Positions 1 through 64,000 are shown, numbered from the stretch's first letter. The stretch is 64,000 nt of DNA from Mobula birostris (GCF_030028105.1 NC_092384.1:37703553-37767552); one strand, 5' to 3'. Translations and numbers: made by a program. Notes: generated by a model from the letters alone, not told the origin.

Positions 1-757
1 TGTAAAGTTTGATGGCCACAGGCAGGAATGACTTCCTATGACGCTCTGTGTTGCATCTCGGTGAAATGAGTCTCTGGCTGAATGTACTCCTGTGCCCACC
101 CAGTACATTATGTAGTGGATGGTAGACATTGACCAAGATGGCACGCAACTTGGACAGCATCCTCTTTTCAGACACCACCCGTCAGAGAGTCCAGTTCCAT
201 CCCCACAACATCACTGGCCTTACGAACGAGTTTGTTGTTCTGTTGGTGTCTGCTACCCTCAGCCTGCTGCCCCAGCACACAACAGCAAACATGATAGCAC
301 TGGCCACCACAGACTCGTAGAACATCCTCAGCATTGTCTGGCAGATGTTAAAGGACCTCAGTCTCTTCAGGAAATAGAGACGGCTCTGACCCTTCTTGTA
401 GACAGCCTCAGTGTTCTTTGACCAGTCCAGTTTATTGTCAATTCGTATCCCCAGGTATTTGTAATCCTCCACCATACCCACACTGACCCCCTGGATGGAA
501 ACAGGGGTCACCGGTACCTTAGCTCTCCTCAGGTCTATCACCAGCTCCTTAGTCTTTTTCACATTAGGCTGCAGATAATTCTGCTCACACCATGTGACAA
601 AGTTTCCTACTGTAGCTCTGTACTCGGCCTCATCTCCCTTGCTGGTGCATCCAACTATGGCAGAGTCATCAGAAAACTTCTGAAGATGACAAGGCTCTGT
701 GCAGTAGTTGAAGTCCGAGGTGTAAACGGTGAAGAGAAAGGGAGACAAGACAGTCCC
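1..757 (-). mobile_element. Rex1/Babar-like non-LTR retrotransposon, RT fragment (5'-truncated, runs off window)
   Basis: ORF 182..748 carries RT motifs SPFLFTVYTSD, KFSDD, KTKELVIDLRR, YKYLG and RLYFLKRLRSF. Confidence 0.85.
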
Positions 758-917
758 CTAATTTTGCTTATGATTTTTACATATATACGAGAAAATTTCA
801 GAATGAACACATGCAGACCCCAAAAATTGATGTTGTAATTTCAAAATAATTCAGCATGTACCTGTCATTTCTGAGATTTCTGTCCTCAATGTAGCAAAGT
901 ACAGTGGACTCCGGTTA

Positions 918-1993
918 TCAGAATCAGATTTAGTATCACCGGCATATGTCACCAAATTTTTTAATTTTGCAGTAGCAGTACCATGAAATACATGATAAAT
1001 AAATAGAGGAAAAAACTGAGTTCCGGTAAACATACAAACGTATATATTGTATGTCTAATAAATAGTTAGGTTTAAGCAATGCAAAATAACAGAAAAAAAA
1101 AGTGGGGTTGTGTTCATGGGTTCAATGTCCATTTAGAAATTAGATGGCAGAGGGAAAGCAGCTGTTCCTGAATCACTGGTGTGTGCCTTCAGGCTTCTGT
1201 ACTTCCTCCCCAAGAGTAACAGCCTGTGTGGTGGGGATCCTTAATGATGGATCCCACCTTCCTAAGGCACCATCTCTTGAAGATATCTTGGATATTATGG
1301 AGGCTGGTACCCATGATTGGGCTCACCAATTTTACTAGTTTCTGCAACTTATTTCGATCTTGTGCAGTAGACCCACCCCATAGCAGACAGTGATGCAGCC
1401 AGTCAGAATACTCCCCGTGGTACATTTGTGTAAGTTTGAGTGTTTTAGTTGACAACCCAAGTCTCCTCAAACTCCTAATAAAATATAGCTGCTATGTTGC
1501 CTTCTTTATAGCTGTATCAATATGTTTTGTCCAGGTTAGGTCCTCAGCGATATTGACACCCAAGATCTTGAAGGGGTTAACCAAGATTCTGCAAAACAAA
1601 GGGTGTACACATTCCTAACGACCCTCTGATACAGAACCCTAGCTCGGAGATCGTCAATTTTATTTACCAGAGGCTGCACGTTTGCCAGCAAGGTAGCTGG
1701 TACTGGGAGTCCAAAACTTTTTTTTAAAACACTTCGTCAGACCAGCACATCGACCCCTCTTTTGCGGCAGATTCTTAAATGGGCAGTGTGGCGACCACAG
1801 TCTGGTCTATTTCTGTCGGTTTTAAGCAGCGATAGATCGTTCAATCGCATTAGAACTTCATCTCTAACTGTGGACATCATAGATGCAGTTATGGTTCTCA
1901 GCCGTAGCAGGCTAAAACAAGAATATTTCACGTTTACCATTGTCTTCAATGAGAGCTGCTGTTAGGGTCATCTGTAATGTTGGTGCCCTGGAA
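918..1993 (-). mobile_element. Internally deleted Rex/Babar-like LINE (5' end fused to 3' end)
   Basis: APE N-terminus LLANVQPLVNKIDDLRARVLYQR at about 1570-1700 joins directly to RT C-terminal sequence and a TCTGATTCTGA tail at 918. GTTA is duplicated at 914-917 and 1994-1997. Confidence 0.75.
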
Positions 1994-2287
1994 GTTACTT
2001 GTGATACAGCAGGACTAGTATATTTTGACTCAAATACATGGCTCCCAAATTAGCCAACGTTTCATAGAAATAGTTAAAAAGATGTAAAATAAACAAACTG
2101 TGTAACAAATTATTTAAATGAAATGCAGAACATACTAGAGTACTACCAATACTACTACAGTACTATAGAAGTATGTATCAGTTCCTAATACTTATCAGTA
2201 GAGGAATTCATCCACATCCTGTTCTTTTGACTATAAAGGAACAAAATCAGCATAGACACCTCGTGCAGATAATGGACTGCTTTCGTA

Positions 2288-2920
2288 AGACCATAAGACA
2301 TAGGAACAGAATTAGGCCATTCAGCCCATCGAGTCCACTCCACCACCATTCCATCATGGCTGATTCTGGATCCCGTTCAACCCCATACACCTGCTGTTCA
2401 CTATATCCTTTGATGCCCTGACCAATTAGGAAACTGTCAAGTTCTGCTTTAAATATACCCATGGACTTGGCTTCCATCGCAGTCTACGGCAGACATTGCA
2501 CAGATTCACTACTCTCTGGCTGAAAAAATTCCTCCTTACCTCTGTTCTGAAAGGTCTCCCCTCAATTTTGAAGCTGTGACCTTTTAGAACAGAGGTAAGG
2601 AAGAATTTCTAAAGGTAAGTCCTACCGTCCTTCATAGAGTAGAATGACATTTGCAATTTTCCAGTCCTCCGAAACCAGCCCAGTGAATCTAGTGGTCTTT
2701 CAAAAAATGAGTGTTTCTTGAAAGATCACTGATCATGCCTCTATAATTTCTTCAGCTACCTCTTTCAGACTCCTCCACTGTAGTCTGTCTGGCTGAGGTA
2801 AGTTATCTACCTTGAGACCCTTTATCTTCCTCAGCATCTTCTCCTCAGTAATAGCAACTGCACTCACTTTTGCTCCCTGACACTCACATTTCTGGCATGC
2901 TATTGGTATCTTCCACACTT
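2288..2920 (-). mobile_element. CR1 LINE, internally deleted, with 3' tail
   Basis: CR1 ORF2 remnants in ORFs 2733..2918 and 2247..2477 (EAKSMGIFKAELDSFL...GIKGY); TCTTATGG-type tail ends at about 2288. Confidence 0.8.
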
Positions 2921-3071
2921 AAAGAGTAACACACAAATACTTACTCACTTCTTATTAATATTACCCTGGGTGCTGTAGTTTCCTCCATCTCCAGATATGT
3001 CAATTGTTAGGTGAATTGCCTACTGTAAATTTCTCCGAGTGAAAGGAACTAGTGGGAGAAACAAGGTGTGT

Positions 3072-3257
3072 GGGGGGGGAGAGAGGGGGGAGAGGGGGGG
3101 GAGAGAGGGGGGAGAGAGGGGGGAGAGAGGGGGGGAGAGAGGGGGGGAGAGAGGGGGGGAGAGAGGGGGTGAGAGAGGGGGTGAGAGAGGGGGTGAGAGA
3201 GGGGGGGAGAGAGGGGGGGAGAGAGGGGGGGAGAGAGGGGGGGAGAGAGGGGGGGAG
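3072..3257 (+). repeat. About 12-bp G/A-rich tandem repeat (GAGAGAGGGGGG)n inside a V-SINE remnant
   Basis: Read directly from the sequence; it produces the SPPL/GERG low-complexity ORFs. Confidence 0.95.
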
Positions 3258-4630
3258 AAGAAAAGTGGAAGAAAGGTGATTGCTCTGTGGGTCTTTGTGA
3301 GAGACTCCATGGGTTGAATGGACTCTTGCATCATGAGGGAATACCAGAAAATGACAAAGCATACACAGTTATAGCATAAGACACAGAAGCAGAATTATGC
3401 CATTCAGCCCATTGAGTCTGCTATACCATTCCATCCTGGCTGATTTATTATCAATGTCCTGACTAGTCAGGAACCTATCTCCACTTTAAACATACCCGAT
3501 GACTCGGCCTGCATAGCTGTCATTCTCCTGCTTTCCTGCTCAAAATTAAGTGAAAAAGATCACCATTTAATGTGCTAGATTGAAACAACTCGGACATCAG
3601 CCATTGTCCTTCCATCATTAAACTTGCTAAAGTTTGATCTAATGTACAATAAATCCAGAACTCAAAATGAACAGGAACTTAAAGACAAATAAGATAAATA
3701 TTTACTGCAAAACCACATGAACATCACTAACATTTCAATGGTATTTGGTAGACAAAGTTAGATAAAGGGTACAAAAAAGCACTAATTAATCTACTATCGC
3801 CTAACATGATCAAATTAACACATTCCAGTTGCAATATGAAGAACTAAATTACAGCACTAAGAAAAGAAAATCTGGAAAAATGCCATTTTGGAAGTTCTGA
3901 ACTAGTCTGAGAAGTCTTTTACTTCCAAGTTCCCACTCTGCTTAAAGATCTCAGATAATTAGTGCTCAAACTTTAAAACTCTACATTTTCTCTCACAACT
4001 GCCCTTTCTCAAAATTTGTCCCTTTTTCTTTCGCAGGCACCATCATGAGGATAAATTCTGCATGTGCATGGTCCAAATGATGAATTGACATATGGGAGAC
4101 AAGATTTTAAAAGAGACAATTGCCATTGATTAGTGAAGGCAAAATACATGGTATATTTTCTTCCATCTGACACAACTGTTCTGCTGTGTTTCCTGTGATT
4201 AACCGAGGCCAGACCTCCAGTTTTTTTTAACCCCCCCCCCACAAAACATCAGAGAGAAACAGTCTATTTGTCAAATAATGCACCAAGAACACAAACATTG
4301 TTTGCACCTATGGCAAGTACAGATCTACTGAATTATTTCGTGAAATATGTAGGGTTAAATTAGTTTCTGAAGTATGTAGGATTAAATTATACATGATAAC
4401 AAATCATTAAAAGCAGTAGTTTGTAAAAGATCAAGAGACAATAACCAACTTGATATGTGTGAATTAACAGCTATGACATCACATACAGTACATTAGTTAA
4501 AAATGGACTTGAATGAAAAAATATCTAAAGTCTGAAATCAGCAATTCAAGCGCACATTACAACCATACTTATTTCAAACCACAATACATTCAGATTATTT
4601 TAATAAATTGATAAAATATGTATTAGCTAC

Positions 4631-4895
4631 CTTATGTAAGCAGGTGTCCACTACCCAGTTGCAGACTTTTTCAAGGTCATCCGTTACCACAAGTCTAGAT
4701 CTAGCAAACTCACAGAGCTCCTCATTCGACATCACATCTCAGATGCCATCACAAGCCAGTATAATAAACTCATCTTCTACTCCAAGAATCTCATACACGT
4801 CAGGTTCTGGTGATGTTCCTCAGCTGCTCTGTAGGCCCTTTCCCATCGACACACTTGTAATCATAGTCCCCCAGGGCTCTTGACACAGCCAGTGA
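4631..4895 (-). pseudogene. PPM1B: PPM1B (PP2C-beta) exon fragment, disabled
   Basis: Translates [25 protein letters not shown] / [60 protein letters not shown]. Has a frameshift near 4815 and W->TGA at 4741-4739. Residues GDYDY, CVDGK, VCNW and CLHK favour PPM1B over PPM1A. Ends at AAG|GTAGCT. Confidence 0.9.
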
Positions 4896-5419
4896 TCATA
4901 CAATCCTTTCAACGATTGTATCCTCCAAGTCTTCGTTTTCATTGTAATACTCAAGATGAATGTCGATACCGTCAAAATCTTCATAGTTCCTAACTTGTTG
5001 AAGAAGTGAAATTGTTTTATTTTCACTCTCAGCATTTTTTGGCATCTCCAAGCCTGAATGCTTGAAACTGCAGAGAGCAAACAGTTCTGAATTGTCCTAC
5101 CGATAAGCTCATGCTAACTATCAGTAACAAAAATCTCTGCTTTTTGAACACAGACACAACTGACACAATTTAATAACTGTTTGCTCTAAGCATGGTGTAG
5201 TGTCTAATGGCCACGCAAGTACATGCAACTGACGCTAGTTATAAACTGTTTATCAATAGTCTCCTGCCCCAATTAGGCAGCATAGTGTCCCAAATAAACC
5301 ATGGGAGTCCCAGCCACATTCTTGATCAGTCTTTGTTCTTTAAGAGTTGTCCCAAATAAGTGGCTGTCCTGATTAACCAATGGCCCCAATAAATGGAATC
5401 CACTGTATATCGTATGTAT

Positions 5420-5712
5420 GGCGCGGGGCCAAGTGGTTAGGGTGTTGGACTAGTAATCTGAAGGTCGTGGGTTCGAGCCTCGGCCAAGGCAGTGTGCGTG
5501 TCCTGGAGCAAGGCACTTAACCACACATTGCTCCAGTCTACCCACCTGAGAATGGGTACCAGCAAAATGCTGGGTGTTAACCTCGCGATAGACTGGTGTC
5601 CTATCCGGGGGCGGGGGGGGGGGGGGGAAGAGTCTCGTACTCTCAGTCATTTCACGCCACGGAAACTGGCATAAGCACCGGCCTGATGGGCCACAGGCTC
5701 GGGACAGACTTT
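5420..5712 (+). mobile_element. tRNA-derived SINE
   Basis: A box GGCCAAGTGG and B box GGTTCGAGCC, followed by a GTGTCCTGGAGCAAGGCACTTAACC core and a non-tRNA tail. Confidence 0.8.
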
Positions 5713-6530
5713 AAAAAATTGTATATCAGCAGTGTAAAATCAACAGAATTAACAGTAGAAGAATACCGCAGAACCGCTGATTCTACACGTGAACAGGATT
5801 ATGCAATGAATAGGAAGCCATAGAAACTATGGTTTGACAATGTAAAGCATTGAGAAAATCCCTACATAGATGTCTGCACACCTGTGCAATACTTAACAGA
5901 AGGGAGCATATTGAAAAAGATATAGCAAACTATCTAATGAATTAAATTTGGTAGCTGAGCGACACAACCCCAAAAATTGAATTAATGATAAAAACTGTGT
6001 ATGATTTGTGGCCAATGTACTAAGCTTCCTTAAGGCAGATGAAACCTTAGAAATAATGTAGCACAGATCCATGACTGACAAGTGGGCAGACATGAAATAA
6101 GTTTCTAGGAGTTAGATTGCTACTTGGTTATAATAAAAAAAAGTACTGAAGGGATACATGTAATGCAAATATTTTCCACTTGTAGTCACAGATTACTCAA
6201 CAAATTAAACTAGTTTCTTCATGTTATATGCTCCTTTTCTAAATAAAAAAAACTATATCCCACTTAGATCCAAATTATGATGGCACCAAGTTCTAATTGA
6301 ACTACCTCCATTCTTCGGAAATGGTTATCAAAATTTACCAACGGAAATAGTAAAATTAGGTGTTAACAAGTGTTTCAAGTTTTAAAGAATTTACTTTTAA
6401 TCTTTATTAAAGATTATGGAATTAAGTTCCATCAGCCACAAAGTTCACTTGAAATGCAACATGAAAAAATTAAAATTCAACTTAAGTCCTACATGCACAG
6501 ACACACATAAATTTTTAAGAGATTGCTCAC

Positions 6531-6640
6531 CTGCAGAAATGGCCAATTCTATATTGTCATTGAACTTTCTCAAGCATAGAATACAGATATCCAATAAACC
6601 TTCTTTGTTGAAGACAGACACTGCCTTGCTGCTGCTTTCA
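6531..6640 (-). CDS. HEATR3: HEATR3 exon 5
   Basis: 110 nt with AG/GT ends; encodes ESSSKAVSVFNKEGLLDICILCLRKFNDNIELAISA, similar to human ECSSRAVSIFNKEGCLEI...LAISV. Confidence 0.93.
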
Positions 6641-7913
6641 CTTAAAAGATAAAAGGAAAATGTCTGATTACATTACATTTATTTAGCTGAGACTCCTTCA
6701 TATCTGCATTGAAATCAATCACCGAATCAAACCAGGATTTACAAAATTACGCACCTTATCATCAGGCATATTTGTTTCTGATATAACACAACTGTACTAA
6801 CAAAATGCCAAATTATTCAACAGAAAATTATGTGCAGCAAAATAATTTGTACATTCATAAAAATTAAAGACACTTTCGGAGCAAGTATCTAATCTCAGAA
6901 GCAATAATCCTCGCTGAACCGACAGAAAATTATGCAGGATAGGAGACCGTGGATGCAGGCTGACAGTGGATAAGAGACTACAGACATAGCTTTCCCAGTA
7001 GATATCGATAACTGCTTGTCTCCTGGGATGGAGAAAGTTAGTTCCCGAAAGAGAGGGTAAGAGGCCAGAAGGAGATGAATAAGTGCTGGAGATAGGAGAA
7101 GAGGTTGTCAGTGGAGGTGAGCAAGCCTTAGGCAGGGAGGCAAAGGCAGCAGAAGTACTCAACCTGTAAATCTCCAAGATTCGAGTACTTGGGTTCAAGC
7201 TGAGGTCTCTGCCAAGGGGGTCAGGGGAATAGTGAAGCAGGGGTCAGAGACAAAGTGAAATGTGGGGTCGGAGGAAAGGAATTGGAGACTTCAAAGGCAA
7301 AGGAGTCAGCAGAAGGGAGGTTAGAGGAGAGGGATGGGGGTGAGGTGAAGGGGTGGGGGGGACGAGGAGAAAGAGTGAGGAGGCCCATGTGGAGCGTTGG
7401 GACCTGGGCCTACAGCCAAGCAGGAGAGCGAGAAACCAGTTGGCAACCAGTCAGGAAGCAATACTTTGTGGGTTCTGTGTTAGAGCAGTACACATCAAAG
7501 CCAAACTTCCGCCACAACTCAAATATTCCATTGGGTTGTTTCAAATATGCCCAGTGCAAAAACATAGATGTGAAACCTATGAGTACACTACCCACAATTT
7601 TCTATCAGTTGCAATAAATGGAGGTAAATAATTATCAGTGCACCCACTATTTTCTGATCCACTCTCACTGTTGGATACATATCTTTGTTCACACACTTCA
7701 GGGTAGTTGTTACGAACTACATGTAATTTATTAGAGTGCATGTTCGTACAGTAAATAAAATTGTCACCAAATATTATCACTGACATCAAAATCACCTTTT
7801 CTTCTTACCTGTAATGATTTAGTGATAACAAGACTAAATTATCAAGCAATTCTGCATTAAAAAGTTTACAGCAGTTACTCAGAAAACTTGTGTAAGATAA
7901 ATAATGAACTTAC

Positions 7914-8026
7914 CACAAATTCCAAAGAAGATGGATAGCCTCATTGGACACATCCTCTATATAGTTTTTATCAGAACCTTGTATTTTTTGAGGATTTACC
8001 ATATTAGAATTTAATTCTGTACAGCA
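7914..8026 (-). CDS. HEATR3: HEATR3 exon 4
   Basis: 113 nt, cag|...|gtaagt; encodes CCTELNSNMVNPQKIQGSDKNYIEDVSNEAIHLLWNLC; phases fit exons 3 and 5. Confidence 0.9.
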
Positions 8027-8239
8027 CTGCCAACACAAAAAAAAACAAATCTAATAGAGTTTTGCACAGCACAGAGCAAACTTTTATAATGTAGCATGAT
8101 TTCAATAGATTTAAACTATATTTTGAACCAAAGAACAAACTCCCTGACAGTTCTCCACAAAATGCTTTTCCATTCCCAATGCATAGACATGACAAACACC
8201 ACCTTCCTGGCAGCATTGTCATGAATTTTGAGTAACATT

Positions 8240-8510
8240 CTTTATAACTTTATTTACTTATTTGGCAATAGAGTGCAGAGTAGCCCCTTGAATCACCCTA
8301 CCCCAGCAACCCCACAACCCCATTAACCCTAATCTAATCACAGGACAGTTTACAATGGTCAATTAACCTACTAACTGGTATCTCTTTAGACTGTGGGAGG
8401 AAACTGGAGCACCTGGGGAAAATCCACACATTCCACAGGGAGAACGCACAGACTCCTTACAGAGAATGCCAGAATTGAACTCTGCCAACCGCTGCACAAC
8501 CATGGCACCC
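8240..8510 (-). mobile_element. V-SINE (HE1-like)
   Basis: TGTGGGAGGAAACTGGAGCACCTGGGGAAAATCCACAC is the reverse complement of the V-domain core. Confidence 0.7.
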
Positions 8511-8642
8511 TTGAATATCACTGAACATCCTGATCAACGTATCTTGAATATCAACAGAATAAGACCACCCCATGGAAACAAAATTACAGAAAAAAAAAAA
8601 CAAACTGCCGCATTAGGATTTATTTTTTGCATTAAGGCTTAC

Positions 8643-8730
8643 CTCCCGCAACAGCGCAGTAAGGGGTGTCAAAACATCTTGCTTCACCATCTCATCACAA
8701 ACATCGTATCCTCCACAAGCACTAAGATTT
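8643..8730 (-). CDS. HEATR3: HEATR3 exon 3
   Basis: 88 nt, cag|...|gtaagc; encodes [29 protein letters not shown]. Confidence 0.95.
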
Positions 8731-9039
8731 CTGTCATGAATAAACAAGTCTTGTTATGCGCTCTATTGCATATAACCCTTTTCACTTCGTCAATAATTAA
8801 AATATTTCTCCTCTTCCCTTTGGAAATTCTCCATGTCTGATGGACTGCATGAATGCAATGAAGTTGACAATCATCATTCCTTTAAGATTTAAAAAGTTGA
8901 CCAATGGTTCAGAAGAAAGAAACTGTAACTTTTAACTGTTTCACTTAAAATCTTAACATTCTAACTAGATTAAATTGTATCGCCTTTTCAAAATAAATCT
9001 GCCTGATACTTGAAGAAGATTAAAACGTTCAGCACTAAC

Positions 9040-9212
9040 CTGAGTGCACCTGCAGCTGTCTCCCTGACAGCAACACTTGGATCAAGCAGCATAGGTCCCA
9101 AACATCGAATGGCATCTTTTTGCAAAAATGAGGGGATCACCTTTTTCTCCTGGACGAGTTTTGAAATGCTTGCACATGCAAATTCCCGAATATCAGCCGA
9201 CCCGTTCTGTAA
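9040..9212 (-). CDS. HEATR3: HEATR3 exon 2
   Basis: 173 nt, cag|...|gttagt; encodes LQNGSADIREFACASISKLVQEKKVIPSFLQKDAIRCLGPMLLDPSVAVRETAAGALR. Confidence 0.95.
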
Positions 9213-10566
9213 CTGTACACAAGTGGAATTTTAAGTTGGCGCAGCAGAAACCATAAATTATTTTTACAGCTGCTTACACAATCCATAGAAATATTGCGAA
9301 TTTTCTCTGGATATTTTCTAATCCAATATTCAAAGTAGTTTTGTTCCTCTTTTGAAACTGAAGTAAACCAGTATTAGTTAACAATCCTTCACTTTTAAAA
9401 GAAACTATTCAATGAAAATCACACTGACAGCAATAAATTCATATAATTACAACTTAACATTGATTAACCTTTACACAGGATTTCTTTTAATTTTGGTGTT
9501 GTAGACCAGGTTAACAAAATACTCCTCAGCCTGCAAAAGATCATCAAACCCTAAATCTACTTTTTAGGCATTTGCTTCTCAGGAACGTTGAGAAAGAATT
9601 GAGGTAGCTTTAGATTAATCAAAAAGAAATCTAAATTTTTTTTTCAGCCCTGCCTCAGCATTATCTGAACACCAAGGTTTGTTTGTACCAGCATTGTAAA
9701 CTTGCAAATGAGTTGGTGTGTGAGACTCAGACACCTCCTCTGAATTGTTTAAAATATTTGGCGATGAAAATGTTCAGAATTTAATTCCACAGTGAAACAT
9801 GAAGCCATTGAGCCTATAAATTCTAAGTGCAATCCCATTTCTTCCTTCTCCTTATTTTTCTGTACTCCTGCAACTTATTCTCTCCAACACATACTTATAA
9901 ACTTCCCTTCAAATAATTTGCCATTAATTTACACTAAAGGGTAAATTATAGTAGTCAATGAAACTATCTTGACTCAAGGATGTCTGATGAAAAGTGACAT
10001 ACATGGTCAGGGAGGGAACGTGCAAACTCTACAAAGAAGGCATTCAAGGTCAGGGTTGAACCAGAATGCACACAGCTATGAGGCAGTAGCACAAACTTCC
10101 ACCACCTTGCTAAGCTTCACATTGAAAACTTTCTATCTCTATCTTCAAAACCAAAAATTACAATTATTCTATTAATGGATTTCAGTAATGCCCAAATTTA
10201 GACACTTGCATTTTACTGATGCTGGGTGCGTGTTATCCAACACTGCTCCTATTCCATCACCCCTTCTCAGAGACTCCAATTGTGAAAACGTGAAAACATT
10301 TTCAAAACGAAGGCAAATTGGCAACTGTTACGTAAACCTTTACCCTGATTCATTAGATTATAAAAGAGGGTAATCAGAAATTAATCTGCTTAAGGCAAGA
10401 CGAACAACTGGTAGAATAAAATGTGTTAACTATTTTTGCTTTCCATTATTCTGCAGTCAGTAACTTGATTTCAAGTTATGTTTAATTGGAACAACTCCAC
10501 CATGGAGGTCTGAGAAGTTCTTCTTTAAAGATGCATTTATTATTTGTAGCTCACACTGACATCCAT

Positions 10567-11520
10567 TATACTTTATACTTTATTGTCGCCAAACAATTGA
10601 TACTAGAACGTACAATCATCACAGCAATATTTGATTCTGCGCTTCCCACCCCCGGATTACAAATATTAAATATTAAAAATAGTAAAAATCAGTAAATATA
10701 GAAATTTAAATTATAAATCATAAATAGAAAATAGAAAAATGGAAAGTAAGGTAGTGCAAAAAAACCGAGAGGCAGGTCCGGATATTTGGAGAGTATAGCC
10801 CAGATCCGGGTCAGGATCCATTCAGCAGTCTTATCACAGTTGGAAAGAAGCTGTTCCCAAATCTGGCCGTACAAGTCTTCAAGCTCCTGAGCCTTTTCCC
10901 GGAAGGAAGAGGGACGAAAAGTGTGTTGGCTGGGTGAGTCGTGTCTGATTATCCTGGCAGCACTGCTCTGACAGCGTGCGGTGTAAAGTGAGTCCAAGGA
11001 CGGAAGATTGGTTTGTGTGATGTGCTGCGCTGTGTTCATGATGTTCTGCAGCTTCTTTCGGTCTTCGACAGGACAACTTCCATACCAGGTTATGATGCAC
11101 CCTAGAAGAATGCTTTCTACGGTGCATCTATAAAAATTAGTGAGGGTTTTAGGGGACAGGCCAAATTTCTTTAGTTTTCTCAGGAAGTAAAGGCGCTGGT
11201 GGGCCTTCTTGGCAGTGAACTCTGCTTGGTTGGACCAAGTCAGGTCAGTTGTGATATTGACCCCGAGGAACTTAAAGCTTTTGACCTGTTCCACTTGCGC
11301 ACCACCGATATAAATTGAAATATATAAATATATACTCCTTCTGAAGTCAACAACCAATTCCTTCCTCTTGCTGACATTGAGGGATAGGTTATTGTCTTCT
11401 TACCATGCCACCAGGTTCTTAATTTCCTCTCTGTACTCAAACTCATCATTACCTGAGATACGGCCTACAATTGTTGTGTCATCAGCAAACTTATATATTG
11501 AGTTTGATGGAAACTTGGCT
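10567..11520 (-). mobile_element. Rex/Babar-like LINE 3' portion
   Basis: KFADDT, FKFLGVNI and AHQRLYFLRKL motifs (ORFs 10689..11357 and 11240..11449) with a short-repeat tail. Confidence 0.85.
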
Positions 11521-11687
11521 TTGTAGAAGAACATTATCTGATTGCATTTCCCCCCCAACTTGTAACTCAAAGATTTCTAGTTCACTGCTTAAACTTAACC
11601 CTTCTTTGTGATGTTTCTGCCCAACCTCATGCTAACACAGACCCCAGCAACTTCAGGATCAGCCCATTGGCACTGTGTAGCTTTATT

Positions 11688-11831
11688 AGAAACATAGAAA
11701 ACCTACAGCACATACAGGCCCTTTAGCCTACAATGCTGTGCTGAACATGTACTTACTTTAGAAATTACCTAAGGTTACCCATAGCCCTCTATTTTTCAAA
11801 GGTCCATGTACCTATCCAGGAGCCTATCCAG
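11688..11831 (-). mobile_element. CR1 3'-end fragment
   Basis: AGAAACATAGAAAACCTACAGC tail, same family as the ends at 16651-16846 and about 22400-22565. Confidence 0.7.
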
Positions 11832-13011
11832 AAGGGGAAATCATTCTTGACTAATCTTCTGGAATTTTTCGGGGATGTAACTATGAAAATGGACAAGGGA
11901 GAGCCAGAGGATGCAGTGTACCTGGACTTTCAGAAAGCCTTTGATAAAAAGTCCCACATAGGAGGTTAGTGGGCAAAATTAGGGCACATGGTATTTGGGG
12001 CAGAGTACTGACATGGATTGAAAATTGGCTGGCTGACAGAAAACAAAGAGTAGCGATTAATGGGTCCCTTTCGGAATGGTAGGCGGTGACCAGTGGGGTA
12101 CCGCAGCTGTTTACAATTTTTATAAATGATTTAGATTTGGGAATTAAAAGTAACATTAGCAAATTTGCCAATGACACAAAGTTGGGTGGCAGTGTGAAAT
12201 GTGAGGAGGATATTATGAGAATGCAGGGTGACTTGGACAGACTGGGTGAGTGGGCAGATGCAGTTTAATGTGGATAAATGTGAGGTTATCCACTTTGGTG
12301 GTAAGAACAGGAAGGCAGATTATTATCTAAATGGAGTCAAGTTAGGAAAAGGGGAAGTACAACGAGATCTAGGTGTTCTTGTACATCAGTCACTGAAAGC
12401 AAGCATGCAAGTACAGCAGCCTGTGAAGAAAGCTAATGGCATGCTGGCCTTCATAACAAGGAGAATTGAGTATAAGAGCAAAGAGGTCCTTCTGCAGCTG
12501 TACAGGGCCCTGGTGAGACCACACCAGGAGTACTGTGTGCAGTTTTGGTCTCCAAATTTGAGGAAGGACATTCTTGCTATTGAGGGAGTGCAGCGCAGGT
12601 TCACAAGGTTAATTCCCAAGATGGCAGGACTGTCGTATGTCGAAAGATTGGAGCGACTGGGCTTGCATACTCTGGAATTTAGAAGGCTGAGAGGGGATCT
12701 TATTGAAACATATATTATTAAGGGATTGGACACACTGGAGGCGGGAAGCATGTTCCCACTGATGGGTGAGTCCAGAACCAGAGGCCACAGTTTAAGAATA
12801 AGGGGTAGGCCATTTAGAACGGAGTTGAGGAAAAACTTTTCCACCCAGAGAGTGGTGGATATATGAAATGCTCTGCCCCAGAAGGCTGTGGAGGCCAAGT
12901 CTCTGGATGCTTTCAAGAAAGAGGTGGATAGAGCTCTTAAACATAGCAGAATCAAAGGTTATGGGGATAAGGCAGGAACTAAGTACTGATTGTGGATGAT
13001 CAGACATGATC
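11832..13011 (+). mobile_element. CR1 LINE ORF2 (RT) 3' fragment
   Basis: [26 protein letters not shown] and QLYRALVRPH.EYCVQFWSP motifs, with frameshifts. Confidence 0.9.
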
Positions 13012-14721
13012 CTCCACACTGCCAAGAGTCTTACCATTAATAGTATATTCTGCCATCATATCTGACCTACCAAAATGAACCACCTCACACTTCTCAGGGT
13101 TGAACTCCATTTGCCACTTCTCAGCCCAGTTTTGCATCCTATTGATGTCCCGCTGTAACCTGACAGCTCTCCACACTATCCACAACACCCCCAACCTTTG
13201 TTAGCAAATTTACTAACCTATCCCTCCACTTCCTCATGCAAGTCATTTATAAAAATCATGAAGAGAAGGGGTCCCAGAACAGATCCCCGAAGCACACCAC
13301 TGGTCACTGACCTCCATGCAGAATATGACCCATCTACAACCACTCCTTGCCTTCTGTAGGCAAACCAATTCTGGATCCACAAAGCAAGTTTCCCTTGGAT
13401 CCCATGCATCCTTACTTTCTCAATAAGCCTTGCATGGGGCATCTTATTAAATGCCTTGATGAAACCCATATACACTACATCTACTGCTCTACCTTCATCA
13501 ATGTGTTGAATCACATCCTCAAAAGATTCAATCAGGCTCGTAAGGCACGACCTGCCTTTGACAAAGCCATGCTGACTATTGCTGATTATATTATGTCTCT
13601 CCAAATGTTCATAAGTCCTGCCTTTCAGGATCTTCTCCATCAACTTTTTTTTTGTTGTAATTTTGTCCTCTGAAATCATCGTCGAAAATGATGCTTTTTG
13701 TCATGTTTGTACTGACCGAAATAAACTTCTTTCAGTCATTCATTCATCTTACCAATCACTGAAGTAAGACTCACTGCTTGAATAAGGGAACAACATCTGC
13801 AACCCTCCAATCCTCCAGAATCTCTCTCGTCCCCACTGATGATGCGAAGATCATTGCCAGAGGCTCAGCAATCTCCTCCCTCGCCTCCCACAATAGCCTG
13901 GGATATATCTTGTCCGGTCCCAGTGACTTATCCAACTTGATGCTTTCCAAAAGCTCCAGCAATCCTCTTTCTTAATGTCTACATGCTCAAGCTTTTCAGT
14001 CCACTATAAGTCATCTCTACAATCGCCAAGGTCCTTTTCCATAATGAATACTGAAGCAAAGTATTCATTAAGTACCTCCGCTATTTCCTCCGGTTCCATA
14101 CATACTTTTCCACTGTCATACTTGATTGGTCTTATTTTCTCACATCTTATCCTATTGTTCTTCACTTACTTGTAGAATGTCTTGGGGGTTTTCCTTAATC
14201 CTGCTTGCCAAAGCCTTCTCAAGGCCCCTTCTGGCTCTCCTAATTTCATTCTTAAGCTCCTTCCTGCTAGCCTTATAATCTTCTAGATCTCTATCATTAC
14301 CTAGTTTTTTGAACCTTTCGTAAGCTTTTCTTTTCTTCTTGACTAGAGTTTCAACAGCCTTCATACACCATGGTTCCTGTAACCTACCATCCTTTCTGTC
14401 TCATTGGAATGTACCTATGCAGAACACCACACAAATATCCCCTGAATATTTGCCACACTTCTTCCGTACATTTCCGAGAACATCTGTTCCCTATTTATGC
14501 TTCCACGTTCCTGCCTGATAACTTCATATTTCCCCTTACTCCAATTAAACGGTTTTCTAACTTGTCTGTTTCTATCCCTCTCCAATGCTATAGTAAAGGA
14601 GACAGAATTGTGATCACTATCTCCAAAATACTCTCCTACTGAGAGACCTGACACCTGGCCAGGTTCATTTCCCAATACCAGATCAAGTACAGCCTCTCCT
14701 CTTGTAGGCTTATCTACACAT
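13012..14721 (-). mobile_element. CR1 LINE ORF2 fragment (endonuclease end to RT)
   Basis: PTRGEAVLDLVLGNEPGQV, GDSDHNSV and [13 protein letters not shown] motifs in several broken ORFs. Confidence 0.9.
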
Positions 14722-15482
14722 TCTAAATTATTCAATCCTAAATTTCAACAGTACCTTTCTAGTGACATCATTTCTCTTTACCCTCATAGCACACAGTCTG
14801 GATTCACCCTTCATCATATCCTAGCCTAGCCTCCTCAATGATACTGTACTGCCCTAGACAAGGGTCAGTTCTATCTCTGCAACACAAATGTCATGGCAAT
14901 ATTATGCGCATCCTAGTTCATTGATTGTTTCTTTGAATCTTGTTCACCGTTGATCATTTTTGATGTCTTTCCTAGTGATTATTTTAAGAATGATTTCACC
15001 ACTGCCCAACTGCAATGAATCATCTACAGAACTTGATAAGGCTCACTACGCATAGATCTCCTTCATTCGTCTAATGCAAACAGTAACTGCCATGATATTC
15101 TAACGTTTTGTATTCCTTTTTCATTTTACCCATAACTTAAAATGGCTTTCGTTCTCAACATCAAATCCAAATCTAAAAGTTATATTGAATGAAATACAGA
15201 CCCCAAGCTCAGCACTTTTCGTTAACACTTTTTGCCATGCCTTCCGGTACCGTGTCTGGGCGTTCCCCGGTGAGTATTATCTTATTTACCATTCAGAGCT
15301 GCAGAAAGCTTAACAATTTTCCTGAAAAAAACATTTGCTTGCTGTCTGTTGATTCCTGCTTACGCGCAAGGATGGAAGATGACAGTGAACAAATTGAACT
15401 TTGAAATGAACGAGGTGAAAAAATAAACTTTATAGACTAGGAAACCCTGTTTAAATTATAGGGATACAATTTCTAAACTTAC

Positions 15483-15620
15483 TTTCTCAAGTAATTCCCC
15501 GGCTGGCGAGGAAACCTCTCCATCCACCTCCTCCTCCTCTTCCAGCCCTCCGATGTTATTCGATTGCCCTATTGGGGAAAAATGCGGCCGGGCAAATTTG
15601 TTGGTTTTCCTTTTGCCCAT
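15483..15620 (-). CDS. HEATR3: HEATR3 exon 1 (start codon)
   Basis: 138 nt; encodes MGKRKTNKFARPHFSPIG...PAGELLEK then |gtaagt; matches human MGKSRTKRFKRPQFSP...AELLEK. Confidence 0.95.
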
Positions 15621-16000
15621 CGTCTCGGTCCCTGCCGACGCTGGCACCTGGAAAAAGGACGCACAGCTCGGCCGAACCGCTATACAATGCGGATAGCCCG
15701 ATCAGAGACCATGTCGGCGCCGGCAGCCGCCAGGACATGCAATCCCAAACGCGTCACTACCGGGGAGGAGAAAAAGGGCGAAAGAAACAGTTTGTTTTAT
15801 AAAGCTGGCATGGTTTTCCTGTCGATAAAGTTCACAATAAAGCGACCTTACCGAGCCAGTGTATGGATAAGTTCTGACAGGTCACAACACAGTGTCTGTT
15901 ATGGAAGAAAATTACTTTCAAACCAAGAAGCAATGCGATCCGGATGTGGTTTTAAAGCGAGGCTTCTCCCTCCCATGCCGGATCCCCATGCAGAAATCAG
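15621..16000 (-). promoter_or_regulatory. HEATR3 CpG-rich 5'UTR/promoter
   Basis: Local GC and CpG enrichment directly upstream of the ATG. Confidence 0.65.
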
Positions 16001-16289
16001 ATAGAAAGTACTTTTATCACCTTACCGTAGGTTAAATAACGGTGTTCCAGGTCTAAATCAATGGAATTAGGTATGATAAATTTGTTAGGAATATGATCAC
16101 ATTACCAAATTATGAATAAGCAAGCGGATTGTGCCCAAGGAGCGGGTTTACAATTTTCTCTTCCCAATTCCATCAGGTGGAATGGGGTAAAATGAAATAA
16201 AGACAAAAACACTGAATGATGGCGACAGTTCTCAGCATTTGACATTAAGTATTTACTATCATCGCACTTTGATAATCGTTACCTTGGCC

Positions 16290-16956
16290 TCATCACCATC
16301 TGGCATGGGGGCGGGGGTGGGGAAGACACTGCTCAGCATCGAAATAAGCTGCAGGAAGTTGTGAACTCAGTCAGCTCCATCGCGGGCAGGAGCCTCCTCA
16401 GCATCCAGGACACCTTCAAGGACCGATGCCTCAAAAAGGCGGCATCAATCATTACGGACACCATCACCCAGGTCCATAGCTTGTCCGAATTGCTACCATC
16501 AGGGAGGAGGCACAGCAGCTGAAGGCAAACACTCAATGATTCAGGAATAGCTTCGTCCCCTCTGCCATCAGATTTCTGAATGAACAGTGAAGCCATGAAT
16601 ACTACCTCTTCTTTTCCACTACTGCACTTACTTAATTTAACATTATATACGTGGAATGGGCTACCGGCAACAGCGGTGGAGGCAGATACGATAGGGTCCT
16701 TTAAGAGACTCTTGGATAGGTACACGGAGGTAAGAAAAATATAGGGCTACGGGTAAGCCTAGTAATTTCTAAGGTATCATCGGACTTTGATAATCGTTTG
16801 GCACAACTTTGTGGGCCGAAGGGCCTGTATTGTGCTGTAGGTTTTCTATATACTTCTTACTGCAATTTACAATTTACATTATGTATTGCAAAGTACTACT
16901 GCCACATAACGACAAATTTCATGACATATGCCAGTGATATTAAGCCTGATTCTGAT
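16290..16956 (+). mobile_element. Rex/Babar-like LINE 3' end with a nested CR1 3' fragment (16651-16846)
   Basis: LINE tail CCTGATTCTGAT; the CR1 piece is flanked by TATATAC at 16644-16650 and 16847-16853. Confidence 0.75.
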
Positions 16957-18634
16957 CTATAAGACAGTCATTATGTGACAAAGGGAAATGGTGGTTAACA
17001 AATCAGGTAAAGATTTCAGTAGGGTAAGTGGGGAATCAATTGCAGAGGTATATCTAGATTTTCTAAAGGCACTTGAAAAATGACAGCACAAAAGAATACA
17101 AGGGGATTAATGACTGGGAGACTCTATCACCTTGGCTAATAGAGTCATGAAAAAGGTTAAAAAAAAATCAAAGGATCATTTGAGGTTGGCATGTTTGTGC
17201 CACACATTTTTTTTATTTGCATCAGCCAGATATAGGGATGGCAGGCTGGCATTGCAGGTAGTGAAGCTATCACTGGTCTGGGGCCCATTCTGACTTCAGG
17301 TACCTTATACTTGGAGTTTGCATTATTGAAGATTAGGATCAGCAGTCTTCAGAGCATAGCTTTGAAAGGAGAACCTACAAAAATTAACCAGGTGCTTTCC
17401 AATTCAAAGCTAACTATAGGAAATACTGCACTACATGGAATACTGTAGGAAACGCAAGCAATACTCCCACCTTTGTTAGTTGCCTCGCTTCAGAAAATTG
17501 CCATTTCACAAGTCCTTCCTACCTCAGCTGGTTTGATAACAGTGAAATGCTGCTTGTTAACCTTTGGGAGGGAATGATACTTAAATGATTACATGTCGGT
17601 CTGAGGTCAATGGTAGCATAACCCTCAACATCTGCTCCAACTCATCCTTCCAGCCTACATGAACATACAAGTTAGTCTTTTCTGGTAGTGAAAAAAAAAG
17701 ACTAAATTAAAATTTAAACATATGAACAGGTCTCCAGTGGTGGTGTGGCCAGCATAAATCGCAAGTGATAGTAAAAGTATAATATAACTTTGCTACTTCA
17801 CAGACATGAAATAGACAATACTGACAACCACTTTTATAACTTGGGAATTGAAGGGAAATGACTGCATACCAAGCTCTTTGTTCTTATGTAAACATTTTTC
17901 TGTAAGAGTCTACAGATGGCAAAATTATTTCCTGCTGACCTTCAGAAACTTGAAATTAATTGCAATAACCAGAATCAGACTATGCTGACATCAGCAGATT
18001 CATTAATAATACAGCATAGTTAATGCAACATTCTTTGCATGTTTGACACAACACCAATCATTGTACTTATATACTTCAGATCTTTTTCTAGTAAGAGCGT
18101 TAAGAATGATAGAGTTACTAGGAGCATATACTCCATATCCGTGTATACAAATTTCATTGTCATCCTTGGTCTCACCATTGCCTTTTAAAATTGAGATCCC
18201 AAATAAATAATCTCCAGAGTTTCTTTTGCAAATGTCTAGTTACAACTCAAATTTTATTTGCATTTAGTCTTCAGTCACATCATGTCTGCTACCCAAATCT
18301 TTAAAATAGTAATTTTGTTCATTATGCCCAAACTTCAGAGTATATTTCTAAAGGGTACATCTACTTTTTTGAAGAAATTTGTCTAGTAAGACATCTCACA
18401 TCAGGTGCCTTTGATGAAATCCCAAGTAAGAGGTCAACATTTTAGAGCAAGTGGCATGCCATTCTTCATGCCCAATGGGAGACAAGTCTGTCTTTTCCAC
18501 AAAAGTATTAGGCAAGCTACTTGCCATTTTACATCTTAAAATATTCAAATCCTATCCCTTGGTATCTGACATATTAGATGCATGATCAACTCACACTACT
18601 CACAACATGTTTCCAAAAAATTCCATACAAATTG

Positions 18635-18640
18635 TTTATT
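18635..18640 (-). terminator. Candidate CNEP1R1 polyadenylation signal
   Basis: AATAAA on the minus strand about 900 nt after the stop codon, followed by GU/U-rich sequence. Confidence 0.5.
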
Positions 18641-19534
18641 GCTATGTACAGAGGCCTACAAAACTCGTGGGCCAAAATGGTCTTACAAAGTTGTGATGCT
18701 TTTAAAATGTAAAAATTTATATCTTCAAGTTATTTAAAATGCAACGTGGTAACTGTAGAACACACATTTTAGAATAGCAAAACAAGAGAAAATGAACAAA
18801 TGCAAGTATGAAAGAGTTCATTTCTACCTATTTTATACAATTTTTCACAATTAAGTAAAATTTGAATCTTCATATGCAATAGTTTGCCAAACATTAGTCT
18901 CTTCCTATGAATATTACACAATTTAACACATCAAAAAGCCACCCAAAGTACTGGTAGTCCATTTATAATTTGTCTCCAGTCTGAATGGAATAAGAAGTCT
19001 GATGTTTCATAATACATCATAATAATGAAACATAAAAAGCAATATTCACATAACTTATATGAAAGAAATATCTGCAGAGCAAAAACAACAGACTGGAAGC
19101 ATAAAGGCGTGCAACAATAATTTAGCAATCACATCAGAATAGTTCCTGATACAGTTCAGCCCAATTCTCTGTGAGAACAGTCCATAGCTTTTACATCGTT
19201 GATGTTAATTATATGAATATCGGTGATAAAATGAGCAATTCAACTTATAAATGATACAAAAATCTATAACTTCTTAATAAATTAAAGTGACTAAGCAATA
19301 TTTAAATACTTCCCAAATAGAATTTTCTATCGAGTTACCTAAAACTACCTGCCAGCTGCAATGCTAGATTCATAAAATCCACCTTTGTTGCTGAGCATTT
19401 TTCTGTCTAGGGAACTTTGAGCTGAAATATTGATGTTGACCCCAGAAGAAGCACTGCTTTCATGAATTTGTGCATTTGAGGGTACTTTCACCTTTTCACA
19501 AAGACATTGTATTTTCACTGGAGTCAGTAGGGTG

Positions 19535-19576
19535 TCATTGAACATGAGGTCTGGGCTTCAATATTAGTTTCCCAGT
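19535..19576 (-). CDS. CNEP1R1: CNEP1R1 exon 6 (stop codon)
   Basis: tag|ACTGGG...; encodes TGKLILKPRPHVQ*. Confidence 0.96.
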   Translation of the reverse strand, partial: TGKLILKPRPHVQ

Positions 19577-20434
19577 CTAGAAAGGGGAAAAAAAAGATAA
19601 AAATGATTAAAGTGAAAAACAATGAATTGGATTTCCAGAAAAAAGTGCCATACACTTGTACAGTATATACTGTAAAAATATATAACATTTACTGCAGAAT
19701 GAAAATTTAAAACAGGACCTGGACTCAATACCTAGATAATGCAGGTCTATGTCATCATACAGTAAAAAAAAGCTTTATGAAAGAAGTCTGAAATCAACTG
19801 ATGCTACACTCACATGAAAATGCCAGAAGCATATCTGTCATATTTACTCAAAGGTTGCTTAAACTGTCCACAATAAATGTAAAAAAACTTGTGGATTCAT
19901 TTAATTTTTTTAAACTTATTTGAATGGAACCCAACAACTCTTGCTAGAGTCTCAAGCTCCTCTTGCTAGACATGACCAAATATTCAGTTGTTGCTTGCTA
20001 AGTTTTTGGGTGCTGATTTCACAGGACTTGAAATAAAATAAATCTACGTAAAAACCACAACACAGACAACATCAAGAGGAAAGGATAAAACTGCTTCCTT
20101 TCTTCAATCTAAGGAACAGACTTATTATCCTGCAATAAAGTGACAGAGACAGTAAACATCACAGATCATATAAAAAGCAATGCTACAGTGGAATTCTTTG
20201 AGGGATTAGGAGTACAAGAGTAAAATGTCTTGCTGAGATTGTACATGCCTTTGGTAAAAGTTCATTTGGAGTACTATGGAAAGTCAGCAGTTGTTGATTT
20301 ACTAGTTTAATTCCTATGACTTGAACTAAACTACTGACAGGTAATCTCAGCAATGTTTAAGATTCTGAGAGGTTCAAGAGCTGAAAGGTAATGATACAGC
20401 TATAGAGGACCCTGGTCATACTCCACTTGGAGTA

Positions 20435-22038
20435 CAGCTGTGTCCTGCTTTTCGAACGTTCACTTTACGAAACCTCACTGTTATGAAAGACTTACATTAG
20501 TTACCTGTTTTCGCTAACAGAAGGTGTTTTCACTGTTACGAAAAAAGGCAGCGCGCACCCCGAGCAGCCAAGCTCCTCCCCCGGAACTGCATTCTAGCTG
20601 ACATTGCTTAAACACATGCCTGTGAGCATCTGTGCTTTACCTCGATTTATTTTGAGCATCCGTTACCAAGGTGAGTTCTAAGGTATCGGAAAAGCCTAAA
20701 AGAGCTCGTAAGGGTGTTACACTTAGCATAAAACTGGACATAATTAAGCATTTCGATCGTGGTGAACAAAGTAAGGACAAAGTGAGTTTGGCTTATGGAG
20801 GTTGACGAAGATGATGTTGAAGAGGTTTTGGCATTCCATGACCAAGAACTGATAGGTGAAGAGCTGATGCAATTGGAAGAGGAAAGGATAACAATCGAAA
20901 CTGAATGCAGTAGCGAACGGACCGAAAGTGAAGACGTCCAGGAACTGAATGTGAAGCAACTGCGTGAGATTTTCGCTGCAATGATTGAAGAAAAGTATGA
21001 CTTTAATTTTGGAAGGGTACGTAGCTTTAGGGCATATTTGCAGGATGGTTTGAGTGCTTACAAAGAACTGTATGACATAAAAATGCGCAAGGCTAAGCAG
21101 TCAAGCATACTGTTGGTTTTCAAGCCACAGAAGACAACGAACCTCGACCTTTGACATCGAGGCAGGCAGACATAGAAGAAGATGACCTGCCTGCCCTGAT
21201 GGAAACAGACGACGATGAGATGACACCCCAGTATCCCACCACCCCAACCTCCAGGCCGCAGACCGATACCGGACTGCGAAGCATGCAGTGGTAGCCGGGA
21301 CGCACCCAGCACACCTTTTAAAAAAAAAAGCCGAAATAAACAAGCTAATTAATTAGGTGCCGCCCGGCATGTAAATATTGGCCCAGATCAGAGGTGATTT
21401 GGACTGGGCCGATATTTACGTGCCGGGCAGCACCTAATTAATTAGCTTGTTTATTTCGGCTTTTTTCTTAAAGATGTGCTGGGTGCGTCCCAGCCACCGC
21501 TACACCGCTGCATTCTTCGCGGATCAGTATCGGTCGGGGACCACTGCACCACCCCAACCTCCAACAACTCAGCCTAACGCACCATCATCAGTGTGCTCGG
21601 CGCTGTCTTCCCGATTCTGGTAAGTGATACTACACTGTACATACATTATTTCTACTTTATATAGGCTGTGTATTTTTATGTGTTATTTGGTATGATTTGG
21701 CAGCTTCATAGCTTAAAGGTTACTGGAGAGAGTTTTTGCCAAGAGCGCTTGCGTGAGATTTTCACTATGGTGGCCAGTGCGGCAATGATTGTAGAAAAGT
21801 ATTTCTACTTTATATAGGCTGTGTATTTATCACATCATTCCCGCTTTTACTATATATTACTGTTATTTTAGGTTTTATGTGTTATTTGGCATGATTTGGT
21901 AGGTTATTTTTTGGGTCTGCGAATGCTCACAAATTTTTCCCATATAAGTAAATGGTAATTGCTTCTTCACTTTACAACATTCCGGCTTACGAACCGTTTC
22001 ATAGGAACGCTCTAGTTTCGGATGGCAGGGGAAACCTG
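20435..22038 (+). mobile_element. Tigger-type DNA transposon derivative inserted in a CR1
   Basis: TA|CAG...CTG|TA ends interrupt the CR1 LEY|CTQFWSP sequence; ORF 20795..21154 resembles a Tigger C-terminal region; contains an internal palindrome. Confidence 0.75.
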
Positions 22039-22565
22039 TACTGTACTCAGTTCTGGTCACCTCACTGCAGAAAGGACCTGGAAGCTATGGAAAGGGTGCA
22101 GAGGAGACTTACAAGGATGTTGCCTGGATTGACGAGCATGCTTTATGAGAATAGGTTGAGTGAACCTGGCCTTTTCTCCTTGGAGCGACCGAGGATGACA
22201 GGTGACCTGATAGAGGTGTATAAGATGATTAGAGGCATTGATTGTGTGGATAGTTAGAGGCTTTTTCCCAGGGCTGAATTGGCTAGCACGAGAGGGCACG
22301 GTTTTAAGGTGTTTGGAAGTAGGTACAGACATATCAGAGGTATGTTTCTTTTTAATGCAGAGAGTTGTGAGTGGATGGAATGGGTTGCCGGCAACGGTGG
22401 TGGAGACAGATATAATAGGGCCTTTTAAGATGCTCTTGGATAGGTACATGGATCTTAGAAAAATAGAGGACTATGGGTAACCCTAGGTAATTTCTAAAGT
22501 AGATGTTCGGCACAGCATTATGGGCCAAAGGGCCTGTATAGTGCTGTAGGTTTTCTATGTTTCTA
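22039..22565 (+). mobile_element. CR1 LINE 3' end
   Basis: QFWSPHCRKDLEAMERVQRRLTRMLPG and GDLIEVYKMIRG motifs with a TTCTATGT tail. Confidence 0.88.
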
Positions 22566-23194
22566 TTCTGAGAGAATCTGACAATGGATGGCAGGAAACT
22601 CATTTACTTTATCTGAAAAATCTACAAATAAGGGAATGGTCTCAGGGTAATTGATCAGCCATTCACGGGAAAGATGAGGCAATAGTTTTTAAACAGGGAA
22701 TGAGAATTCTGCAAAACTCTCCACCCAAGATGGCTTTTGTTTCTCATTCATAGAGTCTATGCAAGATCAGAAAGATATTTTTACTGATATTAGGGGAAAT
22801 CAGAGGATATGGTGGGATCATTTACAAAAGGGGATGATGCAAAAGCATAAATCATGATCTGATATAGTGTTGAAAAGCTGCAATACTTCTAATTCCAATT
22901 TTCAGTCATTCACCTGTTGCTTAAGTGATTTTCTAATCAGTGTCTAATTCGTTATAAGCATCAGTTTAGGCACATTTCCGCAAAACTCAGAAGGCTGGTA
23001 CCATAGCTATGCATACCAAATTGAGAATTTGTGTATTTTTTCACATAAAGACAGAAGCAACTGATGGACATCTGTGAAAATGGAACCCATTCATTACTCG
23101 TGGATAGCTGTACTTGATTTAGAACAACATTTAAAATCCAAGAATTAGTTATGCACTTTTTCTTGGTTTTCTGTAACTGAAAACAGATACTCAC

Positions 23195-23249
23195 ATCATC
23201 ACAAGACATATTGTATTCTGCCAAAACAGTTCGACATCTTGCGGCAATG
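23195..23249 (-). CDS. CNEP1R1: CNEP1R1 exon 5
   Basis: 55 nt; encodes IAARCRTVLAEYNMSCDD then |gtgagt. Confidence 0.96.
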
Positions 23250-23616
23250 CTGAAAGCAAATGTGGTAAAAGAAATAACAATTCCAATCAAAATTAGTTAG
23301 TTACAGAATAGTTCACATTCCTTGGGAAGTACCATGCAAAAAGTACAAATACTGCAGATAATGTTCTCAACTCATCCAAAAGTATAGTAAAATCTAATTA
23401 ATACAACCACAAAGACTGTTAACTTCTAGTATGTTCTGTATTGGTTAAATAATTGCACACCCTTAATATTACAAAATATTGATGCTCAAAAAAGATGAGG
23501 CTTATTTTCACAAAAAAATCAATTTAAAAAGGTAAGTTTTAATTACATATATCAAACACCTCCTTGTTTCTGCAAATCTTATCACTAACAATTTGAACAG
23601 TTCACACAAAGGATAC
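23250..23616 (-). other. U12-type (minor spliceosome) GT-AG intron of CNEP1R1
   Basis: 5' splice site GTATCCTTT; branch-like TTTCTTTTAC with its A about 16 nt before the AG. Confidence 0.85.
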
Positions 23617-23726
23617 ATTGACGGTGCAACCACTCTTTTATGTATTCCAGCAAAGAACAAACCAATTAGAGTTATACAGCTGATTGTGAAGAATGGATGA
23701 TTCCATAGTGATGTGAAAAATGATAC
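23617..23726 (-). CDS. CNEP1R1: CNEP1R1 exon 4
   Basis: 110 nt; encodes [36 protein letters not shown]. Confidence 0.96.
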
Positions 23727-24564
23727 CTAAAATGACAAAGAAACAACTGAATAATTTTAAACTATTTGAGCAGATAAAAATTAACTAACGTGTGTTAAAA
23801 AGACTCCAATTTTCTGAATTGTCAGCAACATTAATATCAATGAAGAACAACTCACCTACATATTAACTTCATTTTAAAATTTTGCTGTGATTGGAAAGAG
23901 AAAGACTGAGCTTTCAAAATGTTTTACAATAAGACTCAAGTGGAATAACTGTCTGGTTGCAAATTTTCTTTGAAATAATCAGCTTTAATTCTTTACTGCA
24001 TAATCTTAATCATAGGAACAGCCAGTAAGTAAGTTAATTGTCAGGTTCAAGCCCAGTAAAATGTGAAGATTGCTTGATCATCAGTTTAGAATCATATTTC
24101 AAATACAAATCCCTAAATAGGTACATTTTCTTGAGTCTAATTGCAAATTTATAATGAGGGCATTAAAATTTTCATGACATTGAGCACAAGGCAATTTCTA
24201 AATTCTGACTGTTTGAAATCAATGTTCATAGCTTTGCAATCTCAATCCTGCCATAACAGAGTTACCTACAAGTTACTGGTATTTTTAAAACCTGAACAAT
24301 CACCTCTCAATATTTTGATAATAGCATTTCATAAAAATTATTTGAATTTTAATTTGTCCATTTTGGGTGGATTCAGCTACAACTTTTGAAGAGATTCTCC
24401 TCACCATTAAGCCATTCATGTGTCAGTTATGCAGGAATGCTAGGTAGAAAATAGCTTTCCTGCATTTTTTGATAATGAATTCACTAAAGCATGGTAGGAA
24501 AGGAAAGCAATTGCTCTCTACAAAATGTTTTGAGAATTATATAAAAGTAAAAGCTTAAAATTAC

Positions 24565-24638
24565 CTTTTGTGTTTCAGGATCTATTAACCAGTTCCAAGC
24601 ACCTGTGGCTGTACATACTGAAACTACTATAAGAATCA
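24565..24638 (-). CDS. CNEP1R1: CNEP1R1 exon 3
   Basis: 74 nt; encodes [25 protein letters not shown]. Confidence 0.96.
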
Positions 24639-24931
24639 CTGCAAGTAAAGGGTAGAATACAAATTACTGAATTTTAAATGGAAATGATTCACAAAAATGA
24701 TTAATGTATATGAAGAGAGTAAATTTAGAAATATGCATTAGCTATTTCAATACACCTCAAAACATATTAGAGTCCAGCTTTCAGTGAATTCAATTCAGTC
24801 CATACGTGATCAGGGAAAGGGCAACAGCAAGAGCACAGAATACAATAAAGTCAGTGTGTTTTGACAACATCATGCCTGTAGTAATTCTATCCCAACCAAG
24901 CTGTTCAATTCTGGCTAAGCACTGCTCTAAG

Positions 24932-25138
24932 AAGAGAAAATCTGCAGATGCTGGAAATCCAAGCAACACACACAAAATACTGGAAGAACTTAGCAGGCCA
25001 GGCAACATCTATAGAAAAAAGTACTGTCGACATTTCGGGCTGAAACCCTTCAGGACTTTTGGCCCAAAACATCGACTGTACTTTTTCGATAGATGCTGCC
25101 TGGGCTTTGGAGTTCCTCCAGCATTGTGTGTGTGTTAT
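24932..25138. mobile_element. Penelope-type inverted-repeat fragment
   Basis: TCTGCAGATGCTGGAAATCC...AGCAGGCCAGGCAACATC family as a fold-back. Related copies at about 26483-26675, 27797-27927, 48348-48520, 49660-49795, 51178-51290, 53530-53612 and 57610-57716. Confidence 0.6.
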
Positions 25139-26171
25139 AAGTGCTGCTCTATTAGTCTACCCTCAATATTACCATTGTGTTAGAAAGTGTTGTTGATAGT
25201 TGTATATAGTTGGGGGTGGGGGAGGGAAGGGGAAAATTGCACATTAATAGTTTTTACATGTCTACAAAAGTAGATCCGAGTCTCTGTCTTGACTAACCTC
25301 CCAAAGCTATTCCAACACAAAAATATGCCAGGAATGTGAAACAATGATCTCCGATTGATCGGATGAATGCAGTTCTTGCAAAATGCAAGAGACTTGACAA
25401 AATCCAAACATTGGATTTGGCTAACACCCAATCCAACACCATCACTATCCACATCGTCCACCTGCAAGATGTACCTACTCCAAAACACAACATTGCAATC
25501 AAATGTTTTGTTCCAGTTTGAATCATGCAATACTATTTCTAACATGACTCAAAAGAAGGTTCATTGTTTGAAACAGTGTAGATATACATTGTATGTAATC
25601 AAGTTTTAGTTTACTTCACAAGGCCTCAATTCAGGGATAACAAAAAAAATGCAAGTTTCTTCGTGGGAGATGTGTGCAGAGTAAGTAGGTCTTTAATATG
25701 TCTGATAAAACTGATGCTGTCCTGACTGATCTTATAAACAATTTTCTTGTGTACATAAAAAGAGATAATTCACAGATTGAGAGATAATTCATCAGAAGCT
25801 CTCCACTAAATTCCCCTCTAATCTTTGATAGCCACTATGACAGTGATTTCCAAATTTATTCCTGAAAAAAAAAACACATCTACCTTTTAGATTATGCCAT
25901 CCAGTCAATCAGTTTAAATAGTTTATCTCTGATTAGTTCCCCATTGTAATTTGATAACTTTAATTAAATGATACTCCAAACATATGCATTCTAGGACATA
26001 AGTCAAGGTTAATTACCCTTTAATTTACTCCTTTGAATCCAGGAGTAATTTTGGTAAATGCACTCACTTCAAAGACAACAGAAGATGATCTCAAAGGGGC
26101 CCTCAGTACTCCAGATCTATTTTTATGCATTATTTAAAACTATGAGCCTTCTTTTTCATCACAATGTGGAT

Positions 26172-26467
26172 AGACAATAGACGCAGGAGTAGGCCATTCG
26201 GTACTTCAAGCCAGCACCGCCATTCACTGATCATCCACAATCAGTACCCCGTTCCTGCCTTCTCCCCATATCCCTTGACTCCTCTATCATTAAGAGCTCT
26301 ATCTAACTCTTTCTTGAAAGCATCCAGAGAATTGGCCTCCACTGCCTTCTGAGGCAGAGCATTCCACAGATCCACAACTCTCTGGGTGAAAAAGTTTTTC
26401 CTCAACTCTGTTTTAAATGGCCTACCCCTTATTCTCAAACTGTGGCCTCTGGTTCTGGACTTCCCCC
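26172..26467 (-). mobile_element. CR1 3' end
   Basis: IRGRPFKTELRKNFFTQRVVDLWNALP; highly similar to 12760-13010. Confidence 0.88.
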
Positions 26468-27796
26468 ATAGTGACAGGCAACAGACACAACATGCTGGAG
26501 GAACTCAGCAGGCCAAGCAGCATCTATGGAAAAGACTACAGTTGACATTGTGGGCCGAAACCCTTCGGCAGGACTCCTGAAACTCCAACTGTACTCTTTT
26601 CCATTGATGCCTGCTGTTCCTCTAGCATTTTTTGTGTGTTGCTTGGATTTCCAGCATCTGCAGATTTTCTCTTGTTTGTGATTGGATAGTGATGCTGTTG
26701 GATTGGGTGCCAGTCAAATTCATAAAACTGCAGATTTACCTTTACCTTGTATTCCTTACATACAATAGCCCCCGTTCTATTTTTTTTAATATTTTCTGAT
26801 TTGTTGATCATTACAATGTAGAGATAAAGTCTCTCTTTCCCAGTTATGAAGTGAATGGCAGTGTTCTGTCTTTCTCAGATCTAAAACAGATGATCTTACA
26901 CATATTTACACTGAAATTCCATTTCTTCTGTTTATCAATATTTCTGTTATTTTATGTACTTCCTGATTATATTGCTCTCTCTCTCTGAATCACTGGCAAA
27001 TTTTGTACTTCTTTAAAGAAAAAATACTAAAATACAAATACTTATAAAAATTGAAAAAAAACACCTGATATGTACAGTCTAAAATATTAACATTGAACAA
27101 ATTTATATTCTTATAGTTAGCTTTTAAGTCCTTGCATTGGGCACAGCAGCCAGATTCCACATTAAACTGCAGACGGGAAATACTGAATGCAAATAGAAGG
27201 GTAGGTGTGAGGAAAATGTTCATGAGTGTAAATGTAGCTTTATAATGTGATGATCTGCATGAGAAGTTTTTGAAACTAGTAACTGTGTTTGAATGACTTA
27301 TTATGCCAATCTAATTGTGCAATAATTAAAGCACTGCTTTTAAATGGCACTGTACTGCCGTCGAAAAATAATAAATTTCACAACTTGCCAATGATAATAA
27401 ACCTGATTCTGAAATAGAATTTCGACAGTGACATCTTCAAATCGGATAATTTATTAGCGATTGTCAAGATGGCTGTGGCTCAAAAGAGGGGAGCCATGGA
27501 ATCATAAGTAGCTAGCCATCTGGACACAAACTGGGGTCTGATCAGCCCCGGCTGGGTCACCTGGAGGAGGGTGTATGATGTTGAAAGACCCGAAACACCC
27601 GATGATTCCAAGAACATCACTGAAGATGTGTCCAGAAGCATCAGTAGATGTATGTACACAGCGACCAATTCTTTAACGCTTGGTGATGCATTTAGACATC
27701 ATTAGCGATATTGATACAGTTAACTCGCACACACAAAAAAACATATTCACAACAGAACGATAGACAATAAAAAAAACATTCAGACTCCTAGTTACA

Positions 27797-27927
27797 CACA
27801 GCAAAGTTGCTGGTGAACGCAGCAGGCCAGGCAGCATCTGAGAGATGCTGCCTGGCCTGCTGCGTTCACCAGCAACTTTGATGTGTGTTGCTTGAATTTC
27901 CAGCATCTGCAGAATTCCTCGTGTTTG
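27797..27927. mobile_element. Young Penelope-type fold-back insertion with a 16-bp TSD
   Basis: CAGACTCCTAGTTACA at 27781-27796 and 27928-27943; perfect 38-bp stem inside. Confidence 0.8.
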
Positions 27928-28239
27928 CAGACTCCTAGTTACATGTACTGTAACCTCTTAATTTTTTGATGCTTTGCGTTTTTTTACAGTTGCCTTACTG
28001 ACCTAGTATTTCAGATGTTGTACATTAATTAAAACAAATTACTTGTACAGGATCAGTGTTCACCTGGTGATACGGCTTTGACAGTTTAACACAGATAATA
28101 AAAAAAAGTACAGGGCAGACTGGGTCCCATTGCTGTGGTCCCAGGGTATGTTCTAGGGACAGCCAGATATTTGAAGTGTGACCTCCCTTTCAGGACCCCA
28201 CTTTCAGGACCAAGCACTTCCCCGAGCCCGGACACTCAC

Positions 28240-28311
28240 TTCGCCACCGCCCGGTCGCCGGCTGCAAGCAGGAGATGTACTCGGTCAGTCGCCTCTCGAA
28301 AGCTTTCAGGT
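28240..28311 (-). CDS. CNEP1R1: CNEP1R1 exon 2
   Basis: 72 nt; encodes [24 protein letters not shown] then |gtgagt. Confidence 0.97.
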
Positions 28312-28410
28312 CTGCAACACACAAAAAAAACAAGCGCAAGTCGCACCTGTTCCGCTGCAACAACGTGACCGCAGCCCGAGCTTGCCGCCTGCTGAGCGCC
28401 ACCAGCTTAC

Positions 28411-28435
28411 CTTCCGCTTGCTCCAGGGAGTTCAT
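28411..28435 (-). CDS. CNEP1R1: CNEP1R1 exon 1 (start codon)
   Basis: ATGAACTCCCTGGAGCAAGCGGAAG|gtaagc encodes MNSLEQAE. The six exons total 378 nt, i.e. 125 aa plus stop. Confidence 0.96.
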
Positions 28436-29000
28436 GGTCAGAATCGGCCGCTCACAGCCCTCAGCCCGCCGCGGACTTCCACACGCCCCGCTGCCGCTCT
28501 CGCCTCGCTCCTCGTTCCCAGACGCCACGGCTGATTGGTCGCTCGCAGCGGCAGCGTCCACGATGGAAGGGGCATCCTGATTGGCGGAGAGCGCCAGTGC
28601 GTGCTTGTGTTTCTGGTTCCGGTGCAGGTTAGCAGCGAGGGAAAGGCAGCTCAGAGAGGTGAGTTATGGTTTGGTTTTCCTTCTCCACTCCGGACTTTTC
28701 TGCTTCAACAGCGCCCGTGGGATGGAGTCGCCGCCTCCTACCTGATGAACTGTGGGTGCTTAGGTTCCTTCACGGCTCGTTGTGCGCGATCTCGACCTGT
28801 GCTTGGGCCGTGAATCTCCCTTTGTTGCTTTACATGGCGGCGCGGCCTAGTTGCTGTTATCGTTTGTCGTCGTAGGAGGCATCCCACTCTCCCCGGCCCC
28901 ACGTCGCCGGGTCGGATCGGCCAGCTTTTCCTCGCCCACAAACTCTCCCCACAGTCTGTTCGTGGCCCTTCATCCAACGTCGGTGTTCGTTGCTTCGTCA
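28436..29000. promoter_or_regulatory. Bidirectional CpG-island promoter (CNEP1R1 / NCOA5-like)
   Basis: CpG-rich; CTGATTGG CCAAT boxes at 28531 and 28577; YY1-like ACATGGCGGC at 28832; plus-strand donor GAG|GTGAGT at 28658/28659. Confidence 0.75.
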
Positions 29001-30109
29001 GACCTCTAATTCAATGTTGGTGAATTTGCTCACAGCAAGTGACATGTCGCTCTTCCTAAACCCGTGTTGTGAGATAGCGATTTTCAGCCGCTGTCATTTT
29101 TAAACTTAACTAGAACTAGTTGTTTTTATCAAGATGGATTAGAAAAATAGGTTTTTCTTAAGACTATTTATGACACTGTTTATATAATTATCAACAGGTT
29201 CCCAAGTTCGGGACTTTTCTTTGGGAGACCAAATCCGGAATAGTTACTAAATCAGGTGAAATAGGAGCAATTGTTTTGAAGTTCTGCAGGATGACTAGGA
29301 CATCAAACCTGCCCCCACCGTTTATACTGATCTATGCTGGCCCCATTATGCACCATCTAATGCTTCGAGTTTTATAGCTGTAAAATTTACAGTCATTAAA
29401 ATAAAAATGGTTAGCTTTTCAGTAGGACAGTCAGATTTGCCAGAACGGGTAAGCTGTCTGTCATCACTTTTAATCGTTTCAAGTCACTATGAGCAGTATT
29501 AAGAAGAGTTGACGGTGCTGATTGGGAAGGGTATCATATTTAGGTTTTTAGAAGGTGAGCTCTTGTGGATGCAGTTATTTTATTTGCTGTTGCATAACTT
29601 TATTTCGACAGTGTACTTTGCAGCCTTGGAGTTGTGCTGTTGAGTCAAATTTCACAATCACCATGTTGTATACGTGACATTGTTATGTCAGTTTGTTGGT
29701 TTTCCATTTTTGAAGAGAAACTTTAGAGGTAATTTTCTAGATGTTACAATGTTTCATTTGTTCTGAGTCCACTGCAATGTTTTCCATTTTTATTTTAGAT
29801 TTGCTGCATTTTCTTATTTGCTTTTGTGGAGTCGTTACAGATTGTCTAGGTAGTCTTTTGGTAGGAAACAGAATGAGGGTGCAGCTGGATCCCTTTCACC
29901 ACTTGCCGCCCAGGTGCATGAGGAGAGTAATCATTTACAAGAGTGTATGTGGCCATTGTGCATTTGTGTCATTCAAAGTAACTGGATTGTGACATTGGAT
30001 GGGGTCTACTATACAGTTAGTGGGCTTTTATAAAATGGATCTATTCATCTAATTTAAAAATAGCTTCCACTTCTAATATGTGTGGTATGTTCGCATATGT
30101 ATTTAAATA

Positions 30110-30870
30110 CAAAATCAGAATTACATTCGTTTTCGCTGACGTATGTTGTGAAATTTGTTTTGTGGCAGCAGTACAGTGCAAGACATAAAAAGTTACTATT
30201 AAATTACAATAAAAAATGTCCTCCTACTGGCATTGCATGGAGTAGACGTGTTTCTCGAACGGCTCCATTCTTTTTATATTACTGAATCCAATCTGCTTTG
30301 AAAACTTACTCTTGGCGTATTATGATGTATCGTGCTAAAGCTTCTAAAAAAAAAAGAGAATCCTTCTGTGACTAGTAAGTTGTGCAAAAGAGGAATGGTG
30401 GGTACATGGATCATTCTGAAATCTGGCAAAGGGAAAGAAGCTGTTTCTAAAATGTTAAATGTATGAATTTGGGCTCCTGTACCACCTCCCTGATGGAAAT
30501 AATGAGAAGAGGGCATGTCCCTGAATGTTTAATCATGGATGCCATGTTCCTGAGCCACGGTCTTTGAAGGATTTCCTTGATGGTGGGGAGGCTGGTGCCC
30601 GGGATGGAACTGGCTGAGTCTCCAGCCCTCTGGAACCTCTTCTGATCCTGTGCATTGGAGCCTCCATACTGTGCGGTGACGTAACCGGTCAAAATGCTCT
30701 CCATTGTACATATTTGTTAGAGTCTTTAGTGATATACCAAATCTCCAAATACTCCTGATGAAGAACAGCTGCTGATGTGCACTCTTATTGATATGTTGGG
30801 TCCAGGATAGATCATTTGAGATGTTAGTGCCAGGAACTTGAAGCTGCTCACTCTTTTGACAGCTAACCCT
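30110..30870 (-). mobile_element. Rex/Babar-like LINE 3' fragment interrupted by about 160 bp of unrelated DNA
   Basis: ESILTGYVTAQYGGSNAQDQKRFQR motif and family-type tail. Confidence 0.75.
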
Positions 30871-32215
30871 TCAATGAGTTCATGTGCGGTGCAGCGTAAT
30901 GGGAATAAAAGTTGGGAAAGTGGAAGGAATATGCAGCAAGTTCATGAAAGAAATTAGCTTGAACATTAGATATTTCAACATCTGTAACATAATTGAACTC
31001 TACTTCAAGTCAAGTTTAGTGTGTCAAATGCACAGGAATGCTGAAGTTAGGTACAGTAAAAACTTGCTAATATTAGCATCACAGACACGTGGGTTCAGGC
31101 AACGCATAGAACATGAACATATAGTAATCATACCAGGTGGTGAACGAAAGACTTTTCAAAATTATTGAAAGGAGTACAGGTATAGTTGGAACAGATTTGG
31201 AATACTGTTGGCCATATGCTCATATTTGTCCCTTTAGTCTTTAATTGCCCACAACTCCCCTTTGATTCCTTTTGCCATGAACTTACATTACGGGGTATTT
31301 ATTGTAGCCAGAGCAGCATATAGAACCATACAACCAGAAAACTACAGTACAGAAATCAGGCCATTCAGCCCTTCTAGTCTGTGCAGAAACATTCCATTAG
31401 TCTTTACGATGTGGGAAGAAATTGGTGCACCTGGAGGAAATCCACAATCGCAAGGTGGACGTGCAAGCTCCTCACAAATGCCAATCAAACCCTAGTTCCT
31501 GGAGCTCTGAGGCAGTTTCTCCATCATATATGGTCAGCTCAACATATAAAGTCACTAACTGAATTTGCAACATTGTTGTAGAAGCAATCTGTTCCTATAT
31601 TAAAAAATTCCATTTACTTGGAATAGGAAAAAATTTTGGTCGGTAATTAAAGAGAACTGTGGCAACTTAACTGATAGTCCAGCTGAAATGTGACACAAGG
31701 CTGTTTTGTGTGAAATTGGAGCAATGCAACTGGATGAGTTGGAACCGAAAATTTTAATTAATTTATTATTCAGAGATTTGAATACAGTTACAGAACATTT
31801 GCATGGTGATATTCAGCTTTTCTTTGTAGTAACAAAATTATGGAGTTTTTTATTTGAAAAGCGCTGTTTGGAGTTGTAAAATTTTAGCATCAGCTAGTCC
31901 AGTTACTATATTTTTGTAGTTAGTGTTGAAGATTAGCTTGTGTGATGCTAATTAATTTTCTTTGTATTGTTTAATTTGTAAAATTTGTGAGAACATTGCG
32001 CTGTTTAACATCCTACTAATGGCTCCATTTCCTTTTGATTTAAAATACCTCTTCTTTAGAATTGTAGTGTTGATGGAATGTAAAGGGGCAAAGGAAAGAT
32101 CTAGGACTCTGAAAAATTCCAACCAATATATGCAAACAGGTAATTTATTACTTGATGCTATTAAAGTAAAGACATTTAAGTAATGCTTCCTCGATATTTC
32201 TTTTTGTAGGTTAAG

Positions 32216-32274
32216 ATGGCTACTTGGATAAAGCCTAGGGTGGCCCCAACACACAAACTCAGCGCAGATGGAAC
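32216..32274 (+). CDS. NCOA5-like gene, first coding exon (predicted)
   Basis: ttttgtag|GTTAAGATGGCT with good Kozak context; encodes MATWIKPRVAPTHKLSADG then |gtaagg, phase 2. Based on splice signals only. Confidence 0.6.
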
Positions 32275-32670
32275 GTAAGGAAGGTTTAAAAATATTACCT
32301 ACTTTTCCTGAAAAATCTGTATAAAAGTCTGCATTCCTTTAGTTTTGGAGTTTTTTTTTCAATTGCCTATTTGCTTCAGTTTTTGGAAGTTAATGAAACT
32401 TCTTGTTGCTTGAACAACCTAAAATAGAAATCCCACCATTTAAAATGTTGCTAGTTTCCTTTGGAGTAAAAGTGTACATTAGATGTTCTGACTGAAAACC
32501 ACTGACCCACTGGGTAGAGACAAATAAATGTTGACCATTTTTAGCATGGTTTTTGTTGATTACATATCCTTTGTTTTACACCTTTAGGCAGTGCGTAGAA
32601 CGAGTATATTAAGATCGTTTCAGACCAAGTCCTGGAAATTGACTCATTCTGTTTTCCTTCTCTCCCTCAG

Positions 32671-32718
32671 TACATATGTAGCTGCAGAATACAATGTTCC
32701 CAGAGAAGCTTTGCAAAG
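32671..32718 (+). CDS. NCOA5-like gene, 48-nt exon (predicted)
   Basis: Strong pyrimidine tract and cag|...AAG|gtatgt; phase 2-2 and open: TYVAAEYNVPREALQR. Confidence 0.5.
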
Positions 32719-35129
32719 GTATGTGAAAACAACTTAAGAAATAATGGGATAAAGATTATTTTGAATTTGGAACACAAGGGGTGGAAATGGAAGAACAGGT
32801 TTCCTGCATCAAATTGGCATCTTGAATTTCCACTAAGTAGAATGTGAATCTTTCTCTTTTCTGCCAGAGCCTTTGTATTAGTGCTGGCTGCAAATAAGGA
32901 CATCATAACTAATTGTTGCAACAATATCCAAACAATAACTTTGTTGCTGACCCTGTTTCCATACACTGGTTGGCCTTAATGGTATGGTCCATGGCATAAC
33001 AAAAGGTTGAGTACGCCTACTCCAAATATAGTCCTACCTGAAATTTCCAATATTTTCTTTTTTTAATTTTGGATTTCTTGAATCTGCAGTTTCATGCTTA
33101 ACAAAAAGTTTATCCATTTTTATCTAACTGTGGTACTAAAAAGATAGTCTTTTTCTGTATTCTAGTCAGTTTTGACAGCACTGCAAATTATGTTTTGTTT
33201 CTGTAAACACCTGTTAGAAAAGCCTTGTGTATTTTCCAGTCTCAACAATTTGATTTTAATAATGGCAGGTGCTTTGCTAGAAATCTGTGGCTTGTCACGC
33301 CTGCAAATATGTCAATCACTACTGAAACTGCCTAATAATCAGGAGTGAAGAGCCACCTTGGCCATGATTTTTCAATTGATAAAGAGACGACATTTGCCAT
33401 AAGCTTAGGAAAATCTGGACAGCAATCTTGAGTGGCATGAATTTTCCCTTTCCTGCTGCATGTAACTGTTAGTTACCTTTTGTGGAAGCTATGATCAGAC
33501 AATCAGATCAAAGCATTCTTGCATGACGCACTAGTGTGGGGGGGTGTGCTCATCGAGATTATCGTTCGGAAGGAGTTGGGATTCCCACACATATAATGTT
33601 AGCTTTTCAGGTCTGAGAGCACAGCTTACTAATTGAAGAATGCTGTTAAAATCACAAATAACCTCATGAACATTGCATTTTGCTTTTAACATCAAGGATG
33701 GCAACTTAACAAAAAAATTCACATCTATTCGCTGATTCTGTGTTGCTTGCCTTAGCAACAATCGAAGTAATGCACATTGTTGTGACAACTTTTCAGCAAT
33801 GTGAATTTCTACACATGTTGGAAACTTCTGTCAGTTTTATAGAGTAATAATGATCACTGTTGATAGTTTTATATCATTAATACCATGAATTCCAGACATT
33901 TCTTCATTATGAATACTTATCGAAGGGATCTGGTATTAGTATCAACACTTTGAGATATACAGGAGCGTGAAGACTCATACTCAACAATTTAAGAACTGCT
34001 TCTTTCCCTCTACAATCAGATTTCTGAATGGTGTATGAACACTCTCACTATTCATTTTCTTGCACTTATTTAATTTGTAAATTTATAGTTTTGTGTCTTT
34101 GTATTGTATTGCTGATGAAAAGCAATTTTTCACATCATATAAGACAGTCAGAATAAATTTTATTCTGATTCTGAATCAGTTTGGGAATATTGGAATATTC
34201 ACATCATCTAAAATTGATAAACACCCTGTTCTAAAATGACTAAAGCGTGTAAAATGCATATTAATTAATTCATGGCAAACTGCTGCTCACTGCATTTTGA
34301 TGGAGTTCTCTTGCTCTCAGAGTAATTGCTGTAGCTGCTGTTTTCTATGCTTTGTTGAATAGACTGTTTTCTCAGACTCTGCTTTACAGTATATTGCTGT
34401 GAGTCATTTTTCCTCCCTTACACAACAGTGGCTAAAGCAATGCAATCCATAATTAGTGTTTTACGCAATTATTAGCACTGTCAGCCAATTATCTCTTGGT
34501 ATAAAACAAGGCAGTTTAACCCATTAATGATATGTTAAGAAACTGAAGCATCTTTCAATAAATAAAGTATAATTTCTGCAAGAAAATGAAATAACAGTTA
34601 TAAAATTGTGGACAGAATCCGTTTCAGGCACTTAAAACAGCATAGATACTGGTCGACAACAAAATTATCAAATCATTTCTATCTAGGTTAGGCAAAACGT
34701 CACCATCAGCGGATTTTTTTTAATACTTGCCATGCAGTTGGTCTTACTTAAAATAATGGAAACAGTTGACCTAAGAAGTAGGGTTTGTTTTTCAAAGCAC
34801 CTTCTTAACATCAGCACAATCCAGAAAGAGACAATTACCTTTGATTGAGTTGATACTTACAGGTTTGAACTGACTGTCTTTGTCTTAATATATCTTTTCC
34901 ATAATTTATCCCTTAATTAAAACTAAAGCTGAGGTTGCCATTGCAACATTGGGATAAATAGAGTCATGAGGTTACAGTCATACTTTCCTTGATCCTCTAA
35001 GTGTAGTTGTTTTCTCAGTCATGAAATGTGAAATTGCTAATCATGCTTCCCCAGGGTGTCAGGTGAAGTTACAACTTAATTGTCTCGAAGCAGAATTATT
35101 GTCCCTGAATAAGTTGCGAAACTTATTGT

Positions 35130-36060
35130 TATGCCTGCACTGTACTGCACAAAATTTGTTTGAGGCAGCAGTACAGTGCAGGCATTACAAATTACTGTAA
35201 GTTACAATCAAAATAAATATAGCTTGCAAGAGGAACGTGAGGTCGTGTTCATTGACTGATGGCAGAGGGAAAGAAGCTGTTACTAAAATGTTGAGTTGGG
35301 GTCTTCAGCTTCATGCACCTCTCCCTGTTGGTAGCAATGAGAAATGCATGTTCTGGGTCTTTAATGATTGGTGCCACCTTCTTGAGGTACAGCCTTTGAA
35401 AATTATCCTTGATGGTGGGGAGGCTTGTGGTTGCTGTCAAAAACCTCTGAAGCCCCATATGATCTTGTGGATTGGCACCTCTACCAGGCAGTGATGGAGT
35501 CAATCAGAACACTCTCCACTGTACATCTTTAGAAATTTGCTAGCATCTTTGATGTGACATACCAGATCTCCACAAACACCTTGTGTAGTACAGCTGCTGG
35601 AATGCCTTCATTGTCATTGCAACAATATAGTGAGTCCAGAATAGATCCTCTGAGAAGTTGGCACCAAGGAACTTGAAAACGCTCACTCTCTCCACTGCTG
35701 ACCGGCTTGTGAGGATTCACCCCCTTGAAGGATGCTTTGACTTCCTCCTGCGAGACAGAGATCACCAGATACTGTAGGCATTTGCACAAGTGTAGTTTTA
35801 TTCTCCAATACAAAGCATGTACTAAAAGCATTGAGCTCATACTTTAGTGAAGCATTACTGCCAATTATATTGTTAGGTTTCACCTTGTAGGAAGTAATGG
35901 CATGCAAACCCTGCCACAGCTGGCATGCATACAATTGTGCTTCTAACTTCACATGGAATTGCCTTTGTGCCATCACGACAGTCTTCAATAGGTTGTCCCT
36001 GGGCTTCTTGAATGGCTCTGGATCACTGGTCTTATATGCCATAGACCTGTACACAATTCT
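35130..36060 (-). mobile_element. Rex/Babar-like LINE, multiply deleted
   Basis: LWQGLHAITSYK and RLYLKKVAPIIKDP motifs. Confidence 0.75.
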
Positions 36061-36756
36061 CCACAGGTTGTTGTAGCATGTTAACGCTTAACAACTTGGT
36101 AAGTCTTGGTGCCTGACAAATGTTGACTTGGCAGATGACCCTGTATATATTACTCATTCCAATTCTTTGTAAACTTGCTATTTTGTTTATCTCTTGGCTC
36201 AAAGTTTCACATGCCCCTTTCTGTACGAACTTGTACTTCATGGTTTCAAAAACAAAAAGCTGCAGGTTCTGGAAATCAAAATAAAACAGATAATGCTGGA
36301 AATGCCAGCTGGATTAGGTAACACTTGTGGAGATTATTCTTCATTCTGATTAATTGTTCAAGGAAGTGCACAGCCATGTGATTGATATCCCCTCTTGATT
36401 GTAGTATGTTGCGGTTGATTTTCTCTGGACCCAGATATAGTGATCAACGTATTTGCTCTTTGCTGCTGCTGTTCACCCATTCCCAGTCTTAAAATATCCA
36501 AAAGTTAAACAAATGTTTGACCCCCTTGATCTCTCAAATTTTCAGATTCATCTGTATGGTAAGCACTTGTTGCTGAAGAGAATGGAAATGCCTTAGAGAT
36601 TGTTGAAAAGCTTGCATTGACAGCTTTCTTATTTACATTGGCTTTCTTGCAATATCATTAGTTAACTTCAAAGGTTGTGCATATTTTTGATTTCATTAGA
36701 TAAGTGTAACCTCATTTTATAGCGCTGGAATTTATCCTACTTCTGTCCTCTTTTAG

Positions 36757-36833
36757 AACGAATGAAGTTGTGGAATATTATGGTGGTTATCCTGAAGGTT
36801 ACACTGCGGAGGATTACAACTACACCTGGAGTG
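36757..36833 (+). CDS. NCOA5-like gene, 77-nt Tyr-rich exon (predicted)
   Basis: cttttag|...G|gtacga; bridges phase 2 to phase 1; encodes TNEVVEYYGGYPEGYTAEDYNYTWS. Confidence 0.6.
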
Positions 36834-39829
36834 GTACGATTAACTATTATGCATCTACCTATTTGTAGCATGCTAAAAGTATTGGATGGAAAATTAATAA
36901 TTAGCAAAGGAATAATTGGAGGAGGCATTAGGATGATGGAAAGGGTCGGGTGGTAGTTTAAACAAGATGTAGGAATCTATACTACTACTACATTTAACAC
37001 ACCCCACCTTAAACCAATGTTCTCTCATAATTTCTCCATGTAACCACTCCTTATCTTCTGTGTTCGCTTATCTGCTTGGTCACGTGCATTTGAGTAGTTA
37101 TATAATTACAGATAGAAGATTTTAATATGCCAAATATTAACCTTGGGTCAGAGTACTAGTACTGTATTCCTATTATGGTGAAAGATGTGCTATGGCAGAA
37201 GCTGTATTCACCTAGTGGCTGAATACAAGTTCAGGGTTTGAGAGATCAGGTGAAATTCAGTTATTTTGCTCTCGGAATCTGGGTTTTGCTAGTAAAACTT
37301 AACTGTCATTGAGACTATGGTAGTTGTGTTCCTTGAACCACTATGGTTTTTAATATGGGGTGGGGGAGGATGCTCCCAAAGTACTCTTGGATAAGTTTAT
37401 AGTCAATAACAATTGTGAAGTCAGAGTAGTGTGTCATTTGAAAGGGAGCCTGCATATGTTAGTATTCCCACGTGTCAAAAGCATTTCCACTATTGTAAGT
37501 GGTGCGTTCAGAATCATGCAGACAAGTAACAGCAGTGCACTGTGTATGTGGCACATTCTATAGACACCGTGCTGTTGATGAAAGGAATGAATGTTTAGAG
37601 TGGGTTGTATTTTTTGTTTGAGCAGGCTGCTGTTTTTTGGGTGGCGTTGATCATAATTGTTGGAGCTGACCTTTTTCAGAGAGTGTCATTAGACGTTTGA
37701 CTTGAGTCTTATAAATGGTGTAAAGGCCCTGTGTTGTCAGATGGTGAGTCATTTGCTCCAGGTTCCCAAACATCTGACCTGTTTCTGTGGTACTAGTGGC
37801 CTTCAGGGTATTGGTTGGGGGGAGGGGGGATTGCTGGCACTGCCATCGAATGTCAGGGGTAAAGGTTAAAGATTAGCTTCATTTGTCACATGTGCCTTGA
37901 AACATACAGTGAAATGCATCATTTGCATTAAAACAAATCTTGGGCAGTCTTCAAGTGTTGCCACGCTACTAGCTCCAACATAGCATGTTTACAACTTACT
38001 AATCCTAACCTGTACATCTTTGCAATGAAAGGAAACTTGAGCACCTGGAGGAAACCCACATAAAGTTAATTGACTGGTACATTTCTGGCATAAACATTAC
38101 TTCTTTTTAACCCCTGCCAAAATTCTTGCTATAAGAATGCATGTACTGCATCATTGCCGGGGAGATGCACAATCTGCACTGTATGTCTGCAGTTCTGACC
38201 TTGTAATGGAAAAAGAAGCCATTAATGAAGCAACTGCATGTGGTTAGGCTGAGACTCAGTCCTGAGACTGAGAGAATGGACATTCAACAACCAAACTTAC
38301 TTTCAGGTGAGACATGAGTTCGGCCATGGTGTTTTTTTTTTACCTTGATGTACATTGAATGCAGATTTGAGATGACTTATTCCCACACTTGTCAAGTGCT
38401 GCTCTTATGTCAAGGGCAGTTGCTCTTGCCTCTCTTCTGGAATTCAGCTCTGGCACATTTTTGAACTTGGATTATCATGAGGTCAGCTGAGTTGTTCTGC
38501 AAAAGCTAAGCTGGGCGTATTGAGAAAATTATAGATAAATACTACTTGATAACTCTGCCGCCTTTCATTTTTTTGTGGTAATGTGTGGTAAGTGGCTAGA
38601 TTCAATTTTTTCTTGATCTTTAGTGAATAGTTGGTTGGGTTGGTAACTGTTAGGGAATTTCCTTTTCCACACAAGACTCAGACCCAGGTATTTGTTATAG
38701 GAGACTCTATTTATGTGACACAGGGAGCAGTCCCTCTGGAGAGAGCGACACAGCTTACAATCAGTGTACGCACCCTCTTTATGGTTGATTCTGAAGGGTA
38801 TGGTTTGTTCAACTTTTCCGTATTTGGTACTGCTCTAAGCAAGCTAGAGGAAAAACACTGAAGTCACATCGCCTTGTGGTGTACAGGTGTACACCTAGCA
38901 GCCAACATCACGGTTACTTATGTCTACAGCAGTAGGCTAGAGGGCAGCACCAGGATTTTCTGCTGATTCAGGCATTAAGCAATACAGACACACAATTCTG
39001 TAGTCTCACAGAGGTATTCACCTGACCCCAGTTGACCAAAATCCTCCACAGTAACAATGTTGTAACTGCACTGAATTAGCTTGGCTGGAGGCATGGCTAG
39101 CTCTGCACTGAATGTCTTGAGTTCTGCATGTGAGGTGTCATTTGGGGCATTACATAGTCTAGCTTTATCCAGTTTTCTCAGCTATTCTTGATGTCATACG
39201 AAGTAAATCATCTTGACCAAAACAACAGTTGGGGATCGTGGGTGCAGGAGTGGGAGAGAGGTTGGAATGTGTCAATTCCTCTGTCTCCTGGTGGCTTTTT
39301 ACTGTCCCACCACTATCAGTCAAGATTTAGTGTGGTAGGGGGCAGATATCATTTTATCTATTGGTTGAGATTGCTGAGCCTCCTTATTTCAATCTCTCCT
39401 TATGAAGAGCTGAATGGCTCCTTTTCAGACAGGGTTAGCTCACTTACCCAGTCTCTTAACCTGGTCTCCCCATATTCACATCACTTCTCCAGCAGTCACA
39501 AGCTGAAAGTCCACATGGACATAATGGAGATTGGAATTGAGCTTGGGTTGCTAGAGCTAAATGCAGCAGCTATACACTGCTACATGCTGCTTAAAATTAT
39601 TTTTCTATGAAAAGGCTATACTTATCTTGGATAGCACATGAATATGAAATATGTAGTGTTCTGTGCAGATGCAAGTGTTGGCTTTTCACAGCGAATAAAA
39701 TTAGAAATAATGGTTTGAGTAATTAGAGAAGAATTTATTTGAGGAAATTCAAGCAAATGGTTAAAATTAATTTAACAAAATATATGAAAATTAAAAATGA
39801 AAGAAAAATGGAACCCAAGCAATACAGGT

Positions 39830-40095
39830 AGTTGCCACAGTACCATAGTGGTTAGCACAACGCTATTATAGCTCCAGAATTTGGAGTTCGATTCTGGTGC
39901 CATTTGCAACGAGTTTGTATGTTCTCCCCATGAGTGCATGGGTTTCCTCTGGGTGCTCTGGTTTCCTCCTACAGTCCAAAGACTACTGGTTAGTAGGTTA
40001 ATTGGTCAATGTATATTGTCCTGTGATTAAGTTAGTTTTAAATAGGTGTGTTACTGGGTGGTTCAGCTTTCTGGCTCAGAAGGGCTTGTTCTGTG
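39830..40095 (+). mobile_element. V-SINE (HE1-like)
   Basis: A box TAGTGGTTAGC, B box GAGTTCGATTC and V-domain GGGTTTCCTCTGGGTGCTCTGGTTTCCTCC. Confidence 0.8.
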
Positions 40096-40600
40096 TTCTG
40101 TAAACAATGTGGAAAGGTGTTTTAGCAGAGGTGCCTGTATAAAGTTCTGATTCTCTGAAAAATTTTTGGTTTGTTAAGCTGTGCACTGAGCCACCTGGTG
40201 GTCCAGTCATGTAATTACAATATATGTTTAGATTGACTATGCATAGTTTTAAATATTTCTATTAAAACTTCTTGACTGTGTTGGGAAGAAAATGCATTAG
40301 GATGTATGACCGGAAAAATTGCAAGTTGTTTTGAAATTAACCGTTACTTTAAAGTTGCTTGAAAAAGGTTAATGAAGAAACATTTTTCATGATTTATATA
40401 TGAAATTAAATTGAACAAATAATGCAGCACATTATTCAAAGGTAATATATAACAAACTATTAAATATGGCAGTAATTTAAGCTAAGTTTATTTTTTCCCT
40501 CCAGGAGGTAAGCAAGCATACTTGAAGCATTGTTGGATAGAATAAAAATGATTTAATCCCTCATTCAAAATAAGTAATTGTGTTTTCTTGGTCATTGAAG

Positions 40601-40727
40601 AAGCCTGCAGACCAGATGATGGGCGTCGAGAAGAGCTTTATCAACAGTTCTATAAAGAATTAGAAGATGACTACAATAAAGAAAAACATGCTGACTGTGT
40701 TGTCATAGCCTTAAGCAAGCAACAGGG
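40601..40727 (+). CDS. NCOA5-like gene exon (127 nt)
   Basis: Encodes DGRREELYQQFYKELEDDYNKEKHADCVVIALSKQQ, similar to NCOA5 RRREELYRQYFEEIQ...PVDCSVIVVNKQ. Confidence 0.88.
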
Positions 40728-40879
40728 GTAACTTTTTATCAGAATTTTTTTACTTTTGTTTACATTTTTGTTGGATGAAGGGCAAAAATAATTACAAACC
40801 CATCATACAGTTCATGCTTGGTTGCAGTTTATGTAACTAGCTTAATGTGCATGTTAAGTGCAAATTATATTGTATAACC

Positions 40880-41064
40880 CAGGGGTTCCCAACCTTTTGC
40901 GCACCGTGGACCGGTTTAATATTGACAATATTCTTGCGGACGTCACGTACATTCAAGTTCAACAGTGGGCGTGACAGGGAATGAGGAAAGGTGCAGCTGA
41001 CTCATATCAGTCCATATCGCCAAATCATTTTGTTTCCTTGCGGCCCGGTGGTTGGGGACCACTG
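40880..41064. mobile_element. hAT (Charlie-like) MITE
   Basis: TIRs CAGGGGTTCCCAACC / GGTTGGGGACCACTG with a perfect 8-bp TSD GTATAACC (40872-40879, 41065-41072). Confidence 0.9.
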
Positions 41065-42154
41065 GTATAACCTAAAAGAGTATGAATAAAAATTTCCATA
41101 TTGCACAGTACTGTAGTGATTTTATGTATTGCTCTGTACTGTTGCTGTTTCTTTAAAAAAAACAAATTTCATGACATATGAGTGACCATAAACATGATTC
41201 TAATGTGGGTCTCTATTGTGGACTGATAGGGGCAAGGGGCAGGCAGAGGGAAATCATGGATGGGAGAGGGAAAGGAGCAGGAAGCACCAGAGAGGCATTC
41301 TGTAATGATCAATAAACTAATTGTTTGGAATCAAGTGACCCGGCCTGGTATTTCAGGGCTGGGTGTGTGCACTGGCACCAACCCCACCCCTGGCACTCTG
41401 CCACCTGTTCCACAACCCTCCTGTGGTGCTCCACCCTCGCCCAGCAACCTTTGCTTCTGCCAGGTTTACAAACTTGTTCCACACTCCCTGTTGACAAATA
41501 CAGTAGTGCAAAAGTCTTAGCCGCTCTAGCTATATATATGTGTCTTAAGATTGTAAGAATATTAGAGCACCAAAATAAAATCACCATGCCATTTTAAGGG
41601 ATAGAATTCTTGATACATTGTTTCAGCCTTTTAAGGTATTAAAATAAATCAAAGCTCAATTTATTTCAATTCTTTCCTTCACACATTTCCCAGAGGCTTT
41701 GTGGTTTGAATTGGATAGTGGGGTGGCAGAATGTTAGTTGGTGAAAATGCATAATTGTAGAGCCTGATCTTTTCCAGTTTCAGGTGTACAAGATCAAAAT
41801 TGTAAAAAATCCTCTGTGGAAAATTGAAATCTTTTTTCTAAAGGTGTACAAAGATTGTTATCACAAATGTTCCATTTTTTGTGTCTATTTAACACAACTG
41901 ATAAATTCTGCTTTATTTTTTTAAACTCGGATTCTTCATTCTCAGTTTTTCATTAGTTAGTCATAGAATAAGATCCAGATTGCTGCGTAGGTGCTAAAGT
42001 TATCCTCTTTTTTTTTTTGCATCTATTATGCGAAAAATTAGATTATGCCTGTCTTTTCCAAACCTTGTGTGTGAGAAGTCATAGCATCTTCAGACTACAG
42101 TATTACATTGTTTGACTAGCCAACCAGAAAATATTAATTTGTTTCATTTTTAAG

Positions 42155-42354
42155 GGATTATGCCAAACTAGTAGGACGACGAGTACAAGAACTGGGCCTT
42201 CTCGTGGATTTGTTATATCTTAAGTTAGAGTTGGCTCTTGATACTGCACTGAAAGATGTTCGTGAAGAAGGTTCCCCGTTTTGTGTTGTTGTGAGTGGAG
42301 AACATCAGACTCTTTCATCTTGCACAGTGATTATTTTGTATGCTGGCCACAAAG
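42155..42354 (+). CDS. NCOA5-like gene exon (200 nt, anticodon-binding-like domain)
   Basis: Encodes DYAKLVGRRVQELGLLVDLLYL...GSPFCVVVSGEHQTLSSCTVIILY, similar to NCOA5 DYAESVGRKVRDLGMVVDLIFL...GSPFAIVITQQHQIHRSCTVNIMF. Confidence 0.92.
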
Positions 42355-43923
42355 GTACATTTTCAGCTTCTATAAATATGCACTTAGCATTCATGAGATG
42401 TACATTTCCAGTGATGCCGCCAAATTATATTGAAATCTTGTCATATTTGACTTGATGTTCTTAATCTGGATTGCTTTACCCTTGATCCAATTGTTGTGTC
42501 CATTGCCAATATTTTTAAGGGGCTTTGTTGCAAAGTTTCTCATAAAGCTATTGGCTCAGAGCTTGCTGTTGGTGGTGCATCTGCTATGCTTATTAAAAAA
42601 AAATTGACCAACTGCAGAGGTAATCCAAAACAAGTTATTTAAATAATATTTTTTAGAATGTCATAATTATTTTTAGTAAGTAAATTATTTAAACCATTCA
42701 CAAATATAAACAAAGCACTAAACTAAATTCAAATGATTGTGGTGGGGGTACAGAGGGGGAATGTAGATCGTCTTATACATGCTGCACCTTTAGAGCAGTT
42801 CTTCTCCAGCCAAATTAGCAGGCTTGCTTTTCCTATGCTGGTTCTAAGTGCCAGAAAATTCGTATCACCTAACATGATATAAATCCATATAATATTCTCT
42901 ATCCCTTGCATTTTATTTTTGTGTACATGCACACAACTAGCAAGTCACAAGTCACCAGAGTTTGGTGCACTGTCAAATCAGGTGGTTACCTGATGATGGA
43001 ATTAAGATTAGTAATGGATATTTTATTTTTATTTTGAGGGTGGGAAATTGTTCTCCAGGTACAGGATGAAAATTTTAGTGGAATTTACTTCACCTGAGAG
43101 ATGAGTATGAATTGATTTGTTCAATTATTACGTTCATATCGAGCAGCTCTAAAAGGAGGTAAAAAAAATTAAAACAGTCAGTATGCTCTTTTGTTTGTCT
43201 TTTTAAAGTTAGATTTTAAGATGAGTTTGACTTCAATCACAGTTTAAAATTTTACATCATATCTAAAAATTGAAATATTGAAGTGCCTGTATTCTAATTC
43301 TTAATTTCCTTAATTTCATATAATTGTAGCAAAGTTTTTGAAATATTTTAATGGTGAGACAGGCAGACCTACATTTCACAATGGATATTCTCACCTTGAT
43401 CAGTAAAGACCTTTATCATTGCATTTGTGGAATAGCAAGGCAGCAGTGAAATCTAGATCTCCATGTTGAAGTGTATACGTAAGAGATTGCTTGATTTCAT
43501 ACTACAGTTTTGACAAATGCTGACTGTTTTGTTGGTGCAACTTATTGAGCTGGAGACTACAAACACTGCAAGGCCAATGAATCAGTTGAACCTGGTTCCA
43601 GGTAATTGAAAGTTTGCTCGATATTGGTAGTCAGGTGAAGTGACTTTGCAGGCCATGTAGGGATTCTGTAAACCGATCAGAGCCAACTGACTTTGGGGTT
43701 AGTCAGTGTCACACAATGAATGATCTGAAATTCAAAAATAATTTATGCAAGGTTTGTCAAATGAGATAATGGTCAATTAGGTAAGAGTCTTATGATCTGT
43801 GTCATGGTATGTGGTTAATTGTACCTAACTGAGCCTATTCTTGAAAACTTAGTTGTGCATTATTACCAAGTACACTGAAGAGAAAGATATTTGATCAAAA
43901 ATAAAGTTGCCTCTATTCAACAG

Positions 43924-44205
43924 AACATCGTAATATGCCCTTGGAAGACGCTTTGGACCTGATTTCACGTGAACATCAACGTATATTTGGTGAAACTTTG
44001 GAAAAAGAACGACTTGAAATTGCACACAAAGCGGCTAATTTGGCAGATGATTATCTTCATCGTGAATCTTACTCTGAAAGTCATGTTGTGCCAAGCACCA
44101 TCCGACATCTTCTATTTCTGCTTGGTGATGGAAAACATCTTTATGCCGAGGAGCTGCAAGCAGTTATTGAGTACTTGAGCAAACGAAAAGAGGATGTTGA
44201 AGCTG
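43924..44205 (+). CDS. NCOA5-like gene exon (282 nt)
   Basis: Encodes EHRNMPLEDALDLISRE...EKERLEIAHKAANLADD, similar to NCOA5 EHRNMPQADAMVLVAR...EKEREEIARQAAKMADE. Confidence 0.92.
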
Positions 44206-44961
44206 GTTGGTTCATTATTTTCTGTTTTCATGGGACATTTTGATGAAGTAATTGAAGAAGCAATTTTCCTTTTTTAAAATTAGTTTTTACTGTGGGTGTT
44301 TTAATGTTGAAGATGGCTTGGCTTAAACTATTTAATTTTTAATATTGTATTAATGGAAATATTCCATAGATGACTCACATGCCTTCTCTTTTGCCTAATT
44401 CTGCATTTTTATGTATGAAAAGATTCAAAATCTTCCTCTATCTTTGTGGTTCATATCGTTAAATATTTATGTTGTTCTGGTCTCCTTATTCAGTTTCATT
44501 ACACATAATCAGCTTAAAAGATTGCTATATGTGAAGGCATGCTTGTGAATTGGAGATTGGTGAAATGCTGCGGATGAAACATCTGGTTTTTCATGCAGGT
44601 CAAAGACATAATTAATTTTGTACGAGGATCATCTAAAGTTGATAGTCGGTTTTGTTAACTAATTAAACATTAATATTTTACTTAATGAAAAGACGTGCTT
44701 AACCAAAACACTAGTCTAAAAAAATAAAGCCAGACAAACCAGGAAATATAAACACAAATAATACTCAGTTTTGTCATCTTTGGAAGTCAATGCCAAAGTG
44801 CTTAACCACATGTAGCCTCAGGGCCAGAGTTTAAACATTCTATTTGTAGTGCAACACAGAAGAATCCATTTACTTTGTGATCTAGAGCTTGATTTGTGCC
44901 TTTTTTTTTACCTGCACTCTAAAGTTGTAACTTTCTTAATCTGATATATTTGCCTTGACAG

Positions 44962-45027
44962 AGGTGAACAATACTTGGCAAAACTATCAGGAAGAGAGAA
45001 CTGAAGCCTATCAATGGCCACATGAAG
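44962..45027 (+). CDS. NCOA5-like gene, 66-nt exon (predicted)
   Basis: gacag|...GAAG|gtaaat; phase 1-1 and open: EVNNTWQNYQEERTEAYQWPHE. Confidence 0.65.
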
Positions 45028-45297
45028 GTAAATGAGCAAAGTTCAAGATTTCAATATTGTGTTCTACCCTAACAAATTTTATTCAAGTGATAAATTATCT
45101 GTTTATCACATATAAATAAAATTACTGGCCTTTGCCTTCAGGTGTTGCCAGTAATTCCAAAAAGAAGTCTGTGCACAAAGAAAGGAATTGTGAATAAATA
45201 AGATCATGATGATAGGAAGTAGAATTTTAGCGGTTAAAAATTTAATTAAGTGTATGTCTTATTTTTGTGCTTTAAAGTTGTTTTCTTTATTTTCCAG

Positions 45298-45489
45298 CAT
45301 CTCTTGTTCAACAAGCTACTGGAACTGAGAGTTACTATGACGTAGGCAGTGTTTCACAAACTTCCAGCAAGCCCAAGCCCCTCCTTCCAACACCAGTCAG
45401 GCCTCCCCTTTTGGGCCATGCTCCTCTTTCTCAGAAAAAAACGCCTCTTTTGGGTGATCGTCCAATTAGGGCTCTACTGCCTGCTCCAG
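45298..45489 (+). CDS. NCOA5-like gene, 192-nt Pro-rich exon
   Basis: ttttccag|...CCAG|gttagc; open in phase: ...KPKPLLPTPVRPPLLGHAPLSQKKTPLLGDRPIRALLPAP. Confidence 0.78.
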
Positions 45490-47252
45490 GTTAGCACTTT
45501 TCCCCAAAACTTAATGCATTCAGCAGTCTGCCACTCATTATTTTGTAATGCTCAGTTGCCTGCAAAATGGTAAAAAAAAAGCTTTAAATGAGTTCAAAAT
45601 GCTTCATCTTTGTTATCTCTCTTTCTAAGCACAACTTCTCAGGTTATTGAACTTTGCATTGCAGAGATGACTTTCATGGTTGCATGTTAAATAAAAGCTA
45701 ATTTTATTCAGGAACAGTGAAATTTCTTGTATTTTTCAATATCCTCTGTAATATGTAGCTCTTTTTAAAGACAGTTCTATAAGAAATGTCTCCTCTACCA
45801 ATGCCCTTTTGCAGTCAGTTTTGCAGTTCATTTTGCGGCATACTAGCCTGAATCAGAGGGTTTTGGGTCCACATCCCACTCCAGAAATTTGAGGATAAAA
45901 ATGTAGGCTGAGACTCCATTGTGGTACTGCTGATACTGCACAGCTGCAGATTCAGATGAGATTTTTAAAGCAGTCTCCTCTTGTCTCTGCTGAGCATCTA
46001 AATACTGGCATGGCATCTTTAAAAACCACTGGAGAAACCCCTGGTGTTGTACCCAAAACTTGGTCCTCAATTGATTTTACAAAAAGAAAATTGTTTTGTG
46101 ATGAATACATGGCTGTATGTGCTAGCATTCCTCACAAGTACATCATTAAACACTTTGGACTAAAAGTATTAAGAGAAGCAGAAGTAGGCCAAACAAACCC
46201 TCAGATGTGCTTACTATTGAAAAGGATTGTGGCTGACTTGATTTTGGCTTCAGCTTAATTTTCTTGCTGTTCCCTTTTACCTTTCGAATTGCCAATAATC
46301 TCTATCTCTTTGCTTTGATTTTTAATTTAATGTCTTGGGCTGCACTATTACTTTTGGGGTAGGGAATTCTGAAGATTCATTAATCTCCTGAGAATAAGTT
46401 CTTCCTCAACTTTTTTTTAAGTGGCGTATCCCATTATCCAAATCTGCATGCTTAGTTCTAGATTTTCTGATGTCCTTCATAAAGGGAAGTGTCTTTTCAG
46501 TATCTACTTTTATCAGATTCCCACAACTTGTCTCTCTGAATTCCAAAAATAAACCCAGCCCAATAAACCTCCTTCCTAAGACAGTACCTTCATTCCCAAA
46601 AACAATGCAGTGAATTTCTCTGAATTGCTTCCAATGCAAGTGTATGTCTCCTTAACTACATGTAGTACTTCAGATACGTTCTCACGAGAAGTGCTATACA
46701 GTCATCACCAGCTATGTCTACTTTTGCACTCCATCTTGTTTGTGGTACTGACCAGATAACTTGTGATTATGAGATACTACATGAATGTTTCTTCATGTGC
46801 CAAGAGCCATATTTCAGATTTTCAATGCTTTTTTTGAAGTTAGACAGAGGGCGCAGGCAAATACAAATCCGAAGACAGTAATGAATAGTTAAACAGATGT
46901 GACTATGATCAGATTAATTAAAAAAATTAGAAGTGAAACCAGGGGAAAATTCTAAAATGAAATTGGTTCTTTGGGATGGATAGAGGAATATAAAAAAGAA
47001 CAGGTTAAAATAATGAACAGAAAACCAATAGGTATCTAGTGGAAAGCATTATTACAGAAGTTTAAAGAAAATTCCCTGACAGTAAGAGTTCAGTTTAAAA
47101 GGATTGTCAGTAATCATATTCTGGTTAGCAATTGCAAGACGTAGATGCTACAGGGATCAGACTTGGATCTCAAAAAATTATAATCGTATATTAATGATTA
47201 AATGAAAATCACTGATTTAATGTAATTTGCACCATCTTTTGTTCTGTTGTAG

Positions 47253-47293
47253 GTCATCCATTAAAATTAGGTGCTAGACTCCAGTTGCAGTAA
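47253..47293 (+). CDS. NCOA5-like gene, terminal coding exon (predicted)
   Basis: tgttgtag|GTCAT...; encodes GHPLKLGARLQLQ*, followed by a repeat-free AT-rich 3'UTR-like stretch. Confidence 0.6.
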
Positions 47294-48122
47294 AGAATAA
47301 CAACTTGAAAGCATTGGAATGCACACTGCATTGGAATAGAGTTTGTATGTTCAATACAACATTATTTGAAGAGCACCAGAAGTATACAGCACCATACCGT
47401 ACTAATACCATGGGATACTTTGATGAATAGTCACAGACTGTGAATTGTAAACTGTAGTATTTTAGCATTTTAGAACGATCCCATTGTAAGTTCAAATTTC
47501 TTTTAAAGGTGTATGCCAGTGTCATGTACAAGGACCATTTTTTTTGTAATTTATCAACGTCGCCATGAATAGTTTTGAAAAGGTTGGGAAAATCCCTTTG
47601 ATAAATGTATCTTTTGCAATGGTTGTTTATTATTTCATTTGTTGGATTGCTTGTTCAAAAATTTCCCTTCTGTTAAAAATCTCTTTTTACAAAGTTTTAT
47701 TGTATGGTGATTTTTTTTAAATGGCGACATAAAATGTACTCTACAATGCCTTTGGACACAAACTCCTTCCATGTGAGTATGTCTATGAAAGTAAATTGAT
47801 CAAGTATCACCATACAATATTATCTTGGCCAGATTTGTACAACTGTTAACTTGACTGCTTTTTTGTACTGAGCATTGTAACAGTGCTGCATTAATTTGAT
47901 GAGAAACAATATGTTCAGTAGATTCCAATTAAAGTAATTAAATTTATTTAATGTATTGAAATACACCTCTCTTAAATGAAGTTTCTAATTATTTTCAAGG
48001 GCTGCTGGAGAGGGGAAACTAGAGAACCATTTCAGAAACCAGAGTTTTCAGAGTTACAATGTGAGACTATTTTAAAGGGATGTCTTTTGTAACAACTGAA
48101 GAAAAAGTCATTATTTAAATGG

Positions 48123-48128
48123 AATAAA
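48123..48128 (+). terminator. Candidate polyadenylation signal of the NCOA5-like gene
   Basis: AATAAA about 830 nt after the predicted stop, with U-rich sequence downstream. Confidence 0.5.
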
Positions 48129-48522
48129 GGTTCCACTTTTCTTCCTAATGCTTTTATTTAAACCTGTAAGTTATTTGGTGCCACACATTGAGGTTTTATT
48201 TAAAGCAGGAAGAAAATCTTTTTGTAATCCAGTGCTGTTGGTTCTTGTTTTCTTGCACTTGCACTTTATTAACAAACAATATTTTGTTGATCCTTTAAAT
48301 TCTTCCCGAGTTCTAAAGTTGCAAACGTGCTTAAGTATTTAATGCAGCAACATACGCAACATGCTGGAGGAACTCAGCAGGTCAGGCAGCATCTACGGAG
48401 AGAAATAAACTGTCGAAGTTTTGCATCATGACCCTCATTCAGGACTCAAAAGAAATGGGGCAGACTTCAGAATAAGAAGGTGGGTGGATGGGAGCAGAAG
48501 GAGTACAGGCTGGCAGGTAACG

Positions 48523-48829
48523 AGAGTGTCTTGGACTTCCAGATGAGTTACACAGCTCTCGTTACATGCACGTGCAGTTCAACTCTGAGTGAAAATGCAG
48601 AAAGTTTGAAGTTAATAACTCGTCTCCTTCCACCTTAGGCCACGAACTTATTAATCATCCCTGCTGTGGACCACTTCTGGAGGTCCAAGACACCGACTTC
48701 TACAAAGAAGGAATAAGTATGCCCCACAACCACTGGACTAAGTGTGTAAATGTAGGAAAAATAAATGTGCTAGGTTTTCTAAAATTGACTGCTTCTACTT
48801 TAGGCCAGGAACTTATCAATCACCCCTCA
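48523..48829 (+). mobile_element. Mariner-type transposon 3' relic nested in a Penelope-type fragment
   Basis: HWTKCVNVG resembles a mariner transposase C-terminus; terminal AACTTATCAATCACCCCTCA|TA. Confidence 0.55.
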
Positions 48830-51769
48830 TATGTAAGGACAAGGAATACCCTATCCATGTTGTGCTGGTGATGCAGATGTGTGAGAAATGAAGACGTGGG
48901 TGAGGGCAGCATTGATGGTGGTGGAAGGGAAGCCCTGTTTCATTAAATGCTCCATCTGTGTTACCTATGCAGTATGTGGTTAAAAACTCACTGTACTATC
49001 TCACTGCTATTTAATACTATTTGCTCATAATTATTGAGCTTCTCATGTTTCAAATAATTTCCTTTTAAATATTATCTAACCACTTGTCCCATTTTATGGT
49101 TTTTCACCTGACTCTCAACCTCGATGCTTAAAAATATGGATCCAATGTTTTTTAGGAAATCCTTTCAGTGAGGTAAGTAACATCCTTTCCCCTTGGATTA
49201 AACAAATATAAAGCTAAAATCATTGTCCAAACTGAATGCTTTAACCCCTATGGGTAAATAACTATATTCTGTTATATACTGTATAAAAGTTGGGTGGTTA
49301 GAATTTTTGTTGTTGTCCAGCAATAATTAAAAAAAGGACAATGTCAGAGTTTACATATCAACTAGCAAAATAGTTTTTTGCCATACTCCTAAAGTTAAGA
49401 AAATATTAAGGACATTTGAATTACTGTTGCCATCCATTGTATCACTGTGTGATCAATATGAAATCATAATGAAGTTTCAGCAAGGACAAGCATAATTTTG
49501 TAAAATATTGCTTTAAAGGAGTAGGGAGGTGCTCTTAACTTTGATAATAATTTGAATACTGGTGTCCAAGTACAGTTTTTTTAATTCATAGGAGATTGGA
49601 AAATTTTCAAAACTCTTAAGAGTTCCTTACCAATGTGACTGCAATTCTAACTGATAAGGAAGTCCTGAAGAAGGGTTTTGGCCTGAAATGTTCACTGCTT
49701 GTTCATTTCCTTGGATGCTGTCAGACCTGCTGAGTTCCTCCACAATTCTGTGTGTTTTGCTTTGCATTTCCAGCATTTGCAGGATTTCTTGTTTATGATT
49801 GCAATTCATGCTTAAAAGATGAAATGGGGAATTAGATTATTGTATTTATTCCTCAATATCAAAGTTCTCTTTACTAAAAAATATAAACATAATGGATAAA
49901 ATATTGGACAAATGTATCAAAATAATGTTGCATTTTAGTCATATCAGAAGACCTCAATTTTGTTTGTTGTCAAGAGAAGCAAAAGGTACTTTAAAGTAAT
50001 TGTCTGAAGAAGACTGAAGTGTGGTTTGATATTTGGTGGTCCAGACGTGAACTAAGTTTCCATGTTCAAATGTCCTCCAACTTATGAGGCCCATCTCTGG
50101 GATGTGGAACCCCAGAATTATAAGAACATGAAAGGAGACTATTTAGTAAGCTACATCCATGAGAGTCCTTGCAAGAGCAATCCATTTACTTCTAATTCTC
50201 TGACCTATAGGGCCCTACAAATTCTTCTGCAGATAATTGTCAGCGGTCTTTTCAATGTTGTAGTTTAATCTGTGCCGTTTATTACGATGTTTATTTTTTT
50301 AAATGCCTCAGATCACTAGATGGTCTTTGTGCTGATTGTCTTCATTCATCCCTTATACCTGATTCTACCAAGACATACAAATATCTCGCTATCAATTCTG
50401 TCCATACCATTCATAATTTTAAGTACCTCTGTGAGATTTCCTAGTAACATCAACTTACATGAACTCCAGTTTTGTCTTTATTTTATTTTATTGAGATACA
50501 GTGTGGAATACGCTCTTTGAGTTCAATCCCCCGATTTAATCCTAGCCTAATCTCAGGATAATTTACAATGACCAACTAACTTAAATTTGCACTATTGAAG
50601 CCCTGCAATTCTTAAAATCCTTCATGATAAATCTCTTCTGACCATTTCCAAAGCCTTCACATCTTGTGAAAAACGCAACTAAACACAGTATTTTGGCTAT
50701 AGTATAAACAGTGCTTTGTGAAAGTTCATGAATTCTGCTCTCACTTTAAGTAAATTTACACCTCTATTCCCAAAGGTCTCTGCTTATGCATTGTTCTTAG
50801 AATTATGCTTTCAGCTGAAAACATAAACTGCATTTCTCTGTTTTAAATTTTGGCTGTTAACCATCCCACCTGCTTATTACATTTCCTAGAAGTCTATATT
50901 TCCATGCATCTTCCAAGAAACGTGCTGAGTGCTTATTTGGAAACCATACCCTGCATAGCTAAGTCAAAATCATTAATAAAGTAGTGATCCTAATGCTGAT
51001 ATCTGGGGACTCTTCAATTTACCACCAATTCAAAAACACGTCTTTAATTCATTGCTCTCTGTATTTAGCCAATGTGTTATCCATATTGCATGGAGTCTTT
51101 TATGAATGCACTGTCTGTTTGATAACAAGTTGTAAATAGCCTTTTTTAAAATAACAAGATTTTTTTCATGATAAGCATAAGATATTCTGCAGATGCTGGA
51201 AATTTTGAGGAACACATACAAAGTGCTGGAGGAACTCACAAGATCAGGCAGCATTTATAGACATTTTGGGACAAAATCCTTTATCAGGACTTTTTTAATT
51301 TAAAATGTCATAGGGTAATAGTAAACTTATTGGGCTTCTGGAGATTAATTACAAACATTAATAACAAGTGTAAGGAACAACTGTTTACTTTTTTACTTAA
51401 GGTTAGTGAACTTATTCGATCCTTTTAACTTCAGCACCCACATATTGAAACATTGAAGTCAGATACCAGCTGGCCCATGAGGAAGACATAGCCAATGGTG
51501 AGCATTATCCAGCCCATTTTGTTACCAGATGACAGATTTTGTAAAATACCTATGTGTATACAAAACAGTTGCATACAAAGGCTGGGTGCAATATTTAAAC
51601 AATTCTATTTAAACAGTTTTAGTGCTTCAGAGAATCCTCAGCCCATGTTATTGATTTATTGACTGAACCATGTTTTAATTCTTTCAAGGCCAGTAAGAAA
51701 GTTAAAACTTAAGGACTTAAAGTGTGCATTAAATTTTATTTCTCTCCAAGCCCTTCTAAAAAGATAAAG

Positions 51770-52840
51770 TGCAAAATCTGAAATATCAAGGTATTGGCAT
51801 TCAAGATGAGGTAATAAATCGATTAGATGTTCATTCTGTGAGAGAAGCCAGAGTGGTAGTGTACGGTTTACTCTCTGACTGGAGGCCCATGACTAGTGAT
51901 GTGCTGCAGGGCTCAGCACCGGGTCCATTGTTTGTCATCCATATCAAGCATCTGGATGATAATATGGTAAACTGGACTGGCAAATCTGCAGCTGACACTA
52001 AGATTGGGGGTGGAGTGGACAGCGAGAAAGATTATCAAACCTTGCAGCTGGAAAAATGGCAGAAGAGATTTACTGCAAACAGGAGTCAGGTGTTGCACTT
52101 TTGCAGGACAAACCAGGGTATGATGTACATGGTGAGTGGTAGGGCACTGAGGAGTGCAGTAGAACAGAAGCATCTGGGAATACAGATCGATAATTCCTTG
52201 AAAGTGGTATCACAGGTAGATAGGGTCATAAAGAAAGCTTTTGGCACATTGACCTTCATAAATCAGAGTACTGAGTACAGGAGTTGGGTTATTAAATTGA
52301 AGTTGTTTAAGATGTTGGCGAAGCCTAATCTGGAGTATTATGTGCAGTTTTGGTCACAAACCTACAGGAAAGATGTCAATAAGATTGAAAGAGTGCAGAG
52401 AAAATTTACAAGGATATTGCCAGGAGTGGCGGACCTGAGCTATATGGAAAGATTGAATAGGTTAGGTCTTTTATCCCCTAAAGTGCAGAAAAATGAAGAG
52501 ATTATGAAAGAGAAATACAAAATTATTAGGAGTATAGAAAGGGTAAATGCACGCAGGCTTTTTCCCCTGGCTGAGACTAGAACTAGAGGTCATCAGTTAT
52601 GGGTGAAAAGTAAAATGTTTAAGGGGAACAAGGGGGAACCTCTTCACTCAGAAGAGGTGAGAGTGTGGAATGAGTTGCCAGCGGAAGTGGTGGATGCGGG
52701 TTTGATTTCAACATTTAAGAGAAAGTTGGACAGGTACATGGATGGGAGGGCTATGGTCTGGGTGCAGGTCATTGGGACAAGGCAGATTAATAGTTTAGCA
52801 TGGGCTGAAGAGAGTGTTTCTGTTCTGTGGTGTTCAATGA
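51770..52840 (+). mobile_element. CR1 LINE ORF2 3' fragment
   Basis: 363-aa ORF with LEYYVQFWS, IERVQRKFTRILPG and VWNELP motifs; the catalytic FADD is degenerate (SAAD). Confidence 0.88.
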
Positions 52841-54039
52841 CTATTAAAAGTGGGAAATAATTAAAATAAAAACTAAATGATTTGCCTGTTGCATAAACAA
52901 AATGTTCCTTTTAGTGGTGAATAGTACTTTCTGATCTTATGATGCTTCAAATTTTGCTTTCAGTTCAGTTCGAGGGTTTCAAGGGTACATTTAGTGTCTG
53001 AGAAATGTATACAATATACATCCTGAAATTCTTTTTCTTCGCAACCATCCAAGAAAACAGAGGGATGCCCCAAAGAATGAATGACAGTTAAATGTTAGAA
53101 CCCCAAATATAGTACTGTATTTGCAATGCATTTTAAGGTTTGGGTCTTTTAGTCTGTACTTATCGATTTAAATGATTATTTAGTCTTTAAAAAAGATACA
53201 CTTCCAGTATCAGCTCATAAATCTCTGCATACCTTCTGCTACAAGTTCAAGTTTATTGTCATTCAATCATTAACTGTGCCGCCAAACAAATCAATGTTCC
53301 TCCGGACCAAGGTGCAGAACACAGTACATGTAACTTACACTAACACAAAGTAATATTACCAGAAAGAACTTATATAATAAGGTCTATTTATGACACAAGT
53401 TAAAAGTAAGCATTAACACTTCTGGCACTTCAATTATGATGAGACTTGGATAGTGACAGGAGTTCAGTTGTCTCATGGCCTGGGAGAAGTTGTTGTTTCC
53501 TATTCATACCTCTATATCATTATATAATTCTGATGAAGAGTCTCAGTCTGAATTGTTGACTGTCTATTTCCCTCCATAGATGCTGCTTGACTCGTCGAGT
53601 TCCCCAGCATCTTAATGCATGCATTTCTAAATGACAATAAATGAGGACTGAGTGTCCTCATAATCTAATCTAATCTAATTTTGTGTGTTGCTATTTCTGC
53701 ATGCAGTTCTCCTAAATGTAGTCTAGCCAATGTTTAATACAGAGTTAGTGTAACTTCCCTGGTTTTCAGTTCTATCCCTCCAGAATGATATAATTTCAGT
53801 TTGTTTTTATCTTCCAGACTTGCTAACCTGTAGCAGAGCACTGAAGTATTTACATTATGGGATTCCTTTAGTTCCTGTACCTCTCCTAGTATTGTGATCT
53901 CCCTTGTTCTTTCCTTTCTTACTACCAACATGTATTCCCTCTACAGTGACACAGAGAAAATGTCAGAAGCTGTTATTTAAAGATGTTACAGTAGGACACT
54001 TGGAAAAAAAATAAAAAGAGAAAGGATGGTTTTGTGGAA

Positions 54040-54760
54040 GAGGAATCTGTGAAGCAAAAGAATCTTGATCATTTAGGGAGCTGGACTGACAAATGGGAAA
54101 AGGATTTCAACTTTGTGTGAGCTGATGCATTTTGGACATTCAAATCAAAGTAGGACTTTTACAGCGAATGGCATGGCAGCGACAAGCATTGTGGAACAGA
54201 GGAGCCTGGCAGTGCAAGTGCACAGTTCACAGAAAATGCCTGCATGAGTAGACAGGGTGGTGAAAACGGTGTTCAACATGCTGGCCTTCATCAGTCAGGG
54301 CTCTGGGTTTAGGTTTTTTAATGTTACAGTTATATAAATTGCTGGTGAGACTGCATTTGGAGTATTGTGTACAGTTTTGATCAGCCTGCTATTGGAAAGA
54401 CATAGAAGTTTATAAAATCACAAAAGGTTTGGATAAGGTGGAGACTGATAGTCATTTTCCCACCATTGGGGAACCGAAAACTAGGGGGCACAGATACAAG
54501 ATAAAATGGGAGAGATTTAGAAGACTAGAAAGGTAACTGCTTTACACAGGGAGTAGTGAGCACCTGGAATGAGCTGCCAGATGAAGTGAGTGAGGTGAGT
54601 ACTATTGCACATTTAAGAAGCTTTTGGACAGGTACATGGAGGGGAAGAGCTTGGAGAGTTATGGGCTAAACACAGAAAAACTACGATGTCCTAGTAGGAA
54701 GTAGGAACATGGACCTGTCAGGACAGAAGGCCTGTTTCTGTGCTGTATAACTGTATGCCT
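54040..54760 (+). mobile_element. Degenerate CR1 3' fragment
   Basis: TTGGAGTATTGTGTACAGTTTTG and TGGAATGAGCTGCCAG signatures. Confidence 0.75.
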
Positions 54761-56189
54761 ATGTTGCCTGACCTGCAGAGTTTTTCCTCACATTCAGAAT
54801 CAGTTTTAATATATCTGGCATATGTCATGATGTACAGTATAATGTTTTGCAGCTGCAGCAGGAGTCCATTGAAAATAAAAAACTATAAATTACAGTAAGA
54901 AATCTGTATTATCTGCATCTATATCAGTCATTTTATTTACCAATTATTTTCTCATTCTGCAAATATCTTCCTGTAAGTTGTTGCAGTACCCTGAAGTACT
55001 TTGCCATTTTATGTATTTTTGATTGCAAACAGTAAAGTGTTGATGTAACTTGTGAACAGCAGAGGTCCCGACACTGATCTTTGCAGATCACCATTTCTGC
55101 TGTGTATAACTACTTCACTCCCACTTTGTTTTCAACTTTAAGCTAGTTATCAATTCTATTTGCTGTTCATCCCATGATTCTGCATTTTTCTATATCTGTT
55201 AGTCTATTATGGGGTATCAGATCAAAATGTTTCTGGATTCAATAAGGTTTACCAGGCAAGATTTTCTGTTTTGAAAAATCACGTTGTTATACTTTACATC
55301 TCTAGAGGTTTTCTATTATTTTGAAGGGATTCCATAAAGCTTTCTTGGCAGTGCTGTTGAGCTGACTGGTCAATAATAGCTTGGGCTTGTTCTATTCTCC
55401 TTGTCACATTAGTCATTTGCCAGTCTTCTGGCACAAAGCCTTTTCTAATGAATTAATAAACACACACAGCACTATTCATGTCCTCTCTTCCCTTGATTCT
55501 CTGAGGTAGATTGTCTACTCTAACTCTAATGTCCACTTAGTTTCTGGAGGATTGGAATCCATGCTGTGATTCAGGCAGCAGCCCTCCAGCCGCTGAGAAA
55601 AGCTGGTTGAGGAGATCATCGATGAAAACCTTCATTATAGCAGGCAAAAAGTAAGCCTCTTTGCAATTACTATGTTAGATCTGTTATTACATGTATGAAG
55701 GTGGTATTTATTATGGCAGTTCATTAGGGTTGACCAAGCTGGGGGTGGTTGTAAGGATAAGCTCCCACCACCTATGAAATGCTCCCAGTGTTGTGCCTCT
55801 AAAAATAGCTTCTGACAACAAAATTCAGCTCCTGGTCTTCATATGGGGCTCAGCTACTAAGCCCAGCAGAACCATTTCTAAGGACAGGAGGAGAGGCCAA
55901 GGCAGGATACTGGCAATTTAAAACCAGTCGCTTTGGGCAGATGGGGCTTATCAGCCATGGTTGGCAACTCATCTTGGAGAAGGAAAACTTATGGTGGGCA
56001 TGATCTTTATCATGCAAAAAAAAATGCTAAGATAGGCTATAACTGTACATTGCTTTTTTTCAACCTTGCAGAAGCCTTTGACACCAACAATCAGGAAGCA
56101 CTGTAGAGAATCCTTTTCAAATCTGGCTGGCATCACTATGTTCCCTTTGTTTCTTGCTTTCTACTTGATGGTAGTATGCAAGTCAATTG

Positions 56190-57200
56190 ATAGAAGTCAA
56201 AGAGTGGGAATAAAGAGGGTCTGTTATGGTTGGCTGCCAGTGACTATTGGTGTTCGGCAAGGGTCGATGTTGGGTCTGCTACTCTTCATGATATAGTTTC
56301 ATGATCTGGAAGATAAAATTGATGACTTTATGGCCAAGTTTGTAGATGATACTAAGATAGATGGAGGAGTAGGTGGTGTTGAGGAATCAGGGAGTCTGTA
56401 GAATGATTGGATATATTAGGAGAATAGGCAAAGAAATGGAAAATAGAATACAGCATAGGAAGTGTATGGTCACACATTTTGGTAGAAGGAGTAAAGCATA
56501 GACTGTTTATGCAAATTTGTGCAGGATTCCCTCGAGATTCACTAGGTTTAGTCAGCAGGTAGGTAAATGCAATGCTGGCACTCATTTTGAGAGGACTGGA
56601 ATGTAAGAGCAAGAATTTAATGCTGAGGATTTAAAGGGCATTGTTCTGACCACAGTTGGACTACTGTGAGCAATTTTTGGCCATATACCTGAGGATGAAT
56701 GTGCTAGTATTGAAGAGGGAGCAGATGAAGTTTACAAGAATGATCCTTGGAGTGAAAGGGTGAGTGTTTGAGGAGCATTTGATGGCTCCGGACCTATACT
56801 TGCTGGAGTTCAGAAAAGGCGTGTGTGGGGTTGAGGGGGGGGGGTGGAATCTCAATTAAACCTGCTGAATATTGAAAGGCCTGGATAGAATGGACTTGGA
56901 GAAGATGTTTTCAAAGTGGGAGAGTGTAGGACCAGAGGGTACAGCCCCAGAACAGAAGGACACCTTTTTAGAACAAAGGTCAGTGAATCAGTAGAATTCA
57001 TTGCCACAGGTGGCTATGGAGGCTGAGTCATTGGATATGTTTAAAGCAACAGTTGATAGATTCTTGATTAGTATGGGCATCAAAGGTTACAGGAAAAAGG
57101 CAGAAAAATGGGTTTGAGAGGGAAAATAAATCAGCCATTGTTGGAAGGCAGAGCAGATTTGATGGACCAAATAGCTTAACTCTGCTTCTATGTCTTATGG
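56190..57200 (+). mobile_element. Degenerate CR1 RT-to-tail fragment
   Basis: WLPVTIGVRQGS and KFVDDTK motifs with a TATGTCTTATGG tail. Confidence 0.8.
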
Positions 57201-60200
57201 CCATTTTTTATCCAATGGATGCCAATCTCAACTCATCTAAGGCTCTTCTCAAGATCTCTTTGCTGCAACAATGTAACTTGCCTTCCACGTATTTCCCAAT
57301 GGAGCAAAGCTAATCTATAGTGTTAATGGATCACCTCCACACCATAAACAATATTATTCCAATTAAGTTGCATTATTGAGACAAAATACATATTTGGAGG
57401 TTAAGCTGTAGACCACCATTGACTCCATAAACCATAAAGGAGGACATTTTTGCTCTAACAAATATAAGCAAAGGTGCATTACCAACCTATCCTGATGCTA
57501 CTCCATTACAATTAAGATCCACAATGGGACCCCAGAAAATGTGTACCACTTTGCACTGTCCTTTGCTGCTCAGACCCTCCATGATTACTGACTCACCAAT
57601 GTAGAATCACAAACATGAAAAAACCTGCTGATGTTGGAAATCAAAAGCAACTCAGCAGGCCAGGCAACATCAATGGAAAAAAGTAAACAGTTGACGTTTT
57701 GGGCCAAGACCCTTCCCAAAGAATACCATGCCTAGGTAAAATTTCCAAATCAATTGCAAATATATTTAAGGGAAATTTATAATATTAATTGTTATTTAAT
57801 GGATAAAGTCTGTCTCATTAGAATCATCTTTTTCTCCACTTTGATTCTAGACCAGATGTTATTTTTAATTATTTATCTTCATTTGCATCAAGAAGCAAAA
57901 TATTACAAGAACTGACTAAGTAAACTATCTAAGTTAGCTAACTAATGAATGCTATATTGGGGAAACATTGAATGGCATACTTGACCTGTGTTTTCTATGT
58001 TCTTGTTCATTATAAGTTACTAACCAATTTAAACGTTAGAGCTTTTGGACTATCCACTTAGTTATATTGCCATTCGATGTCAGTTCCTTATCTCAGCAAA
58101 TCATTATTTGTTGTCTTACAAATACCATTTCATGAGTTCTTAACTTTCAGATACACTCTTCATGAACTGACAAAGACTGTAAAGACAATAGTGAATTTGG
58201 TCATTAGTGCCTGCCTTTGTTGTCAGAAGGTTCCTGAGATATGTGAAGCTGTCCTTGCCATGAAGCTTTAATTTTGGGGGCATGAGGTACAACAAGGTAG
58301 TTGAGCATCATTGACCTGCAGGTGTTTAATGTGAGCTCAAACTTTCATACGTTTTAATGAACAAGTCAGTGATTGCTTTGGTACTTGGAGTTTATTGTGC
58401 AGCAGTGCTCCGTGCCTTCCTAAATGCCTCTGAGAGCTGGATCGCCTACACTAAATACCCCGAAGCACTGGAAAGACACTACCAATAGAATCTCCACAAT
58501 AACCTCTAAATTCACAAAAACACAAAGCCAACCAATGTCATTGTGGTGTCCCAAGCCAACATTGCAGCATTGAGATTTTAATTATATTTGGTCATCTGTG
58601 ATAGTCATAGAGTTAAAAACAACCATCTGAGAACAGAATAATGGACAGTTTTCAGTTAGAACTAACCTTTGGAAGTTATGACATAGAAAGGTAGTTAATG
58701 ATCTCTACATTCTTTGAAAGATCAGAAGTATATAAGATGGGATAGATGATAGTTATTTAATTGAAGGAGTAAATCCTCAGGTTTGATGAATTGGTCCAGC
58801 ATGAAATAAGGAGGTCCTCAAGTTGTCATGAGGTAAGAAAGAAAGGATCCACTCATGGTATTTCCAAGGCATTTAAGGCCTCAAAAGAAGGCAAAAGAAC
58901 TGGTTTGGGAGGCACAGTGATGCAACCTATGGAGCTGCTGCCTCACAGATCCACCAACCTGGATTCATTTCTGATCTCTAAGTATAGACAGCATGTTCAC
59001 GTTGGTAGGCTAATTAATCACTGAGTTGTCCCTAGTGTGTGGGTGAATTACAGAAAATTGATGGAATATAGGAAGAATGAAATGGGTTTGTGTAGGGTTA
59101 CAGTTAGAGTTACTGGGTAGACTGAGGAAATTGTTCAGAAATGTATTGAGAACCTGCTTGTAAAATTGTAATATTCCCACTAACTCCTGTGAGCTTTTGG
59201 TCTATGACAGTTCACAAGTGGAAAAAATGTTAAGAATAGTATTGAGTTCTTGCACCAGCAACACACATTAGCCTGTATGTACAGTGGAAAGAGTGCACTA
59301 CTTGACAAACTACCCATCCATCTGCCAATCAGGCATTTCCTGTCCTACTTGTGCAAGACTCTGTGGTTCTCACCTTGACCTCATAGGTCACCCTAGACTC
59401 TACAAATCTGGAATGAAAGTAGGTCATCTTTGTTCCTGAGGGAATGTTTGAGGAACTTGAGATGACATACCCTGAACAATGTTACAGTTCGACCATCATA
59501 ACAATGGATAACCAATAAAATGCACGTGATAAGTACATAAATAGCATTTATCGTGATCGTGTGGAAAACTGGAAAATATAAGTGTTTTAATGCAGCTTTT
59601 TTAAACCAACTTTTCTCTTTTAACAATTATGCAATGCTATCTCTGAGCATATCTTGCCTCTCACATGCCTGCAATTTTTGCATTTTACTGTGATCAAATT
59701 AACAATGAATCTACAAATTGTAGAATTCTATATTAGAAATTACACACATAAACACAATTTCAATTATATATCTAACAAATTAAGAGTACAATACTTATCA
59801 TCAGAGTCAAACAGGCAGAGAAATTACAATGTGCAGTATAATTACAAAGTGAAAGGAAAACAAAAGCAGCATCTGTGGAGAGAGAAGCAGTATTAACATT
59901 TCAGGTCATCGACCTTCAAACAGAACGAGGAGCAATTTAACTTCAATGTGCAGGGAAAGGAGAGAGGAAGAGAGAATAAAAAAGGCATGCAACAGAATGT
60001 AATGTAGGAGAGGGTAATAGTGCATGATGAAGGAAGGTGAAATTAGAGAATGAAACATTAGTCTGGTGAAGGTATAATGCAGATAATACTAAGGTCAAGT
60101 AAGTTTTGGAAATGTCAAATAAAAATCGATGAAATGCTTATTATCTGACATTGCAATACTAAAATTTGAGTGTGGAACGAATAAATTATTTAGTCAGTAG

Positions 60201-63200
60201 ATATTCCTTGAGCTAACACTGATCTTCAGTGAAAGAATGTAGGAGGCTAAGAACAGAGTTATCAGAGTGATTCAAACAGGGGAATGAGATCAAAAATGAA
60301 CATGAAGAGTAACTGGAAGCTTAGGATCATGTTTGGTTGCTGAACAGAGCTGATCCACAAAAAGGATCACCCTTTCTATGTTTGGTTTCCCCATTACTCA
60401 TTTGGTATAGCAAGTCCAGGAAGCTAAATAAGAACAAAGTGTGTTTTGAGATCTTGCACAGTGGGGGGGGGGGGGGGGAAGGTAAAAGACTGGCAACTGC
60501 AAAATAAGACTGTGGGAACAGCAGTGAACATCAGGATCAATATTTTGCCTTATTGTTTATAGAAAACCAGATGGAATTAAATCTATTCTCTTCAAAACTT
60601 ACAAAAATGAATATTTTAATTAACTGATGAAAGCATATTGACCAGCTAAAAGGCAAGTGTCATGTTTTGCAAAATATTTTCAACTCTTTAAATCTTCTCT
60701 TGTGGTAAAAATGATGAGACCCTGTCATGGTTTTCTGATTACTAAAAGTCAAGAATAAATTTATTATTTGTAGCTAGTTGAGTTTAAATTTGCTTTGAAT
60801 TCAGATTTTGACATGTAATAAACTGCAAAACTTTCAGGTTGTACACTCCAATCCCGATATTTTCCTGGACAGGTTGTCTTGTGTTTAGACAACTGGCCCT
60901 ACAAAGAGCACATCCAACATTCGTCCGTTTATTAACAGAGCAGCGTCCGCTTTATCACCCGTTGCACAAATAAAGTTTTAAAAATTCCAGCCTATTTTAA
61001 TAGATTAACTTTGAAAAATAAACTCAATTTAATGGAAATTCACAAACTTTTATACATGGCAGTATTCTAACAAACTCAAATGAGTTTTTTTTTCAATACA
61101 ATCGCTAACCTCAGCAGCATACAGTATTCCATGTGGTGCGCTGCATCATCAGAGAGGATTTAATTTATTTTGTCTGGAAAAAGTGAAAGAACTGTATTAC
61201 ACTGAATTAAACATCAGTCCTATTTTCTAGGGATCATGGAATAAACATCTTTTTCCAGCAACAGTATTTGTATTGCTGCTAGTGCGTTTTTATTTTGTGT
61301 TGAAGATTCATGTGGAACATTTGTAACCAATCATGACATGAATATCAGCAAGGAAATGCTGGAAATACCCGACAGGCCATGCAGCATTGTGAAGAGACAA
61401 ACATACCAAACGAGAGCTGTTTTTTGCAGTAGAAATGAAGGATTTTGTTTCTGTACCATATAAAAATTCAGTGTTCTTTTTTATCCACATAAGTATTTCT
61501 GAACATGCTAGCGTTCACAGTAAAATGAGATGATGGGGTCTATAATTTAATACATTTTCAATTCAGAGAACTCATCCATACTACACACATCAGTTCCTAA
61601 TCGAAATAGTTCTAAACAAAAAGCGAGATTAAATCATATGCGTGCATACCTGACAATATGTAAACACCACTGATTTTGTTTTCTAAGAGCCAAAATATGC
61701 TTTCTCCAGGTTTGTTAAATATGTTGATTTTCATCAATTAACTTTCAACACTTTGAAGTATGAATCGCAGTAAAAGCTATCATAATCAACTGCATTCCTA
61801 CTTTACCTTTTCGTATGTTGTAAATTCGGTAATATCAGGTTTCTGAATGTGGATGTGAATAAACGTTTCCTTCATTCAGAACTGGTCATCTATTATTTAA
61901 CTAAAGTCGCGTTCCATATATTAGAAAAAATGACGACTAAATAGTTATCAAGAGTAATTATTTCCCGCTCTATGGGTCGAATATGTTCATCTTTACTCAA
62001 ACCTATCAATGTATCGTCATACTTCGAATCCAGTAGATATTTACATGTTGCTACATAGTTTGTCGAACATTTTAAATTTGTGGATGCGGAGGTCGGTGCT
62101 TACCTGCATTTGAAAAGAAAACGAGTATGACAGAGATCGCTTTAAGATTTATTTTTTAAAATCAGTAGTACTGTTCTTAAACATTTGAGTTTAATGTTGA
62201 ATATAAAAAACAACAGTGTATTGAAATGGTTTTCTCAAAGCTGTCTTTAAACTGCAAGTGGTAGCAGAAATCAATCCAACACCGCTGGACATCATTTCAT
62301 GAACAAAAGACTCAAAACGAATGGGAACATTCAAACTTATTACTAAGGACAATTCATCTTTGCCTGTTTAATGCAGCGAATCATTAATATTTTTGGATAA
62401 TTTTGCATTTAACTTTTGATGATCCTCCAGACAGGTTTTGCAATTGGCAGTGTTGGAAATAAAGGGAATATGAGTTGTGAAAATATGGCATGTTTTTGGT
62501 TAAGAATTCCTATTTTGAACATATTGGAACAAAAGCAAATATTATGTATTTACAGCATGTTCCCCATGGTCAACGGGAATTATCGAAATAATTGTGAATG
62601 CAACGAAACGACAATGTTTTACCGGATTAGAAATAATTAGAGTTTTGAGATAATTCCAGGAGGGGGCGCAAGTCTCCTGGCCAGACAAAAGGAACCGTGT
62701 AGTAGGGAAAGGGACGAAAATTTAGCTCTGCTCGACATTACATTGAATGCAAGAACAAAAACTATTTAATAGCTCTCCGCAATATCCAACACAAAAAACA
62801 ATTTGATTATAAAATCGCCAAATTAAAACGAAACATTTTCATTACTTACTGCATTTTTGATGTCAAATTCGGCATGGTTTCATGTTCACTCGTAACATTT
62901 ATCCCAGATAAACAACACATAAATCGGAAAATGTTATTATTAATTAATGGAGCTAATTTATTACCTTTCTCAAAAATCTGCCAGACTTCCAACCTGTCCT
63001 TTGCTCATTCATTCCCTCCACCCATTTCAAAATTGTATTTAAAATCACTGAGGTGGTCTAACAACGTCTCAGCACACACACATTCACATAAATAAATTCA
63101 AACCGATTATATTTGTTAGCCACATAGGCATAATTCCATCAGTTTATAATTAGATGTAAACGAATTACTAACACTAATACCCTTTTAATTCCACTGTATC

Positions 63201-64000
63201 ATTACGGATATTTTTGAAATTCACTGTGCCCTGCAGGGAGTTACGTGCTGGAAGCTAAAGAATTTCCATTGTTCGGTAGGAATTAGGTTATTAAAAACTG
63301 AGTGCGAGATTGCTTCTGCGAATCAAAGGAGATGTACAGTAATGGCAACATTAAAGCAGTTTGTGGTTCAGCTGGAGCGACTTGCTTAAATGGACAAGAG
63401 TCTGGCGCCTTCCACTGCCATTACCGTTTTCACCAACAGTATATTATGGTTTTGACTCGGTTTTTGTTTTATTTTCATATTTACTTAAATATTTAGGCGA
63501 ACAGTGCAGTGACTTGAAATAGCTGTTCTCAAATAAAAGCGGAGTTTGCAGGCGACTGTTAAGTTGTATTATTTAAATAAATGACGCCCATCTTTTCCGT
63601 ATAACGTTGATCTGTGTGTTGTAAAACCAATTAGTTTCTCTCAGGAGCTCTGTAATAGTTTGCTGTAGTTGTTCCGTTCTTTTAAGAAGGGAAAAAGAAT
63701 ATTAACGAAAAATAAATAACATTTTGCATAAAGTCGATCCAAGGGTGCTAATTTCAGAGAGTGTTTCAAGCTTGTATTTGCAAGCTTGAAAAAGCTGTTT
63801 GCAGCACTTTTAGCTTAAAGGATAAGTAAGAAGAGGCACAATGAGAGCGGCATTGTGTGCGCAGTCCAATCCAGGCTTGTCCAGAGCTCCATGCTTTGGG
63901 CACGATCGCACACTCAGATTTTTCATTATTCACCATGCGTGCTCTGCACTTGGACAGCGATTTCCTCCGTGATTACGTGTGGCGCGTCTCCCTGCGGGAA

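Follow-up and report, generated by a model that had tools for sequence, protein, structure and literature searches.

An unspliced piece of PPM1B, comprising the end of its large coding exon, the splice donor and part of the following intron, was found inserted into a Tigger-like DNA transposon in Mobula birostris, and its 3' end lies within the tail of a sense-oriented CR1 retroposon that occupies the same place in the donor intron. The window, that is, the whole stretch of 64,000 nucleotides that was analyzed, is G000:C19:37703553-37767552 of a 4.0-Gb assembly. The reading preferred here, at a little better than an even chance, is that the young CR1 tail (tail 2) in nascent PPM1B RNA was bound in trans by a CR1 reverse transcriptase, which then copied upstream from it. 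CR1 priming of some kind, all routes taken together, is very probable. The likelihoods attached to mechanisms in this text are judgements and were not computed.

The insertion target was a non-autonomous Tigger/pogo-like DNA transposon on the minus strand, which we take to belong to that family from its TA and CAGTG ends. Its 5' part (4896..5405, minus strand) opens with TA followed by a CAGTGG terminal repeat and showed 81-84% identity to 39 other scored copies from 5340 candidates; with 30 copies aligned, 34 of 386 strict columns differed from the commonest letter of the family. The 3' part (1994..2287, minus strand) carries a right terminal repeat without its outer end. As described in an earlier note on this DNA, the element breaks after ATTGTATGA at 4896 and is followed by 265 nt of PPM1B coding sequence (4895-4631), up to DTCLHK and then GT; it resumes at 2287. 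Most of the uninterrupted copies (n=30 aligned) read TATGA once at this point, in the context ATTG-TATGA-A(G/A)GCAG. No Tigger sequence was missing at the insertion, and five bases occurred twice. The left copy of the motif, TATGA (4896..4900, minus strand), shares its final GA with the first two bases of the donor match, while the right copy (2283..2287, minus strand) reads TACGA and overlaps the CR1 tail repeat over TATG. These are the near-duplicated flanks reported previously as TCATA/TCGTA, read here on the minus strand at 4900-4896 and 2287-2283. The right motif was likely TATGA originally, and a contig of organism E that spans the 3' junction likely has T at 2285, giving a perfect TATGA, as judged from matching contig-end distances. 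The junctions are compatible with a range from a 5-bp duplication to a 1-bp loss, and the duplication is not independent proof of a staggered nick because donor microhomology (GA and TATG) overlaps both ends.

The insert had been assigned to intron 5 of HEATR3. Five clean exons of a HEAT-repeat gene were delimited on the minus strand by splice sites and frame (15620-15483, 9212-9040, 8730-8643, 8026-7914 and 6640-6531), with a GT donor at each, an AG acceptor at each of exons 2-5, and 622 nt (207 codons) without a stop; exon 2 gave a HEAT Pfam match. The insert lies downstream of exon 5 in the same orientation as this gene, and a TMEM188/CNEP1R1 gene is its neighbor. The position after exon 5 of a HEAT-repeat gene fits that assignment; the name HEATR3 is presumed and is consistent with that neighbor, and exon 6 was not found by a crude scan of the rest of the window and a 10-kb neighboring stretch. 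In the TMEM188/CNEP1R1-like gene (ATG at 28435) the first intron, 28312-28410 on the minus strand, is 99 nt long, in frame and stop-free; its retention would add 33 residues near the N-terminus.

Positions 4897-2286 of the window (minus strand) formed an unbroken colinear match to C9:32739423-32741868, on another contig. A query of 4600-4900 against the 4.0-Gb assembly matched three places, namely the window, C9:32739423-32739715 (92%) and a paralogue on contig C1 (75%). The latter, which is PPM1A-like, was rejected as donor on the strength of 75% against 92% and of an intron without a match. The parent exon (C9:32738843-32739688, 282 codons) encodes a protein whose best PDB match was a chain named PPM1B at 587 bits, with PPM1A at 494 bits. 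The donor transcription unit consists of this exon, a GT donor and a next exon 35,420 nt farther on, all on the same strand as the CR1 tail. The segment begins within the large coding exon, of which it holds the last 266 nt, and runs through the GT donor into the 35,420-nt intron for about 2.2 kb.

The 3' part of the exon in the window (codons 194-282; 4631..4897, minus strand) matched C9:32739423-32739715 at 92% and carries a stop at W246, a 3-nt deletion and a 4-nt insertion, the last absent from contigs of three other organisms. Judged from these lesions the PPM1B copy is dead. The copied exon had 15 differences from the parent over 263 sites, 8 of them non-synonymous and 7 synonymous, and the unique intron had 170 over 1289 aligned sites, a contrast as would be expected if the parent exon were under selection and both introns were drifting. 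The intron runs unspliced from the GT donor (2925..4630, minus strand) in colinear match to the parent, and queries with its unique parts found the parent as the sole match in the assembly besides repeats. The roughly 1.7 kb of intron-like DNA in the window was thus correctly ascribed to PPM1B, 4630-2286 being colinear with the parent intron, and the retained intron and lack of poly(A) agree with the earlier view that this is not an ordinary processed pseudogene. A (CCCCCCTCTCT)n-like expansion at about 3090-3260 in the copy is missing from the parent; it is an 11-12-nt C/T-rich repeat, for which the parent shows just a short CT run.

Other Tigger copies with the same cargo, for which the earlier note had proposed a search, were absent from the assembly, where the segment occurs twice, in the parent and in the window. 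The 5' junction was bridged by contigs in three of four public runs (organisms A, B and F) under the 31-letter rule of the tool, and run X1 may be the assembly's own sample; a contig of organism C reaches 29 letters at this junction, below that rule. The 3' junction was bridged in at least one of the four runs, among the matches listed, by an 84-nt contig of organism E with 9 differences. A long contig of organism F over the intron differed at 43 positions over about 590 nt and at 59 over about 540 nt; the insertion event is old, provided that this contig is orthologous to the copy. Among the joints listed for these runs, whose index matches near-identical DNA, no empty site appeared, and no RNA run was listed as containing the sequence. 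An assembly chimera, envisaged at the outset as an explanation, was rejected on the evidence of contigs from other organisms across both junctions. A multicopy Pack-Tigger was also rejected, there being a single cargo copy with a truncated right terminal repeat. An active Tigger that captured the segment and spread with it (Pack-type transposition) would account for cargo inside a terminal-inverted-repeat element, but no further cargo-bearing copy was present in the assembly; that reading, or a chimera, is scarcely credible.

The 3' end of the insertion had been read as one co-oriented CR1 with an internal deletion, its tail abutting the resumed Tigger. The orientation and the abutment held, a sense CR1 tail ending at 2286, but in place of a single deleted element there is an old CR1 fragment joined to a 5'-truncated tail that is much younger and has a fold-back of 31 nt. 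An older sense CR1 3' end (tail 1; 3371..3539, minus strand) had decayed before copying and was passed over, as indicated by derived letters shared with the parent. It lies 1.08 kb upstream of tail 2, and the copy runs past it to end at the young tail. An old CR1 ORF2 fragment follows (2620..2916, minus strand), which by the spacing in intact copies normally lies about 1.1 kb upstream of the tail region. The 31-nt fold-back (2578..2608), an inverted duplicate of 2526-2556 by its sequence, stands at the 5' end of tail 2. Tail 2 itself (2286..2577, minus strand) is a young 5'-truncated CR1 3' end with a hairpin and TCTTATGG repeat, 85-88% identical to unrelated copies, and forms the 3' end of the insertion. 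We take the clade to be CR1 from its motifs and from the type of tail, a hairpin with an 8-nt terminal microsatellite. RVT_1 was present in a similar element of the window, and body-to-tail continuity over 1.8 kb was seen in other copies. At 51760-52860 of the window (plus strand) a 366-codon stop-free frame resembles a decayed C-terminal part of CR1 ORF2, with no Pfam match above the cut-off.

In the 35.4-kb parent intron, tail 2 is sense-oriented and lies 1.9-2.2 kb from the start, beside an older CR1 fragment, and the tail 2 hairpin was found in both the parent and the window. The alignment to the PPM1B locus suggested in the earlier note ran colinearly through the intron into this sense CR1, which is rearranged in the same way and ends at the same 3' position in both; a parent intron lacking a CR1 here, which would have made the CR1 a later insertion, was not what was found, the parent carrying its CR1 in the same place. 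For the region 2925-2600 the parent was the best match, at 339 bits against 209 for the next. A search of the 4.0 Gb for the fold-back junction pattern (31 nt, at most one mismatch) found it twice, once in the parent and once in the copy, which places the origin of tail 2, at its 5' end at least, in the parent. The copy terminates inside the terminal TCTTATGG repeat of the parent CR1, an 8-nt repeat. Its periodic tail is 13 nt long, inside the range of 58 family copies; the first repeat of the parent tail is mutated, and the parent's periodic-tail length was left out of this comparison. In unselected DNA, 12 CR1 tail matches were counted in 217 kb, or about 1 per 18 kb. All three CR1 tails detected in the 58.5-kb donor stretch lie inside the 35-kb intron in sense to PPM1B (C9:32740970, 32741867 and 32755602). 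The young tail of the parent (L005:3050-3480) has the old CR1 ORF2 fragment on one side and, on the other, a tailless CR1 3' fragment, likewise old, which starts at about the same element coordinate as the fold-back arm, with about 1.1 kb of CR1 body missing. This arrangement may be a CR1-into-CR1 insertion with target deletion.

The relative ages of these pieces were estimated from derived sites, defined as departures from the commonest letter of each conserved column among 28 body copies and 58 tail copies. Half of the tail reference set was selected for resemblance to the window tail and half for resemblance to the parent tail (29 copies each); it replaced a one-sided reference of 29 window-like tails, which was biased (33 parent-only and 17 copy-only changes). 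The CR1 body had 19 shared derived sites among 233, and the older tail 1 (3452-3371) had 7 among 77 strict columns, together 26 of 310. In tail 2 there was 1 in 246, and unrelated pairs share 0.59 on average. The contrast between 26/310 and 1/246 was significant (Fisher p=3e-6), with a 95% upper bound of about 1.9% on change shared in tail 2 before copying, while the neighboring CR1 pieces were about 8% decayed at that time. These counts indicate that tail 2 was nearly new when copying occurred. Changes confined to one lineage were similar across the pieces, both on the parent side (22/310 in the old pieces and 21/246 in tail 2, p=0.53) and on the copy side (14/310 and 15/246, p=0.45), and the parent tail therefore has no excess of changes that would mark it as older, which is what direct copying from a fresh tail would give. 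The parent lineage exceeded the copy in changes in all three polarised parts (17:11, 5:3 and 21:15), a difference not significant on these counts; it hints that the two sites may mutate at regionally different rates. The Tigger host element differed from its family's commonest letters by 8.8-12.3%, against 4.5-6.1% for post-insertion change.

Raw divergence between copy and parent was higher in tail 2 (53/283) than in the unique intron (170/1289; p=0.019), and CpG decay in the young element may account for the excess. For the last 300 nt, 39 other copies scored 85-88%, and parent and copy each fell outside the other's best 40 tail matches; a tree of 60 tail sequences was star-like, with parent and copy unpaired. 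Such non-pairing is expected for a fresh tail and equally for a tail from another CR1, and the distal 280 nt of tail 2 would fit descent from the parent or from another CR1 equally. The chance level of shared derived sites in tail 2 (1/246) and its greater divergence than the intron would suit a template switch, in which synthesis started on another active CR1 RNA and jumped to PPM1B pre-mRNA within the near-identical tail 2, so that the copying would again be driven by CR1 from an RNA template; template switching by CR1 reverse transcriptase has been proposed for SINE heads (PMC5729268). Under this model, however, the absence of excess age in the parent tail would be a coincidence, the fold-back and the first forward bases did come from the parent, and two RNAs would be needed at the target. 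The template switch is rated unlikely.

Much the same sequence as under direct priming is predicted by the template switch and by DNA-templated extension, because the tail was still near its master. In the latter a CR1 insertion at the Tigger would have been followed by invasion of the PPM1B DNA tail by the cDNA end or by a later break, and by extension over 2.3 kb. This would explain, with no RNA template, where the copy ends, why it is unspliced and why the tail had to be young and near-identical. Two chromosomes must meet, though, and the 5' junction must be restored exactly at the duplicated motif. Nor does this model predict the sense orientation in the gene, a point on which n=1 says little, all three tails of the intron being sense. 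It is regarded as quite unlikely.

Repair of a break in the Tigger from distant DNA by way of GA and TATG, with the end at a CR1 tail arising by chance, would make the insertion a single-copy Pack-TIR formed by gap filling. The single copy, the old host element, the internal breakpoints and the microhomology at both ends agree with this, and those two microhomologies suffice to rebuild the 5-bp duplication. A DNA-repair model could also draw on a co-oriented Tigger found 1,626 nt upstream of where the donor match begins. Yet of the 21 TATG sites in the first 3 kb of the intron, and of the 149 over its full length, 2 lie in tail 2; the insertion ended at the fresh tail, and the donor is on C9 while the target is on C19. 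The donor-side Tigger, moreover, gave no sequence, sharing with the window copy 1 rare letter where the family range is 0-5. Gap filling was rated very unlikely, although the microhomology at the junctions and the nearby Tigger leave it some weight. The donor-side element is near full length and co-oriented with the target element (L004:7028-7797, C9:32737028-32737797), and Tigger matches are few, 4 in 428 kb, all 4 in the two gene regions. As a source of the flanks it was rejected, at 71% identity and with no excess of shared rare letters, and it is either a coincidence or a homology guide.

Priming by CR1 on PPM1B pre-mRNA, as put forward in the earlier note, draws support from the colinearity to the tail repeat, from the shared endpoint and from the youth of tail 2, which had not been foreseen. 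The copy lies wholly within the PPM1B transcription unit, with tail 2 in sense to PPM1B. A 5'-truncated CR1 end with its fold-back lay in sense in the PPM1B intron beside an older CR1 fragment, and was nearly unchanged at the time of copying, when the neighboring CR1 pieces were decayed. Under the preferred reading, CR1 ORF2 protein would then have recognized the intact hairpin and 8-nt repeat in the pre-mRNA, the Tigger would have been nicked at TATGA, and the tail repeat would have paired with the target over TATG. Reverse transcription of 2.6 kb would have passed through the intron and the donor site and stopped in the exon, the 5' end being joined over the 2-nt GA overlap. The copy has since decayed and is common to several related organisms. 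The RNA template is one that we infer, because the 5-bp duplication is equally explained by microhomology. The unspliced copy bears no mark of RNA, having lost no intron and gained no poly(A), and neither is expected for this span and LINE clade. Priming midway in a 35-kb intron calls for internal priming or for transcription that terminates early; AATAAA-type hexamers stand 175 and 270 nt past tail 2 in the parent and may be a weak hint of early PPM1B RNA ends. Binding of stringent LINE proteins to the stem-loop of their own 3' tail is described for zebrafish L2 in PMC4176376, where CR1 is named among clades with shared-tail SINE pairs. CR1 tails are described as a hairpin plus an 8-bp microsatellite (PMC5729268), and an overlap of one to several bp between CR1-clade 3' ends and the target is cited from Ichiyanagi and Okada (2008) in PMC6007223.

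According to a review (PMC5470649), sequence recognition by CR1 limits the RNAs open to retroposition; the elements are held to copy RNAs bearing their own 3' end and no others, the usual account of why CR1-dominated genomes hold few retrocopies. A count of 14,081 retrocopies in cartilaginous fishes is given in a preprint in which non-mammalian counts are linked to CR1/Tx1 content (bioRxiv 10.64898/2026.06.26.734816). The locus described here supplies a donor, junctions and relative ages, and so shows how CR1 stringency could be met in cis by an intronic tail. The PPM1B copy is a single dead event, and its value is mechanistic. It is possible, if somewhat doubtful, that a gene with a fresh sense intronic CR1 end is briefly a substrate for CR1 reverse transcriptase, and that RNA-based exon shuffling by this route is recurrent and overlooked in CR1-rich genomes. 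If this were true, upstream exons and splice donors would be copied elsewhere, and the products would keep introns and be mis-filed as DNA duplications. The signature by which such products could be recognized is an intron-retaining gene piece with its end at a young sense CR1 tail that the donor also has.

Copying of unspliced host exon-intron RNA primed from a CR1 tail was not reported in any paper listed by the literature searches, which covered few subscription journals. The PPM1B copy resembles processed pseudogenes as a 5'-truncated dead coding copy at a new site; it differs from them in keeping the intron, lacking poly(A) and ending 2.2 kb into the intron. Retrocopy pipelines that require intron loss would class it as a DNA pseudogene. 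In the ATM case attributed to Ejima and Yang in 2003, L1 is said to have mobilized in trans an unspliced exon with flanking intron; that copy reportedly ends at a cryptic poly(A) site and used L1, whereas the PPM1B copy ends at a CR1 tail. With single-copy Pack-TIRs the insertion shares host sequence in an old TIR element, a single copy and short microhomologies. For Pack-TIRs formed by gap filling, a median microhomology of 2 bp and 59.8% intrachromosomal donors are given in PMC8277862; here, in contrast, at most 1 bp of Tigger was lost, the donor lies on a different chromosome and the filling sequence has a young LINE tail at its end.

5' transduction by L1 and SVA is itself known, and includes intronic L1 driven by a host promoter (RAP1GDS1/L1PA2) and mRNA/L1 chimeras (bioRxiv 10.1101/2025.02.02.635956) as well as SVA_F1 (PMC3287187). 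The likeness is that host sequence upstream of a sense intronic retroelement moves with the element, and three structural marks of 5' transduction were found here: a source with the same upstream flank, an end at the element's own 3' end, and sense orientation in the covering transcription unit. In the L1 and SVA cases given in those sources mostly exons spliced to near-full-length elements are moved, whereas unspliced RNA is proposed here together with a 290-nt non-coding CR1 end; L1 is relaxed and poly(A)-reading, whereas the CR1 end here has no poly(A) and its clade is stringent. What is new is the unspliced exon and intron carried by a short intronic CR1 tail, with a passage through RNA that we infer. 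CR1-tailed SINEs and chimeras such as TguSINE1/PittSINE (PMC5729268) and the HE1/HER1 pair of sharks and rays (PMC3747384) are similar in that a foreign 5' part is mobilized in trans by a CR1 tail of hairpin and 8-nt microsatellite. Their heads are short, tRNA-derived and transcribed by Pol III, and they amplify, whereas the head here is 2.3 kb of exon and intron of a protein gene in a single copy. Unlike in those SINEs, the tail was already attached in the donor gene.
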